DNA of 64,000 nucleotides from the NCBI GenBank assembly GCA_027623675.1, contig JAQBVF010000019.1, forward strand, positions 1-64,000, given 5' to 3'. A program made the position numbers and the translations under genes. Below are positions 1 to 64,000 of the stretch, in pieces. Positions within the stretch are counted from its first letter, which is position 1. Each line of letters opens with the position of its first letter. This stretch comes from Chloroflexota bacterium. Lineage in GTDB: Bacteria > Chloroflexota > Dehalococcoidia > Lucifugimonadales > UBA3495. The notes beneath the pieces are model-generated. The model had not been told where the DNA came from. It worked only from the letters and a program-made list of their open reading frames with translations, and made no database searches.

Positions 1-1
1 C

Positions 2-292
2 GCGAAGATTGAGGCCAAATTTGATCCGGAAACCAATGTGGCTTTCGAGATTGAACTCGATCAAGAAAAAGATGAGATTGAAGGTTGGACGGACAAAGTT
101 GAAGGCAACCAAGTAACGATTCGGACCGAAGACGGCAGGTTCTTAACCGTGACCGTCGGCGAAAACACCCGGATCGAATTGAACGATGACTCGATGGGCA
201 CCCTGAGCGACATCGTTAAAGGCGTCAAAATTGAGGCGGACTTCGACCCCATCTCCCTCACCGCGTTCAAGATTGCGCTTGAAGGAGACTAA
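2..292 (+). CDS. 3' end of a repeat-domain protein (DUF5666-like), truncated by window start
   Basis: Frame open from base 2; repeated motif KIEAKFDPETNVAFEIEL / KIEADFDPISLTAFKIAL. Confidence 0.6.
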   Translation, partial: AKIEAKFDPETNVAFEIELDQEKDEIEGWTDKVEGNQVTIRTEDGRFLTVTVGENTRIELNDDSMGTLSDIVKGVKIEADFDPISLTAFKIALEGD

Positions 293-374
293 AACGAGGA
301 CAGCGGCTACCAAGGCAGTGGAGACCGAAATTAGCTGAACCTGGCTTTGGCCAATGCTCCTCAGCCAGACACGG

Positions 375-449
375 GCCGGTGTAGCTCAGCGGTAGAGCAG
401 CTGTTTTGTAAACAGCAGGTCGTGGGTTCGACTCCTATCACCGGCTCCA
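375..449 (+). tRNA. tRNA-Thr(TGT)
   Basis: Acceptor GCCGGTG/CACCGGC, anticodon arm GCTGT-TTTGTAA-ACAGC, GGTTCGACTCC T-arm, encoded CCA. Confidence 0.96.
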
Positions 450-555
450 TTATTCATCCGCCGCCCCGGTTCCGCTAACGCAAACGCATTCAGGAGGACA
501 CCAAAGGAATTCACCAGTCCAAGGAAGACTTCAAGAAAGACACAGACGGGCCAAT

Positions 556-792
556 ATGACTACTCCCTCCCAACAATCCGGCGAGACTCCCGGAGACACG
601 CCAAACGAGGTTCCCTACGAGGTGCAGGCCTGTCCCAGGTGCCGGAGCACCGAGATCGACCGCAGGGACGGATTTCATCCCTTCGGCAGGTGGGGATGCC
701 GCGGTTGCGGCCGGGCGTTCATGATCCCTGGCCTTCAGATACGCGTCCTTCCCGCCCACGAGGCCCCGCCGCGGCACTGGCATTGGCAATGA
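556..792 (+). CDS. small zinc-ribbon hypothetical protein
   Basis: 78 aa with CPRC and CRGC motifs. Confidence 0.4.
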   Translation: MTTPSQQSGETPGDTPNEVPYEVQACPRCRSTEIDRRDGFHPFGRWGCRGCGRAFMIPGLQIRVLPAHEAPPRHWHWQ

Positions 793-947
793 AACAGCCT
801 GAGTTTTCCCTGAGTTTGCAAGGTTGATGCCGCCGCCTTGGTCATTCCGTCCGCCTTGGTCATTCCAATCAAAGAGACGAATGTCGTTGCTGATGGGATA
901 CCAACTACCGGTCCCGCGGAACGCTAGCAACTTCGAAGTCAAACGAA

Positions 948-985
948 GAGATTCTTCTCCTTCTCCGGAAGGATCAGAATGACAG
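948..985. repeat. palindromic intergenic repeat, family B
   Basis: AGATTCTTCTCCTTCTCCGGAAGGATCAGAATGACA, related to 42087-42124 and (inverted) 42035-42068. Confidence 0.7.
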
Positions 986-1147
986 GCGGCGAGTGTGGTT
1001 GCCCGGCACGACCGTCATTTCGCCTTTCGCCGTAATGACCGCATCTGCCCGGCAGCGTGCTGCCCTTGATGAAACTCCGGATGACTCATCTTTTTAGTTC
1101 ACCTGACTGATCGCCGGCAGGCGTCTAGCCTCCCGAAATGACGGTTG

Positions 1148-1441
1148 CTAGATGTCCAGCTTGTCCGGGTAATTGAACCTGGGTTCGTCCGCCAGAAACG
1201 GCCCCACGGTCTCGGCGATGCCGGTTTCGCCGCGCCATGCCTGGTACCGTTGCTGATGCTCCTTGGACGCCCAGTCTTCGACGAGATAGATCAGTCCCGG
1301 ATTTTCCTGGTCCTGGTACACGTCCACAGTCTGGCAACCGTCGAATGCCCTGGTGTCGGGCAGCAGTTCCTTGAGCAGCGCCTTGAACTCGCCGGCGCGC
1401 TCCGAATGTACGGAAAAGGCCAACGTCACGGTGACAGACAT
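1148..1441 (-). CDS. antibiotic biosynthesis monooxygenase (ABM) family protein
   Basis: 97 aa, LPDTRAFDGC...LVEDWASKEHQQRYQAWR pattern; GAGGAG RBS. Confidence 0.85.
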   Translation of the reverse strand: MSVTVTLAFSVHSERAGEFKALLKELLPDTRAFDGCQTVDVYQDQENPGLIYLVEDWASKEHQQRYQAWRGETGIAETVGPFLADEPRFNYPDKLDI

Positions 1442-1510
1442 CAGTTACTCCTCTTCTTCGGATTCAAACTTGCCCCGGCTTTTCGTTGTCAGAGGCGGTG
1501 GATCTTAGGC

Positions 1511-2452
1511 TTACTCTTCCGGGCCGAACTTGCCGCGCGCCTTCATCTCCTGGGGCAGCAGACTGTGGTAGATGAAGGTGTTTACCGGGGTTGGCACACC
1601 GGCCTCCTTGCCCAGCCGGACGACACCCCCGCTCTGCACTTCCAACTCGGAGGGGCGTCCTTCCATCAGATCGCGCTGCATGGATGACGTTCCGTCCGGC
1701 GGAGAGGCTTCAAGTCTGGCGATCGCCGCCGCAACCGCGTCGTTCGGCATCTGGATGCCCCGTCCCTGGGCCACCGCCACGACCTCCCGGACCACCTGCT
1801 GGGCCATCTCCCACGACTCGGGCACACTGCGCCATTGGCCGGAGGGCACGCGGGTTATGGCGCCTATGCCGCTGTTGGCGGCCATGAAGGCCAGTTTTCC
1901 CCACAGCGCCGCGTGGATGTTGGAGGGGACGCTGGCCCGGACATCGGCGTTCTGAAAAGCCCGCAACAACTGTTGGGTCCGCTCGGTGGTTGAGTCGTCC
2001 GTCTCTCCGAAGGCAACGAAGGGTTCGCCGCCGGCGTGGAGGATGTGTCCCGGTCCGACGATGTAGCTGATAAGCCCGCCCAAACCGACCACCACCGCCT
2101 GCTTGCCCAGCACGGCCGCGAGTTGGTCTGGGGCTTCCACACCGTTCTGCATGGGCACGACAAATGTGTGGGGGCCGATCATGGGACGCATGGCCTTGGC
2201 CGCGTCGTTCACCTGCCAAGCCTTGACTCCCAGTATCACCACGTCCACCGTGCCGGCCTCGGTGGGATTGTTGGTGGCCAGGGCCGGTACGGCCACAAAA
2301 TCACCCTTGATGCTGTCCACCCGGAGTCCGTGTTCACGGATCGCTTCCAGATGCTCGCCCCGGGCGATAAGGACCACCTCTTCGCCAGCCTGAGACAATC
2401 GCCCGCCCAGATAACCGCCGATGCCGCCGGCGCCGAATATGGCTATCCGCAA
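1511..2452 (-). CDS. panE: 2-dehydropantoate 2-reductase (ketopantoate reductase)
   Basis: GAGGIGG Rossmann motif, MQNG, WGKL, SSMQRD...GRPSE. Confidence 0.9.
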   Translation of the reverse strand: MRIAIFGAGGIGGYLGGRLSQAGEEVVLIARGEHLEAIREHGLRVDSIKGDFVAVPALATNNPTEAGTVDVVILGVKAWQVNDAAKAMRPMIGPHTFVVPMQNGVEAPDQLAAVLGKQAVVVGLGGLISYIVGPGHILHAGGEPFVAFGETDDSTTERTQQLLRAFQNADVRASVPSNIHAALWGKLAFMAANSGIGAITRVPSGQWRSVPESWEMAQQVVREVVAVAQGRGIQMPNDAVAAAIARLEASPPDGTSSMQRDLMEGRPSELEVQSGGVVRLGKEAGVPTPVNTFIYHSLLPQEMKARGKFGPEE

Positions 2453-2484
2453 AGTTCCGTCTCCCCTTGATCGAATAGGCCAGG

Positions 2485-2913
2485 CTAATCAGCCAGTCTC
2501 CGGTCCGGCCCCGCCAATTCCAACAAACGCCGCCAGTTCCGGCGGGTGTTGTCCTGACGCAGCATGCAGACCTTGATGTTGTGTGGGCCTTCGCCGTGAG
2601 CGCAGGAATGGCCAATCTTGCCCCGAACTTTATCACACCAGATATAGGCGTGAATCAGGGGCAGCGGGTTCTCCACCTGGGTGCCGCCGGCAGTGGTGTC
2701 CCAGCGGTGGCCATGCAAATCGGACCAGCGGACCCGGCCCATTCCACGGTCGTCCCAGTCCCGCCGGACGTAGACGGTGGAGCGCCCGAATGTCTGCCGC
2801 CAGGCCAAGCCGAAGGTCAGGCGCGTCACGGTGGAAAACAGCCAAAATCCCAGGCGCAACACCATCCACAGCGCCCATAGGATTTTGACGGCGAACCTGA
2901 CGGACCTAGTCAT
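2485..2913 (-). CDS. hypothetical protein with N-terminal hydrophobic segment and His/Cys motif
   Basis: 142-aa ORF; HAYIWC...HSCAHGEGPH...C. Confidence 0.6.
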   Translation of the reverse strand: MTRSVRFAVKILWALWMVLRLGFWLFSTVTRLTFGLAWRQTFGRSTVYVRRDWDDRGMGRVRWSDLHGHRWDTTAGGTQVENPLPLIHAYIWCDKVRGKIGHSCAHGEGPHNIKVCMLRQDNTRRNWRRLLELAGPDRRLAD

Positions 2914-3051
2914 GCGTCACCTGATCTCTGCTTTTGGCTTGCGGCTGCGGTTTGCAGTCCCGTTTCTGGCTGCGGCTTAACTGTAGATTGCCCCAGTTGG
3001 ACGATTAATACAAGAAGATTCAGCACGGACACTAATGTTTCATCCGGGTGA

Positions 3052-3393
3052 ATGCCGATGTCAACCGAAGTTAGAAACTGGAACCGCACCAAGACTCCAC
3101 TCCTCAAACAGGTCGGACTCGCTCTCGCCAGCCTGTGGGTGATCATGCTGGTCGCCGCCGTGTCCGCTACCATCTACCGCGAGTTTGACGGTCCCACCGT
3201 ACGGGACACCATGGCCCAGAATGTGGACCTTTCGACCACCAATTCCTCCCTCAAGATAGGGTTGGACTCGGCGCAGAGGGCCAATGCCGCCGCCCAGGCG
3301 ACCATCGACAAACTGAACGCTGAGAAAGCCAATCTCAGGTCGCTGTTCGAGTCGTACATCGCTCCGATCCCCTTGCTGAAGTCCGGCCCCTAG
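3052..3393 (+). CDS. membrane-anchored coiled-coil hypothetical protein
   Basis: One TM segment followed by an Ala-rich helical region. Confidence 0.6.
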   Translation: MPMSTEVRNWNRTKTPLLKQVGLALASLWVIMLVAAVSATIYREFDGPTVRDTMAQNVDLSTTNSSLKIGLDSAQRANAAAQATIDKLNAEKANLRSLFESYIAPIPLLKSGP

Positions 3394-3575
3394 CCAGATC
3401 GGCCGCCTGGGCGCCGGCGTTGGCACGTCATATCCGGCCCTTCCCGGTCAATACCGCCATTGACGCGCCCTCTTCTCTCTCTATAATGGCCTTCACCAGG
3501 CTCGGACGAATCCAACTTCACCGTCCCGTGACATCGCCAACGGTGATGCCCCGGGAAGTGGCCGGAGAGAGAAGC

Positions 3576-4733
3576 ATGAAATTCGGATTGTTCTACCAGA
3601 TCCAGGTTCCCAGGCCTTGGGATGAAGAAAGCGAAGCCAGGCGCATCTGGGAGGCATTGGACCAGATCGTCTACGCCGAAGAGATGGGCTACGACAGCGT
3701 TTGGTTCTCGGAGCACCATTTCCGCCCCGTGTGGTCCCACAACAGCGCCCCCGATCTAACCCTGGCCGCCGTCAGCCAGCGCACCTCCCGCATCCGCCTT
3801 GGCGTGGGCGTGGTGCTGGCCCCCATCCATCACCCCTTGCACACTGCCGCCCGCATGGCCACGCTGGACATACTGAGCAACGGTCGCGTGGACGTTGGCC
3901 TGGGCCGCACCGGCTATCCGTACCAGCTAACCCCCTACGGGACCAAGCTGGAGGACACCCGGAGCATGTGGCATGAGTTCGCGGAGGTCCTGCCAAAGAT
4001 CTGGACCGAGGAAGTGGTCTCCCACGAGGGCCAGCACTACCAGATACCGCCCAGGGAAGTGCTGCCCAAGCCTCTCCAAAAGCCCCATCCGCCGCTGTGG
4101 TCGGCCTGTTCCAGCGAGGAGACCACCCGCACTGCAGCCGAGCTTGGGCTGGGCGCACTGGTCGGCAGCGAGGGTGGACCTGATAAGGTCGGCCAGGTTT
4201 TGGAGCTGTACCAGAAGATGCAGCGATCGGTGCAATCGTCCGGGGGCCAACGGCCGGCGCTGGTCAACAACCACAACGCCCTGATGACAGCCGGGTTCTG
4301 TCACGAGGACCCCAAGGTGATCGAAAGCCGGGGCACGGAGCTGATCGGCTGGTACATGGACCAACAGCGGGAACGCGCCCGCCTGGTGTGGCAGGGGGTT
4401 GATCCGGCCACCATACCGCCCGACTACCAGGGCTATTACGAGCGGGACATGAAACTGGCCGCCGGACCGCATCCAGGTGACGCCACCGCCAGCGAGACGG
4501 TCAAAAAGGGCACGTCGTTCTGCGCCGGCACACCCGAGCAGTGCATCGAGTTCTTCGAGAGATACGAGGCGATGGGCATCGAGCAGGTGTTCCTACTCTC
4601 AGCCATCGGCCCGGCCACCAACGAGGAGGTGATGAACACCCTGACCATGTTCGGCAAACACGTCATCCCCCACTTCCGGGCCAAGGAGAAAGCCCAGGCA
4701 GGCGCGGGGATGCCTTCGGCGGCCAACGACTAG
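3576..4733 (+). CDS. LLM class flavin-dependent oxidoreductase
   Basis: MKFGLF start after GGAGAG; WFSEHHF, PKPLQKPHPPLW. Confidence 0.92.
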   Translation: MKFGLFYQIQVPRPWDEESEARRIWEALDQIVYAEEMGYDSVWFSEHHFRPVWSHNSAPDLTLAAVSQRTSRIRLGVGVVLAPIHHPLHTAARMATLDILSNGRVDVGLGRTGYPYQLTPYGTKLEDTRSMWHEFAEVLPKIWTEEVVSHEGQHYQIPPREVLPKPLQKPHPPLWSACSSEETTRTAAELGLGALVGSEGGPDKVGQVLELYQKMQRSVQSSGGQRPALVNNHNALMTAGFCHEDPKVIESRGTELIGWYMDQQRERARLVWQGVDPATIPPDYQGYYERDMKLAAGPHPGDATASETVKKGTSFCAGTPEQCIEFFERYEAMGIEQVFLLSAIGPATNEEVMNTLTMFGKHVIPHFRAKEKAQAGAGMPSAAND

Positions 4734-4784
4734 GCGTTGGTTGCGTTGGCGCCGGCGGTGAACGGGACCGGGGATTTTGATTCT

Positions 4785-5025
4785 GCTCGTGGCGAGCTGC
4801 GTAGAACCACCGGTCCACCCGAGCAAGGGTTCTTGCGGCAGAAACTTGACTGTTGCGCGTCCTTCGACAGTCTCAGGTTGAGCGGTCGGGGACGATAAGT
4901 CCTCGTCCTGAAGAACAGGTACGCCTACAACGCTCATGGTGAGATACTTGTCGGACCATTGGTTCGGAGCTGCGGTGCAGGGATTCGGATTTGACCGTGC
5001 ATGGTCCTTCGCCGGGCTCATGATG
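4785..5025. repeat. cluster of degenerate REP-like family A copies (two inverted pairs)
   Basis: GTCCTTCGACAGTCTCAGGTTGAGCGG at 4859-4885, plus degenerate copies near 4785, 4931 and 5004. Confidence 0.7.
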
Positions 5026-5133
5026 GTGGCCTTCCGGCAGCGTGCCGTACGAAACAATGCGTTGGAGCGCGGTCTGGATGTAATCTAGGCGGACGGGCAG
5101 ACAACCCGCCAAAAAAATCTCTGGAGAGGTCGT

Positions 5134-6018
5134 ATGAAGATAGGGGTAGTTTTCCCGCAAACCGAGATCGGCGCGGACCCGGCCGCGGTGCGCGATTACG
5201 TGCAGGCGGTCGAGGGTCTTGGCTATTCTCACATGCTGGCCTACGACCACGTTCTGGGGGCCGACACCAGCCATCACGACAACTGGCAGGGCAGCTACAC
5301 CTCGAAGTCAATGTTCCACGAGCCGTTCGTGCTCTTCGGCTACCTGGCTGGCGTCACGACGACCCTGGAGTTGGTGACGGCGGTGTTGATCTTGGGCCAG
5401 CGGCAAACGGCCCTGGTGGCCAAGCAGGCTGCCGAGGTAGACCGGTTGACCGGCGGACGTCTGCGGCTGGGCGTTGGCGTGGGATGGAACCATGTGGAGT
5501 ATGAAGCGCTGAGCCAGGACTTCAGCAACCGGGGCAGCAGATACGGGGAGCAGATCGAGCTGCTGCGTGAGTTCTGGACCAAAGACGTGGTGGGGTTCGA
5601 AGGCCGGTACCACAAGGTGGACCACGCTGGAATCAATCCGCAGCCGGTGCAGCGGCCGATCCCCATCTGGATGGGCGCCGGCGCCAGGGCCAACCCAGTC
5701 CCCACCGACCGTGTGCTGCGCCGGGTGGCGCGGCTGGCCGATGGCTGGTTCCCGCAGATGCAGCCGGGCGATGACGCCAAAGCCACGGTGGAGCGGCTGA
5801 AGGTCTTCGCTGACCAAGCCGGGCGCGACGCGGCCAAGATCGGCATGGAGCCCCGGATAAACCTGGCCGACGGCGACCCGGAGTTCTGGCAGGGTCAGGC
5901 CAGGGCTTGGCAGGAGATGGGCGCGACCCACGTGTCGATCAACACCATGCGGGCCGGCCTGGAATCGCCTCAAGACCACATCAACGCGGTCCAGCAGTTC
6001 AAAGAGGTGGTCGGCTAG
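5134..6018 (+). CDS. LLM class F420-dependent oxidoreductase
   Basis: MKIGVVFPQTEIG, YDHVLG, GVGVGWN, PIPIWMG. Confidence 0.92.
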   Translation: MKIGVVFPQTEIGADPAAVRDYVQAVEGLGYSHMLAYDHVLGADTSHHDNWQGSYTSKSMFHEPFVLFGYLAGVTTTLELVTAVLILGQRQTALVAKQAAEVDRLTGGRLRLGVGVGWNHVEYEALSQDFSNRGSRYGEQIELLREFWTKDVVGFEGRYHKVDHAGINPQPVQRPIPIWMGAGARANPVPTDRVLRRVARLADGWFPQMQPGDDAKATVERLKVFADQAGRDAAKIGMEPRINLADGDPEFWQGQARAWQEMGATHVSINTMRAGLESPQDHINAVQQFKEVVG

Positions 6019-6097
6019 GTTTACCGCGACTGGATCTGCGGCCGGCGGGACTCGACCAGGGGGCCCGCCGCCGGGTTGGCTTCCTGGTCAACCGGCG

Positions 6098-8047
6098 TCA
6101 CCCCACCGGGCCGTCGCCGACCGCGGCCCCAATCTTTACCGGCAGGCGCACGGTGAAGGTGGAACCGACGCCCAGTCGGCTAGACGCTTCCAGCTTGCCA
6201 TTGTGTTTTTCGATTATGCGCTGGCTAAGGGCCAAGCCCAGGCCGGTGCCTTGTATCTTGGTTGTGTAGAGGGGGTCAAATATCCTCTTGACTACCTCAG
6301 GGTCTATTCCGGCCCCGGTGTCCGTGAAGGAAATCTCCACCTGCGATGCATCATTCCTCATGGCCAGGGTCAATTTCCCGCCCTCCGGCATCGTCTCTTT
6401 GGCGTTCTGTGCCAGGCAACCGAACACCCTTACTAATTGGTCGTGGTCGCCCTGGATCTCCACATCCGCGTCGTCGAAATTCCTCTCCACAGCCACATCA
6501 CTTGGCAGACACGAGTCACGCATCGCCTGCTCCAGCGCTTCGCTCAGAGGGACCGTGGAATACTCGGGAGGGGCGATCCGGGTGAAGTAGATCAGCTCCC
6601 CAATGATTCTGTCGCATTCGGTGATGCGTTCGTCCATTACGTCCAGGAACTCTGCAATCTTGGGGTCGGTGGTCAGCTTGTTCGACTTGACGAGCCTGGA
6701 TTTCAGGAAGAATACGCCGTTGCGGATGGCGCCCAATGGATTGCGCAAATCGTGGGCCACTCCCGCCGACAGTTCACCGATGACCGCAAGTTTCTCGGTT
6801 TGCACCAGTTGGCCCTGGGCATCCAGTAGCTGGGCGTTCGCGCGCTCCAACTCATCGGTCCGCTCGAAAACCCGCATCTCCAAGTTCTTGTTCGCCAGCT
6901 CCAATTGTGAAGTCTTCTCCCTGAGATTGTCAGCCATCCGGTTGAATTCGTGGGCCAGCGCGCCGATCTCGTCCCGTGATGTTTCTTCGACCTTGACGGC
7001 AAGATTGCCGTTGGCAAGTTCGACTGCTCCGTTGCGCAGGCGCATTATCCGGCGGGTGATCGTCCGGGTGACCACATAGCCCACACCCAGCACCAACAGC
7101 GCCAACGCCGCCGCCACCATCACTTGGTTGGCGGCCAGTTCGTCGCGAAGGCTCACAACCGGCGAGGTGGTCAGCGCCACCGCGAACACCCCCACCGTTT
7201 TGCCGCCAAGTTCCAGCGGAGCGTACACCGCGCGTTGATCTGTACCGTCCACCGTGACCACGCCGGGGACCACCTGACCCGACCAGGCTTGTTCGACCGG
7301 CACGGGGTCAACCACGACTGGGAAGACGCGGCCGGTCGGATAGGAGGCGGCCGAGACTTCGTTGTCTTCAAAGATCGTCAGTAATAGCGGATCGGACCGG
7401 CGGAAATTCAAGGCAGTCAACCCCGCCTCGCCCAATTCCTGCCCGACCGTGATTGCCCCGATCAGGCCATTCGAGTCCTTTATCGGTCGAACGACCGTTA
7501 ACGACCAGCCACTGGTGGACCGGACCAAACCGGCGGCATCAAGGCCTGCCAGGCCCAGGTCGTTCAGGTCATCCAGCGAACTTTGCTCCAAGCTGCGTCC
7601 CTTCTCGTGTTCGTGCCCCAGGGATATGCCATTCACGTCGACCACCTCGACGTGTTCAAGCCCGTGACGGACCCTCATGGCAAGCAGATTGGAAACGATC
7701 AGCGCGCTATTGGAGTCTCGTACGCCGCTCAGCAAGACGGGATCCGCCGCAAATCCATCGGCCAATTGACCGAGGTCAAATTGAAAATCCTCGAATCGGT
7801 CCCGGATTATGGGGACCTCTCCGGCAAGCCGTTCGTTGCTGGTCTCCGATGCCAACCGGTTCAGGCCGATCACTGTCAGCGGCAGGGTAACCGCCATCGT
7901 CAGAACCAGCGGCACGACTACCAAGAGCATTAGCCTGGTGGACAACGAAAGGTCGGCGAGGACGGGGAGCCGAAGCAGGACCAGTCTCCGCTTTTCCCCG
8001 TCTTGCCGCTGCATTGACATCTGCGGTACGTTGATCGGAATGTTCAT
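6098..8047 (-). CDS. membrane sensor histidine kinase (extracellular sensor, HAMP, HisKA, HATPase)
   Basis: Two TMs, HAMP (DEIGALAHEFNRM), H-box AHDLRNPL, DTGAG and GTGLGL boxes. Confidence 0.92.
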   Translation of the reverse strand: MNIPINVPQMSMQRQDGEKRRLVLLRLPVLADLSLSTRLMLLVVVPLVLTMAVTLPLTVIGLNRLASETSNERLAGEVPIIRDRFEDFQFDLGQLADGFAADPVLLSGVRDSNSALIVSNLLAMRVRHGLEHVEVVDVNGISLGHEHEKGRSLEQSSLDDLNDLGLAGLDAAGLVRSTSGWSLTVVRPIKDSNGLIGAITVGQELGEAGLTALNFRRSDPLLLTIFEDNEVSAASYPTGRVFPVVVDPVPVEQAWSGQVVPGVVTVDGTDQRAVYAPLELGGKTVGVFAVALTTSPVVSLRDELAANQVMVAAALALLVLGVGYVVTRTITRRIMRLRNGAVELANGNLAVKVEETSRDEIGALAHEFNRMADNLREKTSQLELANKNLEMRVFERTDELERANAQLLDAQGQLVQTEKLAVIGELSAGVAHDLRNPLGAIRNGVFFLKSRLVKSNKLTTDPKIAEFLDVMDERITECDRIIGELIYFTRIAPPEYSTVPLSEALEQAMRDSCLPSDVAVERNFDDADVEIQGDHDQLVRVFGCLAQNAKETMPEGGKLTLAMRNDASQVEISFTDTGAGIDPEVVKRIFDPLYTTKIQGTGLGLALSQRIIEKHNGKLEASSRLGVGSTFTVRLPVKIGAAVGDGPVG

Positions 8048-8901
8048 CCTGCCGCCAGTAGACCCAGATCTGCCAATATCGCCCCGGCCTCTGCCCCTGT
8101 TATGTAATCTAGAAAGCTCTGGACCCTGCCCTGCGCCGCCGGAAGAAATGCAACTCCGAGATCGCGGGCCGGCAGCGGGTAGCCTGGTCCTTGGCCGGAG
8201 GGATGCACCCCGTCCAACGCCACTGGGTTAACACTGCTGCCACTGCTAACGACACCGCTGAACGCCAGGTAACCGATGGCCCCGGCCGCCTTGTTCAGAG
8301 CCTCTTTCGCGTCGGACTCGCTGGTCATCAACAAGGCAGTTTCGCTGAACGGCGTGTCTCCCATGATTCCGGCGCGCATTATCTTGGTATTGCTGTCATC
8401 CTCTTCCCGTATGATGATCCGGATGAGCACGTCAGGTCCGCCGACCTCCGACCAATTGCGGATCTCCCCGGAGAAGATGCCGCGCACCTGCTCCACCGGC
8501 AACCCAGGTAAAGGCAGGTCTGAGCTTGTCACCACCGATACCCTCTCGGCGGCGAAATTGACGTACTCGATCCCTGTCGCCATCTCGTCCTGCTTTGGCA
8601 GCCGCGACATGGCTCCCAGGTCGAGGAAGCCGGCGTTAACGCCCTTTACGCCTCCCGATGAACCCGAGCCCTCCAAGAACTCGAAGGCAACCCCCGGATT
8701 CGATCTGGTGTATTCGTTGGCCAATGCCTGAAGCGTTCTTGACGTGCCACCGGCGCCGGATATCCGAATGACCGGCTCGCCGGACCCAGCCGCAACACTG
8801 ATGCTGTTCACCTGACCTGCCGAACAGCCCATCACGGCAATGAGTATCATCGCCAACAGCGGCAGCAATGTTAACCGATTTACCAGAATGTTTATCTGCA
8901 C
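8044..8901 (-). CDS. PstS-like (PBP superfamily) substrate-binding lipoprotein
   Basis: Lipobox-like AVMGC; GSGSSGGVKGV, IFSGEIRNWSEVGG; stop overlaps the kinase start; start codon uncertain. Confidence 0.8.
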   Translation of the reverse strand: MQINILVNRLTLLPLLAMILIAVMGCSAGQVNSISVAAGSGEPVIRISGAGGTSRTLQALANEYTRSNPGVAFEFLEGSGSSGGVKGVNAGFLDLGAMSRLPKQDEMATGIEYVNFAAERVSVVTSSDLPLPGLPVEQVRGIFSGEIRNWSEVGGPDVLIRIIIREEDDSNTKIMRAGIMGDTPFSETALLMTSESDAKEALNKAAGAIGYLAFSGVVSSGSSVNPVALDGVHPSGQGPGYPLPARDLGVAFLPAAQGRVQSFLDYITGAEAGAILADLGLLAAG

Positions 8902-9233
8902 GCCTGATCCCCCATCCGTTTCCGGTTCGCCGCCCGTCACCCGCCTGGGATTCCTTAACACGCGAGTCACACAACGTCCCTCCACGATTCTTTCATCGAT
9001 TCTCCCATCCAGGCGCGTTATGGCAAAGTGCCGCTGGGACCGGATGCGGTCTGCGGTCTGCCCATTTGGCGGCCCTTTTAAGCCAGCGTGCTGGCCCGCA
9101 AGGACCAACCCGCACTCGGGGTTGCTTCCCTAGTGCGGCAAGGCTATTCTTTCTGGCAGGTCCCGCTCTTCAAGCCCGGCCGGGAAACCCGGCGAAAATC
9201 AGGCCGGCCGGAACCAACATCGGACCGAAGATC

Positions 9234-9953
9234 ATGTGCGGCAGATTTACCCTCACCTCCAATCTGGACGAGTTGCAAGGCCGGTTCGGGTTCTTGTCTG
9301 AGTTCACCGGAGATTCAACCGGCGGCGCGTTCGACCACGAGCCTAGATACAACATCGCCCCCACCCAACCGGTGTTGACCGTGACCAACGACGGCCAGCG
9401 GCGCGGCGAGATGATGCGCTGGGGCCTGGTGCCCTTCTGGGCCAAAGACATCAAGATCGGGGCGCGAATGATCAACGCGGTGGGGGAAACGGCCGCAACC
9501 AAGCCGGCTTTCAGGGCGGCGTTCAAGAAGCGGCGTTGTCTGGTCCTGGCCAACGGCTTCTACGAATGGCGGAAAGACGGCAAACTTAAGATTCCGACGT
9601 ACATCCATCAGCTTAGCGGCGAGCCGATGGCCTTCGCCGGATTGTGGGAGACTTGGAAGTCTCCGGAAGGCCAGGTGGTCCGCTCCTGCACCATAATCAC
9701 CACCGCGGCCAACGCGATGATCGAGCCGATACACAACCGCATGCCGGTCATCTTGTCCGGCGAGACTCAAGCCCTTTGGCTGGACCCCCTGACCGAGGAC
9801 CCCAAGACGCTGACTCCCCTGCTGATCCCCGCGCCGGTCGAACTCCTGACCTCCCATGTCGTGGCGGATACGGTGAATTCGGTGCGGAACCAGGGCCCCG
9901 AATGCATCATGCCCGTGGACGAGAACCAGGAAGACGGGCGGCTATTCCCCTAG
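9234..9953 (+). CDS. SOS response-associated peptidase (SRAP/YedK/HMCES family)
   Basis: N-terminal MCGRF, RYNIAPTQ, WGLVPFW, HNRMPVIL. Confidence 0.93.
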   Translation: MCGRFTLTSNLDELQGRFGFLSEFTGDSTGGAFDHEPRYNIAPTQPVLTVTNDGQRRGEMMRWGLVPFWAKDIKIGARMINAVGETAATKPAFRAAFKKRRCLVLANGFYEWRKDGKLKIPTYIHQLSGEPMAFAGLWETWKSPEGQVVRSCTIITTAANAMIEPIHNRMPVILSGETQALWLDPLTEDPKTLTPLLIPAPVELLTSHVVADTVNSVRNQGPECIMPVDENQEDGRLFP

Positions 9954-10050
9954 CCGGTTCTTTGTGCCCAAGTTCCGGGCCAAAATATCAGAACCCAAAC
10001 TCCAGCCCGGACCGGCTGCTCCCAAGCTAGCCGGGCGTTAAACTTGTCTA

Positions 10051-11373
10051 ATGGCCAACGCCCCCAAAGACGACCCTAAAAAAGACCCCAGAGAAGCCCC
10101 CCGGCAAAAACCTGGGCTATCGCTGGGCCAAAACGCCCCGTTCCCCAGCAGGTACCGGTTCGTGATGGCGGCCCTGGTGCTAGCCGGGCACCTTTCCGTG
10201 GGACTAAACATCTTCCCGGTCTCGCCCATCCTGCCGCTAGCCATCGACGACTTTGACATCAACCGGACGACCGCCGGTCTGCTGGTGTCATTGCCGCTCC
10301 TGGCGGCCGCAGTCCTGGGACTGCCCAGCGGCATGCTCATCGCGCGCATCGGAATCCGGCGGGCGTTCATCATTGGGTGGACCGCCGTGGCGCTGGCGTC
10401 TTTCTCGGGTTTGGCGCCAAATTTCATCAGCCTCTTACTGATCAGATCGGGGGTTGGACTGGGGTTCGCGTTCATCATTACGGCCACCGGGCCGCTGCTG
10501 ATGCAATGGTTCCGGCCCAAAGAGGTATTGGTGATGAACGCCGTCACCACCGCCGCGCTCAGTCTGGGCATCGCTTTGTCCGTGGCCACTGCCGCGCCGC
10601 TAGCCAAGGTGATGGACTGGCAGTGGGCGCTGACTATGTTTGCCCTGCCGGCGATCGCCGGACTGGCCGCCTGGCTTCTGTTTGCCAGAACGGCTGACGG
10701 CCAGACCGCCAGTTCCGGTCGAGAGGCTAGCTCCGGGTCCCGGCGGGGAATCAGCCTTTCAGAGGCGGCATCGGTGCTGCGCAACCGGTCGGTCGTGCTC
10801 CTGCTGGCCGCCGACGCCGGGATACTGGTCCAGTACGCGGCCTTCACCGGGTGGCTGCCCACCTTCTACAACGAAGACCGGGGTATTTCGCTCTCTCAGG
10901 CGGGGTTCATCACCGGCATACTGCCCTTGGTAGGCGTGTTCGCGGTCTTGGCCGGCGGAGTGGTGGCGCTGCGGGTGGACTCGCCCAAGACGCTCTTCGT
11001 GGCCTCGGGTCTGATGGCTGGACTCGGCGGATTGGGGGCATTTCTATTGCCGGGATTGGGCGGCATTTATCCGGCAGTGGTCATCTTGGGATTCGGCTCC
11101 TGGCTGTACGTGCCCACGCTGCTCACTCTGCCGATGCAGATGGCTGGGATGACCCCCGAGAGAGTGGCCGTCATCTGGGGTTCGCTGCTGACCTTCTCGG
11201 GGTTCGCCATGTTCATATCGCCCATCTTGGTCGGCGGGCTGCGCGACCTTACGGGGTCGTTCCTGCCGGGGTTGGCCATCTGCGCCGCCGCATCCTGGAC
11301 GTTGTTGCTGGCCGGCCTATTGCTGCCCGGCAGATCCCGCGCCAACCGTGCTGCGCCGCCGCGCCAAGATTGA
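10051..11373 (+). CDS. MFS transporter (CynX-like)
   Basis: About 12 hydrophobic segments, GWLPTFY. Confidence 0.85.
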   Translation: MANAPKDDPKKDPREAPRQKPGLSLGQNAPFPSRYRFVMAALVLAGHLSVGLNIFPVSPILPLAIDDFDINRTTAGLLVSLPLLAAAVLGLPSGMLIARIGIRRAFIIGWTAVALASFSGLAPNFISLLLIRSGVGLGFAFIITATGPLLMQWFRPKEVLVMNAVTTAALSLGIALSVATAAPLAKVMDWQWALTMFALPAIAGLAAWLLFARTADGQTASSGREASSGSRRGISLSEAASVLRNRSVVLLLAADAGILVQYAAFTGWLPTFYNEDRGISLSQAGFITGILPLVGVFAVLAGGVVALRVDSPKTLFVASGLMAGLGGLGAFLLPGLGGIYPAVVILGFGSWLYVPTLLTLPMQMAGMTPERVAVIWGSLLTFSGFAMFISPILVGGLRDLTGSFLPGLAICAAASWTLLLAGLLLPGRSRANRAAPPRQD

Positions 11374-11473
11374 CAAGCAAAAACGGGGCGCGTACCTTTG
11401 AGGCCATTCAACCGGACGATGCCCAAACAACACCGCCGGGCACGCCCAGATCCATCTGATTCAGGAGACGAAC

Positions 11474-12031
11474 ATGGCCAGAATACCAGCAGCCACCAGA
11501 GAGACCGTACCCAGCGACCAGACCGCCGAATTCGACCAGCTTCTTGCCGGCGCAGGTTCCGTGCCCTTGGTCGGACCCGGTTCGATTTTCTGGCACGTCC
11601 CCAAGGCCCAGCAAGCTGTCACGGCCTTGAACCAATACCTGCGCAACGATTCGTCATTGTCCAACAAGGTCTTGGAACTTACCATGCTGGTGACAGCCCG
11701 CGAGAATGACTGCATGTACGTCTGGAATGCCCATGCCGCCTCCGCCCGGGCCGCTGGTGTACCCGACGCCGTGGTTGACGCCCTCCGAGACCGCAAGGAA
11801 CTCCCCGCGCTGGCGCCCGACGAAGCGGCCGTCATCAACTACTGCCAGGAGTTTTACCGCACGCACCGGGTGAGCCGCGGCGCGTTCCAATCGGCCATCG
11901 AGCAGTTCGGCACTCAGGGCTTGGTCGAACTTTCGCTAGTCATGGGCAACTACGCCCTCATCGCGGTGGCGGTTAATTCCTTCGACTCCGAATTGCCGGC
12001 CAACCGCACTGAGCCGGTGCTGCCCGCCTGA
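11474..12031 (+). CDS. carboxymuconolactone decarboxylase (CMD) family protein
   Basis: ELTMLVTARENDCMYVWNAH motif; AGGAG RBS. Confidence 0.85.
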   Translation: MARIPAATRETVPSDQTAEFDQLLAGAGSVPLVGPGSIFWHVPKAQQAVTALNQYLRNDSSLSNKVLELTMLVTARENDCMYVWNAHAASARAAGVPDAVVDALRDRKELPALAPDEAAVINYCQEFYRTHRVSRGAFQSAIEQFGTQGLVELSLVMGNYALIAVAVNSFDSELPANRTEPVLPA

Positions 12032-12053
12032 TCCGGGCTGAGAGGGAAGAAAC

Positions 12054-13205
12054 ATGGCCGTTCACCCCTTCAAGATAGAGGTCCCAGACCCCGTCCTAGA
12101 CGACCTGAAAGCACGCCTGGAGCGCACCCGGTGGCCCGACGAACTACCGGGCACGGGTTGGGACTACGGGAGCAACCTGGATCACATCAAGGAGTTGGTC
12201 GAGTACTGGCGCACCGAGTTCGATTGGCGCGCCCAAGAGAGGCTGATCAACTCCTTCTCCCACTTCAAGACCGAGGTGGACGGCTTGGAGATCCACTACA
12301 TCCATGAGAAGGGCAAGGGGCCAAACCCTGTCCCGCTGGTCGTTACCCACGGCTGGCCGGGCACCTTCTTCGAGATGCACAAGATTATCCCCCTACTGAG
12401 CGACCCGGCCAGTCACGGCGGCGATCCGGGCGACGCCTTCGACGTGGTCGTGCCGTCCATGCCGGGCTACGGCTATTCCGGCCACGCCACCGAGCGCGGG
12501 TTGGACGTGCTGACCATCGGCGATATGTGGGCAAGGTTGATGTCGGAGAACCTGGGGTACGCTCGATTCGGGGCCCAGGGGGGCGACTGGGGCGCCAGCG
12601 TCACCGCCAAGCTGGGGTTTGCCCACGGCGACAAGGTAATCGGCATCCACTCGACCTCCGTCACCCGGCCCACGCCCTACCTGGGGCCTGGGTCACGTCC
12701 GCTGTCCGAGGTGGAGAAGGGGCTGCTGCAATCTCGGGAAGGCTGGCAGGCCGCCGAGGGTGGTTACGCCCATATCCAGGGCACCAAGCCCCAGACACTC
12801 TCCTACGGGCTGAACGACTCCCCGGCTGGGCTGGCCGCATGGATCGTGGAGAAGTACCGCACCTAGAGCGACTGCGGCGGCGATGTGGAGACGCGGTTCA
12901 CCAAGGATGAGCTGCTAACAACCATCATGATCTACTGGGTGACCCAGTCCATCGGGTCATCAACCAAGCTGTACTACGAGACGCTCCGCAAACCCTGGAA
13001 CCTGCAAGAGGGCGAGAGGATCCAGGCGGCCTGCGGCATCGCGGTGTTCCCAGGAGAGATCAGCATCCCGGTCCGGGAGTGGGCCGAGCGGTCGTACAAC
13101 GTGCAGCAGTGGACGGTCATGCCCAGCGGCGGACACTTCGCCGCTCTGGAGGAACCGGACCGGCTGGTGGAGGATATTCGAAACTTCTTCCGGCCCCTTA
13201 GGTGA
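12054..13205 (+). pseudogene. epoxide hydrolase (EHN plus alpha/beta hydrolase) with in-frame TAG at 12864-12866
   Basis: HGWP, QGGDWG, GGHFAALE; the two ORFs are in one frame: EKYRT*SDC. Confidence 0.8.
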
Positions 13206-13292
13206 CCCACCGCACCTGTTTACACCCTGATGCGACCCTGATGCGGTCCCACATATTCAAGCCCGTTCTCTCGGGCCGGTTGCCCCGCTGAC

Positions 13293-14568
13293 ATGAGGTT
13301 CCTAAGACACTCCCGGTTCACGCCCGACTGGCTATTCACCTACACGGCGGTGATGCTGGTGATGGGGGTTGCCGTTAACTGGGGCGCCGGATTCACCCAA
13401 TTCGCCCACAGTCTGACTTTGCCCTCCATGGAGGTCGATCTCAGCCTCTCCCACACCAAGGCCGGTTTCGTGGTGACTCTAACCGCCATGGTCCGCATGA
13501 CCAGCACCATCATCTCCGGCACCCTGGCGCCCCGCTACGGCAGCCGGTTCATCATCGGCGTTGGAACGGCAGGGGCGGGCGGCGCCATGATCCTTTTGGC
13601 CTCTGCCCAGTCCTATCCGCTGGCCCTGCTGTCGGCGGCTCTGATGGGCGTGGGCACTGGAATGGCCCTCACTCCCATGATGGGGCTGCTCACGGGTTGG
13701 TTCCAGGCCAGCGACCGGGGTCTGGCCGCGGGCCTGGCGGCCACGGGAGGCAGCTTCGCCTTCATCTTCGCCGGGGTGATCGTGCCGTGGCTGGTCGGCC
13801 GGGACGCTGACGACGGTTGGCGCAACGCCTGGGCGGTCTTTGGCGCGCTTAGCATCGCAATCGGGCTGGTCTCCCTGCTATTTCTGCGGGAGCGGCCCAG
13901 CGCACAGGCGGCAGGGGCGCCGGAGCCCAACGCGCCGGAACCCCAAAGTCAAAGACAGGGCGCTTGGCCCATCGCCGCCTACAAGAACCCCATGATCTGG
14001 CTGATAACCTTTCTGGCCTTCAACTCCGGCTGGTCGCAGAACATCTTCACTTCGTTCTTCGGCGTCTATCTGAACCAGGAGCATGGCATCAAGCCTGACC
14101 ACCGCCGGCCAACTGGTCATCTTGATCGGCGTCTTAAGCGTAACCAGCGGGGTATTCTGGGGGCGGCTGTCGGACCGGGTCAGCCGGGGACAGGGTTTCT
14201 TCTACTCTTTCTTGTTGCAGGGCGTGGCATTCGTGCTGATGGCGGCGTTTCCGGGGATGGTGAGCTTCGTGGTCGCCGCCGTTCTGCTGGGATTCACCCT
14301 GCGGGCCGCCTACACCATCTGTGCCGCCAGCGCCGGGGATTATGTGGCCGTTCAGTTCTCGGCCGCCGCCTTCGGGCTGATGTCGGTGGGAGCGGGCCTG
14401 GGCAGCGCCGTCTCGCCGACCGTGGGCGGGATGATTGCCGATAATCTCAGCATGAACTGGACCTTCGCCCTGGCCTCTTTAAGTTCGATAACTGGCATGG
14501 CCGGCGCGGTGGTCTTGGACAAACAGCCGAGGGTGCCGCGGGAGTCCGCGCCGACCACTGCCCATTGA
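13293..14568 (+). pseudogene. MFS transporter with +1 frameshift near 14091
   Basis: N-terminal half in ORF 13293, C-terminal half in ORF 14083-14568; deleting one A from GGCATCAAGCCTG rejoins them. Confidence 0.75.
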
Positions 14569-14622
14569 CCCGACACTGGAGTCGGTGCCGGTGATGGTGA
14601 CCGGAGACCGAGACCGGCAAGC

Positions 14623-15438
14623 TTAGACCTTGGGCCGCCAGGAGACCACCCGAGGCTCGAGCGGCACCGCGCCTTTGATCGTGAAACCCTGGTCTCCCTC
14701 GACCAAGATATCGGGCAGCAAACCCTGGAGACGCTCCATCTCGGGAGTATCAGGGGTTAGATAGAGACGGCGGGCCAGTTGCTGTCGGGCCGCATCCAGG
14801 CTCTTGAAGCCGCGGCCCCGCGTTACGTGCACCACCTCCACGTCCGGCTCGACGCCCAATTGGCCCAGCACCTCCAGAAACTCAGGCAGGCTGGGCAGAG
14901 GCAGGCGCGGCACGCCGTGGACCATCTCCCAGATGGGATAGACCTGCGACTGGGGTGGCGCTTGGTACAAGACGACCATCACCCTCCCGGCGTGTTCCTC
15001 AAGCTTCCGGACGAAAGCCTCGATCTCCTGGACGGTGTAGAGGACGTTGCAGCACAGGGCGGCGTCGGCTTTGGGCACCTGGGCATCCAGCCATTCCGCC
15101 TCCACCACCTCGACGTTGTCGACCTCAGATTCGTCGGCGACCTCCCGAAGCACCTGGCACATGGCAGGCGACGGCTCGACCGCGATGACCTTCTTGGCCT
15201 CAAGCGCCATGGGCAACGCGAACCGGCCGCCGCCCGCCCCGACGTCCAGAACAATCATCTGGGGAGTGATCTGCTCTCTTAGAAAGTTGACCAGCGGGTC
15301 ATCGGTGCGCCGGGGGTCGGCCCGGAATTGCGCCGCAAAGTTCGCCCACGAGTCGGCGGGCGGATCACCCTTGCGCACGCTCTCCGATTGGGCATGCTCC
15401 AGTTTGATCATCTCGGTCCAGCGTTCGGTTGCGCTCAT
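14623..15438 (-). CDS. class I SAM-dependent methyltransferase
   Basis: VLDVGAGGG motif I; GGAGGA RBS. Confidence 0.88.
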   Translation of the reverse strand: MSATERWTEMIKLEHAQSESVRKGDPPADSWANFAAQFRADPRRTDDPLVNFLREQITPQMIVLDVGAGGGRFALPMALEAKKVIAVEPSPAMCQVLREVADESEVDNVEVVEAEWLDAQVPKADAALCCNVLYTVQEIEAFVRKLEEHAGRVMVVLYQAPPQSQVYPIWEMVHGVPRLPLPSLPEFLEVLGQLGVEPDVEVVHVTRGRGFKSLDAARQQLARRLYLTPDTPEMERLQGLLPDILVEGDQGFTIKGAVPLEPRVVSWRPKV

Positions 15439-15509
15439 GTGTCCTCCCGCGGCGGCAGGTTCGGGCCCAATCTTATTTTCCCAGGACGATACGGGTAGAA
15501 TGTCCCTCA

Positions 15510-16811
15510 ATGAACACTCGCACACCAAGAAGCCTTTTGGCAATCACTCTCGCCGTCCCGGTATTGGCGCTGGCCCTTGCCTGCGGCGGGATTGGGGCAC
15601 AAGGAGCTACCACGCCATCCCGAAACACGGCTTCCGCGCCCACGGAGTCACCATCGGACTCGACGAGACCGCCCCAAGGCACGGAAACGCCGACGCTCCT
15701 GCCGATTGCCACTCCGCCCAAGGACCCGCATAACCCAACGGCGGCGCCCGATGCACTGACGTTAGAGCGGGTCTACGAAGACCTGGACTTCAGCCGGTTG
15801 ACCAACCTGGTGCAGACCGGCGACAAGTTGTTCGTGACCGAGCAAAAGGGCCGGATCATCTCTTTCCCCATCGGCCAGGAAGCTGCCCATGCCGACGTGT
15901 ACTTGGACATCCGGGACCGCGTGAGCGACGCCGGGAACGAGGAGGGCCTGCTGGGGTTGGCCTTCGACCCGGACTTCGATTCCAATGGTCACTTCTTCGT
16001 GTATTACTCGGCGGCGCAGCCTCGCCGGTCGGTGGTCTCGCGCTTCACGGCCAACGGGTCCATGGCTGACCCCGAAAGCGAGCTGGTGGTCATGGAGGTT
16101 CCCCAGCCGTTCCAGAACCACAACGGCGGCCAGATCGCCTTCGGCCCCGACGGCATGCTGTACATCGGACTGGGCGACGGCGGTTCGGGCGGCGACCCCC
16201 AGGGCAACGGCCAGGACCCATCCACCATGCTGGGGACGGTCCTGCGGATAGATGTTTCCGGAGTGGGTCCGGGCTCGGGTTACAGCGTCCCGCCCGGCAA
16301 CCCATTCGTGGGCAACGCCGACGCCAGGGGCGAGATATGGGCCTATGGGTTCCGGAATCCGTGGCGGTTCTCCTTCGACCGGCAGACCGGCGGCCTGTGG
16401 GTTGGGGACGTGGGCCAGAACAGCTTTGAAGAGATAAACCTGGTTTCGCCGGGCGGCAACTACGGCTGGAACACGCTGGAAGGCAGCCATTGTTTCTCGC
16501 CCCGCGCCGGCTGCGACCCCTCGGGCACGGAGTTTCCTGTCATAGAATACGGTTCGGACAAAGGATGCTCGGTTATCGGCGGGTACGTGTACCGGGGCGC
16601 AGACATCCCCTCCCTCGCCGGGACCTACCTCTACGGCGACTACTGCTCCGGTGAGGTGCACGGCTTTCGCTTCGAGCAGGGAAAGGCGGTTGCACGCTGG
16701 CTCCTGGTCGACTCCGGGGTCAATATCACCTCTTTCGGCGAGGATGCCCAGGGAGAGATATACGCCCTTTCCGAAGAGGGCCGCATCTACCGGCTGAAAG
16801 CCAACCACTGA
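15510..16811 (+). CDS. PQQ-dependent sugar dehydrogenase (GSDH family) lipoprotein
   Basis: LALAC lipobox, EEGLLGLAFDP, NHNGGQIAFGPDG, GFRNPWR. Confidence 0.9.
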   Translation: MNTRTPRSLLAITLAVPVLALALACGGIGAQGATTPSRNTASAPTESPSDSTRPPQGTETPTLLPIATPPKDPHNPTAAPDALTLERVYEDLDFSRLTNLVQTGDKLFVTEQKGRIISFPIGQEAAHADVYLDIRDRVSDAGNEEGLLGLAFDPDFDSNGHFFVYYSAAQPRRSVVSRFTANGSMADPESELVVMEVPQPFQNHNGGQIAFGPDGMLYIGLGDGGSGGDPQGNGQDPSTMLGTVLRIDVSGVGPGSGYSVPPGNPFVGNADARGEIWAYGFRNPWRFSFDRQTGGLWVGDVGQNSFEEINLVSPGGNYGWNTLEGSHCFSPRAGCDPSGTEFPVIEYGSDKGCSVIGGYVYRGADIPSLAGTYLYGDYCSGEVHGFRFEQGKAVARWLLVDSGVNITSFGEDAQGEIYALSEEGRIYRLKANH

Positions 16812-16926
16812 AAGCTGATTGTTGACCACTCAGCAGCTTGACTCTCCAGCTTGACACCCCCGCTTCCGCCGTGGTTTCCTTGGCCCCTACCAATGACCTG
16901 AATAGATACAACGATAGGGGGCGCAC

Positions 16927-17874
16927 ATGGCGGACAAACTGGTCGGAACAGCGGTCAAGGGCAGCACCATCGGAGAGGTCCAACGCAACATCCTGCGGGC
17001 CGAGGAGTTGGGCGTTCACGCCGCCTGGATGACCACCGGCGGGGCCAGCCTGGACAGCATCACCTGTTTCGCGGCAACCGCCGGCGCAACCAGCAGCATC
17101 AAGCTGGGCACATCCATCGTCCCGACCTACCCCCGCCACCCCCTGGTCACGGCGCAGCAGGCGCAGGTGGTCGCCCAACTGGCGCCGGGGCGTTTTCGAT
17201 TGGGCGTCGGCCCCAGCCACCGCCCCACCATCGAGTCCATGGGCATCCGGTTTGACGCTCCACTGGGCCATCTCAGAGAGTACCTGCGCATCCTGAAAGC
17301 CATCTTGCAGACCGGCTCGGTGGACTTCGGCGGCGAGCATTATTCGGCCCACGCCGCCATTCCGGGGCCACTGGACGTCCAGGTGATGGCCTCGGCCCTG
17401 CGGAAGGGCTCTTTCGAGCTCTGCGGCACGGAGGCCGACGGTGCGATAAGTTGGATCTGCCCGCGTAACTACCTGCGCGATGTTGCTATCCCCGCCATGG
17501 AGAAGGGCGCAAAGGAAGCGGGCCGGGCCACGCCGCCGCTCATCGCCCACGCTCCCATCTGCGTCCACGACAACCCGGAAGAGGTCCGCGCGGCGGTGCG
17601 TGCCCAGTTCGGCCACCCCGGGCTGCCCTTCTACCAGAACATGCTGATCGCCTCCGGTTTCCCGGAAGCCAAAGAGGGCCGGTGGAGCGACGCCATGATC
17701 GACGGCGTTGTCATCTGGGGCGACGAGGAAACCTGCGCCCAGAGCGTTCAGGAATTGTTTGCCATGGGCGCCACCGAAGTGCTGGCCTCGCCCATAACCG
17801 CCGGGCCCGACCCCGCCGCATCATTGGACCGGACCATGCAACTGCTGGGCCAGGCGGCGGCTGCAGCCCGGTAG
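16927..17874 (+). CDS. LLM class flavin/F420-dependent oxidoreductase
   Basis: LGTSIVPTYPRHP, LGVGPSH. Confidence 0.9.
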   Translation: MADKLVGTAVKGSTIGEVQRNILRAEELGVHAAWMTTGGASLDSITCFAATAGATSSIKLGTSIVPTYPRHPLVTAQQAQVVAQLAPGRFRLGVGPSHRPTIESMGIRFDAPLGHLREYLRILKAILQTGSVDFGGEHYSAHAAIPGPLDVQVMASALRKGSFELCGTEADGAISWICPRNYLRDVAIPAMEKGAKEAGRATPPLIAHAPICVHDNPEEVRAAVRAQFGHPGLPFYQNMLIASGFPEAKEGRWSDAMIDGVVIWGDEETCAQSVQELFAMGATEVLASPITAGPDPAASLDRTMQLLGQAAAAAR

Positions 17875-17976
17875 GTGGTCGCATGAGGTACCACGTCGCC
17901 AGACACCTGGCAAACCGGCCGATGCTGGTAAACTTGGCAGTGCGATAACCTTAATGGATGGTGTGTTAAGGGAGCC

Positions 17977-18396
17977 ATGAGAGCGGGACGCAAAAAAATC
18001 AACCAAGCGGGTGCCGTTGCATTCAGACCCACGCCAAACGGACCTGAGTTCCTGCTGGTAACGTCTAACGATGCAGCACGCTCTTGGATATTCCCCAAAG
18101 GACACATCGAACCTGGCGAAACGCCGGTCCAAGCCGCAGTCAGAGAGTTGGCGGAAGAAGCAGGGGTAACGGCAGCGCCCCTTGGTTCGCTCGGCGTACT
18201 AGAATTCAAATCTAAAGGTGAATGGGCAGTGGTGGAGTATTTCCTCTGCCGGTTTACCCGTTCAATTCCAACCACTGAAGGGCGCAGTGTCTCTTGGCTC
18301 CCCTACCGGGAAGCGAATGACGCCATCGTCCATGACGATGCCAAGTCCATCCTAAGATCCGCCATGAAGGAAGTCCAACTCAGCCATATCAACTAG
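17977..18396 (+). CDS. NUDIX hydrolase
   Basis: Nudix box GHIEPGETPVQAAVRELAEEAG. Confidence 0.92.
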   Translation: MRAGRKKINQAGAVAFRPTPNGPEFLLVTSNDAARSWIFPKGHIEPGETPVQAAVRELAEEAGVTAAPLGSLGVLEFKSKGEWAVVEYFLCRFTRSIPTTEGRSVSWLPYREANDAIVHDDAKSILRSAMKEVQLSHIN

Positions 18397-18408
18397 GTTT
18401 GGATAGGC

Positions 18409-19218
18409 ATGAAGACTACAGAGTTGTTCGTCGAGCAGGTTCTGATTGGTTTCTTGGCATTGTTGCCGGTAGCGATCCTTTTTCACGATTGGTTTCTCGA
18501 CGTGATTCCATTCGAGGATTCTCGTGTTTTCGTTCAATTCGCTATCGGAGCGATCGGTCTCGGCGGCGCGTATCTGGTTGGCATCGTATATGACCGTTGT
18601 GCGGACACGATGTTTGGCGAACTCGAGCGATTCAAGAGGATCACGTTTCTCCAGGGAAGAAATCTTATCTCTGATTCAACCGTTGATCCTTTTCCAGAAG
18701 AGCAGTACCGGATACAAGTTCTAAAGAGTGAAGCAGCCTCAAGTTATATGGATTACCTCAGGTCGAGAATCCGTCTGACGCGAGCTTTGGCGACAATATT
18801 GCCCGCGCTCACTTTTTCGATCGTTCTGATTCAGATTCGAGATGAATCCTTGGATTGGGTATGGTTCGCATCGCTGATTCTGCTCGGCTCGGTTTACTCG
18901 TTTTCGATCCTGGCCAAAGTTCAGGCGCCTGGGTTTCGAAGATTTAGCGGGCATCGGCCTTTCCGCACAGATCGGGCTCAGGCATATCTATCAACAAAGC
19001 GTAGTTTATCGTGGTTTGCATTTCGTGAGCTGCAAACGTGGCTGTTCTTGGTCTTATACATAGGGTCGATTGGGGCTTCACTGGCAAGTGGAATGTACGT
19101 TTATGTAGCCTGGGCCAGCGCGGGGTTCGCCCTATGTCTGCTAGTCACTTGGTCTTGGTGGCGAATAACCAATACCTTCATGTCATTTGTTGAAGATTTT
19201 GCCAGATTTTATGAATGA
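18409..19218 (+). CDS. multi-pass membrane hypothetical protein (AT-richer than flanks)
   Basis: 269 aa, about 6 hydrophobic segments, 12 nt after the NUDIX stop. Confidence 0.8.
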   Translation: MKTTELFVEQVLIGFLALLPVAILFHDWFLDVIPFEDSRVFVQFAIGAIGLGGAYLVGIVYDRCADTMFGELERFKRITFLQGRNLISDSTVDPFPEEQYRIQVLKSEAASSYMDYLRSRIRLTRALATILPALTFSIVLIQIRDESLDWVWFASLILLGSVYSFSILAKVQAPGFRRFSGHRPFRTDRAQAYLSTKRSLSWFAFRELQTWLFLVLYIGSIGASLASGMYVYVAWASAGFALCLLVTWSWWRITNTFMSFVEDFARFYE

Positions 19219-19236
19219 TTACCGCCGCAGGGTCGC

Positions 19237-19281
19237 CGCCTGAGCGAGGACCCCAACCGGTCGGTCATCCTGCTTGAGGCC
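19237..19281 (+). pseudogene. remnant of a GMC oxidoreductase N-terminus
   Basis: Translates RLSEDPNRSVILLEA, the segment that follows the FAD-binding motif of GMC enzymes. Confidence 0.6.
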
Positions 19282-19460
19282 CCATCTTACCTGCGCCCAA
19301 CGTGGCCACCACCCAGCGCACGTCCGGCGCTGGAGCGATAATGAAAAGACCGTGGTCAGGGGCGACGTTCATCCGAGAACGGACGGGAATCCTGATATAC
19401 TGGCGTCCAATTTGATGCTGGGCTGGGCCGGGGGTCAAAAAGCATTACGGAGCAGAGAAT

Positions 19461-19937
19461 ATGGGAATCTTGAACGACGACATGAAGCGGGTGGTCCGGC
19501 AGCAGCGCATGGGGTTCATCGCCACCGTGTGCGCCGACGGCACCCCCAACCTCTCGCCTAAGGGCACGGCCACGGTCTGGGACGACGACCATCTGGTCTT
19601 CGCCAACCTGGGCTCGCCGATGACCATCGAGAACCTGGCCCACAACCCAGCCTGCGAGATGAACATCGTGGACACCTTCCTGCGCAAGGGCTACCGGTTC
19701 AAGGGCACCGCCGAGTTGCTGACCAGCGGCGACCTATTTGAGGAGATCAAAGACGCCTACACCACCGGCAGCCGCGGCATACAGCGCTCGGGGATACCAG
19801 CCAAGGGCTATGTGCTGATGACCGTGACCAAGACCGCGCCGCTGGTGTCTCCCGGCTACACCCCCGGCAAGACCGAAGCCGATATGCGGGAGGAGTGGAC
19901 CGGCTATTGGGCCGGAGTGCAGGAAGCAAACACCTAG
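19461..19937 (+). CDS. pyridoxamine 5'-phosphate oxidase family protein
   Basis: FIATVCADGTPNLSPKG, RKGYRFKG. Confidence 0.88.
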   Translation: MGILNDDMKRVVRQQRMGFIATVCADGTPNLSPKGTATVWDDDHLVFANLGSPMTIENLAHNPACEMNIVDTFLRKGYRFKGTAELLTSGDLFEEIKDAYTTGSRGIQRSGIPAKGYVLMTVTKTAPLVSPGYTPGKTEADMREEWTGYWAGVQEANT

Positions 19938-20037
19938 GATCCAGTCCCACCTGGACCGCGTCCGGACCCGGCGCGGCGCATCCAAGTACCTGGCCCAATC
20001 GCCATTCGATCCATTAGCTGGGAATAGGAGTCCAACC

Positions 20038-20592
20038 ATGTCCTGGATAGAAGAAGTCTCAACCGAACTTCCCCCGGTGATCGCGTGCATGTCTATCAAC
20101 AAATCGGCTATGGAAGCGGTGCAGAACCTGAATTCCTCCATCACCTTCGGCGCTTCCGCGTTGACCAGGGTCCAGGAGGAGGCCATCGCCACCGTTGTAT
20201 CCACCACCAACCGGTGCCGTTATTGAGCCTTGGCCCACGGAGGGTTCCTCCGTCAGCATTCCGGTGACGCCGAATTCGACAATCACATCATGCACGACTA
20301 CACCCAGGCCGCCCTGGACGACCAGACCAGGGGCATATTAGATTTCGCGGTCAAGCTCACCGAGGACCCGTCGGGCAGCAAGAAAGCGGACCTGGAGCAT
20401 CTGCGCAGTCTGGGCCTAAGCGAGCAGCAGATACTTTCCACGGTCCTGATCACCTGCGTGTTCAACTTCATGAACCGGCTGGCCGACGGCCTAGGCGTGG
20501 AGATGCCGGACAACCGGGTGGAAGCCGCCAAACGGTGGCTGTCGGCCGACGCCCAGGCCATGGACTGGCTGATGACCCCCAAAGAACGCTAG
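20038..20592 (+). CDS. AhpD-like/CMD peroxidase-related selenoprotein (CxxU, TGA at 20224-20226)
   Basis: EAIATVVSTTNRCRY[TGA]ALAHG continues in frame to FNFMNRLADGLG; hairpin at 20237-20253. Confidence 0.88.
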
Positions 20593-20744
20593 CCGGCGCG
20601 CCGATGCGATCCGGTCACTTGGCGCCCCGACAAGCTCGATACCTGGCAGCCGCGAGATCGCAGGGCGTGAATGACCAGACTGGGCAGTCAGGTCAGACCC
20701 CAGCCGCCGTTCAGCCTCAAATTTTGCTATAATCCAAGCCTCGA

Positions 20745-20819
20745 GCGGGCGTAACTCAGGGGTAGAGTGCTTGCTTCCCAAGCAAGATGTCGTGGGTTCA
20801 AATCCCATCGCCCGCTCCA
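20745..20819 (+). tRNA. tRNA-Gly(CCC)
   Basis: GCGGGCG/CGCCCGC acceptor, CTTGC-TTCCCAA-GCAAG anticodon arm, CCA; upstream TGCTATAAT extended -10. Confidence 0.96.
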
Positions 20820-22381
20820 AACTTCATCCGGGCCTATACAGGCGTATCCTCCTCAAACCATTCCGGTAATAAAAAGAGGATGTACGAAAAGCGATACGAC
20901 GCTTCGGACACCCTTTTCATAAACCTCTATTCCTGCGATTTCGCTGCAACTCCATTTCCAGACCCTGGCTTGCCTCAAATTAGATATACTAGCTAACCGG
21001 TTTCTCCACAAAAATCAGCACCGACCTTGGGCCAAGGGATTATTCTGCCGGCGACATTTCCTGTTCGACGGCAAACCAGCTCAACGGATTGGCAAAAGGG
21101 AGACGATCTCATGGCCTCTCCAATCTGCGGCGTTTGTGGCTATAAATTTCCTGACACGGAATCGGCTAAAGGCCCATGTCCGAACGCGGGGAAGCACCGG
21201 GAAATTCGAAACCAGGAAACCATGGATGATTATTTTCAACGCCGCAATTTGTTCCGGACCCTGGACTCTGCAGGCGAAATTCTGAGGACGCGCAGATCAA
21301 AGAACCCAACAAATCGTGAGCCGAAGAACCCAGCGCCGGCTGACTCCAAACCAGCGGATAATCGAGCGGCTGATCCTGAGCCGGTCGACGGTGAATGGTC
21401 CAGCCTTCACCATTTCCAAGGGATGTCACCGAGGGAACTGGAATCTGAAAGACAGCGCACACTCAGGCAGATCGAGCAACGCGGTAAGCCGAAATGGATT
21501 ATCAAAACTGTTGTGTCAGTGGCGGTTGTGGGGATCGTAGGATTGTTGGGATTCGCGGTTGGAGTCCAATTTTTGCCATTGGACGACCAACCCGAGAAGA
21601 TGATTGATTCGGGCGCTTCTGGTGAAGCAGGAATTCCTACCGGGCCAAACTCAGACCTCCCAAAATCTAATAGTGCCGCAGTATTGGTACCTACCCCGAC
21701 TCGAGCATCAACCCTCGCTCCTAGTGCCAAAGATCAACCAGCCACTATGGAGCCAACCCTGACACTAAACGAAATTTTGGGCAAACTAGATCGAGGGGAG
21801 ATCAGCGAGGCTGAAACAAAGCTGCTTTTGCTCCAATCATCAACTCCAGAAAAATCCAAGCCGGAATGCCGTATCAGCGTCCTAGTGTCGCCAACCTCCA
21901 TAACCAAGATATCCTACACTTATGATTTCAACGTATTGAATAACTCAACTTCTGGCCAGCCAAGCTTCTCATGGTCATTTTTTGCTCCCACCGGTGTACG
22001 GTTCCCCAACCAGACTTTTCATTCCATACCAGACTCCAGTTGGTCATTGTTGAAACTGCCCATCGACGGTCCCCCGTATGACGAATATAGGTTTACCACT
22101 GACTCCAACCCGATGCAGTCGAATGGGAGTTCGTTGGCCTTTTCTATTGGGACTCGATCGACTCCGGTTTCCGGCGGAAGAGGAGTCATCTCATTCGCCG
22201 ATGGAACGGTCTGCGAAATTCAGAATCTTCAAGTGCCTGGCGCTGCGACCGTTAACTAGGATCGTCGCGCCGATCTGCAGCTTGGATGTGAGTAGTCGAT
22301 TTTTGGGCATGAAGAAGCCAGTTAGCAGAATCAAAGATGTCGTGGGTTCAAATCCCATCGCCCGCTCCAAACTTCATCCGG
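20784..22381. mobile_element. genomic islet at tRNA-Gly bounded by 48-bp direct repeats
   Basis: 20784-20831 is identical to 22334-22381 (tRNA 3' half plus 12 nt); interior is AT-richer. Confidence 0.8.
21111..22259 (+). CDS. single-TM hypothetical protein (islet cargo)
   Basis: N-terminal CGVC...CP, one TM, Pro/Thr linker, beta-rich C-terminal domain; GGGAGA RBS. Confidence 0.75.
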   Translation: MASPICGVCGYKFPDTESAKGPCPNAGKHREIRNQETMDDYFQRRNLFRTLDSAGEILRTRRSKNPTNREPKNPAPADSKPADNRAADPEPVDGEWSSLHHFQGMSPRELESERQRTLRQIEQRGKPKWIIKTVVSVAVVGIVGLLGFAVGVQFLPLDDQPEKMIDSGASGEAGIPTGPNSDLPKSNSAAVLVPTPTRASTLAPSAKDQPATMEPTLTLNEILGKLDRGEISEAETKLLLLQSSTPEKSKPECRISVLVSPTSITKISYTYDFNVLNNSTSGQPSFSWSFFAPTGVRFPNQTFHSIPDSSWSLLKLPIDGPPYDEYRFTTDSNPMQSNGSSLAFSIGTRSTPVSGGRGVISFADGTVCEIQNLQVPGAATVN

Positions 22382-22544
22382 CGCACCTGGCGGACCCCTC
22401 GGACACCAACTTCCGCGCTAACATGGGGCTGGCAGATCTGCTGGCTAGGAGGCTACCGTAGTAGTTGTAGTGGGTGCGCCCGACCGGCGTGTACGCTGCA
22501 CGGTTGCTGCCAGCCATCTTCGACGTGCCGGGAGTTTTGGTCAC

Positions 22545-23162
22545 ATGTCCCGATTATCAGCCTTTCTATTCGCGGCCCTCATGGTTGGCGCGATAGCCTG
22601 CGGGGGTTCCGCCACCGGACCCGCCTCAGCCACATCGCCCGCCATTAACACTGGGGCCACGCCCACACCCGCTGCCGGCCCGACTACTGACGCGCCACTG
22701 GTGGCCCAGCCCAAACTCGGGACAAACGTGGGGGAGACGCTCCCGCCGTTCGAGTTCGCCCTGTTCGACGGCTCGGTGCGGTCAACCGCACAGCTAGCCA
22801 GCCAGGGGAGGCCGGTGTTCCTATTCTTCTTCGCCACCTGGTGACCCGTCTGCCGCTCCGAGTTACGGAGCATGAAGGATGTCTACCCCGAGTACGCCGA
22901 CAGGGTCGATCTCTACGCCGTGGGCCAAAGCCCTTTCGAGGACATCGATTTGATGGAGGAGTACCGGATCGAGCAGGGCTACCCGTGGCCCGTGGCCAAG
23001 ATCGACCCCAACGTGCTGAAAAGCCTGAATGTGTTCGTGCAGTCCACCAAGATCGCGCTTAACGGCGACGGCGTGATCACCTACCGGGCCGGCTACGGCG
23101 ACGGTGGCGTGGAGGTCTGGCGGGAGGTCTTTGAGAACCTGGTGGACCCAGCCAACCGCTAA
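22545..23162 (+). CDS. thioredoxin-fold (TlpA/redoxin-like) lipoprotein selenoprotein (UxxC, TGA at 22842-22844)
   Basis: GAIAC lipobox; LFFFATW[TGA]PVCRSELRSMKDVY in frame; hairpin at 22855-22871. Confidence 0.9.
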
Positions 23163-23180
23163 GCAGACGGCTCGGCGTGC

Positions 23181-23906
23181 TTACTGGACGCGCCGGTAAA
23201 CCAGATCGACCAAGCCGGCCGTTCCCGCTGCCGACTGCAGCCGGAAGACCGCGACATCCCGGGTGTCTCCGGTGATGCCGCCGGGTGTGGTGGACTTTTT
23301 GAAGGTCCACAGATACAGGTTGTACTTGTCGCTGATCAACGATTCAAAGCTGTTCGGCTCCGAATCCATGTACCCGTTGACCACCAGCGTATTGAAGTCG
23401 AGGGCCGTGAATTCGGCCAGGAACACCGCCAGGGTAACGTCCTTGCCGGTCCCGGTGAGCGGGTCGATGATCTGGAACGGTGTTTTGCCGTCTTTCGCGA
23501 AGAAAACCACACTCCTCACGCCGTCCGAAACATCGTCGGTGGCTGGGAACACGGCCGGATAGGCCAGGGTTCCGGCCACGCCAACACCGAAGGCCCTCTC
23601 CGGCCATAGCTTGGTGATCTCCTGTGTGACATTGTCGGAGGTGACGGCCTTCAATCCCAACACATCATGGTCGAACCGGGAGATGATCCCGACGCCGCCC
23701 TGATCGGTGAAGAACTGGTTGGCCGCGTTGAATACCGTATCCGAGTCGTTCGCTACCTGGGCGTCGCGGCTCTCGTCGGTTGTTCCGGACACCGACGACG
23801 TGACGATGCCCGCCAACACGCCTACGATGGCCATCACGGCCAACAGTTCAATGAGGGTAAAGCCTCGGCTGTTGTTGAGAACAGCATCCCTGATTCTTTG
23901 AAACAT
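23181..23906 (-). CDS. type IV pilin-like / prepilin-type N-terminal cleavage protein
   Basis: RG^FTLIELLAVMAIVGVLA motif. Confidence 0.88.
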   Translation of the reverse strand: MFQRIRDAVLNNSRGFTLIELLAVMAIVGVLAGIVTSSVSGTTDESRDAQVANDSDTVFNAANQFFTDQGGVGIISRFDHDVLGLKAVTSDNVTQEITKLWPERAFGVGVAGTLAYPAVFPATDDVSDGVRSVVFFAKDGKTPFQIIDPLTGTGKDVTLAVFLAEFTALDFNTLVVNGYMDSEPNSFESLISDKYNLYLWTFKKSTTPGGITGDTRDVAVFRLQSAAGTAGLVDLVYRRVQ

Positions 23907-24197
23907 CTAGTTTGGTCCCCCGGTCAACCTGAATCTGACGCCGTCGGTGCGCGGCAAGCAGCCTTCGGTCTGGGTGCATTTCTTAGGGTTCTTGCCCTTA
24001 AGGTTAGGCCCGCCGGCCGGAAAAATCGCCGGTGACTGCCTGCAATTCGGTTGGGGGAAAACCCGCAACCTGACCGGAACCCGCCAGATGTTTTGGCAAA
24101 TGGGGGTTGAGTTTGACGGCCCCCGCGCACGGTGGTAGATTCTCGCCAGCCGGGACCAGCCTATCTCCGCCGGGACAGGGGGCCGGCCGGGATTGCT

Positions 24198-24787
24198 TGA
24201 TGCCGGGAGATGCGGTGCCAGCCAAAGTTATCTGCAAGACCATCGACTTGCTCCAATTTCCCGCGATCGCGGAGTTCATCTGGCATCTGCTAACGAGGGT
24301 CAGCCGGCTGACCGAAGACGAGACCGGCGCGGCTAAGCAGGTGCTTGGGGTTGAGGCCGTCCGGTTCGGCCGGGTCCGGGTGGCGGAAGGCCGGGTCCTG
24401 CGCCTGTTTTTCCGGCTGAACGGCTCCAGGGCTTTCACCCTGTTCCACACTCTCAACCTACCGGCGGAGGGGCGTCACTCCAGGGGAAATCTGGACCTGC
24501 TGGTGCACGAGATGGTCCACGTGCGGCAATTTGAATCGGTCGGTACGATCTACATCTGGCAGGCTTTGAGGGCGCAAAAGGCCGAGGGATACAGCTACGG
24601 CGGTTGGGAAGGCCTGGCTGCCGAAAGGCCGGACGGGAAGCGGTTCAGCGGGTTCAACCGCGAGCAGCAAGGTCAGATCGCCCAGGACTACTACAACCTG
24701 GTCCTAACACCCGGCCTGCCCCAGGAAAACCCGGTCCGGCTGGCATACCAGCCGTATATCGAAGACCTGCAGGCTGGAAGCATTTAA
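24198..24787 (+). CDS. HExxH metallopeptidase-like protein (DUF4157-like)
   Basis: LLVHEMVHVRQ, FNREQQGQI; start uncertain. Confidence 0.65.
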
Positions 24788-24905
24788 GCGGAACGTCCAA
24801 AGCCTGGGCGCCGGTCAAATTGACACGCCCAAGGGCGGATGCTAGCGTTTACCCCGATGCCCTGGGGCATGCCGAACAGACGACCACCAGACACACGGAG
24901 ACGAT

Positions 24906-25946
24906 TTGAAGTTTAGTAATTTCCTCTTCCCCGAGAGCAAAACCCCGGAGGGTGATTTCGACGTCATCGAGGAGTCGCTGCGTGAGGCCGAACTGTCGGA
25001 AGAACTGGGCTACGACGTTATCTGGCTGGCGGAGCACCATTTCGACGGCGGCTGCGCCTACGTGGACCCGACCACCTTCGCCGCGGCCATCGCCGCCCGC
25101 ACCACGAAGATCAAGATCGGCTTTGCCGTCGCCCAGATGGCCCTGCACCATCCCATCAGGTTCGCCGAGCAGATCGCGCTGGTCGACAACATCAGCAAGG
25201 GCCGCATGATTGTCGGCGTGGGCCGGGGCACCGCTTACAACTTCTACGAGTTCCGGGGGTTCGGCATCGACCCCGACGAAGCCCACGACATGCTGCTGGA
25301 AGTGGAAGATATCCTGGTCAAGGCCTGGACCACCAAGAACTACCAGCACGACGGAAAATACTGGCAGTTGGAATTGCCGGTGCTGCGGCCCCAGGTGTAC
25401 CAGAAGCCCCATCCGCCGATGATCCGGGCGTGCTCAGGGCTGGATTCCACTCTGGAGATGGCACGCGAGGGCCGCCCCTTCATGATGAACGTGCAGAGCG
25501 ACGAGACCACGTTGGAGCGGATGGACCAGTACCGGGCCACGATGTCGGAGGCCGGGTTCGACGATGCAACGGTCGCCCGCAACGTGGCCGACTCGTGGGT
25601 CTGGCGCAACATCTTCGTGGCTGACACCGACGCCGAAGCCGAGGAAGTGGGGCTGCGTTACTTCCGCGACATGCGCGTGTATCTGCAGGAGAACCGGAAC
25701 CGCATGAACACCGCCGGCGAGTTGGCGGCCCAGGCGGCTAGGATCACCGGCTCGGCCAGGGACTCGCTGGAACACGGCGTCATCTGCGGCTCGCCCGATA
25801 CCGTCAGTGAAAGGCTGCGGAAGGTGAACGACAGCGGAGTGGGCGGAGTGATCATCCATTTCCGCCTGGGCGCCATGCCCTACGACGTGAACGCCCACAG
25901 CCTAAGGCTGTTCGCCGAGAAGGTGGCGCCCAACTTCCGAAGCTAG
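24906..25946 (+). CDS. LLM class flavin-dependent oxidoreductase
   Basis: TTG start after GGAGA; WLAEHHF, QKPHPP. Confidence 0.92.
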   Translation: MKFSNFLFPESKTPEGDFDVIEESLREAELSEELGYDVIWLAEHHFDGGCAYVDPTTFAAAIAARTTKIKIGFAVAQMALHHPIRFAEQIALVDNISKGRMIVGVGRGTAYNFYEFRGFGIDPDEAHDMLLEVEDILVKAWTTKNYQHDGKYWQLELPVLRPQVYQKPHPPMIRACSGLDSTLEMAREGRPFMMNVQSDETTLERMDQYRATMSEAGFDDATVARNVADSWVWRNIFVADTDAEAEEVGLRYFRDMRVYLQENRNRMNTAGELAAQAARITGSARDSLEHGVICGSPDTVSERLRKVNDSGVGGVIIHFRLGAMPYDVNAHSLRLFAEKVAPNFRS

Positions 25947-25974
25947 GCGCCCGGCGATTGGTCCTGCGTGGAGG

Positions 25975-26424
25975 CTATTTCAGGCCCAGCAGCTCCACGG
26001 CGAACTTGAGGGTGGCGTTGGGTGGAATGACTCCACCGGCGCCCCGCGCTCCGTAGGCCAGGTCGGGGGGTACGATCAGCTCCACCTTGCCGCCGATATT
26101 CATGGTCGCCACGCCTTCGTCCCAGCCCTTGATGACCCGGCCCGCGCCCAGCGGGAACTCGAACGGCGTGCCCCGGTCAACCGAGCTGTCGAACTTGGTG
26201 CCGTCCAGCAGCCAGCCGGTGTAGTGGACCACTGCGGTCTGGCCCGCAACTGCCTGCTCTCCAGTGCCCACTTCCACTACCGTGATCTGTAAGCCGGATG
26301 CCGTGGTGGTTGTTTCTTGATCTGCCACTTTTACCTCTGTGCCTGGTTCTGATTCGGAGCCGGAGGACGACCCGCATGCGATCCCCACTGTCGCCAGGAA
26401 CACCAATATCAAGAGCCACCGCAT
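25975..26424 (-). CDS. FKBP-type peptidyl-prolyl isomerase lipoprotein
   Basis: [31 protein letters not shown]. Confidence 0.95.
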
Positions 26425-26623
26425 GTCGTAAGCCTCCGTCTATACCTGAGCCTATACCTGGACCGCGCCTGATGAAGGGCGAGACGCGATTGATCGCGCT
26501 CAACTCTTGGCCGGCCGCGCTCAAGATGGTAGCACACCTTTAGCGCCCGGAGCGCCGGTGGTGTATCGGATTGACCGCATTTGGACTATGATGTCACTTA
26601 CTTAAATTTCGGAGGATACACCG

Positions 26624-27007
26624 ATGACCGACGATTTCAGACAGCGGGTAGAGGCTGCCAAGAAGCAGACGAAGTCCGTCACAGTTACCGAATCTCAGAA
26701 GCGGCTTGAGGCCAACCCCGCGGCCCTGATAATCGAGACCCGGCTCCGCGAGAACGTGCCCGTGGAAGAGCAGCACGAGAACGTGGTCTTCCTTTCTGTC
26801 GAGGACCTGGACGCTCAGGCAGAAGACCGGTCCAAGCTGGACCCCCGCTTGGCGGACCCCAACGTGGAGATCATCACGACTTGAAAACTTGGTAATAGGG
26901 CCGCCGTCGGCGCCCAGATACTCCAAGACATGGGATTCAACAACGTGACCTACATGGAAGGCGGCATGGCAGCCTGGAACGAGGCCGGCCTCCCAACAAA
27001 GAAGTAA
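26624..27007 (+). CDS. rhodanese-domain selenoprotein (TGA at 26882-26884 at the active-site position)
   Basis: EIITT[TGA]KLGNRAAVGAQILQDMGFNNVTYMEGGMAAWNEAGLP; hairpin at 26898-26915. Confidence 0.88.
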
Positions 27008-27074
27008 GAGCCGCTTAATCTGAAAGTAGATTGAATGGTCGAAACATTTATAGAGCCTTGGCAATGCCAAGGCT

Positions 27075-28637
27075 CTATATTATTTTCCCCAGCCTTTCTC
27101 GATTGAATCTTCCTGTAGCAGCGAGCAATCCCAGATTGAATCCCGTATCCCGTTGTTTGTTGGCTTGCGAGGACCACTCCTCGGCCAGACTCTTTAGTTC
27201 TTTGGCCGTAATCAACACTAGGTTACGGCCAAAATGCTGGGCGTGGTAGCGAATCGCTTCGGCTTCAGAATCTTCAGTGAACTCTGGGCCAATCACAAGA
27301 AATACTGGCACCGGCTTATCTGCGTGGTTCATGTACCCATCAAATTGAGCGATATGGTCTCTCAAATTAACCGGGGATTCTTTAGATTTGTTATCCCACA
27401 TGAGATAGTTCATCTGTAGGCTCAACAGGCCATCCGGATGAGCGGTGCCGCGTTGATGTAGGGGGGAATGATTCAGCAATTCCTCGAATAAGTAGGAGGT
27501 CGCATCTTCGAATTTAGATTCAATCTCTAGATCCTTGTCGATAATGTGTTGGGCACGTAACTTGTCGTGGTCTCGGGCGGCAAGCTCTTCATAAAACTCG
27601 TACCAGGCCTCTCGCTCATCAGATTCGGCAACGATTCTGGGGCGAAGCTGATCAAAGTGCTCAATCACTCTCGCCACCCGTTCTTCAATAGCACCGTAAG
27701 CGTTGATGTTCAATTGCCGGCACCAGGTGGTTAGCTGGTCGCTATTTAACCCAAACCTTGGGGAGTTGCTGGCGATCGCCTGTGACGCCGGAACATACCT
27801 GAGTACCCGTTCAACCAAAGTATCGATGTTGTCGTATCGTCCGAACTCCACGTTGGCCCGGCTTAAGATTTCCGTGAGATGCGATTTTCTGCGTAACGGC
27901 CGATGCTCCATCAGTTGTCTGTAGCTCTCGCTCCTTAATTCAACCCCTGCAAACTTCCGAATGTTGATTGCTATCTCTTCTGGAATAATATCAAGGTCTG
28001 CGTCACCGTCTTGCCGGACTGAAAACAACAAGCCCAAACCCTGCAGGTGACGTCTCGCCTCGCCAATCTCAGTCCTCGTGTGAAGCAGATTTGATGCTTT
28101 CGGGAACTTCCCGAGTTTGGCCTCAAGAAGGCGGTGGTCGGATTCTGTGATGCCCAGCCTCGCACGTAGTTTCTTTAAGAGATTAACTTCATCTGCACTT
28201 TTGGCATCTTCGTTTTCCCAGGCAACACGTAGGACGAAGAAATACAGATCCAAATCGCGATACCTGTGGGTGTCGTCATTTCCTGCCGCCAAATCGGATA
28301 GTTCAAGCTCGTTCGACCGATTGACCACCGATTGTTCGAAGGCAATCACCTGTTCCTCTGAATGAGAACTTGGCAGTAGAAAATCGTATTGGTCCAACAA
28401 TACATCAATCAACAAGACGTACGACAGGACTCGGAGGTCATTCCGAGGATTCTTGTACAACGCCTTTTCAAGATTCCCAGTAACCGTCTGTTCATGAAGG
28501 TACTGCGGCTTAACCTTGATTAAAGCCTCACGCAACTCGTCTTCAGTCAGTTGGCGGTGATCCACTACGTGGGCCCCGGCGATGCGCCGAAGGTCAGTTA
28601 ATGTGCTAATCGCTTCTACGGCATCTTCGAATTTCAA
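27075..28637 (-). CDS. putative restriction-endonuclease-like protein (C-terminal PD-(D/E)XK)
   Basis: 520 aa, AT-richer; FED...HPDG...WDNKS motif. Confidence 0.6.
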   Translation of the reverse strand: MKFEDAVEAISTLTDLRRIAGAHVVDHRQLTEDELREALIKVKPQYLHEQTVTGNLEKALYKNPRNDLRVLSYVLLIDVLLDQYDFLLPSSHSEEQVIAFEQSVVNRSNELELSDLAAGNDDTHRYRDLDLYFFVLRVAWENEDAKSADEVNLLKKLRARLGITESDHRLLEAKLGKFPKASNLLHTRTEIGEARRHLQGLGLLFSVRQDGDADLDIIPEEIAINIRKFAGVELRSESYRQLMEHRPLRRKSHLTEILSRANVEFGRYDNIDTLVERVLRYVPASQAIASNSPRFGLNSDQLTTWCRQLNINAYGAIEERVARVIEHFDQLRPRIVAESDEREAWYEFYEELAARDHDKLRAQHIIDKDLEIESKFEDATSYLFEELLNHSPLHQRGTAHPDGLLSLQMNYLMWDNKSKESPVNLRDHIAQFDGYMNHADKPVPVFLVIGPEFTEDSEAEAIRYHAQHFGRNLVLITAKELKSLAEEWSSQANKQRDTGFNLGLLAATGRFNRERLGKII

Positions 28638-28891
28638 CGCTCACCCTCAAATTATCCACAGTTCGATTCGGTCGGTGCTGTTACCCGATACCAAGAAATG
28701 CGATAGTGCCTCCAGAAAACACGGCGATTATATTCTAAGCGTAACGGTAATGCACTTCAGCAATGTCCTCGAGGATATATTCCTTTCAAGATCTTTCGTA
28801 TGAAACTGCCAAATATCTTGTCTTCGACCCGTTTGACGGTCGTGTCCCTTAGTGTTAGATTTTGCCGAAAGTCTTCCAATGGGGGGTGGCT

Positions 28892-29614
28892 ATGGCCGAG
28901 CGTGTCTGGGACAAGTACCTGACTGTTCAGGACCGGGACCATGTGGCGATGGCGGAGCACAAACCAGTGGGGTTCGGCGAGCGTCCGGCCCTGCTGCTCA
29001 TCGACCTGTACCGCTGGGCCTTTGGCGACAGGCCCCAGCCCATCTTGGAAGCCACCAAAGACTGGCCGGCCAGTTGCGGCCTGGCCGCCTGGGACGCGAT
29101 TCCTCCCATCCAGACGGTGCTGCAAGCCGCCCGGAACGCCGGGATCCCCGTGATACACGCCACCGGCCGGGACGATGACGGCCTGGCTGGCTGGAGCACC
29201 GGACGCGAGGTCTATGGCAACTCGGACCGCAGCCCGGAAGCCCTGGAGCGTCGGAACCGGCGTAACGACATCATCGACGAAGTAGCGCCCATAGACGGCG
29301 AGCCGGTGATGCGCAAGAGCTCGCCAAGCGCCTTCTGGGGCACCCCCCTCATCGGACATCTGACCGCCCATAACGTGGACACGATCATCGCCGTGGGTGA
29401 GACCACCAGCGGCTGCGTCCGCGCCAGCGTGCTGGACGGTTGCACCAACCGTTTCCGCATGATCGTGGTCGAGGAGGGGGTGTTCGACCGCCACGAAGCC
29501 GCCCACGCCATCAACCTGTTCGACATGAACCAGAAGTACGCCGATGTGCTGCCCCTGGCGGATGTCCTGGAATACCTGGGCGAAGTGGGCGCCAGACGGG
29601 GCACGGCGGTCTAG
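28892..29614 (+). CDS. isochorismatase family cysteine hydrolase
   Basis: PALLLID, KSSPSAFWGT, GETTSGCVRAS. Confidence 0.92.
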   Translation: MAERVWDKYLTVQDRDHVAMAEHKPVGFGERPALLLIDLYRWAFGDRPQPILEATKDWPASCGLAAWDAIPPIQTVLQAARNAGIPVIHATGRDDDGLAGWSTGREVYGNSDRSPEALERRNRRNDIIDEVAPIDGEPVMRKSSPSAFWGTPLIGHLTAHNVDTIIAVGETTSGCVRASVLDGCTNRFRMIVVEEGVFDRHEAAHAINLFDMNQKYADVLPLADVLEYLGEVGARRGTAV

Positions 29615-29713
29615 TATCCGGGTCCGCCCGCTCCGGTTGATTGGGCGTGCCGCCTGTGGTAAATTAGCTGTAATGATGCTGGCCCAACCGGCCGGCGATG
29701 CTTGGAGATTCGA

Positions 29714-29902
29714 ATGGCATATGTTACCCCTCGCGATGGCGAGAACCCCGAGAGCCTGGTAAACCGGTTCCGGGCATCGGTCCAGCATTCAGGGATCCTG
29801 CGCGAACTGAAGGACCGCCGGTTCTTCCGCTCCAAGGCCCAGAAAGAGCGCTTGGCCGCCCAGAGGGCCGCACGCCGCCGCCGCCGCCAGAACCGCAGGT
29901 AG
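29714..29902 (+). CDS. rpsU: 30S ribosomal protein S21
   Basis: DGENPESLVNRFR...GILRELKDRRFF, basic tail; GGAG RBS. Confidence 0.85.
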   Translation: MAYVTPRDGENPESLVNRFRASVQHSGILRELKDRRFFRSKAQKERLAAQRAARRRRRQNRR

Positions 29903-30013
29903 GGCCGTAACCCTGCTCTCATCCGGGAGTGCGCGTGGGAGCACGTGGCTCCTGGCCATATGGAACAAGAGTTGCACCACCAAGCGGCGGCTTTGCAAGC
30001 CACCCGATTCTCG

Positions 30014-30040
30014 AAAGGCCGGTTAGCGGCCTTTTTTGTT
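30014..30040 (+). terminator. intrinsic terminator
   Basis: AAAGGCCG-GTTAG-CGGCCTTTTTT. Confidence 0.75.
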
Positions 30041-30194
30041 TGCCGCTCAGGCGCGTTGACAGCAATTTACACCACTGTTAAATTGGATTGGTTGCCCTTG
30101 GCACTTCACCCCGGCGACTACCAACCCAACCCCGAGCGGCTGACAACCGAACTTTAGCGACCGCCAAAGGGTAAGCACCTTCAGGAGATATTCC

Positions 30195-30566
30195 GTGCCT
30201 AGATACGATTACCGTTGCGAAAGCTGCAAGACCGAATTTGAACTGGTGCAGTCCTTCGCCGAAGCTGGAAAAGGCATCTGCCCGGAGTGTTCCGGCGCAG
30301 GCCAAAGGGTGTTCCACGCCGTCCCGGTCATCTACAAGGGCAGCGGTTTCTACACCACCGACTATGGCCGGCCCAAACCGCCGGTGGAGAGCAAGAACGG
30401 TTCCAGCGATAGCTCGTCGTCCACTAGTACGTCCGAATCCAAGTCGGACGCCACAACCAAGCCCTCCAGCGACAGTTCTGATTCGTCCACCAGCAGCTCA
30501 AGCAAAAAGTCCTCAGATTCCGGCAGCGCCCCCGCCTCCCCTTCAACACCGGCCAGCTCCAGCTAG
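30195..30566 (+). CDS. FmdB family zinc-ribbon protein
   Basis: MPRYDYRCESC...CPEC...YKGSGFYTTDY, Ser-rich tail. Confidence 0.9.
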   Translation: MPRYDYRCESCKTEFELVQSFAEAGKGICPECSGAGQRVFHAVPVIYKGSGFYTTDYGRPKPPVESKNGSSDSSSSTSTSESKSDATTKPSSDSSDSSTSSSSKKSSDSGSAPASPSTPASSS

Positions 30567-30599
30567 GGCGGCCGTGGGCGCTCCCCGGAACCACCTCCC

Positions 30600-31079
30600 A
30601 TGAAGGCGTTGATCCAACGGGTAACCAAAGCGTCGGTTGCCGTCGATAACGAAATCGCCGGAACGATTGGCCTCGGTCTCGTGATTCTGCTGGGCGTTGC
30701 CAAAGAAGACGAAGAGGCCGATGCCCAATACCTGACCGGGAAGATAATAAATCTGCGGATTTTCGGTGACGATCAAGGCCGTTTCAACCTCTCCGCCCTG
30801 GACATTGGGGCGGAGATCTTAGTTGTGAGCCAGTTCACCCTCTACGCGGACACCCGTAAGGGACGGCGTCCCGACTTCAACCAGGCGGCGGGGCCGGAGG
30901 ACGCCAAGCGGCTCTACGAACACACGGTTCGGCTGTTCCGCGATGCCGGGTTAACAGTAGCCACGGGCAGGTTCCAAGAGCACATGAAGGTGGAATTGGA
31001 GAACGACGGCCCGGTGACCATCATGCTGGACAGCGCCGACCGGCAGCGCCCCCGTCGTCCTTCGACCAGCTCAGGATGA
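30600..31079 (+). CDS. dtd: D-aminoacyl-tRNA deacylase
   Basis: MKALIQRV, SQFTL, NDGPVT. Confidence 0.95.
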   Translation: MKALIQRVTKASVAVDNEIAGTIGLGLVILLGVAKEDEEADAQYLTGKIINLRIFGDDQGRFNLSALDIGAEILVVSQFTLYADTRKGRRPDFNQAAGPEDAKRLYEHTVRLFRDAGLTVATGRFQEHMKVELENDGPVTIMLDSADRQRPRRPSTSSG

Positions 31080-31083
31080 GCGG
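31057..31083 (+). repeat. REP-like family A copy overlapping the dtd stop
   Basis: GTCCTTCGACCAGCTCAGGATGAGCGG. Confidence 0.8.
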
Positions 31084-31146
31084 TAAACTCACCGCAGTAA
31101 ACTCACCGCAGTAAACTCACCGCGGTAAAGTCACCGCGGTAAAGTC
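31083..31146. repeat. 14-bp tandem repeat, about 4.5 copies
   Basis: GTAAA(C/G)TCACCGC(A/G) units. Confidence 0.9.
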
Positions 31147-31216
31147 GATTTTGTCGGCTGATGGTGGGCTGGTCGGACCACACGTGTCAGGTTGATTCGA
31201 GCATTCAACTAACCCG

Positions 31217-31747
31217 CTACCTGAACCAGCCCATGCCGTGGAAGAAGCCCCTCAGATAGGCAATCTGCCCGCCGTGGGCCACGGTATCCCAGACCATCTG
31301 TCCCATGCACACCGCCACCGTGCGCGGCTCGGCGACCGGGCCCATGACGATCTTCCGCTCCAGTTCCTCATCGGTGATGCCGGCCAGGAAGTTCCGGCAG
31401 TGGTCCTTCACCGCTTCGTAGTAGCCCAGTTGCACATCTTTGGACGGCGGCTGCCATTGGGCAACCTGGGCCGAATTCCAACCCACTCCCCGGTCCTCTT
31501 CATCGGCGGGCATGCCAAACTTCTCGTGCCAGCCCTCGGACACCCACGCCTGGGTCGAGTCGCGCAGGCGGGTGTGGATGAACATGTCGGTCACCCGGGT
31601 CAGGTGCCACAGTATCCAGGCCACGGAGTTGCATTGGTCGGTTGGCTGGCGCGACAACTGGGCTTCGTCCAGACCCTCCAACGCCCCGTCAATCATCTCC
31701 CAATTACGTTCCATCGCCAGGGATACCGGGTCAACTGGGCTAGCCAT
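31217..31747 (-). CDS. DinB family protein
   Basis: NSVAWILWH, HGGQIAYLRG. Confidence 0.88.
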   Translation of the reverse strand: MASPVDPVSLAMERNWEMIDGALEGLDEAQLSRQPTDQCNSVAWILWHLTRVTDMFIHTRLRDSTQAWVSEGWHEKFGMPADEEDRGVGWNSAQVAQWQPPSKDVQLGYYEAVKDHCRNFLAGITDEELERKIVMGPVAEPRTVAVCMGQMVWDTVAHGGQIAYLRGFFHGMGWFR

Positions 31748-31803
31748 GGGTTCCTCGCTTTGCGCAGCCATCATTGCCGCGATGAAAATCTCTTGATGAT
31801 TCC

Positions 31804-32658
31804 CTAGTGGATCTCCAGGTCGAGGCTGATGTCCAAGGCGTTCACCGAGTGGGTTAGCCCCCCGATCGAGATCAGGTCCACGCCGGTCTCGGCCACCGCC
31901 CGAACGGTGTCGTAGGTGATGCCTCCCGAGGCTTCCACGACCGCCCGATCGCCGATGACCTTCATGGCCTCCGCCATCTCGGGCACCGACATGTTGTCCA
32001 GCATTATGATGTGGGCGCCGGCCTCAAGGGCTTCTTGCACCTGGTCCATGGTTTCCACCTCCACCTCCACCTTGATGGTGTGGGAAGCGCGGGCCAAGGC
32101 GAGTTTGATCACGTCTTTCAGGCCCATCTCACGAAAGCGGTTGGCCTGGATGTGGTTGTCCTTGATCAGGATGCCGTCGGCCAGGTTCAGGCGGTGGTTG
32201 TGGCCGCCGCCCATGCGCACCGAGTATTTGTCCAGGTAGCGGTGGCCGGGAACGGTCTTGCGGGTGTCCACGATCCTGGCCTTCAAGCCCTGGACCGCCT
32301 GCACGTATCGGTTGGTGTCGCTGGCGATACCGCTCATCCGTTGCATGAAGTTGAGCGCTATCCGCTCCGCCCGCAGTATGCCCGCCGCCGAACCGCGGAC
32401 CACGGCGATGTCATCCCCGGGGGATAGCGGTGCGCCGTCTTGGAGTATCGCTTTGGCGTCCAATGTGGAATCCACCCGCAGGAACACTGCAATGGCCACG
32501 TCCACCCCGGCCAGCACGCCGTGGGCCTTGGCACGCAACATGCCCGTGCCCTGAATCTCGGGTGGGACCACCGCCTGGGTGGTGGGGTCGTTGAAGGTCT
32601 GGTCCTCGGCGACCGCTGCATCGATCAACGCAAATACGTCTGGGGGAAACTGGCTCAT
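31804..32658 (-). CDS. nadC: nicotinate-nucleotide diphosphorylase (carboxylating)
   Basis: DTRKT, LIKDNH, EVEVE, MLDNM, EASGG. Confidence 0.96.
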   Translation of the reverse strand: MSQFPPDVFALIDAAVAEDQTFNDPTTQAVVPPEIQGTGMLRAKAHGVLAGVDVAIAVFLRVDSTLDAKAILQDGAPLSPGDDIAVVRGSAAGILRAERIALNFMQRMSGIASDTNRYVQAVQGLKARIVDTRKTVPGHRYLDKYSVRMGGGHNHRLNLADGILIKDNHIQANRFREMGLKDVIKLALARASHTIKVEVEVETMDQVQEALEAGAHIIMLDNMSVPEMAEAMKVIGDRAVVEASGGITYDTVRAVAETGVDLISIGGLTHSVNALDISLDLEIH

Positions 32659-32673
32659 GGAGACCCTTCTTCT

Positions 32674-32722
32674 GAGAAAATCGCCTAAGAAAATCGCCTA
32701 AGAAAATCAACTAAGAAAATCG
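32674..32722. repeat. 13-bp tandem repeat, about 4 copies
   Basis: AGAAAATCGCCTA-type units. Confidence 0.85.
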
Positions 32723-32932
32723 GCTGGGGGCACCAGCTCGTCACGGACCGGGTGGTTCAGGCGCAATTGTACCGCAACCCGGAAAGAGGGGCCATAACCC
32801 ACGTAGTGGGACCGCAGAGGAAAGGACGCCGAGAATCATGGCGCCAGCTCAGGGATGGGAAACGCGGTGAGAAGAACCCAAGGCGATTGAAATCTGATCA
32901 ACCATGGAACTCGGCTGTGCCGGCCGCGCCGG

Positions 32933-34138
32933 TTACTTCAGGGCTAGCATCCGGTCCAGAGCGATCCGGGAGTCCCGTTTGATATCGTCTGGGACGGTGA
33001 TCTGGTTGTGGACCGTGCCTTCCAGCAGCCCGTCCAGCATCCATAGCACGTAGGCCGGGTGGATACGGTACATGGTGGAGCAGGGGCAGGTGACCGGGTC
33101 CAGGCAGAAGACCGTCTTGTCCGGGTTGTTGATGGCCAGGCGGTTGACCAGGCTGACCTCGGTCCCGATTCCCCATTTGCTGCCGGCGGGGGCCGAGTTG
33201 ACCTTTTCGCGGATGAACTCGGTTGACCCGACCCAGTCGGCCGCCTGAACGGTTTCCATGGGGCATTCGGGATGGACCAGGATGTTGATGTCGGGGTGAA
33301 GGGCCCGCGCCGCTTCGATCTGGCCCACGGTGAACCGGGTGTGGACCGAGCAGTGGCCCTGCCACAGGACCATCTTGGACCGGCGGAGCTGCTCCGGAGT
33401 GTTGCCACCCAGTGGGCGGAACGGGTTCCAGACCACCATCTCGTCCAGGGGTATGCCCAGGTCCAGCGCCGTGTTGCGGCCCAGGTGTTGGTCGGGCAGG
33501 AACAAGACCCGCTCCGACCGCTCAAAGGCCCATTTAAGTACGGCCTTGGCGTTGGACGAGGTGCAGACGGTGCCGCCGTTCCGGCCGCAGAGGGCCTTGA
33601 TGCCGGCGATAGAGTTCATGTAGGTGACCGGCAGGATGCCGCCGGGGCCCAGTACCTGTTCCAGGTCCTCCCAGGCGTCTTCCACGTCATCCATGGGCGC
33701 CATGTCGGCCATGGAACAACCGGCGGTGATGTTGGGCAGAATCACCTTCTGATGGGGCGCGGCCAGGATGCAGGCGGTCTCGGCCATGAAATGCACGCCG
33801 CAGAAGATGATGTAGTCGGCTTCGGGACGGCTGGCCGCTTCCACGGACAGCAGGTAGGAGTCGCCCTGGAAGTCGGCGTACTTGATGACCTCTTCCCGCT
33901 GGTAGTGGTGGCCCAGGATGGTAACCGAACTGCCCAGCTTTTTGCGGGCTTCGCCGATGCGCAGGTCCAACTCATCAGCCGTGAGATGGAGATATTCCGT
34001 GGGAATATTCTGCCAACGAACATTGACAGACATCTCTTCGGCCAAGGGTTTGGACGGGAGTTCGTCTTCGGTTTTACAGAACGCCGAGTGCTCAAGCTCA
34101 GTGATGGGCACGCTAGGCCGGCGCCTTGAAACGGCCAT
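32933..34138 (-). CDS. nadA: quinolinate synthase
   Basis: LGHHYQ, FCGVHFMAET, AGCSMADM, HPEC, CPCSTM. Confidence 0.95.
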   Translation of the reverse strand: MAVSRRRPSVPITELEHSAFCKTEDELPSKPLAEEMSVNVRWQNIPTEYLHLTADELDLRIGEARKKLGSSVTILGHHYQREEVIKYADFQGDSYLLSVEAASRPEADYIIFCGVHFMAETACILAAPHQKVILPNITAGCSMADMAPMDDVEDAWEDLEQVLGPGGILPVTYMNSIAGIKALCGRNGGTVCTSSNAKAVLKWAFERSERVLFLPDQHLGRNTALDLGIPLDEMVVWNPFRPLGGNTPEQLRRSKMVLWQGHCSVHTRFTVGQIEAARALHPDINILVHPECPMETVQAADWVGSTEFIREKVNSAPAGSKWGIGTEVSLVNRLAINNPDKTVFCLDPVTCPCSTMYRIHPAYVLWMLDGLLEGTVHNQITVPDDIKRDSRIALDRMLALK

Positions 34139-35448
34139 TAGTTCTTGCCTCTGGGGTTTACCAATTTGGCTTCTACAGCCAGAGTACCTTGCAGGGACCA
34201 CGGGCTGGAACGCTCAATCTTCACTGTCACGAGTTGGCCTAGATAACACGCTTCATCCTCGAAGAACACCAGCTTGTGGGAGCGTGTGCGCCCCTGCCAT
34301 TTGCCTCGTTGGCGGCCCTCAACCAAGATCTCCTGGTAAGTGCCCACCAATCGGGCGTTAATCTCAGTCTGAACTTCCTCTTGCAAACGGTCAACCCTCT
34401 GGCGGCGGCTGGTCTTCTCGTCCTCCGAGAGGCCGTCGTCCATGGTCCGTGATGCGATGGTGCCTGGCCGGGTGGAATATGCCGCGCAGTGCACCTTGTC
34501 CAAGCGCAGTTCGCTTAGCAGGTCCAACGTCTGCTGGAACTGTTCTTCAGTCTCGCCGGGGAAGCCGACGATGATGTCGGTGTTGATGGCGACCCCAGGC
34601 ACGGTTTCCCGGATACGGCCCACCAATTCGATGTAATCGGCGCGGTGGTAATGACGCCGCATCTGGTCCAATACCTGGTCGTCGCCGGCCTGCACGGGCA
34701 GGTTTATGTGTTCGCAGACCTTGGGCAGGTCGGCCACGGCCTGGATTATGTCTTGTGTCATGAACTTGGGGTGGGACGTCAGGAAACGAATCCGCTCGAT
34801 GCCATCGATGTCATTCAGCCTGGCGAACAGGCCAGCCAATCCAGGATTCTCCGGCAGATCGTGACCGTAGGCGTCAACCGTTTGGCCCAGCAGGGTGACC
34901 TCTTTCACGCCCCTGGAGGCCAGTATCTCAACCTCTTCAGCGACTTCTTCCACCGGACGGCTAACCTGGCGGCCGCGGCGGTAAGGGATGATGCAGAAGG
35001 TGCACATCAGGTCGCAGCCGTGGATTATGGGCACGTGGCAACTGACGTCGGGCCTGGTGGGTGTCAGCGGGCCAACACAGCCCTCCCAGTCCACGCCCAG
35101 GCGGCCTCCCACCATCTCTAGCAGCGGCTCAAATTGCTGGGGCCGCATGAACACGTCAACGTAGGGGAACCGGCGGGCCAGGTCATCCGAATTGGGGCCA
35201 ACCATGCAGCCCATGAGCGCCACGATGCGCTCCGGCTGTTGCTTCTTAAGGGGGGCCATCCAGGCAAGGTTGCTGGCAACCTTGTCTTCCGCGCCCTGCC
35301 GCACCACGCAAGAGTTGAGCACGATGACATCAGCATCGGTGGCTTTCTCCACCGCCTGCAACCCCAACTGGTCGAAGGCGGCGCCCAACCGTTCTGAATC
35401 GGCGGTGTTCATCTGGCAGCCGATGGTCCAGAGATAGTAACTGTTCAT
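34138..35448 (-). CDS. miaB: tRNA-2-methylthio-N6-dimethylallyladenosine synthase
   Basis: GCQMN, radical-SAM CDLMCTFC, DIIVGFPGET, C-terminal TRAM. Confidence 0.95.
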   Translation of the reverse strand: MNSYYLWTIGCQMNTADSERLGAAFDQLGLQAVEKATDADVIVLNSCVVRQGAEDKVASNLAWMAPLKKQQPERIVALMGCMVGPNSDDLARRFPYVDVFMRPQQFEPLLEMVGGRLGVDWEGCVGPLTPTRPDVSCHVPIIHGCDLMCTFCIIPYRRGRQVSRPVEEVAEEVEILASRGVKEVTLLGQTVDAYGHDLPENPGLAGLFARLNDIDGIERIRFLTSHPKFMTQDIIQAVADLPKVCEHINLPVQAGDDQVLDQMRRHYHRADYIELVGRIRETVPGVAINTDIIVGFPGETEEQFQQTLDLLSELRLDKVHCAAYSTRPGTIASRTMDDGLSEDEKTSRRQRVDRLQEEVQTEINARLVGTYQEILVEGRQRGKWQGRTRSHKLVFFEDEACYLGQLVTVKIERSSPWSLQGTLAVEAKLVNPRGKN

Positions 35449-35611
35449 TTAAAAAGCTTGATGTAAGAAGCTTGATGCACGTTCTTAGGGAGGCTGCTAT
35501 TGATTGAAATGATCTAGGTGCGGCGCTGGGTCTGGGTGGCGCCGCCTCACGGTCGGGACGGCCGAATCGCTAATCAGTTTCCGTTTTAGCGACGATTTAT
35601 CGCCAAAATAA

Positions 35612-35704
35612 TGGCGGAGGGAATGGGATTCGAACCCATGAACCCGCTTTTGACGGGTTAAGCGCTTAGCAGGCGCCCGCACTAGGCCTCTATGCGATCC
35701 CTCC
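35612..35704 (-). tRNA. tRNA-Ser(GCT)
   Basis: GGAGGGA/TCCCTCC acceptor, GGCGC-CTGCTAA-GCGCT anticodon arm, long variable arm, GCCA end. Confidence 0.95.
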
Positions 35705-35943
35705 CCTGCGCACCTTGAATGGTATCAAATGGGTCAAAACCCATCAAGGCCCGAATGGGAACGGCCCAAGAGACTGGCCAAGGTCGACGAACTCGCCCGG
35801 TGGTCAGTGGTAATCACTCCGTCGCGAGGCTAGAGGGTGTGCCGCCCCGGGCATTGTTGACCTTAATTGATTAAATTGGGCATTTACCCGAAAATATGAT
35901 CGGTATACAGACATCCAGACCGGCAATCAGTACGATTTCGGTG

Positions 35944-35972
35944 TTGACACTCCTTGGAAGCGGTCATATGAT
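35944..35972 (+). promoter_or_regulatory. sigma70-type promoter upstream of the Lrp/AsnC gene
   Basis: TTGACA-17 nt-TATGAT. Confidence 0.7.
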
Positions 35973-36125
35973 TGGTTCAGAATCTCCGTTCCCTGCCAGG
36001 AACACCGGCAGATCCAACGGATTCAATAACAGTTTCGAGACATGGACCTCCTGACGGCCCCGGCCAGACAGACCGGTGCACGCAGCCGAACAGGCGGGCC
36101 TCAATCCACGGAGTGTGACACCCAG

Positions 36126-36566
36126 ATGGACGAACTAGATCGGAAGATAATTGCCCTGCTGCAGCTTGATGGCCGGGCATCCAACGCCAAGATTGCCCGC
36201 GAAGTGGGCGTTAGTGAAGGCACCGTGCGCCGCCGTCTGCGCCGCCTGGTCGTGGACGACGTGGTCAAGATCATCGCCGTGCCCAACCTGGAAAAACTGG
36301 GCTACGCGACAACCGCCTTGATCGGCCTGCAGACCGGACCGGGCAAGTCGGACTCGGTGGCGGAGGCCATCGCCAGCTTGGACGAGGCCCACTACGTGGC
36401 CATCACCACGGGCGCCTACGACGTTTTCATCTGGGCCGGGTTGGAGTCTGCCGAGGGCCTGGGTACGTTTCTCCGGTCCAAGGTCGGAGTCATTGACGGC
36501 GTGCAGCGCACCGAGACCTTCGTGAACCTTTCGATCAAGAAGCGGACCTACGGCCTGGTCCTCTAA
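36126..36566 (+). CDS. Lrp/AsnC family transcriptional regulator
   Basis: MDELDRKII...DGRASNAKIAREVGVSEGTVRRRL, TTGAYD. Confidence 0.94.
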   Translation: MDELDRKIIALLQLDGRASNAKIAREVGVSEGTVRRRLRRLVVDDVVKIIAVPNLEKLGYATTALIGLQTGPGKSDSVAEAIASLDEAHYVAITTGAYDVFIWAGLESAEGLGTFLRSKVGVIDGVQRTETFVNLSIKKRTYGLVL

Positions 36567-36595
36567 ACGCAAGCTTCCGCGATGATTTAGCCACG

Positions 36596-36626
36596 AAAAC
36601 CACCGTCAAACCAGCGGTGGTTTTTG
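36596..36626 (+). terminator. intrinsic terminator
   Basis: AAAACCACCG...CGGTGGTTTTT. Confidence 0.7.
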
Positions 36627-36813
36627 ATTTTCCGCGTTATCGGACACTGTTATCGGGCAGGTTTACCGCCCGGTATCTCATCTGCTCCCGCATTCTTGCA
36701 TTGGAACGGCGCTATGCTATAATTTGAGTGCCATTCGGCCAGACGCGTGCAGGCTCAAACCTTCGTTCCGGCACGCGCATCAGCCAATACTGAGTCAAGA
36801 GGAGCCCTTCACC

Positions 36814-37083
36814 ATGACCTACATCATCGCCGAACCTTGCGTGGGACTTAAGGATTCGGCTTGTGTCGATGTTTGCCCGGTTGACTGTATCTATACCCGC
36901 GACCAAGACGATATGTACTACATCAGCCCCGATGAGTGCATCGACTGCGCCGCTTGCGAGCCGGTCTGCCCGGTGACGGCCATCTTCGCCGAAGACGCGG
37001 TTCCCGCCCAGTGGCAGGAATATATCCAGAAGAACTACGACTATTTCAAGAACGTCGACCCTTCTGAACTCAAGCGCAAGTAA
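36814..37083 (+). CDS. ferredoxin (FdxA-type, two clusters)
   Basis: MTYIIAEPC...CVDVCPVDC...CIDCAACEPVCP. Confidence 0.94.
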   Translation: MTYIIAEPCVGLKDSACVDVCPVDCIYTRDQDDMYYISPDECIDCAACEPVCPVTAIFAEDAVPAQWQEYIQKNYDYFKNVDPSELKRK

Positions 37084-37401
37084 TAACCGACTCCGGTGGT
37101 GTCAGCCGGCGGCTCTGAATAACCCTCCCGGCTGATCACCCCCCAGAGTTAGCCTTGGGACCAGTAAAAGATAAAACCTTTAAAGGGTGATCCTTTAAAG
37201 GTTTTATATCGTCAGTCAGAGATGGCCCTCTGGCCCGGCGGAAATGCAGCCATACTGGTTTCCGGGCCATTTTGGATTCAAGATGGCCCGTGTCAGCGGT
37301 CTTGAATCAGATACGCAGGGATTCCCAAGCCAGATCCTCAGGCCAAGCGACCGGACCATTCCTGAGGTGTTTGTGCCATCAATGCAAGATAGGAGCCTCA
37401 T

Positions 37402-39678
37402 ATGAACGTCGACTCAACGCCTCAGTTCGTCGAAGAAGCCTACAAGAAGATGGAGCGCAACCTTGAGGTCGTCCGATCGCGGCTCAACCGGCCGCTGACC
37501 CTGGCCGAGAAACTGCTTCTCGGTCACCTAGACGATGCCCAGGGAGCCGAGCTTGAGCCCGGCGATAGCTACATCATGCTTAACCCCGACCGCGTCGCCC
37601 ACCAAGACGTGACTGGGCAGATGGCCATTCTGCAGTTCATGCAATCGGGCCGCAGCGAAGTCGCCGTCCCCACCACCGTCCACTGCGACCACTTGATCCA
37701 GGCCCGCGTCGGCGCGTCCTCCGACCTTCAAGACGCCCTCAACGAGAATAACGAGGTCTACCAATTCCTGGAGTCGTCTTGCCGCAAATACGGCATGGGC
37801 TTCTGGAAGCCCGGCTCGGGCATCATTCACCAGGTCGTTCTTGAGAACTACGCCTTCCCCGGCTGCCTGATCATCGGCACCGACTCCCACACTCCCAACG
37901 CCGGCGGCCTGGGCTCATTGGCCATCGGAGTTGGGGGGGCTGACGCCGCCGACGTGATGGCCGGCCTGCCCTGGGAGGTCAAATACCCCACCCTGGTGGG
38001 CGTGCGCCTCACCGGCGAGCTCAGCGGCTGGACCGCCCCCAAAGACGTGATAATCTATCTGGCCGGCGTGCTGACCGTGTCCGGCGGCACCAACGCCATC
38101 ATTGAATACTTCGGCCCTGGCGTGAATTCCATCAGCTGTACCGGCAAGGCAACCATCACCAATATGGGCGCCGAATTGGGCGCCACCGGCGACGTCTTCC
38201 CCTTCGACGAGCGCATGGCCACCTATCTGAAGGCGACCCGCCGCCCCGAACTGGCCGAGCTGGCCGAGAAGTACAAGCACCTGCTCACGGCCGACCCCGA
38301 GGTGGAGAAGGACCCGGCCCAGTACTACGACCGCATCGTGGAGATCAACCTCTCTGAGCTGGAGCCCCAGATCACCGGGCCCCACTCGCCCGACCGCGCC
38401 CGGCCCATCTCCGCTCTGGCCAAAGAGGCCAAGGAAGAGGGCTTCCCCGACAAGGTTAGCGCGGCCCTGGTCGGCAGTTGCACCAACTCGTCCTACGAAG
38501 ACATGACCCGCTGCGCCGACATCGCCCGCCAGGCCACCGAGCACGGTCTCCACGCCGCTGCCGAATTCATGATCACTCCCGGCTCGGAGCAGGTCCGGGC
38601 GACCATCTCCCGCGATGGCCAACAGTCAGCCTTGGAGGCCATCGGCGGCATGGTGCTGGCCAACGCCTGTGGGCCTTGCATCGGTCAGTGGCGGCGCGAC
38701 CAGATGCCGGAGGGCGAAGCCAACTCCATCATCACGTCATACAACCGCAACTTCCCCAAGCGCAACGACGCCAACTCGGGCACCTTGAATTTCATAACCA
38801 GTCCCGAATTGGCCGTGGCCATGGGCTTGGGCGGAAGACTGAGCTTCAACCCCCTGACCGACACCCTCACCGGCGCCGACGGCAAGGAATTCAAACTGAA
38901 CGCGCCCGGCCCCGCTCCGGAGGTTCCCGCCAACGGGTTCGACCCCGGCGCCGACCGCTACGTAGCGCCCCCCGAGGACGGCAGCGGCATCGACATTTCC
39001 GTGAATCCCGACAGCAACCGGCTGCAGGTACTGGAACCGTGGCCGGCATGGGACGGCAAAGACTTCACCGACATGCCCGTGCTGCTCAAGGCATCGGGCA
39101 AATGCACCACCGACCACATATCTCCGGCCGGGGCCTGGCTCCGCTTCCGGGGACACCTGGACAACCTGAGCGACAACATGTTCTTGGGGGCGGTTAACTC
39201 GTTCACCGACGAGCCTGGCACGGGCAAGAACCAACTCTCCGGCGAGCAGGTCCAACCCATCCCCGAGATCGCCCGGGAATACAAGGCGAAGGGCATTCCG
39301 TGGATCGCCATCGGCGACGGCAACTACGGAGAGGGCAGCAGCCGCGAGCACGCCGCCATGTCGCCACGGATGCTGGGCGCGGCAGCGGTGGTCACCCGCA
39401 GCTTCGCCAGGATCCACGAGGCCAACCTGAAGAAGCAGGGCATATTGCCCCTGACCTTCGAAGACCCCGGCGACTATGACCGGATCAGGGCCGACGACCG
39501 CATCAGCATCATCGGTCTGTCCAGTCTGACTCCGGGAGTGCCGCTGGTCTGCGTGGTAACCCACGAGGACGGCGAAGAGGAGCGCATCAACCTGCGCCAC
39601 ACCATGAACCTCGGTCAGATCAACTGGTTCAAAGCCGGCTCCGCCATGAACCACATGAAGAACATGGCTGCCAGCTAG
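37402..39678 (+). CDS. aconitate hydratase (mitochondrial-like type)
   Basis: HCDH, GTDSHT, GSCTNSS, NACGPCIG, TTDHIS, GEGSSREHAA. Confidence 0.95.
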   Translation: MNVDSTPQFVEEAYKKMERNLEVVRSRLNRPLTLAEKLLLGHLDDAQGAELEPGDSYIMLNPDRVAHQDVTGQMAILQFMQSGRSEVAVPTTVHCDHLIQARVGASSDLQDALNENNEVYQFLESSCRKYGMGFWKPGSGIIHQVVLENYAFPGCLIIGTDSHTPNAGGLGSLAIGVGGADAADVMAGLPWEVKYPTLVGVRLTGELSGWTAPKDVIIYLAGVLTVSGGTNAIIEYFGPGVNSISCTGKATITNMGAELGATGDVFPFDERMATYLKATRRPELAELAEKYKHLLTADPEVEKDPAQYYDRIVEINLSELEPQITGPHSPDRARPISALAKEAKEEGFPDKVSAALVGSCTNSSYEDMTRCADIARQATEHGLHAAAEFMITPGSEQVRATISRDGQQSALEAIGGMVLANACGPCIGQWRRDQMPEGEANSIITSYNRNFPKRNDANSGTLNFITSPELAVAMGLGGRLSFNPLTDTLTGADGKEFKLNAPGPAPEVPANGFDPGADRYVAPPEDGSGIDISVNPDSNRLQVLEPWPAWDGKDFTDMPVLLKASGKCTTDHISPAGAWLRFRGHLDNLSDNMFLGAVNSFTDEPGTGKNQLSGEQVQPIPEIAREYKAKGIPWIAIGDGNYGEGSSREHAAMSPRMLGAAAVVTRSFARIHEANLKKQGILPLTFEDPGDYDRIRADDRISIIGLSSLTPGVPLVCVVTHEDGEEERINLRHTMNLGQINWFKAGSAMNHMKNMAAS

Positions 39679-39712
39679 GGCTTAAAAAGTCACGGCATAA
39701 CGACTGGCAACG

Positions 39713-39750
39713 AAAAAGAGGCGTCCCTAATCAACGGGACGCCTCTTTTT
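39713..39750 (+). terminator. intrinsic terminator (bidirectional-type)
   Basis: AAAAAGAGGCGTCCC...GGGACGCCTCTTTTT; a similar hairpin lies at about 39969-40005. Confidence 0.85.
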
Positions 39751-39756
39751 GCATAC

Positions 39757-39860
39757 CCGCTCATCCTCAGCCCCGTCGAAGGACCGCATCTGTCAAGTTC
39801 ATCGCGGGGAGAGGGTTGGCTTGCCCCGAAAACGTGGTTCGACGGGCTCACCATGAGCGG
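39757..39860. repeat. inverted pair of REP-like family A; contains the empty IS110 target site (39840-39853)
   Basis: CCGCTCATCCTCAGCCCCGTCGAAGGAC ... GTGGTTCGACGGGCTCACCATGAGCGG. Confidence 0.85.
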
Positions 39861-40026
39861 GGTAGTACGCCATGGGCGGGTAAGACACCATTAGCGGGGT
39901 ATTACACAATGAGCGGACGCGGGTGTCGATTGTTAAGTCGAAGAGATATTGGGGGCTGGTTGGGCCAGAAAGGGCGTCCCGATTCAACTGGACGCCCTCT
40001 TTTTCATTACCGCTTAATTGGGCCGC

Positions 40027-40725
40027 TTACCCCAGGTCGTCGAGGCAGGCGTCGATGGGTTTGGCTAGGCAGGAGAAGATGGGGGTGTCCAGCAGGGTGA
40101 ACGGGCGGGCTTTCGACTCCCTCAGGTCCATCACCAGGTCTAGGAAGTTGGATGGGTCGTCGGTCTCGAAGCCCAGCACGAACTCCTGGTCGTCCAACCC
40201 GAAGGAGTAAGCCGTGCTGATCTTTACATCGGGGTATTTATGGCCAATGACGAAGTGCTCGTTCATCAGGGATTGCCGTTCTTCCTTGGGAAGTTGGTAC
40301 CAATCGTGAGTTTTAACGAAGGGATAGATGAACAGGTACTTCCGTCCGATGATGCGCATGGTCGAAGCGCCGGTGCCCTCCTGGCCCTCATGAACATGGT
40401 CGTCGATGTAGGGCGAGCGTCGGGTCATGGCCAGGTACGAATGGGGTGTGGTCAGGTACGGGGCCAGGTCGGTGTGGTTCAACCGCGCCATCAGTTCGTT
40501 GATGGCCTCCACCGACTCGCTCACCTTCCACAGCAGGAAGTCCACATCGCCCCGCGTGCCGACCAAGCTGTAGCTAGACATGGACACACGGTCGGAGAAT
40601 TCGCTCAGCACCTCCGCGAATTGGGCCTTGCTGTCCTGTCGGTCCTTGACCGACAAGCCGCGCCAAGCGGGGTCCACTTTGAAGAATGAGTACTTTACGA
40701 AATCTCGTCTGACTTGCTCTGTCAT
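40027..40725 (-). CDS. chlorite dismutase / coproheme decarboxylase family protein
   Basis: YPFVKTHDWY, MNEHFVIG, YSFGLDDQEF. Confidence 0.9.
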   Translation of the reverse strand: MTEQVRRDFVKYSFFKVDPAWRGLSVKDRQDSKAQFAEVLSEFSDRVSMSSYSLVGTRGDVDFLLWKVSESVEAINELMARLNHTDLAPYLTTPHSYLAMTRRSPYIDDHVHEGQEGTGASTMRIIGRKYLFIYPFVKTHDWYQLPKEERQSLMNEHFVIGHKYPDVKISTAYSFGLDDQEFVLGFETDDPSNFLDLVMDLRESKARPFTLLDTPIFSCLAKPIDACLDDLG

Positions 40726-40974
40726 GCAACCCTCTGCCACCGGGTGGCTGGGCGGGGGTTAGATTCTCCGGCCGCCCAAAAGAATAACGAATAGGGAACC
40801 TGTGGGTACCAAGAGCAATGATAGCAACGGCTAGCTGCCCGTGGCAACGTGATCCCCGGCGGAGCGAGGCGTGTCCCCGCAGACGTTGCTTTCCCATCTG
40901 GCGGTGCTACAATCTCCAAGTGCTCCCACCAGAGCAGAAATCGCCCGGACAACGGCAGTATTGAGGTTGTATAG

Positions 40975-41937
40975 ATGGTAGTTCTTGGCTCGGGGTCTTA
41001 CAGTTACGATGTAGAAGAGGGTTGGGGCAAGCTCCCCGACGGCTGGTCCTTCAAAGAGTGCGCGGCGGTGGGCGTCGACGCTCAGGACAACGTGTATGTC
41101 TTCAACCGGGGCGAACACCCCATGATCGTCTTCGACAAGGATGGCAATTTCCTCAGGTCGTGGGGCGAAGGGGTTTATCCCCGGGCCCACGGCATCACCA
41201 TGGGACCGGACGACAGCATCTACCTCACCGACGACGGCGACCACACGGTCCGCAAGTGCAACATGGACGGCAGCGTCATCTTCACCCTGGGCATCCCGGG
41301 CAAGCCGTCGGCCTTCATGGGCGGCGACCCCTTCAACCGCTGCACCCACGTGGCCCTGGACCCGCAAACCGGCGAGTTCTACGTGTCCGATGGCTACGGC
41401 AACGCCCGCGTCCACAAGTATTCGCCGGACGGCAAGCTGCTATTCTCGTGGGGCGAGTCGGGCACCGGACCGGGAGAGTTCAACATCGCCCACAACGTCT
41501 GCACCGACAAGGACGGCTGGGTGTATGTGGCCGACCGGGAGAACCAGCGGGTGCAGGTCTTCGACAAGAACGGCAAGTTCGAAACCCAGTGGAAGGACAT
41601 GGCACGGCCCTGCGGCCTGTACATCGACACCAGGGGGGACACCAGCGGCGACCAGAAGGTCTACGTTGGTGAGTTGGGCGTGGCCATCGGCCCCAACAGC
41701 CAGGCGTCGGGTCTTGGCCCCAGGATCGGCATCATGGACCTGGAGGGCAACTACCTGGCCAAGCTTGGCGACGTTCCGGAAAGCGAAGAGCCCGGCAGCT
41801 TCATCGCCCCCCACGGAGTGACCATTAACTCCAGGGGCGACATCTTCGTGGGCGAGGTCTCCTGGACCCACACCGGAAGCCGACTCTCCCCGCCTCGCGA
41901 GGTGCGCTCCCTGCAGAAGCTGACCAAGAAGGGGTAA
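40975..41937 (+). CDS. NHL-repeat protein (peptidylglycine alpha-amidating lyase-like)
   Basis: YVSDGYGNARVHKY, YVADRENQRVQVFD repeats. Confidence 0.88.
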   Translation: MVVLGSGSYSYDVEEGWGKLPDGWSFKECAAVGVDAQDNVYVFNRGEHPMIVFDKDGNFLRSWGEGVYPRAHGITMGPDDSIYLTDDGDHTVRKCNMDGSVIFTLGIPGKPSAFMGGDPFNRCTHVALDPQTGEFYVSDGYGNARVHKYSPDGKLLFSWGESGTGPGEFNIAHNVCTDKDGWVYVADRENQRVQVFDKNGKFETQWKDMARPCGLYIDTRGDTSGDQKVYVGELGVAIGPNSQASGLGPRIGIMDLEGNYLAKLGDVPESEEPGSFIAPHGVTINSRGDIFVGEVSWTHTGSRLSPPREVRSLQKLTKKG

Positions 41938-41966
41938 ATTGGGGCGCTGAGTAACAGTGTTCCTAC

Positions 41967-42205
41967 TCTAACCCTCTCCTTTGGCCGGGGGAGAGAATAT
42001 GTCCTTTCCTCCGTGCCCGGGGCTTGCCTCAAAACTGTCATTCTGACGAGTGAAGCGAGGAAGAATCTTCCAATTTTCACCTTGGCAGACCCTTCGCCCT
42101 TCTCCGGAAGGACTCAGGGTGACACCCGAGTGGTGCTGCTTAAACCTAAAACATTGTTGGACCAGCACTTTTGAGGCAACTCCCTCACATGGGGAGAGTT
42201 AGGGT
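41967..42205. repeat. nested palindromic repeat cluster / MITE-like element
   Basis: TTGCCTCAAAA (42024-42034) and TTTTGAGGCAA (42169-42179) enclose an inverted family B pair. Confidence 0.6.
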
Positions 42206-42309
42206 GAACGCCATAGTTCTCATTCAGCCAAACTTAACCCCGAAACAGCGCCGGTCGGCAAGCAGATGCCCATTCCCACCACCCCACCCAACACGGAGCA
42301 GACAGCCAC

Positions 42310-42999
42310 ATGGAGATAAGACTCGGCAGCTTGGTGCGTGACGCCCAGGAGGCCCAGGGAACGGCCATCATCATCGACGTTTTCCGGGCGTTTACCACGG
42401 CGGCCATCGCCTTCGACCACGGAGCCAAAGAGATCACCCTGGTGGCCGAACCGGAGGAGGCCCTGGAACTCCACCGCCGGGGCATCGGCGACTACCTGAT
42501 GGGCGAGGTCGCCGGCAAACGCCCCGAGGGTTTCGACTTTGGCAACTCGCCACATGAGATATCCCAAGCCGACGTGGCCGGCAAGACCCTGGTCCAGTCC
42601 ACCAGGGCCGGCACGGTGGGGGTGGCGGCGGCGAAGAACGCGGCGGAGATATACCTGGGGTCGTTCGTGGTCGCCCAGGCCACCGTGGACGCCATCAGAA
42701 GTGACGCGCCGGACCTGGTTTCCATCATCGCCATGGGCGACCAGGGGGTGGTCCGCTCCGACGAGGACGAGCACTGCGGGATCTACCTGCGGAACCTGAT
42801 GGAGGGGCGAAAGCCGGACTTCGAGGCGGTGAAGACGCTGATCCTGAAGGGCGGCGCAACCCAGAAATTCTTCGACCCCACCCAGCCCCAATACCACCCC
42901 GAGGACGTGACCCTGGCTTTGGAGGCAGACCGCTACCCCTTCGCCATGAAGATCAGCCGGGAAGACGGACTGCTCGTTGCCCGGAAAGTCGGGGGTTAG
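42310..42999 (+). CDS. 2-phosphosulfolactate phosphatase family (ComB-like)
   Basis: IIDVFRAFTT, GFDFGNSP, STRAGT, EDEHCG. Confidence 0.88.
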   Translation: MEIRLGSLVRDAQEAQGTAIIIDVFRAFTTAAIAFDHGAKEITLVAEPEEALELHRRGIGDYLMGEVAGKRPEGFDFGNSPHEISQADVAGKTLVQSTRAGTVGVAAAKNAAEIYLGSFVVAQATVDAIRSDAPDLVSIIAMGDQGVVRSDEDEHCGIYLRNLMEGRKPDFEAVKTLILKGGATQKFFDPTQPQYHPEDVTLALEADRYPFAMKISREDGLLVARKVGG

Positions 43000-43000
43000 C

Positions 43001-44116
43001 CTAGAATCGGTCCAAGAGCAGATGCTCTGCCCCCGAGACGTCTGTTTTGCCGTCGGAGACCAGGTCAAACACGATGTGGGCCATCCCGGTGCTCCAGAGG
43101 ATGCCCTTGCGGCCCGCCCCGGTGGCGACGTATAGGTTGTCCCACCCGGTAACCTTGTCCACTATCGGCAGACCGTCGCCGGACAGAGGGCGCAAGCAGG
43201 CCGTCTGCTGTACCAGTTCGGCCTCGTACATGCCGGGAATCATCTTTAGCAAATCGCCCATGATACTGTCTCTGGCGGCGATCGTAACCGTCTCTTCAAA
43301 CCCGGATTCTTCCTCGGTGGTGCCGGCCCAGATCAGCCCGTCCGGCTTGGTGGCCACGTAACTGTGGCTGTAGTTAACGGCCAGGTTCAGAGGCTGTTTC
43401 CCGGACCTTAGCCGCAGTATCTGTCCCTTGAGCGGCGTCACGGGTATGTCCACGCCGCACCAGGCCCCGGCTTGCCCGGTCCAGGGGCCCATTGCCAGGA
43501 TCACCACGCCGGCGTCGACGCGCCCGTTCTCCAACTGGACTCCGGTGCACCGGCCACCTTCGGTAATCAGACCGGTGGCTTGGCGCTGAATCACCTCCGC
43601 GCCGTGCCGCTCGGCGGCGCGCATGGCGGCCAGCACGAACCGGTACGGCTCAAGCGCGCCCGGACTCTGCTCGTAGAGCGCGCCCAAACATTCGGGGCTA
43701 ACCTGCGGCTCCAAGCGGCGGGCTTGGGCATTGTCCACCCACTCGACGTGGAACCCGCCCACGGCCTTCATCCATTCGATGTTATTCTTGATCGCCGCGG
43801 CCTCGCCGTCTTCGAACGCCAGGTGCAGCCGGTCACGCAGCTCGAAGCCCACGTCAACGCCGGTCTGCTCTTGGAGTTCCCTGGCCAGGCTCCGGTGGCG
43901 GCCGTAGCACCACAGGCTGAACTCCAACAGCGGCTCGGGCATGCCGACGCCGGTCAACGGGTCCAAGCCTCCGAAGGCAAAGCCGGAGGCATGGCTGCCC
44001 ACCGAGTCCTTCTCCAAGATCGTTACCTTGAAGCCGCGGCGGCCCAGTAGATAGGCGCTGAGGCAGGCTACGATTCCGCCGCCGATGATCACGACGTCGC
44101 GCGAATTGCTGGTCAA
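43001..44116 (-). CDS. FAD-dependent oxidoreductase (glycine oxidase/DAO family)
   Basis: IIGGGIV, PLKGQIL, CLRP, TGAGRKGILW. Confidence 0.88.
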   Translation of the reverse strand: MTSNSRDVVIIGGGIVACLSAYLLGRRGFKVTILEKDSVGSHASGFAFGGLDPLTGVGMPEPLLEFSLWCYGRHRSLARELQEQTGVDVGFELRDRLHLAFEDGEAAAIKNNIEWMKAVGGFHVEWVDNAQARRLEPQVSPECLGALYEQSPGALEPYRFVLAAMRAAERHGAEVIQRQATGLITEGGRCTGVQLENGRVDAGVVILAMGPWTGQAGAWCGVDIPVTPLKGQILRLRSGKQPLNLAVNYSHSYVATKPDGLIWAGTTEEESGFEETVTIAARDSIMGDLLKMIPGMYEAELVQQTACLRPLSGDGLPIVDKVTGWDNLYVATGAGRKGILWSTGMAHIVFDLVSDGKTDVSGAEHLLLDRF

Positions 44117-44221
44117 ACTATCCTCTCTTGTCTTGCTTCCCGCCGGCCCTCTTTTCCACGGTCTGGTTGGAAGGGCCGATAGGGACTTTTATATCAGTTT
44201 CAGAGCTTACCACAGGCCTGA

Positions 44222-45064
44222 TCATAGACCCTTGAACCAGACCTCGAACCGGTCCAGATGGGCGTTGTCGCCGCGTACCGTCAGCCTGCCGGCGTTGATG
44301 CCGTCTGCCGCACTCAGGCGTCCGTAGGTGAACAGCAGGTAGTCCTGTTTCGACGCTACTAATGTCAGGTCGGCCCCGGATGCATCTCCGTCATCCACGT
44401 GGAAATCGTCCCCGGTTACGGTCATGTGACTGCGCCCAGATTCCACGACGAATTTGTAGACCACCGGCTTGGATAATGGCGCCGACGGCCGGAAACACAT
44501 CCTCAGCCACCGTGGCGTCATGTCCAGCAGCACCGGGACGCAATCGGCGTCGATCTTGGCATCGTTTTCGAATGCGGAGCGGATGTCCCAATCGTGGATG
44601 CCCAATTCCTGGATGCGCAGCTCCACGTAGGCCGCCGCCGTCATGGCCCCCCGGCGCGCGTGCCAGCACAGGGTGTCCCAAGAGCCGTCGGCAAAGGAGT
44701 CAAACTGGCTGTGGAGCGCTTCGTAGCTGGCGTCGAAAGACTCGAGGAATCTTCCGGCCAACTGGTTGCGGCGGTTGATGTCGCGTTGCGCGTTGGCTGC
44801 GGACAGCGCCGCTGGTCCCGCAGGCACGAACCCGGCCGGCGGGTTGGAGTCGCCGCCCCGGCCGCGCTCCATGCTCTCGGCCTGCCGTTCGGCGCCGCCG
44901 ATCAGGTGGGCCACCACATCTCGGACCTGCCATTCGGCGCAGGCGCTGGGCAACTCCCACTGCGGTGGCGTCAACTCGCCCAGATACCCTCTTATGTTCG
45001 TGGCCAGTTGCTTGGCCACCGCCACACGCCGTTCGATCTCCGTTAGGCCGCTGGGCTTGGTCAT
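44222..45064 (-). CDS. maleylpyruvate isomerase N-terminal (DinB superfamily) protein
   Basis: PSACAEWQVRDVVAHL, ELGIHDWDIR, SCP2-like C-terminus. Confidence 0.85.
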   Translation of the reverse strand: MTKPSGLTEIERRVAVAKQLATNIRGYLGELTPPQWELPSACAEWQVRDVVAHLIGGAERQAESMERGRGGDSNPPAGFVPAGPAALSAANAQRDINRRNQLAGRFLESFDASYEALHSQFDSFADGSWDTLCWHARRGAMTAAAYVELRIQELGIHDWDIRSAFENDAKIDADCVPVLLDMTPRWLRMCFRPSAPLSKPVVYKFVVESGRSHMTVTGDDFHVDDGDASGADLTLVASKQDYLLFTYGRLSAADGINAGRLTVRGDNAHLDRFEVWFKGL

Positions 45065-45198
45065 GTCACCTGCTCCCCTCATGGCCGATGGCCGGTGGCG
45101 TCGATACCGGCGTTCTTGTACAATCACGCCATAATTCACACTAGAAATCTCGCCAGAAATCACCGCAGCAATCGCCGTCCCAAAAGGATCTTTCAGCC

Positions 45199-46425
45199 AT
45201 GAAATTGTGCTTCTTTCACCTGATGCCCTACCAGGACCTGCCCGATAGCTTCGAGAAAGATTATCACAGCGTGTGGGTGGACGCACCCAACTCCCTTTTC
45301 AATCCCGAAAAGGCCCACCACATGTACAACGATTTCCTGGACGAGTTGGAGTACGCCGAGGCCATGGGCTTCGACGCCATCTGTGTAAACGAGCACCACG
45401 GCAATGCCTACGGAATGATGCCCTCTCCCAACCTGATGGCCTCGGCCATGGTCCGGGCGACGTCCCGGGCCGCCGTGGTGGTGCTGGGCAACAGCTTGGC
45501 CCTCTACAACCCGCCCATCAGGGTCGCCGAAGAGATGGCCATGCTGGACGTGATGAGCGGCGGACGGCTGATCGCGGGGTTCCCCCTGGGCACCGCCATG
45601 GACACCATCTTCGGCTACGGCCAGGTGCCCGTGACCCTGCGGGAGAAGTACCAAGAGGCCCACGACCTGGTGATGAAAGCTTGGAAGGAGCGGGAACCAT
45701 TCTCGTGGAACGGCAAATACAGCCAGCTCCGTTACGTAAACATCTGGCCCCGCCCCTACCAGCAGCCCCATCCGCCCATCTGGGTGCCGGGCAGCGGCAG
45801 CCTGGAGACCTGGGACTGGACCATCAAGAACGACTACGTGTACTGCTATCTCAGCTATTCCGGATACAAGGTGGGCAAGACCATCTTGGACGGGTTCTGG
45901 GATGAGATGGAGCGGCAGGGAAAAGAGTTCAATCCCTACCACGCCGGGTTCCTCCAATTGGTCGCGGTGTCTGAGACCGACGAACAGGCCGAAGAGTACA
46001 AGGATTCCATCGAGTATTTCTTCAAGAAGAGCCTGCACATACCCGCCGGATTCGGCAACCCGCCCGGCTACCGCTCGGTCAGGACCAACGCCTCCCAGGC
46101 CGGTGCCACAACCACGGATTCCAGGACCAAGCAGCTCAGCGACTTCACCTGGACCGACTACCTGGAGGCCGGAAACGTTATCGTTGGCAGTCCGGAGACG
46201 GTGCGCCAGGAGTTGACCCACGCCATCAAGGAATTACGTGTCGGCAACCTGATGCTGCTCCTCCAGTTCGGCGACATGCCGAAAGAGCTGGCCATGAAGA
46301 ACACTACCCTGTTCGCCAACGAGGTCATGCCTCACTTGAGGGACATCTGGTCGAAATACGAGACCCGCTGGTGGCCCAAGAAGCTGAGCGGCGTCCAGAC
46401 TGGCGGGCAGAGCGCGGGCCGGTAG
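45199..46425 (+). CDS. LLM class flavin-dependent oxidoreductase
   Basis: [25 protein letters not shown]. Confidence 0.93.
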
Positions 46426-46441
46426 TGAGAGCGGGCCAATC

Positions 46442-47323
46442 ATGACTGCAGAAGCCATCTCCGCCCACGACCCCTATTCCCGGCAGCGTGTTGCCGCCGG
46501 CGGCGTCGAGATGGCCTACGTGGACGTGGGAGACGGCAGCCCGGTGGTGTTCCTACACGGCAACCCCACGTCGTCCTACCTGTGGCGCAACATCATCCCC
46601 CAACTTGAGTCCGTGGGCCGCTGCCTGGCCCCGGACCTCGCAGGCATGGGCGAGTCGGGAAGCACACCCAACGGCGCCTACCGGTTCACCGACCACAGCT
46701 CATGCCTCGATCAATGGTTCGAGGCGATGGGCCTGACCAGCGATGTTACCTTGGTGCTGCACGACTGGGGTTCGGCCCTGGGGTTCCACTGGGCCAAGCG
46801 CCATCAACAGCGGGTGAAGGGCCTGGTTTACATGGAGGCCATCGTCCGGCCGGTGACCTGGGAGGAATGGCCGGACGCCGCCCGTCAGGTGTTCCAGGGA
46901 TTCCGCTCTCCTGCAGGCGAGGAAATGGCGCTGGAGAAGAATGTCTTCGTGGAACGGGTCTTGCCGGGCAGCGTGCTCCGGGGCCTGACCGAGGCCGAGA
47001 TGGAGGTCTACCGCCGTCCCTATCTCCAACCGGGGGAGTCGCGGAGACCCACCCTGACCTGGCCCAGGGAGATTCCCATCGAGGGCCAACCGGCCGACGT
47101 TACCCAGGTCGTGGCCGAGTACGCCGAGTGGCTGGCCGGCAGCCAGGTGCCCAAGCTGTTCGTCAACGCCGAGCCGGGAGCCATATTGACCGGACCGCAG
47201 CGGGAGTTCTGCCGCTCGTGGCCCAACCAGAGAGAGGTCACGGTCAAAGGGAGCCATTTCATACAGGAAGACTCACCGGTGGAGATCGGCCAAGCCATTG
47301 CCCAGTGGTATGGGACGCTCTAG
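46442..47323 (+). CDS. haloalkane dehalogenase
   Basis: [39 protein letters not shown]. Confidence 0.92.
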
Positions 47324-47584
47324 TGGCCGGCCGTAAGGGAGTCCGTTATGGCAGAATTGCAAAGCCTTGGCCCGCCCCTCGTCCAGAATCTGTCGAAGGA
47401 ACTGGCCCAGGAGAGCTTGGTCCGTCGACGTCTGCCACGAACGGGTGGCAAGTCCAGGCCCTTAACCATTCAACCGATCACCCAGAGCTTGTCAAAAAGC
47501 CTGTTCAAGCCGGTCTGATGGCCTGGACGCGAAACAACCTTGGCTTACCTATAGCGGTGGTTCGACGGGCTTGTATTATAGCGG

Positions 47585-47745
47585 CGAGAGAGGGGCGTAG
47601 AGACCGGCGACGGGCAAGGGCGAAAGAGCCCGGTGTTGAGATAGGGTCCCCCCTCCGTACCTGCAGAGTGCGAACAGCATCCTGGGCCAAAGAGCCCGCA
47701 TCAGCAAGGTTGCAGCGCAGGCAACGGAAGGACCGCCCCAGGGAT
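47585..47745 (+). ncRNA. putative bridge RNA (target- and donor-binding loops); ends approximate
   Basis: CGACGGGC (47608-47615) and TGTTGAG (47634-47640) match the target; ACAGCATC (47674-47681) and CAAG (47705-47708) match the donor; each pair flanks a GGGC-n6-GCCC hairpin. Confidence 0.85.
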
Positions 47746-47756
47746 AGTGAGGAGGA

Positions 47757-48749
47757 GTGATGCACCAATACATCGGAGTGGACGTGGCCTCTGGGACTCT
47801 GGAAGTGGCGGCGGCCCGTCAGAAAAAGACCAAGCGGTTCCCCAACACCCCAGGGGGTATCAGCGATCTTAGACTTTGGCTAGACCGGTTCGGCAGCTTG
47901 ACTGGCCTGCACCTGGTGGTGGAGCCCACCAGCACCTACCACCATCACTTGGTGGAATCCATGGCCCAGTGGGGTGTCCCTTACACCCTGATTAACCCAG
48001 CCAATACGGCGGCCTTCGCCAGGGTCCAGGGGCTGAGGGCCAAGACCGACCCGGTGGATGCCCGCCTTCTGGCGGCCTACGGTGAGAGTCAACAACCGGC
48101 CCCCAGTCCGCACCCTGAGCAAGACCAAGAAAGCCTCAAGTCATTGCGCCGGCACCGGGAGTGGTTGGAGAAAGAGCGCCGGGCGGCTGGCAACCGCTTG
48201 GAAACGGCGGCGCGCTCCCCATGGACGTCACCTTCTGTGTTGGAGAGTCTGAAACGGACCATGGAGGGCCTGGATGAGGAACTGGGGCGTATCGCCGCGG
48301 AGGAGGAACGCGAGTTGACGGAGAAACCCGGCTGGTCCCAGGAGGTTAGTTGGCTCGGCACCATCCCTGGCATCGGCAAGAAGACGGCCATGATGATAGT
48401 CAGCGAACTGCCGCCGGTGTCCCGGTGTACCCGGTCCAAGTAGTGGGTGGCGTTTTGCGGGGTGAACCCGGAGCCCAGGGAATCGGGGAAAGCCCAATGG
48501 AGCAGGTTGTCGCGGAAGGGGTCGGCCCGCATCCGGGCGGTACTCTACATGGCGGCGGTGAGTTCGCTCAGGTGCAACCCAGAAACCATGGCGCTGTCGG
48601 CCAGGTTGAAGGAGAAGGGCAAGCCTGGCAAGGTGAGGATCTTGGCGGTGATGAACAAGCTGCTGCGGATCTGCTTTGGGGTGCTAAAGCACCAGCGGCC
48701 CTACGACCCTAGCTGGGGCCGGGCTTTGACCCCAGAATCAACTGCTTGA
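47757..48749 (+). pseudogene. IS110 recombinase (DEDD RuvC plus Tnp domain) with in-frame TAG at 48441-48443
   Basis: IGVDVA, VVEPTSTY, KTDPVDA, IPGIG; after the TAG, WVAFCGVNPEPRESG...LYMAA...MNKLLR. Confidence 0.9.
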
Positions 48750-48835
48750 CATCTATTACAGCATCTCACCACGAGCGGATGAAATGCGTCACAACAACGC
48801 CAAGTCAAGATAGACTAGATAGATAAATCCGCCTG

Positions 48836-48903
48836 CGCTCATGGTGAGCTTGTCGAACCACCGTTGCGCCGCTGAGGTCCTTCGACAGGCTCAGGATGAG
48901 CGG
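48836..48903. repeat. inverted pair of REP-like family A
   Basis: CGCTCATGGTGAGCTTGTCGAACCAC ... GTCCTTCGACAGGCTCAGGATGAGCGG. Confidence 0.85.
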
Positions 48904-48975
48904 CGGCGCTGACGCTGAACAACGCCAAGCGTAATCGCTGAAAGCTAAAGACTGACAGCTCGTAACGGAGAACAC

Positions 48976-49761
48976 ATGCCGGAGACCATGAACATATCCC
49001 TGAGGGGCGGCGATATCGAGGCCGTGGTGCTGAAAGACGGCAGCGGTCCGCCCCTGCTGTACCTCCACGGGGCCGTGGGGCAGAAGGGCTGGGCGCCGTT
49101 CTTGGGCGCCCTGGCCAAACAGTTCACGGTCTATGCGCCCTACCTTCCCGGCTATGGGAAGTCCAACGGCCTGGACAAACTGGACGATGTGACCGACCTG
49201 ACTCTCCACCATTTCGAGCTTCTGGACGCCCTGGGCGTTGCCAAGGCCCATGTGGTGGGGCATTTCCTCGGCGGGATGATCGCCGCCGAGATGGCCGCGC
49301 TGTCGCCCAGTTATGTCGACCGGCTGGTGCTGGCCGCGCCCGCCGGCACCTGGCGCGACTCGGAGCCGGTGGCCGACCTTTTGTCCATGACCGCCAACCA
49401 ACTGCAAGACAACCTATGGTCGTCGGCCTCCAGCTCCATGAGCCTGTCTCCCGCCGATTTCGAGGCCAACTCCCGCTTGAAGGCTGAGTTGGCCGCCGAC
49501 CGGATGCAGGACCTGACCGCCGCCGGGAAGTTCCTCTGGCCCATACCCGACCGGGGGCTGAAACGGCGGGCCTACCGCATCAAAGCGCCGACGCTGGTGC
49601 TGTGGGGCGAGAACGACCGCATCATTCCCCCGGTCTACGCCGAGGACTTCACCCGGCTGATCTCCGGCGCCCAGGTGTCGGTCATCCCCAATGCCGGGCA
49701 TCTGCTGATGATCGAACGGGCCGAGGTATTCGCCGCCTCCGTGGCGGATTTCCTGAGCTAA
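48976..49761 (+). CDS. alpha/beta hydrolase with atypical nucleophile elbow
   Basis: LYLHG, VVGHFLGG (F where S is usual), WGENDRII, AGHL. Confidence 0.85.
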   Translation: MPETMNISLRGGDIEAVVLKDGSGPPLLYLHGAVGQKGWAPFLGALAKQFTVYAPYLPGYGKSNGLDKLDDVTDLTLHHFELLDALGVAKAHVVGHFLGGMIAAEMAALSPSYVDRLVLAAPAGTWRDSEPVADLLSMTANQLQDNLWSSASSSMSLSPADFEANSRLKAELAADRMQDLTAAGKFLWPIPDRGLKRRAYRIKAPTLVLWGENDRIIPPVYAEDFTRLISGAQVSVIPNAGHLLMIERAEVFAASVADFLS

Positions 49762-49817
49762 CAGGGCCAGAACACGAAACAAAAAAACGCGGGCTTTCGG
49801 GCTTTACAGAGGTATTG

Positions 49818-50666
49818 ATGGCACTCCAACCCCATGACCAACTATCGGCGCTGGAAAACCTGCTCCAGGAGATGGGCTCGGTGGTAACCGCATTCTCCGG
49901 CGGAGTGGATAGCACCTTGGTCGCCGTGGCAGCCCACCGCGTTCTGGGGCCCAAGGCCCTGGCGGTTACCGCTGTGTCCCCGGCCCTGGCCCGGCGCGAA
50001 CTCGACGAGGCTGTCGGCCTGGCCAAACGGTTCGGGTTGGCCCACCGGACCATCAGCACCAACGAGATGGACCGGGAAGGTTACGTGGCCAATTCTCCGA
50101 AGCGGTGCTACTTCTGCAAGACCGAGCTTTATGGTCAACTCGCCAGCCTGGCCGGCGCCGAAGACTACGCCTGGGTGGCCAACGGCGCCAACACCGACGA
50201 CCAAGGCGACTACCGGCCCGGGATGGTGGCCGCGGCGGAGAACCGGGTGCGCAGTCCCATGGTGGAGGCCGGCCTGACCAAGGCCGATGTGCGCGCCATC
50301 GCCAAGATACTGGACATACCCATCTGGGACAAACCGGCCCAGCCCTGCCTTTCGTCGCGCATCCCCTACGGAACGCCGGTTACCATCGAGAACCTGTCGA
50401 AGATTGAGCAGGCGGAGGACTACCTGCGGGGCCAGGGATTCAAAGAGGTGCGCGCCAGGCACCACGACCGCCTCTGCCGCATCGAGTTGGCCGAGGACGA
50501 GATGGAACTGGCATTTCAACTACGGCACGAGATTGTCGCCTCCCTCAAAAAGATCGGTTACCTTTGGGTCTCGATGGACCTGGCCGGACTGCGTTCGGGC
50601 AGCCTGAACGACCAGTTGAATCTCCGGCCCCAAACAACAGGGACCGGGCAGAACGCTAAAACATGA
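49818..50666 (+). CDS. larE: ATP-dependent sacrificial sulfur transferase
   Basis: AFSGGVDS, RCYFCK, DYRPG, PCLSSRIPYG, RSGSLN. Confidence 0.92.
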   Translation: MALQPHDQLSALENLLQEMGSVVTAFSGGVDSTLVAVAAHRVLGPKALAVTAVSPALARRELDEAVGLAKRFGLAHRTISTNEMDREGYVANSPKRCYFCKTELYGQLASLAGAEDYAWVANGANTDDQGDYRPGMVAAAENRVRSPMVEAGLTKADVRAIAKILDIPIWDKPAQPCLSSRIPYGTPVTIENLSKIEQAEDYLRGQGFKEVRARHHDRLCRIELAEDEMELAFQLRHEIVASLKKIGYLWVSMDLAGLRSGSLNDQLNLRPQTTGTGQNAKT

Positions 50667-51868
50667 GGATCGCCTATTTCCAGCCGATCGGCGGGGCCAG
50701 CGGCGACATGATGCTGGGCGCCCTGACCGACCTTGGCGTGCCCATCGAGCATCTGGAAGCCCAACTGGCCATGCTGAACGTGGGCGGCTACCGCCTGGAA
50801 GCCCGCCAGGAGACGCGCTGCGAGATGCGGGGCACCTACTTGAAGGTCGAACTGGAAGACCAGACCCGCTACTCCCCCAAACACCTGTTGGCGACGGTGG
50901 CGGGCAGCAGCCTGTCTCAGGCGGTTAAAGAGCAGTCATGCCAGGTGCTGGATGCGCTGTGGCGGGCCGAAAGCCGCGTGCACGGTGAAGCACTCGACGT
51001 CTTGGAGCTTGAGGAACTGGGCAGCGTGGACACTCTGGTCGACGTTGTTGGTTCGGCCATCGGCTTCGAGTACCTGGGCGTGGAGGGGTTCCACGCCGCG
51101 CCGTTGGTCATCGGAAATTCGAGCCCTCCCCGCCGTGCCGGCGGCTATTCCAACCCCGCTCCGGCCACTCTGGAGCTGATCGCCGCCACCGGAGCGACGG
51201 TCGCTGCCGAAAACCCCATGTACGAGAGAGCGGGAGAACTGACCACCCCCACCGGCGCCGCCCTGATCACCACCCTGGCCGCTTTCAACCGCCCCGCCTT
51301 CGCCGTGGACCGGGTCGGCCTGGGACTGGGGACCAAGGACCCGGCCGAGTTCCCCAACGCCCTCAGGGTCTGGCTGGGTGAGACGGCACCCGCGGAACAG
51401 GCAGGGCCGGACCTGGGCGTGCAGCAGGGCCAAGTGGTGTTGCTGGAAACCAACCTGGACGACGTCTCGGGGCTGGTATTGGGCTACACCCAAGAGCGGC
51501 TCTTCGCCATCGGCGCGCTCGACGTGTGGCACACCCCTGTCCAGATGAAGAAGAACCGGCCCGGCGTGGTGCTATCGGCCCTGGTGCCCAAGGACATCGA
51601 AAGAGATGCGTCGGAATTGATCCTGCGGGAGACGCCCACGCTGGGCATCCGCACCCGCCTGGTCGACCGCTATGTGGCCGGCCGGGAGATGGTCACCATC
51701 CAGACCGGCCTGGGGCCCGTCGCCGTGAAGGTAAAGATGCTGGACGGCCAAGCTATCGGCGCATCGCCGGAGCCTGACGACGTCCGGCGCATCGCCCTGG
51801 AAACCGGGACGCCATTTCAAGAGGTCTACCAACGGACCAGCGAGGAAGCACGAAGGCAGTTGCTTTAG
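50663..51868 (+). CDS. larC: nickel pincer cofactor biosynthesis protein
   Basis: GASGDMMLGAL, ELTTPTGAA, LETNLDD, MKKNRPG. Confidence 0.92.
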   Translation: MRIAYFQPIGGASGDMMLGALTDLGVPIEHLEAQLAMLNVGGYRLEARQETRCEMRGTYLKVELEDQTRYSPKHLLATVAGSSLSQAVKEQSCQVLDALWRAESRVHGEALDVLELEELGSVDTLVDVVGSAIGFEYLGVEGFHAAPLVIGNSSPPRRAGGYSNPAPATLELIAATGATVAAENPMYERAGELTTPTGAALITTLAAFNRPAFAVDRVGLGLGTKDPAEFPNALRVWLGETAPAEQAGPDLGVQQGQVVLLETNLDDVSGLVLGYTQERLFAIGALDVWHTPVQMKKNRPGVVLSALVPKDIERDASELILRETPTLGIRTRLVDRYVAGREMVTIQTGLGPVAVKVKMLDGQAIGASPEPDDVRRIALETGTPFQEVYQRTSEEARRQLL

Positions 51869-51962
51869 GCGGCGTCCCCCTGGAATCCAGATACGCCGGC
51901 ATTAGCGTAAATCATTCCGTGGGGCCGCCTGTCGGGAACAAGGCGAGAACAGGAGAAACACC

Positions 51963-52769
51963 ATCGAAGAGAGCCGCTTGAGAGACCTTCTGGCCCGGTT
52001 CAAGGAGAACGGCATGAGCGTGGACGCTGCCGTGGAGCAGTTACGCGACCTGCCGTACCAGGACATCGGGTTCGCCAAGCTGGACCACCACCGCCCGCTG
52101 CGCACCGGCTGGCCCGAGGTCATATTCGGCCAGGGCAAGACGCCCGGACAGGTGGCCAAGATCGTCAGCGCCATGAAGGGGCGCGGCCACCCGGTCTTGG
52201 TCACGAAGACTGACCCGGACGCCTACCAGGCAGTGCTGCAAGAGACGCCCGAAGCCGAGTTTCACCCGCTGCCCAAGGCCATCGTAGTTCCCGCGCCACG
52301 TGAGACGCCACTGCAACCTGGAATCGTGGTGGTGACCGCCGGGACCGCGGACCTGCCCGTCGCCGAGGAAGCGGCCCTAACGGCGACGCTGATGGGCAAT
52401 GACGTGACTTTGATCTCCGACGTCGGGGTTGCCGGGCTGCACCGGCTGCTGGACCAGTTGCCGGCGCTCCAAAAGGCCAGGGTGATCATCGCCGTGGCGG
52501 GAATGGACGCCGCTCTGATCGGCGTGGTGGCGGGTCTCGTTTCGGTCCCGGTGATCGCCGTGCCCACGAGTACCGGTTACGGCGCCAGCTTCGACGGCCT
52601 GGCCGCCCTCCTCAGCATGCTTAATAGCTGCGCCCCCGGAGTGGCGGTGGTCAACATTGACAACGGATTCGGCGCCGGCCATCTGGCCGCCAGCATAGTT
52701 GGAGTCAATACCTCCGCCGGCACAGCCGGGCTTAACACCTCCGGTGGCCAAGATGTTGCCGACGCTTAA
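51963..52769 (+). CDS. larB: nickel pincer cofactor biosynthesis protein (PurE-like)
   Basis: PEVIFGQGKT, AGTADLPVAEEA, PTSTGYGA, VNIDNGFGA; start either ATC 51963 or TTG 51978. Confidence 0.92.
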   Translation: MEESRLRDLLARFKENGMSVDAAVEQLRDLPYQDIGFAKLDHHRPLRTGWPEVIFGQGKTPGQVAKIVSAMKGRGHPVLVTKTDPDAYQAVLQETPEAEFHPLPKAIVVPAPRETPLQPGIVVVTAGTADLPVAEEAALTATLMGNDVTLISDVGVAGLHRLLDQLPALQKARVIIAVAGMDAALIGVVAGLVSVPVIAVPTSTGYGASFDGLAALLSMLNSCAPGVAVVNIDNGFGAGHLAASIVGVNTSAGTAGLNTSGGQDVADA

Positions 52770-52959
52770 GCACGATTCCGGTGGCGGGAGACCTTTAGGG
52801 CGGGTGGATTTTCTCCGTGACTGCTAGATGGGGCTGCCTGGTCCTTGGACTGGTGTTCACGGTGTTCGTGCTGATGGGCCTGATCTTCGTCCGCGTCGGG
52901 GGAGTGCCTCTTTAGGCGAATATTCCTTCATCTTCGGCGCCGCGGGTCCCGCCTTCCAC

Positions 52960-53328
52960 TCACTCCCCTACCGCGTTCTCCAGGTGGTTTACCTCAAGCA
53001 GTTTGCCTCCGGAGTCCAGGTGGATGCTGACCAGGTCGATACGCCAGGCAGATCGCTCCAGGCCGCGTTTCTGCAGGTAGTCTTGGGCGGTGGCGATCAG
53101 GCGGCGGGACTTGGCGGCGGTGACCGATTCCTCCGGCGTGCCGAAGCCGGAGCCACGACGGGTGCGGACCTCGACGAACACCAGTTCGCCGCCTTGCCGG
53201 GCCACGATATCCACCTCGCCCCACCGGCTGCGGTAGTTGGTGTCCGACACCGTGTAGCCCTGGCCCTCAAGATACCGCCGGGCGTGCGCTTCCCCCCATT
53301 GGCCCAACCGTCCCCTGGGCGTGGTCAA
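52960..53328 (-). CDS. YraN family endonuclease-like protein
   Basis: GQWGE, NYRSRWGEVDIV, FVEVRTR. Confidence 0.9.
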   Translation of the reverse strand: MTTPRGRLGQWGEAHARRYLEGQGYTVSDTNYRSRWGEVDIVARQGGELVFVEVRTRRGSGFGTPEESVTAAKSRRLIATAQDYLQKRGLERSAWRIDLVSIHLDSGGKLLEVNHLENAVGE

Positions 53329-53330
53329 AC

Positions 53331-53969
53331 TCAGGGACCGGCCGGAAACAGCATGCTGGCTTGGGCCACCGGGGCGAAGGAACGGCGGTGGATGGGGCAG
53401 GGACCCAACTCTTGCAGCCGCGCGAAATGGGCCTTGGTGGGATAGCCTTTGTGCTTGGCGAAGGCGTATCCGGGATAGGTCTCTTCGGCCTCGACCATCA
53501 GCCGGTCGCGGGTGACCTTGGCCACGTTGGATGCGGCGGCGATGGAATAGCTGCGGCTGTCCCCTTTGACGATGGTGTCGTAGGTGTAGGGGCACTCGCG
53601 CACGTGGATGTAGTCAAGCAGGAGATGGCCCGGCTCCAATCCAAGCTGCCCCACGGCCAGGAGCATGGCTGCCAGGGCCGCCCGGCCGATGCCCATGACG
53701 TCGATATCCTCGGGGCTGACCATGCCGACGCCCACTGCCAGGGCGTTCTGATGGACGATATCGGCGGCCCGCTCCCGGCGGGTGTGGGACAGTTTCTTGG
53801 AGTCGTCCAGAAACTGCAGCCAAGGCTCGGTGCCGGTCAGGTCTGGTGGGAGTATCACCGCGGCGGCGACCACCGGTCCGGCTAGGGGGCCTCGGCCGGC
53901 CTCATCAACCCCGGCAACCAGCCGGATGCCACGGCTGAGAACGCCCGATTCCAGGGAAAGGTCCGGCAT
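53331..53969 (-). CDS. rnhB: ribonuclease HII
   Basis: GVDEAGRGPLAGPV, DSKKL, KHKGYPT. Confidence 0.96.
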   Translation of the reverse strand: MPDLSLESGVLSRGIRLVAGVDEAGRGPLAGPVVAAAVILPPDLTGTEPWLQFLDDSKKLSHTRRERAADIVHQNALAVGVGMVSPEDIDVMGIGRAALAAMLLAVGQLGLEPGHLLLDYIHVRECPYTYDTIVKGDSRSYSIAAASNVAKVTRDRLMVEAEETYPGYAFAKHKGYPTKAHFARLQELGPCPIHRRSFAPVAQASMLFPAGP

Positions 53970-53996
53970 TGGCCACCTCGCGATCGCTTGAGGATA

Positions 53997-55121
53997 CTAG
54001 GTGGTGGCCGCGGGCCGGTTGTCCGGGACTCCGGGTTCGATGATCCCACCGCCCAACAGCACATCACCTTGATAGAATACCGCAGCCTGGCCCGGAGTTA
54101 CCGACCTCTGGGGCCGCTTGAACCGGACGATCGCGCCATCGCCGCAGGGGTGAAGCGCCGCCGCAGCCTCGATGGACGTATAGCGTATCTTGACACCCAC
54201 ATCGATGCCCAGTCCCGGAGGCGCTTCCGGGGCCGCTCCCGATGGGTAGTGCATTCCGGAGACCCACATCTCGTCCTTGAGCAGGGCGTCTTCCGGGCCG
54301 ATAACCACCCGCCGGGACTCCGGCTCCAGGCGAATAACAAACCTGGGCTCGCCCCCGGTCCCGTGTTTCTCTCCGATGCCCAGTCCGCGCCTCTGGCCGA
54401 TGGTGTAAAACTCGATGCCCTCGTGCCGCCCCACCACCGTGCCGTCCAACTCGACGATATCGCCGGGGACCGTGGACAAACGCTGTTTGAGGAATGACTT
54501 GTAATCGTCCGAAGGAATGAAGCAGATATCTTGGCTGTCGGGCTTGGCCGCGTTCAGCAATCCGGCGTCCAAGGCCATCTGCCGTATCCGGTCCTTGGGG
54601 TATTCGCCCACCGGCATCAGGGTGCGGGCCAGCTCTTCCTGCCCCATGCCGAACAGCACGTAGGACTGGTCCTTGGACGGATCAACGGCCTTCTTCAGGA
54701 CCATTCCATCGGGGCCGCGCTCGATCCGGGCGTAATGGCCGGTGGCGACGTAATCGGCCTCCAACACGGCGGCCCGTTCCATGAGGTGGCCGAACTTGAT
54801 CTTATCGTTGCAGGCGATGCAGGGGTGGGGCGTGCGGCCCAGTTGGTATTCCGACGTGAAGTAGTCGACCACCTGAGACTGGAACTCGCGTTGGGTGTTC
54901 AGCACGTAATGGGGGATCCCCAACCGGCGGCAGACCGAGCGCGCATCTTCAACATCGTCCAGCGTGCAGCAACCCTGGTAGTTGGGGTCAAGGTCTTCGC
55001 CGTCCAGGTTGTACAGCTTGAGGGTGACGCCCACCACGTCGTAGCCCTGCTCTTTCATCAGCAGAGCGGCTACGGAGGAATCCACTCCTCCACTCATGGC
55101 TACGGCCACTTTTTCCGGCAT
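53997..55121 (-). CDS. mnmA: tRNA 2-thiouridine(34) synthase
   Basis: MSGGVDSS, PCIACN, TGHY, KDQSY, DSQDICF, TPGQAAV. Confidence 0.96.
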   Translation of the reverse strand: MPEKVAVAMSGGVDSSVAALLMKEQGYDVVGVTLKLYNLDGEDLDPNYQGCCTLDDVEDARSVCRRLGIPHYVLNTQREFQSQVVDYFTSEYQLGRTPHPCIACNDKIKFGHLMERAAVLEADYVATGHYARIERGPDGMVLKKAVDPSKDQSYVLFGMGQEELARTLMPVGEYPKDRIRQMALDAGLLNAAKPDSQDICFIPSDDYKSFLKQRLSTVPGDIVELDGTVVGRHEGIEFYTIGQRRGLGIGEKHGTGGEPRFVIRLEPESRRVVIGPEDALLKDEMWVSGMHYPSGAAPEAPPGLGIDVGVKIRYTSIEAAAALHPCGDGAIVRFKRPQRSVTPGQAAVFYQGDVLLGGGIIEPGVPDNRPAATT

Positions 55122-55311
55122 GAATCTATAACGTCCCGTAATCCCGGCTAGAGTCTCAGACTAGCATACCCGAAACGGGCCGTACAATCGCCCGCTTCGG
55201 AAATGCGTTGATAAATCCGAAACGCCGTTTTGACAGTAGACTATTAGTGAGGGCGCGGCGTGGTATAACGTTTGAAGCCTTTGGGGCAACCGATTCAGGC
55301 ACGGACGGCGG

Positions 55312-56151
55312 ATGGCGAATAGAGACCAAAGCGAATTTTCGGGACAGCGATATTGCGGCAATTGCGGGGCGGCGGTTGTGCTTGGCTCCGCGGCCTGCGG
55401 CAACTGCGGCAGTCGCCTGGAGGTTGAGGGAGACGCCGCCGACCGTGTGGATGACATTTCCACCGGTTATGTCCCCTACTGCCGTGCCTGCGGGGTGCCG
55501 GTGGCCCGGGAAGCCGCGCTTCACTGCACCAAATGCGGGGTAACGCCGCTGTGCCGAGAGCACTTCTACCCGTCGACCCGTTCCTGCGCCCTATGCCCGC
55601 CGTTCGAACTGGAAGGTCCCGGCGGTCAGACCGCAGACACGCCGCTCGCGCGGCCCAGCGGCCCCTGGGCGCGGCCAAGGGCCACCGTGCCCTGCCCTAA
55701 GTGCGGCGCCCGCATCCGCCAGGGTGTTGACTACTGCCCCGATTGCGGTCACGAGCAGGAGGGTGCGGAAAAAGACGCCGAATACGCCGGATTCATGGTC
55801 CGGGCCGGAGCGGCCATCATCGACAGCCTGATCACCGGGATCCCGGCGGCGATCATCGCCAGCGTCACCGACATCCCGGCCTTCGGCACCATTCTCTCGG
55901 TGGTCTATTACGTGTTATTCACCTACCTCAGGGGCCAGACCCCCGGCAAGATGATTCTGAACATTCATGTTGTGGACGCAGAGGGGCACAAACCTGACCT
56001 GAAACAGGTCATCCTGCGTGAGGTGATCGGAAAAGCGATCTCAGCGCTGGCATTGCTCATGGGGTACCTCTGGATCATCTGGGACCCGAAGAAACGCGGC
56101 TGGCACGACTATATCGCCGGCACCTTCGTGGTCAAGAGGCGGCGGCACTAA
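55312..56151 (+). CDS. multi-zinc-ribbon plus RDD family membrane protein
   Basis: Multiple CxxC pairs; GQTPGK...HDYIAGT RDD motifs. Confidence 0.85.
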   Translation: MANRDQSEFSGQRYCGNCGAAVVLGSAACGNCGSRLEVEGDAADRVDDISTGYVPYCRACGVPVAREAALHCTKCGVTPLCREHFYPSTRSCALCPPFELEGPGGQTADTPLARPSGPWARPRATVPCPKCGARIRQGVDYCPDCGHEQEGAEKDAEYAGFMVRAGAAIIDSLITGIPAAIIASVTDIPAFGTILSVVYYVLFTYLRGQTPGKMILNIHVVDAEGHKPDLKQVILREVIGKAISALALLMGYLWIIWDPKKRGWHDYIAGTFVVKRRRH

Positions 56152-56263
56152 GGCTGGCAACGGCGTCAGAATGCCGCCGGCGCTTGTGTCTGCTACACTG
56201 TCCCGCAACTCAAGAGCAGGCAACCCTTACAGGCAACCCTTAGTTGCCGCATGGAGGCCCTCA

Positions 56264-57214
56264 ATGGCAGTTACATTTGGCACCTCGCTACCCAGCCGGG
56301 GCGATATGGCCGGCCCGGAACAACTCCGCAGCGTGGCCCAGCGGGCCGAGGACCTGGGGTACGACCACGTTTGGGTCAGCGATCACATCGTTCTGCCCCA
56401 GAAGGTCGACTCCTTCTACCCCTACGCCGCCGACGGCGTTCCCACGTTCAAGCCCAGCGAGCCTTATTACGAGCCATTGGCGGCCCTGAACTTCATCGCG
56501 GGCTGCACCCAGCGGGTCCGGCTGGGCACCCACGTGCTGATCATCCCCTACCGCAACCCGGTGCTCACGGCCAAGATACTGTCCACGCTGGACGTGTTGT
56601 CAGGCGGCAGGGTGATACTGGGCGCGGGCGTCGGCTGGATGGAAGAGGAATTTCAGGCCATGGGGCTGGACACCTTCAAGGAGCGCGGGGCGGTCACCGA
56701 CGAGTACCTACAGCTATACAAAGAGCTCTGGACCAAGGACAACCCGTCGTTCCAGGGCAAGTATTACCAGATATCGGACAGCGGTTTCGAGCCCAAGCCG
56801 GCGCAGAAGCCCCACCCGCCCATCTGGATCGGCGGCCACACCGGCCCGGCCATCCGCAGGGCTGCCAAGTACGGGGACGGTTGGATGCCCATCGGCCTAC
56901 GCCCGCCGGCCATTCTGGAACCGGAGGAACTGGCGGGCAAGATCGCCCGCCTGCGGAAACTGACCGTGGCAGCGGGACGGCCGGAAGACGCGGTGTCCCT
57001 GACCTTCAGCACCGGGGTGGCCTTCAACGACTCGGCCGGCAGTACCCGTCCCATGATGCAGGGGCGGCCCGAGCAGATAGCCGCCGACCTGCGCCAGTAT
57101 CAGGACCTGGGAGTAGCCAATTTCATCATCAACTTCCAGGGCGGCACGGTGCCAGAGTTACAGGAAAACATGGAGCGGTTCTCCCGCGAGGTCATGTCCC
57201 TGATCCCGGACTGA
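56264..57214 (+). CDS. LLM class F420-dependent oxidoreductase
   Basis: WVSDHI, GVGWMEEEF, PKPAQKPHPPIWIGG. Confidence 0.92.
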   Translation: MAVTFGTSLPSRGDMAGPEQLRSVAQRAEDLGYDHVWVSDHIVLPQKVDSFYPYAADGVPTFKPSEPYYEPLAALNFIAGCTQRVRLGTHVLIIPYRNPVLTAKILSTLDVLSGGRVILGAGVGWMEEEFQAMGLDTFKERGAVTDEYLQLYKELWTKDNPSFQGKYYQISDSGFEPKPAQKPHPPIWIGGHTGPAIRRAAKYGDGWMPIGLRPPAILEPEELAGKIARLRKLTVAAGRPEDAVSLTFSTGVAFNDSAGSTRPMMQGRPEQIAADLRQYQDLGVANFIINFQGGTVPELQENMERFSREVMSLIPD

Positions 57215-57363
57215 CCCGGCACGGTTCGTTGGGCATGTAGCAACGCAAAAAGGGGGCGTCCTGACACCGCCCTCCGCCAAGGCAAGCGCGGCGGTGCACC
57301 ACCCGTCAGGCACATCAAAGATGCCCAAAAGATGCCCGCCACGCCACTGTCTACGAGGGCTTC

Positions 57364-58218
57364 CTAAGCGACGGGCGCCTCGGTTACCCCGTATTTCTTC
57401 TCCAGTTCGTAGACGGCGTCCAGGCCCAGGAGACCGGCCACATCCCAACGGGTGCCGTAGCGCTCCGGGTCGACCGCACCGTTCTCCATCAACTCGGTGA
57501 ACGACTCCTTGAGCTGTTTGTAGATCAGCCAGATGGTGCTGCCGCAGATCATGACCTTGTAGCCAAGGGCGTCCATCTCCTTGGTGTTGGCCAGGTCGCC
57601 GTTGTACATGCGGGGCAGGTCCGCCATGTCCCGGGCGTAATTCTCGATATCCTCGCGGCTCTTGATGCCGTCGACGAAAACCAGGTCCGCGCCTGCCTCG
57701 ATATAGGCGTGGCACCGCTGGATGGTATCCTCCCAGCCGGTCACGGCGTAGGCGTCGCAGCGGGCGATCACGACAAAGTCGGGGTCCACCCGGGCGTCCA
57801 GTGCAGCCTTGATCTTCTGCACCGCTTCGGCTTGGGGAATCACCTGCTTCCCGGCGAAGAAACCGCATTTCTTGGGGAACAACTGGTCTTCGATATGGAC
57901 CCCGGCCACCCCGGCGGACTCGTACTCGCGGATGGTCCGCTGCACGTTCAGCGGGTTGCCGTATCCGGTGTCGGCGTCGCAGATGACCGGGATGTCCACC
58001 GCTCCGGCGATGTACTTGGCGTTGGCCACCATCTCAGTCATGGTCAGCAGTCCCACATCGGGGAAGCCGCGCTCGGCGGAGGTCCCGGCGCCGGTCATGT
58101 AGACGGCCGGCAGTCCCACCGACTCGGCGATCTTGGCATGGAAAGCGTTGAGCACGAATGGCGCCACGGTCAGCCGGTCCGAACTCAGCAATTGGCGTAA
58201 TTTGGCAGTGGTTTTCAT
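57364..58218 (-). CDS. isocitrate lyase/PEP mutase family (methylisocitrate lyase-like)
   Basis: DADTGYG, HIEDQ, KKCG, IARCDA. Confidence 0.9.
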   Translation of the reverse strand: MKTTAKLRQLLSSDRLTVAPFVLNAFHAKIAESVGLPAVYMTGAGTSAERGFPDVGLLTMTEMVANAKYIAGAVDIPVICDADTGYGNPLNVQRTIREYESAGVAGVHIEDQLFPKKCGFFAGKQVIPQAEAVQKIKAALDARVDPDFVVIARCDAYAVTGWEDTIQRCHAYIEAGADLVFVDGIKSREDIENYARDMADLPRMYNGDLANTKEMDALGYKVMICGSTIWLIYKQLKESFTELMENGAVDPERYGTRWDVAGLLGLDAVYELEKKYGVTEAPVA

Positions 58219-58424
58219 CGGTTTGTCTCCTCTAAATCGGGGCGGTGCCCAGGCAGTCCCCAGGTTTGCAAGCATGATAACCCAGGGCCTGCTTGACCGC
58301 CACCGGGGACCCCGGCGGCCGACGATTCCGTCCGGGCGGCAAACCCTGGAGCCTGGTAACTCTGACGCCTGGTAAAATGAAAGCGGCGTCACAAGATCTA
58401 GGGCCAACGGGATTGGAGAACGAC

Positions 58425-59030
58425 ATGAATGACGTATACCCAGTATCCCTGAGCGGTGAGCTTGATCCGCACCTGAGCCGGTGGCTCTGGCTGGTTAAGT
58501 GGCTCCTGGCCATCCCCCATTTCATCATCCTGGTCTTCTTGTGGGTCGCCTCCGTCTTCCTGTGGCTGGTAGCGTTATTCGCCATCACCTTCACAGGCAA
58601 GTACCCCAGAGGGATATTCGATTTCAATCTGGGGGTGATGCGGTGGACGTGGCGGGTGAGCTACTACACCTACGGCGCCCTGGGGACCGACAAGTATCCA
58701 CCCTTCACCCTGAAGGACGCCGACTACCCGGCCAGGCTCGATGTGGAATACCCGGAGCAACTTTCCCGCGGCCTGGTGTGGGTCAAGTGGTGGCTGCTGG
58801 CGATACCCCATTACATCGTGGTGAGTTTCTTGCAGGGCGGCCCCGGACTGCGGAACGGCGGACTGACCTTCGTGCTGGTCATTTTTGCGGCTATCACCCT
58901 CCTGTTCACCGGACGTTATCCGGCCAGCCTCTTCTATCTAGTCATGGGGTTTAATCGGTGGGCCCTTCGCGTGTTCGCGTATGCGGCCCTCATGCGGGAC
59001 GAATACCCGCCGTTCCGCCTGGACCCATAG
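58425..59030 (+). CDS. DUF4389-like membrane protein
   Basis: Duplicated LSR..WLLAIPH...YPPF repeats. Confidence 0.85.
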   Translation: MNDVYPVSLSGELDPHLSRWLWLVKWLLAIPHFIILVFLWVASVFLWLVALFAITFTGKYPRGIFDFNLGVMRWTWRVSYYTYGALGTDKYPPFTLKDADYPARLDVEYPEQLSRGLVWVKWWLLAIPHYIVVSFLQGGPGLRNGGLTFVLVIFAAITLLFTGRYPASLFYLVMGFNRWALRVFAYAALMRDEYPPFRLDP

Positions 59031-59417
59031 ACGAACATATCCGGCCGGGGCTACAGCTTAGTTATTCGGCTGATCCTGACGTCCTCAGTGCCGCAACGTG
59101 GGACGCTGCCCGGCGGTTACCAGGCAGCTCGATCTTTGACCAACGGGCCGGTGTGCTTTTGAACGTCGACTCATTCGGCGCTTTCATACCTTCCTCCGTG
59201 CCAGACATCTCAAGGGTTGACGATGGGGTATTCCGGGAAGGGTTCGGCCAGGTCAACCGCCCGAACCATCCCTGGTTTTCCCTGGCGGACCCGGCGTGGC
59301 CAAGTCCTCTACCAACGCCGCGTTAGCCCCCTGCGCTCGCCTCTTTTTCCCAATCCGACAGCGCCGTTGCACTTATGCAATAAGCTGGGCAAGACGACGT
59401 GAATGACACCGCGTTTC

Positions 59418-59455
59418 GTTACAGATTGTTTACTCTTTCGTAACCGGCAGGAAAT
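59418..59455 (+). promoter_or_regulatory. GlnR-type box
   Basis: GTTAC-n6-TTTAC-n6-GTAAC-n6-GAAAT. Confidence 0.65.
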
Positions 59456-59566
59456 ACCGGCAAGGCAACATGGACTGGCAGGCTGCGTATTCCTCGTTTA
59501 TTAGACGGAACAGGGACAGGGCCGCCCGTTACCCGGCGCCGGCCACGTATCACGGAAAACAGGTCC

Positions 59567-60244
59567 ATGAAAACACCATTAAAAGTTCTCACGCTGGGCT
59601 CGAATTGGGACCGCCTTGACCAGGCTTTTACCTTTCTGTCCAGCCAGGGAATCGTGGAGTTTGTTGGACCTGCCGATCGGGGGATCCATGACGCCGTGGC
59701 GCTGGAACGACCGTCTGTAATCATGATCAGTCCCGGTTACGATGCGGCCCGGCAGGCGCTATTGGAGCGGCGACCCGTTTCGCCGGACCGCCTGCCGCCA
59801 GTGCTGTTGTGCCTGGACCACGATAGTCTGGAAACCGATGAACTGTACGAATACGCCGACGATTTTCTGCTGGTCCCAAGCTCTGCCGCCGAGATCCAAA
59901 AGCGGCTGGGCCGGTTGGTCCTGGGCAAGCCGCCCGAACTGCCCGCGCATATGCTGCAACTGGGAACAATCACCCTGGACACACGCATCTACGAGGTCAG
60001 GGTAGCGCAGAAGCGGGTGGAACTGGCCTGGATGGAATTTCAGTTGCTCAGGTTCATGATGGAAAACTCGGGCCGCATATTCACCCGCGACGAGTTGTTG
60101 ACCAACGTCTGGAGCGTGGACACCTTCGGCGGCACCCGGACCGTTGATGTCCACATCCGCAGGCTCCGGCAAAAGCTGGGGTTACACGGCAACACCTACA
60201 TCAGAACGGTGGCCAACGTCGGCTACGGCCTGGTCGACGTCTAA
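59567..60244 (+). CDS. OmpR-family winged-helix regulator, GlnR-like
   Basis: Degenerate receiver domain; EFQLL...VW...FGGTRTVDVHIRRLRQKLG. Confidence 0.85.
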   Translation: MKTPLKVLTLGSNWDRLDQAFTFLSSQGIVEFVGPADRGIHDAVALERPSVIMISPGYDAARQALLERRPVSPDRLPPVLLCLDHDSLETDELYEYADDFLLVPSSAAEIQKRLGRLVLGKPPELPAHMLQLGTITLDTRIYEVRVAQKRVELAWMEFQLLRFMMENSGRIFTRDELLTNVWSVDTFGGTRTVDVHIRRLRQKLGLHGNTYIRTVANVGYGLVDV

Positions 60245-60348
60245 CGCCTCCCCCGCCCGTTTTCAGCACTATCCCCGGCCTATTTCAGAACCGCCCCCGG
60301 CTGCCCGCGCCACCGGCATCCCGCCCAGCCTCTCCCTAACCCAGTCAC

Positions 60349-60408
60349 GTTACATGGCGTTTACATAGGGTTTCCCGACCGGTAACCCAACGGTCATCGT
60401 TTCGTAAA
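60349..60408 (+). promoter_or_regulatory. 11-bp-phased GlnR-type pentamer array
   Basis: GTTAC, TTTAC, TTTCC, GTAAC, GTCAT, GTAAA at 11-nt period. Confidence 0.6.
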
Positions 60409-60478
60409 ACCCTTCGTGCATCCTGTTGATTGCGGCCCACCTAGTCGGGCGGCAGCGCACCCAGCATGGAGGTCCATC

Positions 60479-60835
60479 TTGAAAGAGGTCATCGCGTTCA
60501 TCAGGCCAGACAAGTGGCAGGACACCCGTGAGGTTGCCTGCGCCTTGGGGGCCGAGGAGATCATGCATTGGCGGGTCCTGGGCCGGGGCCGCCAGCGCGG
60601 CCTGCGTTATCTGAGGCCTCTGACCGGCGGTGAAGAATGGGGCATGCAGTTCCTGCCCAAGTGGATGGCCAGTTGGCTCATCGACAGCAGCCAGGTCGAC
60701 GCTTTCGTATCCGCCATCATCCAGGCCAACAACACCAACAACTACGGGGACGGCAAGATATTCGTCTGCCCGGTGGACGAAGAATCGGACGCGGCCCCGG
60801 CGGTTAAAACCCTCGACGCCCAAACGCGCCTTTAA
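60479..60835 (+). CDS. P-II family nitrogen regulator (NifI2-like)
   Basis: TTG start after GGAGG; KEVIAFIRP, VLGRGRQRG, GDGKIFV. Confidence 0.88.
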   Translation: MKEVIAFIRPDKWQDTREVACALGAEEIMHWRVLGRGRQRGLRYLRPLTGGEEWGMQFLPKWMASWLIDSSQVDAFVSAIIQANNTNNYGDGKIFVCPVDEESDAAPAVKTLDAQTRL

Positions 60836-60861
60836 CGAAACGGGATTGGATGGGATGCACC

Positions 60862-61509
60862 ATGAAACGTGAAGGGATCAACTACCCCAAATTCAAGGAC
60901 CAATTCGCCCTGATGGACTTTGAAGCTGAACCATTGCCGGCGCTCTCCCTGTACCCGGTGCCCGAAGCATGCGACCTGAGCGATTGGACGTTAACGCTAA
61001 CCGGGTTGGTGGGCGAACGCCGCACCATCGGCAGGGAAGACCTGCGCAAGCTGCCCAGGGTCCGCGAGAAGTCCCCCCTGGTCTGCCAGATCTTCAACTG
61101 GTCGGAGGAACCCGAGGTCGAGGGCGTTCGGTTGGTCGACCTACTGAAAGTGACCGGCATTGACGCGTCGGATGATGGCTACTTCGCCTTCTATTCCGCC
61201 GACGGTTTCTACTTCGAGGGCCTGCCCAGGGCCATCGCCAGGGACCCCAGGACTCTCCTGGTCTTCGGCTTGGACGGCAAACCCCTGCCCACGGAATTTG
61301 GCGGGCCGCTGCGTCTGTGGGTGCCCTTCTTGCAAGGTTACAAGAGCGTGAAATGGGTCAATACCATACGAGCATTCAGGAAGGACCCGGTGGGCATAAA
61401 GCGGCTGCTGGGCCAGAGCCGCACCTCGACCTTGGGCGCCGTGGGGCAAGACCGGGCCGGCGTGATCGTTGCCAGGCCCAACAACGGGGAGGCCAGCGTT
61501 GAGATCTAG
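60862..61509 (+). CDS. molybdopterin-dependent oxidoreductase (sulfite oxidase/MsrP-like domain)
   Basis: LVCQ..W, GGPLRL.VP..GYKSVKW. Confidence 0.85.
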   Translation: MKREGINYPKFKDQFALMDFEAEPLPALSLYPVPEACDLSDWTLTLTGLVGERRTIGREDLRKLPRVREKSPLVCQIFNWSEEPEVEGVRLVDLLKVTGIDASDDGYFAFYSADGFYFEGLPRAIARDPRTLLVFGLDGKPLPTEFGGPLRLWVPFLQGYKSVKWVNTIRAFRKDPVGIKRLLGQSRTSTLGAVGQDRAGVIVARPNNGEASVEI

Positions 61510-62806
61510 CGTCAGCGGTTCAAATCGGGCATCAGACTTGGAGTCTGGAGTTGGTCCCAAGGCCGAGGGCCACCTGCCCACGCTCATCGCGTCGTTCCTG
61601 CATTTCGACCTGAGCTTCATGATCTGGGTGCTGCTGGGGGCATTGGGCATCTACATCGCCGACAGCGCCGGGTTGACGCCCGGACAGAAGGGCTTAATGG
61701 TCGCCGTGCCCATACTAAGCGGCTCGTTGCTGCGCATACCGCTTGGTCTACTCAGCGACCGTATCGGCGGCAAACGCACCGGCATCGCATTACTGGCCTT
61801 CCTCTTCATCCCGTTAACTCTGGGTTGGCAGTCTGGCGATAACCTGCCGAGCGTGCTGATCGTAGGGTTGCTGCTGGGCACGGCCGGGGCGTCATTCGCG
61901 GTCGCTTTGCCGCTGGCCAGCCGGTGGTATCCCAAGGAGCGTCAGGGCCTGATCCTGGGCATCGCCGCCGCCGGCAACAGCGGTTCGGTGCTGTCCAACC
62001 TGGTGGCGCCACGGTTGGCCGAAGCGGTGGGTTGGCACAACGTTTTGGCCTTGGCGATGGTGCCCCTGGCCGTTGTGCTGACCGCGTTCCTGCTGATGGC
62101 CAAAGACAAGCCAGGTCCGAGGAGCAAGGCCGGGACCGGCCAATATCTGGCGGCGCTGAAACAACCAGACCTATGGTGGCTGTGCCTGCTTTACGGAGTG
62201 ACATTTGGCGGATACGTGGGGCTGAGCAGCTTCCTGCCAATATTCTTCCGAGACCAATACGGGGTTAGCGCGGTGCAAGCTGGTTATCTCACCGCCATCG
62301 CCGCCACCGTGGGAAGCGCGGTCCGCCCCCTGGGCGGCTATCTGGGAGACCGGTTCGGCGGCGTTAACGCTCTGTCGGTCCTTCTACTGATCATCGCCGG
62401 GTTCTACGCTTCGGCCAGCCTGCTCCCGACGCTCGGTCCGGCGGTGCTGCTGATCGTGATCGGCATGGCTTGTTTAGGTCTGGGCAACGGCGCCGTATTC
62501 CAACTCGTGCCCGGCCGGTTCCCAACTGAGATCGGTGTTGCCACCGGCGTGGTCGGCGCACTGGGCGGGCTCGGGGGATTCGCTCTTCCCATCCTGCTTG
62601 GCAACGCAAGAGAGGCCACGGGTTCTTTCGGCCCGGGACTCTTGGTCCTGGCGGGGCTGGCGATCGGTGTTGTATCGATATTAAGAGTCCTGGCCGGCTC
62701 CCGGGAGGGGTGGCGCAGGTCGTGGCAGGAACCTAGATCTCCCGAAGAACTGGACCTTTCTCCGGTGTCGGACCGCGTGCCGATGACGCCGTCCCTACGG
62801 TCTTAA
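61500..62806 (+). CDS. nitrate/nitrite MFS transporter (NarK/NasA family); start uncertain
   Basis: GH.PTL.ASFLHFDLSFMIW, GASFAVALP, AGNSG, TFGGYVG, GNGAVFQLVP. Confidence 0.92.
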
Positions 62807-62857
62807 GAAAGACTCTTCCCATTAGATTCTCCGCGTGAGATTCACCGAGGAAACCTG

Positions 62858-64000
62858 ATGAAAACAGGCACCAACCCCATCGAACGTCACAAAGCCGAGA
62901 AAGACGGCCTGGACATCCTGACTGAGATCGAGGAACTGGCCGCCCACCACGGCGGCTGGGAGACGCTGGAACCGGGAGACCGGGAGCGTCTCAAGTGGAT
63001 CGGCACATTCTTCCGCAAGCCCACGCCCGGCCGGTTCATGATGCGCATACGCATCACCAACGGACAGGCGACGTCGCGCCAGTTACGCGCCCTAGCCGAG
63101 GCCGCCCGCCGTCTGGGCAACGATACCTTGGACCTGACGACCCGGCAGCAGATACAACTTAGGGCGATCCAGATAAAAGATGTGCCCGAGATATTGGAGG
63201 CCCTGCGCGGGGTTGACCTCACGTCGCTCCAAACCGGGCTGGACAACGTGCGGAACGTTAACTGCTGCCCTCTGGCCGGACTGACCGGCGCCGAACTGTT
63301 CGACGCTTCGCCGGTGGGCTTCGAGTACACGGACTCTTTCCTCAACAATAAGGAATTCAGCAACCTGCCCCGCAAGTTCAACGTGACCATCACCGGCTGT
63401 TTGGAGAACTGCACGCACAGCGAGACCCAAGACCTGGGCATGACACCGGCGGTGCGGCGGTCCGACGGCGTTTCCGGATTCAACGTGACCGTGGGCGGAA
63501 AGATGGGATCGGGCGGGATGACGGTGGCCCAGCCGCTGGACGCGTTCGTCGAACAATCGGAGGCGGCGCGTCTGGCGGCTGCGATCACCCGGCTCTTTCG
63601 TGACGAAGGGTCGAGGGAGCAGAGGACCAGGAACAGGCTGGCCTTCCTGATCCAAGACTGGGGTATTGGCCGGTTCAGGTCTGAATTGGAAATGCGGTGG
63701 GGAAAGCCGCTGGAAGAGGCCCAGGAGGATGCCAGGACCACCGCCGGCACGGACCACCTTGGAGTGCAGGCACAGAGGGCCCCGGGTTTAAGCTCCGTGG
63801 GGCTATCGGTCCCAACCGGACGGGTGACCAGCAGCGACCTAGACGGTCTGGCCCGCCTGGCCGACAGCTACGGCAACGGCGAGCTGCGCCTGACCACCGG
63901 CCAGAACATCATCCTGGCCAACGTCGCCGATGCCGGTCTACCGGCCCTGCTCTCCGAGCCGCTCCTAAAAGTATTCTCGCCAAACGCCCATCCGTTTCTC
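62858..64000 (+). CDS. nirA: ferredoxin-nitrite reductase, truncated by window end (absent from ORF track)
   Basis: NPIERHKAEKDGLD, RLKWIG, FMMRIR, TTRQQIQ, DNVRN, NLPRKFN; nitrate-transporter context. Confidence 0.85.
   Translation, partial: MKTGTNPIERHKAEKDGLDILTEIEELAAHHGGWETLEPGDRERLKWIGTFFRKPTPGRFMMRIRITNGQATSRQLRALAEAARRLGNDTLDLTTRQQIQLRAIQIKDVPEILEALRGVDLTSLQTGLDNVRNVNCCPLAGLTGAELFDASPVGFEYTDSFLNNKEFSNLPRKFNVTITGCLENCTHSETQDLGMTPAVRRSDGVSGFNVTVGGKMGSGGMTVAQPLDAFVEQSEAARLAAAITRLFRDEGSREQRTRNRLAFLIQDWGIGRFRSELEMRWGKPLEEAQEDARTTAGTDHLGVQAQRAPGLSSVGLSVPTGRVTSSDLDGLARLADSYGNGELRLTTGQNIILANVADAGLPALLSEPLLKVFSPNAHPFL

Follow-up and report, generated by a model that had tools for sequence, protein, structure and literature searches.

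The window analysed here is a stretch of 64,000 nucleotides from Chloroflexota bacterium (assembly GCA_027623675.1, contig JAQBVF010000019.1, positions 1 to 64,000 of the forward strand). Within 7 kb it carries three forward-strand genes in which an in-frame TGA stands at the position of a catalytic Cys and is followed by a hairpin with a GU-containing apical loop, as the earlier note had described. The first gene (20038-20592; 184 aa) encodes an AhpD-like predicted selenoprotein with a C60-R-Y-U63 centre plus E48 and H67. Its Sec codon (20224-20226) is the TGA in N-R-C-R-Y-U, and the upper stem of its SECIS (20237-20253, +11 to +27) has 7 bp and a GUU loop, the loop G lying at 20244 (+18). 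The protein scored 119.5 bits against TIGR01926 (cut-off 81.8), its U aligns to the second Cys of the CxxC in the solved homologs 2pfx and 6k40, and its E-x11-C-x2-C-x3-H relay has the same spacing as in PA0269 (PMC3141380). It shares cut-off pass, CxxU and relay spacing with the TIGR01926 CxxU selenoprotein in Table 1 of a 2026 review (PMC13188914) and shows no difference of kind from it; assignment as the NF041238 CFYUT equivalog was ruled out (55 bits against a cut-off of 175). TGA occupies the Sec position in 74 of 79 aligned homologs, the loop G is kept in all 67 distinct TGA rows and the stem shows two-sided changes at the pairs +14:+24 and +17:+21. A tRNA-Gly(CCC) gene (20745-20819, forward strand), which lies outside the Sec system, was assigned as an integration site on the basis of a 48-bp repeat (20784-20831 and 22334-22381).

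The second gene (22545-23162; 205 aa) encodes a TlpA/ResA-like thioredoxin-fold protein with U100-P-V-C103. Its predicted Sec codon (22842-22844) is the TGA in T-W-U-P-V-C and its SECIS upper stem (22855-22871, +11 to +27) has 6 bp and an AGUUA loop with the loop G at 22862, at +18 as claimed. The U aligns to the first Cys of the CxxC in the solved homolog 3or5, and the cut-offs of both PF00578 and PF08534 were passed, while the protein fell below every NCBIfam cut-off. It shares UxxC in a TlpA/ResA fold with the Prx-like thiol:disulfide oxidoreductase and Redoxin selenoproteins tabulated under the same two Pfam families (PMC13188914) but, unlike them, has a predicted lipoprotein anchor and a long Pro/Thr linker; the N-terminus, judged by eye, looks like a lipoprotein signal. 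All 17 close orthologs, drawn from 19 genomes of the genus, carry the TGA, the loop letters A-G-U-U are unchanged in 18 of 18 rows, and a Leu codon of the hairpin is TTA in 82% of rows, compared with a genome-wide share of 1.8%.

The third gene (26624-27007; 127 aa) encodes a single-domain rhodanese with the active-site loop U87-K-L-G-N-R. Its predicted Sec codon (26882-26884) is the TGA in T-T-U-K-L-G, and its SECIS upper stem (26898-26915, +14 to +31) has 4+3 bp, one bulged C and a GUC loop, the loop G lying at 26906 and thus at the claimed +22. The protein passed the PF00581 cut-off and no NCBIfam cut-off, and its U aligns to the loop Cys of the solved homolog 6mxv. With Sec at the catalytic loop Cys and U-x-x-G it resembles forms 2/4 of the rhodanese-like selenoproteins (PF00581, UxxG; PMC13188914); form 3 (NF041203) was ruled out at 21.9 bits against a cut-off of 115. 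The close ortholog carries TGA in 18 of the 19 genus genomes, counts that are not additive with those of the homolog loci and do not represent independent kin, because both sets may be the same genomes. A terminator-like 14-bp hairpin (27049-27079, forward strand), a consensus match only, lies 3' of the gene.

Decoding of the in-frame TGA codons

Genes for the Sec machinery were located on other contigs (selA on C33, selB on C45, selD on C3 and tRNA-Sec on C23), in line with the claim that the window holds no sel genes; there are none on the contig of the trio. The four components selA, selB, selC and selD are thus all present, with the machinery above cut-offs, and within the order 55 of 61 genomes, including 27 of 27 high-quality ones, have a SelB that exceeds its cut-off. 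GU-loop hairpins were defined by a G at +17 to +26 and dG <= -5, and were found after 31 of 45 Sec sites of a genome-wide census as against 21 of 438 other TGA gene ends and 33 of 600 Cys codons taken as a sample, an enrichment with some circularity, since part of the candidates had been chosen with the help of hairpins. The hairpins are therefore not equally frequent after true TGA stops, where they are about 14 times rarer. When TGA ends were divided by whether the in-frame sequence downstream looks coding, a less circular comparison, the counts were 10 of 26 for the coding-like ends and 15 of 428 for the others. Rare codons are fixed across the hairpin, for example Arg CGT at 92% as against 8% genome-wide, and four homologs in which Gly takes the place of Sec retain only 5 of 7 stem pairs. 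A glutaredoxin-like gene has its hairpin in the 3' UTR; in all 15 genomes found, the 6-bp stem is maintained through compensatory changes and the loop, at +19, reads G[U/G]Y.

On these observations, the in-frame UGA of each of the three genes is with high confidence read as selenocysteine by an ordinary bacterial SECIS together with SelA, SelB, SelD and tRNA-Sec; the products are very likely selenoproteins because a stop-like codon at the active-site Cys is followed by a standard bacterial Sec hairpin. Termination would be outcompeted by SelB-GTP-Sec-tRNA bound to a 5-8 bp stem whose G[U/G] loop lies 17-28 nt downstream of the UGA. The alignment of each TGA to Cys and its conservation in relatives, with open frames on either side, are what is expected of a selenoprotein gene as judged from sequence. 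Nonsense mutations or assembly errors do mimic Sec sites in this assembly, as in the rejected candidates described below. However, most relatives share the three TGAs even though their proteins are only 45-80% identical, and the frames on both sides are open and conserved, so that a pseudogene origin is already refuted by conservation and its probability is negligible. Genome-wide reassignment of UGA to Trp or Gly, or insertion of Cys in place of Sec, is favoured by the under-use of TGA as a stop for a genome of 61% GC, but some 20% of genes still end in TGA, the conserved in-frame TGAs align to Cys, the sole tRNA with a TCA anticodon scores 70.4 bits as a tRNA-Sec, and both SelA and SelD are intact, which leaves this explanation highly improbable.

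With Sec incorporated, homology suggests that the AhpD-like protein would use its C-x-x-U centre to reduce peroxides or the disulfide of a partner, E48, C60, Y62, U63 and H67 providing the relay spacing; that the TlpA-like protein may be anchored in the membrane, face outwards and reduce disulfides by attack from its Sec; and that in the rhodanese Sec may take up the sulfane sulfur that would otherwise form a Cys persulfide.

Hairpin geometry and the general SECIS model

The hairpins were compared with published bacterial constraints (a loop of 3-9 nt with G within its first two positions, a spacing of 16-37 nt, a stem of 4-16 bp and dG <= -7.5; PMC13188914). All three conform, with dG values of -11.8, -9.0 and -9.9, as do 35 of the 45 census sites, the other 10 failing. 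Like canonical bacterial SECIS elements (PMC13188914; E. coli fdhF), they lie in the coding region some 11-13 nt after the UGA and have a loop G followed by U, at +18 to +22 compared with +20 for G23 in E. coli (PMC8659212). The bulged U17 of fdhF has no equivalent in the trio, two of the stems being unbulged and that of the rhodanese carrying bulged C/A; short stems that are mostly perfect predominate.

The earlier note had taken these hairpins to share a minimal design and to give a lineage-specific SECIS model. On a rival reading, this design would need a specialised SelB and would escape general models. That no window stem has a U17-like bulge would fit such a design, as would the finding that triloops are the commonest loop type (17 of 42 hairpins) and that the 3' UTR hairpin of the glutaredoxin-like gene has a perfect 6-bp stem and a triloop. 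However, the triloops are described by the published pattern N1-G[G|U]-N-N2 with N1 and N2 paired (PMC13188914), most census sites pass the general constraints, the +18 GUU loop of the AhpD hairpin also occurs in the Binatia/Thermodesulfobacteriota homologs L128-L131, and the C-terminal RNA-binding motif of SelB is conventional and aligns with E. coli and 4zu9. Neither geometry nor SelB motif lies outside the general model; the lineage-specific model is accordingly not supported, a separate class being unlikely, and nothing new is added to the SECIS rule. At three census sites of this genome (UGSC8, mer glutaredoxin and MFS) a G-loop hairpin is absent.

Selenoprotein census and gene order

Candidates were sought genome-wide by means of a hexamer model of coding sequence, scans for hairpins and a TGA/Cys comparison with related genomes, in which a codon-position filter kept out antisense frames. 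The short-list comprised 75 candidates, of which 50 were submitted to Pfam (37 kept, 13 rejected). Another 4 were dealt with separately, and 21 that on inspection by eye looked like neighbouring genes or non-coding frames were discarded without a family scan; 2 C-terminal cases joined the set later. The census comprises 42 intact candidate genes and 1 truncated one in 3.07 Mb; short or C-terminal Sec genes may be missed, because only 2.0 of 3.6 Mb of the relative G002 was compared, and a few of the genes may be foreign because contamination is 5.7%. For 37 of the 43 genes, one or more relatives have a homolog with TGA at the corresponding position, and six genes have no TGA-bearing homolog in the relative set. 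Counted apart is the truncated DsbA fragment (C44+13977), whose nearest homolog has Arg. Among the candidates rejected were pairs of adjacent in-frame genes, a second MFS gene (C47-14831), which has a hairpin and Gly in its orthologs (TGA in 0 of 15 close orthologs of other genomes), and CHRD/DNRLRE (C27-21114) and AMP-binding (C35-51873) genes; these three and C9+45450 exemplify genome-specific nonsense TGAs. The trio would thus be three redox enzymes among some 42 predicted selenoproteins, mostly thiol oxidoreductases; also counted are an MFS transporter and a protein of NMT1/SsuA-like type, both outside the 119-family table of PMC13188914. In the NCBI, IMG and ENA collections the trio appears as truncations of 62, 86 and 99 aa, in a look-up blind to U-bearing records.

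A large selenoproteome missed by standard gene calling, as the earlier note proposed, is therefore borne out as a prediction, but the 7-kb density from which it was deduced is explained by an ordinary, inherited order of genes, non-Sec ones among them. When 43 genes were placed at random, a triple within 6.7 kb arose in 14% of 20,000 trials, so the clustering is not beyond chance. A selected functional cluster, such as a selenium or sulfur redox island, could be seen in the shared order and orientation of the trio on one contig in G002, G005, G006, G010, G016 and G017, and in the extension of the block, in some genomes, by another AhpD gene with a TGA and by the Sec MFS gene (five such genes in ~7 kb in G002). 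Against this, the non-Sec neighbours (LLM, FKBP, eCIS-core, PNPOx-like) are equally syntenic and the three genes are set apart by a tRNA gene, an insert and genes on the opposite strand, unlike the co-directional, closely spaced Sec genes of a selenoprotein operon of the SAO/Tso type; selection for clustering is unlikely. Inherited order is preferred, with the three genes neighbours that are likely to be transcribed separately.

Host lineage and selenium use

The genome encodes cytochrome oxidase subunit I and has 85 luciferase-like monooxygenase (LLM) matches, and the host is likely an aerobic SAR202-type Dehalococcoidia. LLM expansion is a SAR202 trait, consistent with abstracts; the SAR202 assignment draws on class-level titles of relatives and the 85 matches. 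A cultured member of the clade exists (PMC10444878). No Sec formate dehydrogenase was found, neither of two molybdopterin-family matches having an internal stop. Genes end in TGA in ~20% and in TAG in ~50% of cases at 61% GC, a TAG bias without phylum control because look-ups in PMC12421855 yielded no Chloroflexota stop-codon figures.

Protein families, hairpin design and large Dehalococcoidia selenoprotein sets are already known. Table 2 of the BSepDB paper (2026; PMC13326102) lists Dehalococcoidia genomes with 49 and 46 selenoprotein genes, in a top ten headed by an entry with 63; the present genome is of the same class with a selenoproteome of similar size, and the 46-gene isolate is among the AhpD homolog loci (L095, L105). 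In a search by title and abstract for SAR202 selenocysteine and Dehalococcoidia selenoproteins, with most subscription journals outside its range, only BSepDB was on topic, and the available passages of that paper do not discuss oxygen use. What stands out beyond this is a selenoprotein-rich likely aerobe in which no Sec formate dehydrogenase was found, a few families outside the 2026 inventory and the stop-codon skew. Very tentatively, these may mark an oxygen-respiring lineage that uses Sec order-wide, with ~14 selenoprotein genes per Mb, no Sec formate dehydrogenase, Sec in transporters and binding-protein folds, and stops reshaped so as to keep UGA mainly for Sec.

Public gene calls cut the trio at the catalytic residue and the same type of site occurs in ~40 genes; therefore, metabolic models of this lineage likely miss much of the redox machinery. 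Anaerobes make up 78% of selenoprotein-rich organisms (PMC5029168), and an oxygen-respiring Sec-rich lineage, if true, would contradict the view of selenoprotein-rich bacteria as anaerobes. A likely aerobe with ~42 predicted selenoproteins would be a useful counter-example to the statement that aerobic bacteria rarely retain selenoproteins (PMC13188914).

Three predicted Sec genes in the window

Translation of TGA as selenocysteine (Sec, U) opened three reading frames in the window, 20038-20592, 22545-23162 and 26624-27007, with Sec TGAs at 20224, 22842 and 26882, respectively; the window is contig C43 of the source assembly (G000), which comprises 3.07 Mb at 61% GC, with a completeness of 91% and a contamination of 5.7%. 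The products matched TIGR01926 (AhpD-like, above the cut-off), PF00578/PF08534 (TlpA/ResA fold) and PF00581 (rhodanese), each match running through the TGA. Alignment to solved homologs placed an active-site Cys opposite the TGA in all three proteins, bearing out the replacement of catalytic Cys proposed in the earlier note. The spacing of E48, C60, Y62, U63 and H67 in the AhpD-like protein matches that of the PA0269 relay (PMC3141380); in the TlpA-like protein, the N-terminus of which is lipoprotein-like, Sec takes the first CxxC position, and in the rhodanese it occupies the sulfur-carrying position. TGA was found at the AhpD site in 74 of 79 aligned homologs (Gly in four, TAA in one), in all 17 close TlpA orthologs found among 19 genus genomes and in the close rhodanese ortholog of 18/19 genus genomes. 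The Sec gene call is correct and well supported for these genes, truncated products of all three of which are present in public protein collections.

The AhpD homologs L112-L115 carry GGA or GGG (Gly) at the Sec position and a partly decayed hairpin. Sec has apparently given way to Gly here, and what remains is C-x-x-G; five of seven stem pairs are kept in the four Gly homologs.

Hairpins downstream of the TGAs

SelB would attach to the hairpin loop and bring Sec-tRNA to the UGA. Counted from the TGA, the hairpins start at +11 (AhpD), +11 (TlpA) and +14 (rhodanese), and the loop G lies at +18, +18 and +22, exactly as first read, with a U next to each. Across 67 distinct rows of the AhpD hairpin the loop G was invariant, 5/7 pairs were intact in every row and two-sided substitutions were seen at two pairs. 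The hairpins, not the AhpD one alone, contain fixed rare codons (Arg CGT, 92% versus 8% genome-wide; Leu TTA, 82% versus 1.8%). In the comparison with true stops proposed in the earlier note, a GU-loop hairpin followed 31 of 45 Sec sites of the genome-wide census, a figure partly circular owing to how candidates were selected, versus 21/438 other TGA ends and 33/600 Cys codons, and when TGA ends were split by coding signal alone it followed 10/26 with coding-like downstream sequence versus 15/428 lacking it.

The earlier note had described these elements as a minimal, lineage-specific SECIS. The constraints of a published bacterial model (PMC13188914) were passed by all three hairpins and by 35/45 census sites, although they are loose and were also passed by 35% of Cys codons and by 24% of the TGA ends outside the census. 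Census loop G positions ranged from +17 to +28, mostly +18 to +22, with a single outlier at +33; G23 of E. coli corresponds to +20 (PMC8659212). In one gene the hairpin sits in the 3' UTR, where coding imposes no constraint; in 15 genomes it combines a G[U/G]Y triloop at +19 with a 6-bp stem that bears compensatory changes. The label 'minimal' is therefore fair, and these hairpins lack the bulged U of E. coli. Lineage specificity did not stand, because the AhpD hairpin also occurs in Binatia homologs, the terminal motif of the G000 SelB is conventional and most census sites fit the general constraints; the SECIS of the three genes is canonical. Two glutaredoxin-like genes (L392-L406, C9:22920-23156 in G000, and L383) encode a C-terminal Sec (UXX-star-like) with the SECIS in the 3' UTR, and are a clean natural hairpin model.

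Gene order

The AhpD-TlpA-rhodanese order is repeated in six genus genomes. The clustering is probably not special, because the non-Sec neighbours recur likewise and random placement yields an equally tight triple 14% of the time; contrary to this reading, five TGA-bearing genes lie within ~7 kb at the locus of the relative G002. Between the Sec genes lie a type IV pilin-like protein (23181-23906, minus strand), an eCIS-core domain protein (ORF end 24787, plus), a luciferase-like monooxygenase (24906-25946, plus) and an FKBP lipoprotein (25975-26424, minus). Two identical 48-bp copies of the 3' end of tRNA-Gly(CCC), at 20784-20831 and 22334-22381, flank a 1.55 kb insert, which holds a single ORF (21027-22259) with no Pfam match and in which no integrase was seen. 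A second, divergent (~33%) TGA-bearing AhpD-like gene, directly upstream of the first on the opposite strand, is present in several relatives (G002:C5:58307, G016:C4:33285, G008 and G011) and was not found in G000. A Sec-bearing MFS gene (L237-L249; TGA in 13/13 genomes found) lies, depending on the genome, either between the TlpA and rhodanese genes or next to a multi-rhodanese gene, a placement that hints at traffic of sulfur or selenium.

A genome rich in predicted Sec genes and its probable host

No sel genes lie in the window, as previously noted, and the machinery is encoded elsewhere in G000, with SelA (contig C33), SelB (C45), SelD (C3) and tRNA-Sec (C23) all above their cut-offs; the SelD gene itself has one TGA. 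SelB exceeded its cut-off in 55/61 genomes of the order and in 27/27 of high quality.

The large selenoproteome suggested by the earlier note was recovered as 42 intact candidate genes and one truncated DsbA, a count that may be low because the assembly is incomplete and the comparison covered 2.0 Mb of one relative. The census comprises the three window genes, SelD, UGSC (8), PrdB/GrdB-like (3), a mer-type cluster (3), DsbA-like (2), Rdx (2), OsmC (2), glutaredoxin-like with C-terminal Sec (2), DUF3179, deiodinase-like, Prx-like, SelL-like UxxU, BCP, CMD/YciW-like, ArsC/Spx-like, BtuF-like, ferredoxin-thioredoxin reductase, CC/Se-motif, sulfurtransferase, antiporter-rhodanese, Trx-NHL, Grx-DinB, NMT1/SsuA-like and MFS genes. 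For 37/43, the homolog of one or more relatives carries TGA at the aligned position; the remaining six rest on a hairpin, a known motif and a Pfam domain that runs across the TGA. After scanning, 13 candidates were rejected, and another 21 were dropped by eye; an MFS candidate was rejected as its orthologs have Gly at the TGA position. Genome-specific nonsense TGAs in otherwise intact G000 genes (C47:14831, C27:21114, C35:51873 and C9:45450) look like Sec sites and may mislead readers.

The ferredoxin-thioredoxin reductase (L167:312-734, C15 of G000) has TGA in 7/16 genus genomes and no stop in 9/16, with Cys in G002, which on these sequences is a Sec/Cys exchange inside one genus. The mer-type cluster glutaredoxin (L407, C26:59944-60177) has TGA in 10/10 genomes found, with a hairpin loop of UUA in G000 versus GUA/GUU in close orthologs, and its recoding may be impaired in G000. 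The CC/Se-motif gene (L222-L236; S-S-U-G-G), presumably of HesB-like fold, has TGA in 16/16 genomes found and a tandem TGA paralog in seven.

Predicted genes of G000 end in TGA in 20-21%, TAG in 49-51% and TAA in ~30% of cases, although in the raw sequence the TGA triplet outnumbers each of the other two; TAG/TAA/TGA stops were 45/32/24% in G002 (stretches L283-L382). This usage is unusual for 61% GC. TAG is reported at ~20% irrespective of GC (PMC3549826). As a hypothesis, the bias might be tied to Sec.

Table 1 of PMC13188914 contains all three window families, and the same source gives an upper bound of 63 selenoprotein genes, with rich organisms mostly anaerobic. The top ten of the bacterial selenoprotein database BSepDB includes two genomes of the Dehalococcoidia, one with 49 genes and one with 46 (PMC13326102), and the BSepDB supplements may list this genome; an earlier isolate record was 39 and a later one 46 (PMC12013277). 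The families, the canonical SECIS and the selenoprotein richness of the class Dehalococcoidia are already known. Sec use is reported as common among aerobes, yet 78% of rich organisms are anaerobic (PMC5029168). G000 encodes subunit I of cytochrome oxidase and gave 85 matches to luciferase-like monooxygenases, and the closest homolog records are nearly all titled Dehalococcoidia or Chloroflexota; we infer that the host is probably an aerobic SAR202-type organism.

Follow-up and report, generated by a model that had tools for sequence, protein, structure and literature searches.

We asked what interrupts one copy of an interspersed repeat in the stretch of Chloroflexota DNA analysed here (64,000 nt in all, referred to as the window), what would have directed it to that repeat and whether it can still move. 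The explanation that fits our observations best is an insertion sequence of the IS110 group, similar to IS621 and ISCro4, whose transposition would be guided by a bridge RNA and which is represented here by one inactivated copy; we hold this reading to be very probable.

The element and the repeat that it interrupts

The IS110-family element occupies 47572..48766 on the + strand (as do all features below for which a strand is given), measures 1195 bp with the right-hand CT counted once, and is bounded by a duplicated CT core at 47570-71 and 48765-66. The left junction reads GGTGGTTCGACGGG-CT (47570-71) followed by TGTAT (47572-76), and the right junction reads ACAGCAT (48758-64)-CT (48765-66) followed by CACCA (48767-71) and CGAGCGG. 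An initial sequence-only reading had placed the element at 47557-48778; an IS110 element does lie there, but that range also takes in both halves of the interrupted repeat, and because the junctions sit at the CT of 47570-71 and 48765-66 the element proper is 47572-48766. The junction and loop strings quoted in that reading are all found in the window, and both junctions confirm by sequence that the flanks rejoin to CGACGGG-CT-CACCA and the ends to ACAGCAT-CT-TGTAT. The left end (LE) comprises 188 nt (47572-47759) and the right end (RE) 17 nt (48750-66), the latter carrying the left donor ACAGCAT together with the CT core (48758..48766). Terminal inverted repeats are absent, with direct reading giving 2/10 matches between the first 10 nt of the LE and the reverse complement of the last 10 nt of the RE. 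A long non-coding left end, a short right end and a 2-nt core at each junction, all present here, are features of the IS110-group layout, and both ends fit the pattern AC[AG]G[CT]AT-CT-[TC]GTAT in 11/11 elements represented by both ends.

The left half of the interrupted repeat, an A-type REP-like repeat, lies at 47557..47571 (GGTGGTT, then CGACGGG at 47563-69 and CT at 47570-71) and its right half at 48767..48778 (the right target CACCA and CGAGCGG). When 47557-71 and 48767-78 are rejoined they give the repeat consensus GGTGGTTCGACnnGCTCACCAyGAGCGG, that is, one arm of the REP-like repeat. The claim that the target is an interspersed repeat of the host held up, as the A-type repeat has 25 copies in the genome at <=1 mismatch, compared with 3 in a reversed-genome control, and the REP-like repeat was found in 17/18 same-genus genomes searched; the B-type repeat numbers 21 copies against 2 in the control. 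Repeat content varies at an orthologous intergenic site, and the position of the repeat between genes was judged by eye for the loci shown. The genome has a single exact match to the 15-mer encoded by the guides, in a copy of the repeat that is unoccupied (contig C16). An intact pair next to the element (48836..48903, with no strand assigned) consists of an inverted A-type arm (48836-62) and a B-type arm (48876-903) that form an imperfect hairpin, folding at -24.9 kcal/mol (z -4.4). The description of the repeat as REP-like stands in part: the repeats are interspersed and occur in hairpin-forming pairs, but the occupied copy alone, once reconstituted, folds at only z -0.5, and a search for a RAYT gene (Y1 transposase, PF01797) found none in this 91.4%-complete genome, the same search being positive in 6/14 known genomes used as a control. 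It is because of this last result that we write REP-like and not REP proper.

Two side observations concern the neighbouring pair. Contig depth at 48836-48903 is 9-12x that of the flanking sequence, numerous loose ends fall at 48836 and 48903, and the hairpin gives a sub-threshold Rfam match to AaHKsRNA41 (24.8 bits, where 97 are needed).

The recombinase gene and its in-frame TAG

The recombinase gene (47760..48749) has 329 codons with one in-frame TAG, and is preceded by a ribosome-binding site, AGGAGG (47750..47755), which by direct reading ends 4 nt before the ATG. Its membership in the IS110 family, as first proposed from the letters, is borne out by both Pfam domains, DEDD_Tnp_IS110 (PF01548, residues 5-149, E 4e-20) and Transposase_20 (PF02371, residues 199-278, E 1e-20), and by homology to the solved recombinases of IS621 (PDB chain match at E 1.5e-40) and ISCro4 (9t56, E 1.4e-43 over residues 3-319). 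The catalytic residues D8, E55, D97, D100 and S242 have identical counterparts in the aligned PDB chains of IS621 and ISCro4 and are invariant across 24 aligned homologs.

The TAG (48441..48443) is codon 228, where homologs show Ser, Thr or Ala, and as it lies upstream of the catalytic S242 the full-length enzyme cannot now be made and the part that carries the catalytic serine is lost. By its sequence the copy is a pseudogene, an inactivated member of the bridge-recombinase family; the interrupted frame touches the activity of this copy and not its family membership. The element would still be autonomous if the TAG were a sequencing or assembly error or were read through, a view favoured by the TAG being the sole defect in a frame that stays in phase for 100 further codons. 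However, the A at 48442 is present in contigs of runs X1 (depth 9.8) and X2 (depth 50), both possible sources of this DNA, and the TAG recurs in run X3 of a different study, on a 417-nt contig that shows 1 difference in all. The pieces of the flanking genes in X3 are identical to the window, so X3 may hold the same strain; the TAG, which the sequence-only reading had pointed out, is confirmed as real sequence found in runs of two studies, though not necessarily an old change. With no sign of TAG reassignment in addition, and a truncated product without S242, continued autonomy is very improbable.

A copy that is non-autonomous may yet be mobile, moved by the intact recombinase of a close relative acting in trans, within one cell or one population. 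Such movement is conceivable because the ends and the bridge RNA of the copy are intact, in all guide, stem and end features, and a bridge RNA is reported to work in trans (PMC11208160). Furthermore, a variant in X3 that is ~94% alike reads TCG at codon 228, and intact proteins 82% (P0002) and 71% (P0003) identical exist in public data. Against this, the element has a copy number of 1 in its own genome, no close second copy was found there or in 19 same-genus genomes, and the only other IS110 recombinase of the genome is 34% identical with different donor ends. Nor were excision products seen among the contigs of 4 runs, where neither a joint across the element (an empty site) nor an RE-LE circle junction appeared, X6 contributing no contig to the stretch and X3 being without 47308-47615. 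We consider mobility in trans unlikely and retain the reading of one inactivated copy.

The left end as a predicted bridge RNA and its guides

The predicted bridge RNA spans 47586..47745, with its 5' end placed from the -10 box and its 3' end by analogy with the 177-nt IS621 RNA. Its target-binding loop (TBL, 47602..47648) is closed by the stem GACC (47602-05)/GGTC (47645-48) and contains CGACGGGC at 47608-15, the hairpin GGGC-GAAAGA-GCCC at 47618-31 and TGTTGAG at 47634-40, every one of which had been described for the first loop in the sequence-only reading. Within it lie the left target guide (LTG) CGACGGGCA at 47608-16, the right target guide (RTG) GTGTTGAG at 47633-40 and the handshake guide AU at 47641-42. 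The donor-binding loop (DBL, 47660..47721) contains ACAGCATC at 47674-81, the hairpin GGGC-CAAAGA-GCCC at 47684-97 and CAAG at 47705-08; here guide, hairpin and CAAG were correctly described, but the closing stem and the extent of the right donor guide differ. The CTGCA/TGCAG stem first proposed is replaced by the two-tier stem with which the homolog consensus closes this loop, CCTGC (47660-64)/GCAGG (47717-21) plus TGCG (47669-72)/TGCA (47711-14). The right donor guide (RDG) is longer than CAAG and discontiguous, consisting of AT at 47700-01 plus CAAG at 47705-08, and is accompanied by the left donor guide (LDG) ACAGCATCC at 47674-82 and the handshake guide GU at 47709-10. Both handshake guides were placed by analogy with IS621 (PMC11208158).

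This architecture was compared across a small set of 13 left ends, those of the window and of 12 related elements, which fall into six target classes with six elements sharing one class. From the best 80 of 404 metagenome relatives, 11 loci at 42-58% identity were used, leaving out one at 39% (L058) and 68 at <=35%. The consensus of the 13 left ends consists of two stem/internal-loop/hairpin modules, in which 5 helices with 24 pairs are 93.2% paired, compared with 20-45% once the partners are shifted against each other, and in 9 pairs both sides have changed in a compensatory way, a number reached in 0/500 shuffles. The consensus structure and its covariation among orthologs support the two-loop bridge-RNA architecture of IS621 type that had been read from the single sequence.

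The guides match the sequences that they should recognise in each element. The LTG matches the left target plus CT at 7-9/9 positions in 12/12 elements, the RTG its target at 5-8/9 positions in 11/11 and the LDG the donor at 8-9/9 positions in 11/11, and the window itself scores 8/9 for the LTG and 7/9 for the RTG. TGTTGAG agrees with the reverse complement of CT plus CACCA at 6/7 positions, and the RTG mismatches the occupied site once; if taken as an 8-nt guide it matches at 7/8 positions. At the second core position the LTG has A and the LDG has C, where U is expected. The AU of the TBL handshake pairs with donor AT; the GU of the DBL handshake, invariant in the clade, faces target GG, opposing G to G at position 7 and U to G at position 6, and IS621 tolerates non-pairing at the donor-loop handshake (PMC11208158). 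Over the six target classes, cognate guide-flank pairs match at 8-12/12 non-core positions compared with 0-8 for the 80 between-class pairs, and the cognate sum is reached by only 1/720 permutations. The RDG likewise follows the left end, changing from CAAG to CGAG in the one element (L059) whose left end starts CGTAT. The guides thus covary with the flanks in homologs, the point on which the sequence-only reading had staked its claim.

The opposing view, that loops and flanks are complementary by coincidence and the left end is merely a 5' UTR, can draw on the MFE fold of the left end taken as a single sequence, which does not beat shuffles (z 0.03), and on an Rfam search (47000-49300, E<=1) that found no family at the left end. 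We nevertheless give coincidence practically no weight, as the guides change with the flanks in six target classes, the stems carry compensatory changes, and the architecture, like the lengths of the guides, agrees with what has been published for IS621. A search for RNA runs containing the stretch found none.

Outside the two loops, the leader strand GGGGCG (47592..47597) may pair with CGCCCC (47734-39) in a long-range helix enclosing both loops. Constrained folds pair the leader with the tail after the donor loop, and homologs have five different complementary pairs at the equivalent place, with weak support per sequence: the energy of the leader-tail duplex is clearly better than that of shuffled tails in 2/12 sequences (0/300 and 2/300), the rest ranging from 10/300 to 93/300. 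We keep this helix as a possibility only. An automatic diagonal search of the alignment for helices beyond the loop stems gave none, save one 4-bp run overlapping the ribosome-binding site.

The element ends also carry the two parts of a predicted promoter. The -35 box TTGACA (48746..48751), in the right end and overlapping the TGA stop, comes to lie 17 nt from the -10 box TATTAT (47574..47579) once RE and LE are joined, such that circularisation would rebuild a sigma-70 promoter, TTGACA-17-TATTAT, complete only in the circular RE-LE junction; a junction promoter of this kind is described for IS621 (PMC11208160). TTGACA with a 17- or 18-nt spacer and TATnnT occurs across the junction in 9/11 elements, and in the integrated state the flank gives only 0-3/6 matches at -35. 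This bears on a further alternative, in which the dead element has been kept because its RNA or outward promoter parts were co-opted by the host, for example in regulating the flanking hydrolase genes. The single fixed copy does sit between two conserved hydrolase genes, but the -10 box has a poor -35 partner while integrated, and the element is absent from 9/9 orthologous intergenic regions examined in the genus. The insertion at this locus is derived, and we regard co-option as exceedingly unlikely.

We propose the following course for the guided insertion of this element, in which transcription, RNA ends, recombination chemistry and past activity are modelled by homology with IS621. Excision would fuse RE and LE at the CT core and so create the promoter from TTGACA (RE) and TATTAT (LE), which would drive a left-end RNA of ~160 nt and then the recombinase gene downstream. 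The first loop of this RNA would pair with the target, its 5' side to the bottom strand of CGACGGG-CT and its 3' side to the top strand of CT-CA(A/C)CAC, while the second loop would pair with the element's own joined ends, ACAGCAT-CT-TGTAT. A tetramer of the DEDD/Ser recombinase would then swap strands at CT. The target is one arm of the interspersed REP-like repeat common in the genus, and the insertion entered a repeat copy one base off the sequence that the guides encode.

Relatives and known systems

Relatives closer to the element than IS621 all come from metagenomes, and include roughly 40 proteins at 55-60% identity. Protein searches returned only its own genome at genus level (1/20 genomes, E<=1e-50) and at class level (1/401 genomes, E<=1e-60); at order level 52/201 genomes match at E<=1e-20, with only G162 close (58%). 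A scan of genome contigs with the protein gave only relatives at 26-32% identity, which lie outside the covariation set. A literature search found no report linking IS110 and SAR202.

The clade comprises ~1.19-kb elements with recombinases of ~320-330 aa, so far known only from metagenomes and MAGs of groundwater or aquatic origin. Tentatively, and with less than even probability, it may have a bridge-RNA layout of its own, which would lack a 5' stem-loop and combine a leader-tail helix round both loops with a 9-nt LTG, an RTG of up to 8 nt and a fixed GU donor-loop handshake. As part of the same tentative reading, two unrelated IS621-like lineages in the genus would have guides directed at one REP-like hairpin family, the two differing in the arm and strand addressed. 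If true, retargeting to a single repeat would have arisen here naturally, more than once and independently. The target loop of the clade has moved through at least 6 target sequences, mostly host repeats, and its intact relatives (P0002, P0003 and a group at 55-59%) are possible compact orthologs for genome engineering.

IS1111-group elements with seekRNA, reportedly described by Siddiquee et al. in 2024, are said to belong to the same recombinase superfamily and to choose REP-type targets by RNA guidance. IS1111 elements carry the guide RNA downstream of the recombinase gene, whereas the window element has its 188-nt non-coding end upstream of the gene and a right end of 17 nt, which is the IS110-group layout. 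ISPpu9 and ISPpu10 of Pseudomonas putida, both of the IS110 family, also insert into REP or conserved intergenic repeats (PMC12288879; 10.64898/2026.03.19.712850), in another host phylum and another repeat, and are likened to the window element for their target habit; they are multi-copy and active, unlike the single, broken copy here. The best match among solved structures is the ISCro4/IS622 type (PDB 9t56; Perry et al. 2025 preprint 10.1101/2025.05.14.653916), which differs in its enterobacterial origin and is compared with the window element at the protein level.

The likeness to IS621 of Escherichia coli (Durrant et al. 2024, PMC11208160; Hiraizumi et al. 2024, PMC11208158) extends from the domain order and the catalytic D/E/D/D/S to the CT core and a left-end RNA in which the target loop precedes the donor loop. 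In both, the 5' sides of the loops are complementary to the bottom strand (8-9 nt) and the 3' sides to the top strand (4-8 nt), the right donor guide is discontiguous, the AU handshake of the TBL faces AT at donor positions 6-7, and joining the ends in a circle completes a promoter sequence. Both also target a REP-type repeat of the host with a guide one base off, for IS621, the most-used natural site (PMC11208160). The IS621 donor quoted in the sequence-only reading, ACAGTATCTTGTAT, is the one printed in PMC13396178, and against it the donor of the window element is identical at 13/14 positions. In the searched part of the PMC11208160 supplements the target GGTTCGACGGGCT and the clade donor ACGGCATCTTGTAT had 0 matches each, and ACAGCATCTTGTAT was found there once, in a different element.

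The differences from IS621 are a distant protein sequence, the nonsense codon in the recombinase of the window copy, a target (CGACGGG-CT-CA(A/C)CA) from another repeat family in another bacterial group, and a predicted leader of ~16 nt before the target loop, compared with a 33-nt 5' stem-loop in IS621; with the start so placed, the leader would have no room for a stem-loop of that type. Family, RNA, pairing rules and the preference for REP-type repeats as targets have all been published, and no new question is opened. To call the element a candidate new RNA-guided recombinase was too strong, since it adds one ortholog to a family whose predicted bridge RNAs already number in the thousands (PMC11208160). 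The description of a distant ortholog that kept its donor and changed its repeat family agrees with our data. The locus is a well-resolved natural example of bridge-RNA retargeting, in which the clade donor stays nearly identical to that of E. coli IS621 over a large protein distance.

Boundaries and recombinase gene of the element

The element, an IS110-family insertion at 47572-48766, is delimited by a left junction reading GGTGGTTCGACGGG-CT followed by TGTAT (core CT at 47570-71) and a right junction reading ACAGCAT-CT followed by CACCACGAGCGG (core CT at 48765-66), which gives a length of 1195 bp with one CT counted. The range of 47557-48778 proposed from the sequence-only reading contains the element but also takes in both halves of the interrupted repeat. 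The non-coding ends are 188 nt on the left and 17 nt on the right, and they have no inverted-repeat relation. A CT core and the ends AC[AG]G[CT]AT-CT-[TC]GTAT recur in every compared element with sequenced ends, at lengths of 1178-1316 bp. An 8-mer, TATAGCGG, occurs twice, 27 nt apart, in the left flank (47550-47557) and the left end (47577-47584); the first of these overlaps with the repeat consensus (..gcggtGG), the second is not kept in homologs, and the doubling is probably chance.

One long frame lies on the forward strand of 47300-49100, the recombinase reading frame (47760-48749); a single in-frame TAG (48441-48443) divides it into two ORFs of the same phase, 228 and 100 codons long. 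The 329-residue read-through product, with X at the TAG, carries a DEDD_Tnp_IS110 domain at residues 5-149 (E 4e-20) and a Transposase_20 domain at residues 199-278 (E 1e-20). When this protein is searched against all PDB chains only two sequences match, both across residues 3-319: the transposases of ISCro4 (E 1.4e-43) and IS621 (E 1.5e-40). In the alignment to the PDB chain, the residues aligned to the catalytic set given for IS621, D11, E60, D102, D105 and S241 (PMC11208158), are identical, and D8, E55, D97, D100 and S242 of the element show no variation across 24 aligned homologs. The TAG lies 14 codons ahead of S242, so that the product of this copy would be made without the catalytic serine; in the same alignment the TAG column holds Ser, Thr or Ala.

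Predicted bridge RNA structure and guides

Since the fold of the left end as a lone sequence is uninformative (z 0.03) and no family in Rfam 15 matches it, relatives were collected. Among the candidates scored, 751 are related to the element protein at E<=1e-10. The top two are 82% and 71% identical, and a big group at 50-60% comes next; nearly all lie on metagenome contigs of 1-2 kb, and one 56%-identical homolog carries a SAR202 label. From a metagenome scan in which 80 of 404 relatives were listed we used 11 loci at 42-58% identity, omitting L058 (39%) and 68 loci at <=35%, and added L021, a 58%-identical copy from the same-family genome G162. L056 has no left end, as its contig stops there, and L021 is a truncated copy with no right end. 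The left end of L021 (G162:C61) is almost identical to that of metagenome locus L053, with a flank run one C shorter; its gene holds a TGA and diverges from homologs past residue 305, so this is a further decayed copy.

The loop 1 and loop 2 strings quoted in the earlier reading are present exactly as given. RNAalifold on 13 aligned left ends (alignment A2) returns two stem/internal-loop/hairpin modules, and after one pair located inside the guides is dropped the consensus structure has 24 pairs in 5 helices, with 93.2% of cells paired against 20-45% when the 3' partners are slid, and two-sided change at 9 pairs, a count reached by 0 of 500 shuffles. The two-loop strings are not chance. In place of the donor-loop closure first suggested, CTGCA/TGCAG, homologs support a stem in two tiers, which in the window is CCTGC/GCAGG plus TGCG/TGCA. 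In guides-open folds the leader pairs with the tail past the donor loop, with strands GGGGCG/CGCCCC in the window and GGGUGG/CCACCC, GGACGG/CCGUCC, GAGGAU/AUCCUC and GGGAU/AUCCC at the equivalent place elsewhere. This pairing is clearly better than shuffles in only 2 of 12 sequences, and we therefore treat a leader-tail helix as a possibility. Such a variant would be unsurprising given the many bridge-RNA clusters that deviate from the canonical IS621 structure in a 2026 preprint (10.64898/2026.10.21.760802).

Once the two ends of the element are joined, TTGACA (48746-51, in the right end and over the stop codon) comes to lie 17 nt from TATTAT (47574-79, in the left end), an arrangement found in 9 of 11 elements and shared with the IS621 junction promoter (PMC11208160); in the integrated state the flank hexamer agrees with TTGACA at only 0-3 of 6 positions. 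The predicted promoter position implies that only ~16 nt of leader precede the target loop, not enough for the 33-nt 5' stem-loop of IS621.

The left target guide (LTG, 9 nt on the 5' side of loop 1) agrees with seven flank bases plus CT at 7-9 of 9 positions in 12/12 elements (8/9 in the window), and the right target guide (RTG, 9 nt on the 3' side) with the reverse complement of CT plus seven right-flank bases at 5-8 of 9 in 11/11 (7/9 in the window). The left donor guide (LDG, 5' side of loop 2) agrees with the right end plus CT at 8-9 of 9 in 11/11 elements. The right donor guide (RDG) is discontiguous, AT, a few bases and then CAAG, the same pattern described by Durrant et al. in IS621 (PMC11208160), and it reads CGAG in L059, the sole element whose left end begins CGTAT.

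Eleven elements form six target classes: CGACGGG-CT-CACCA (the window), TGTCAYK-CT-GAG.. (six elements), ATCCCCC-CT-CGCCC, CGCCATC-CT-GAGGT, AGAGCCC-CT-ACGGG and CCCGCCG-CT-ACCGC. Over 12 non-core positions the scores are 8-12 for cognate guide-flank pairs and 0-8 for the 80 pairs drawn from different classes. When each class is represented by a single element, a sum of 64/72 is reached by the true assignment alone (1 of 720 permutations), the runner-up reaching 58. The earlier reading had staked its interpretation on guides that covary with flanks in homologs, and across the six classes they do; the set has few members, six of them in a single class, but its signal is clear. Metagenome loci L050, L051, L052, L054, L055 and L057 all lie in sites of the form TGTCAYK-CT-GAG[CT].., after which comes a GC-rich palindromic stretch (..gagcgaagcgaag.. 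/ ..cttcg..); this site appears to be another widespread repeat, and a supplement of PMC11208160 lists a similar target, TGTCATCCTGAGCGAAC.

The pair of bases that directly follows the RTG, AU at 47641-42, could pair with donor positions 6-7 (AT) as the counterpart of the IS621 handshake A81/U82 (PMC11208158). The two bases past the RDG are GU in all clade members, and in the window this GU stands opposite target GG with position 7 unpaired, non-pairing of a kind that IS621 tolerates at the handshake (PMC11208158). The second core position is A in the window LTG and C in the window LDG, not U, and homologs vary too. As read from sequence, the window guides fit the published IS621 pairing rules.

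Target repeat and history of the copy

The flanks rejoin to GGTGGTTCGACGGGCTCACCACGAGCGG. As a 20-mer pattern with <=3 mismatches this has 38 genomic matches, compared with 9 in a backwards control; its 17-mer core has 11 exact copies and 25 at <=1 mismatch (controls 0 and 3), and the sister form CCTTCGACnnGCTCAGG has 7 and 21 (controls 0 and 2). Aligning the copies lengthened the consensus to ..cggtGGTTCGACnnGCTCACCATGAGCGG, and the family comprises two related arm types, GGTGGTTCGACnnGCTCACCATGAGCGG and GGTCCTTCGACnnGCTCAGGATGAGCGG, arranged in inverted pairs that contain two mismatched bubbles of 2 nt. One such pair (48836-48903) lies 70 bp past the right end of the element and gives an imperfect hairpin on folding (z -4.4), and the occupied copy alone has no significant fold (z -0.5). 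A sub-threshold Rfam match to AaHKsRNA41 on this hairpin (48796-48907, reverse strand; 24.8 bits where the gathering score is 97, E 0.005) most likely reflects no more than a resemblance between hairpins. Of 18 other genus genomes, 17 contain the repeat, at 3-72 copies (controls 0-3), as do several further families of the order, and metagenome contigs cover it at 9-12 times the depth of the flanks. A search of the genome, which is 91.4% complete, gave no Y1/RAYT gene, so REP-like is the fitting term.

The left guide is compatible only with repeat copies whose variable dinucleotide is GG. Taken together, the two guides specify ..CGACGGG-CT-CAACAC, which has a single exact match in this genome (control 0), at a repeat on contig C16 that carries no insertion; the occupied site is one base off. 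IS621 is alike, its loop encoding ATCGGGCCTAC and most natural insertions lying in ATCAGGCCTAC (PMC11208160).

Contig C23 of the same genome carries a second IS110 element (~103219-104358, reverse strand; locus L002, 1338-2477) with an intact gene of 331 codons, 34% identical to that of the window element, and a left end with its own similar two-loop layout. When rejoined, the flanks of this element read CCGCTCGTC-CT-GAGCCCGTCGAAGGACC (also given as CCGCTCGTC-CT-GAGCCCG), the sister (B-type) arm on the opposite strand, with the cut shifted by 3-4 bases relative to that of the window element, and on direct reading its guides match the flanks at 8/9 and 7/9. More repeat copies adjoin it. Two distant IS621-like lineages in one genome thus target one repeat family at different points.

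The element is present once in its own genome, and searches of 19 other genus genomes and of 400 class genomes yielded no close relative; as MAGs often lose repeats, this is to be read as not found rather than absent. The flanking haloalkane-dehalogenase-like (46442-47323) and alpha/beta-hydrolase (48976-49761) genes are syntenic at 9/9 same-genus loci examined and the element is in 0/9, so the insertion is derived. The spacer between them (47324-48975) is 1.65 kb in the window against ~50-200 bp in the nine genomes (L131-L139), where six spacers hold REP-like sequence and three are a bare ~50 bp; REP-like content differs from genome to genome, and the repeats turn over here.

The TAG is found in contigs of two runs that are possible sources of this DNA and, with 1 difference, in a 417-nt contig from X3, a groundwater run of another study, so the stop is real sequence. 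An 88-nt contig with 5 differences has C at 48442, giving TCG, and the environment does contain intact relatives. The strain in X3 may be the same one, as the flanking-gene pieces of that run are identical. X3 has a near-identical copy with the TAG plus a ~94%-alike TCG variant (pieces 48401-48488 and 48459-48768), and one of its contigs stops no more than 2 bases from the right end, which would be expected were the flanks of the copies to differ. Neither an empty-site joint across the element nor a joint across its ends was found in the metagenome contigs compared.

Relation to known bridge-RNA recombinases

The sequence-only reading, of an IS110 element whose bridge RNA is programmed against a host repeat, was right both in what it observed and in how it interpreted it. 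Everything tested places the element in the IS110 group of bridge-RNA recombinases, nearest IS621 and ISCro4. Thousands of bridge RNAs have been predicted (PMC11208160), 181,180 IS110-adjacent sequences have been clustered (10.64898/2026.10.21.760802), and IS110 targeting of REP is established for E. coli and Pseudomonas (PMC11208160, PMC12288879, 10.64898/2026.03.19.712850). No paper linking IS110 with SAR202 was found, and the exact target and the clade donor are missing from the readable supplements of PMC11208160. The element is an addition to a known family, the family, its RNAs and REP targeting being already published. Its donor is identical to that of IS621, ACAGTATCTTGTAT, at 13 of 14 positions (PMC13396178), and it is unlike IS621 and ISCro4 in its host lineage, its target, possibly its RNA periphery, and in being a dead copy.
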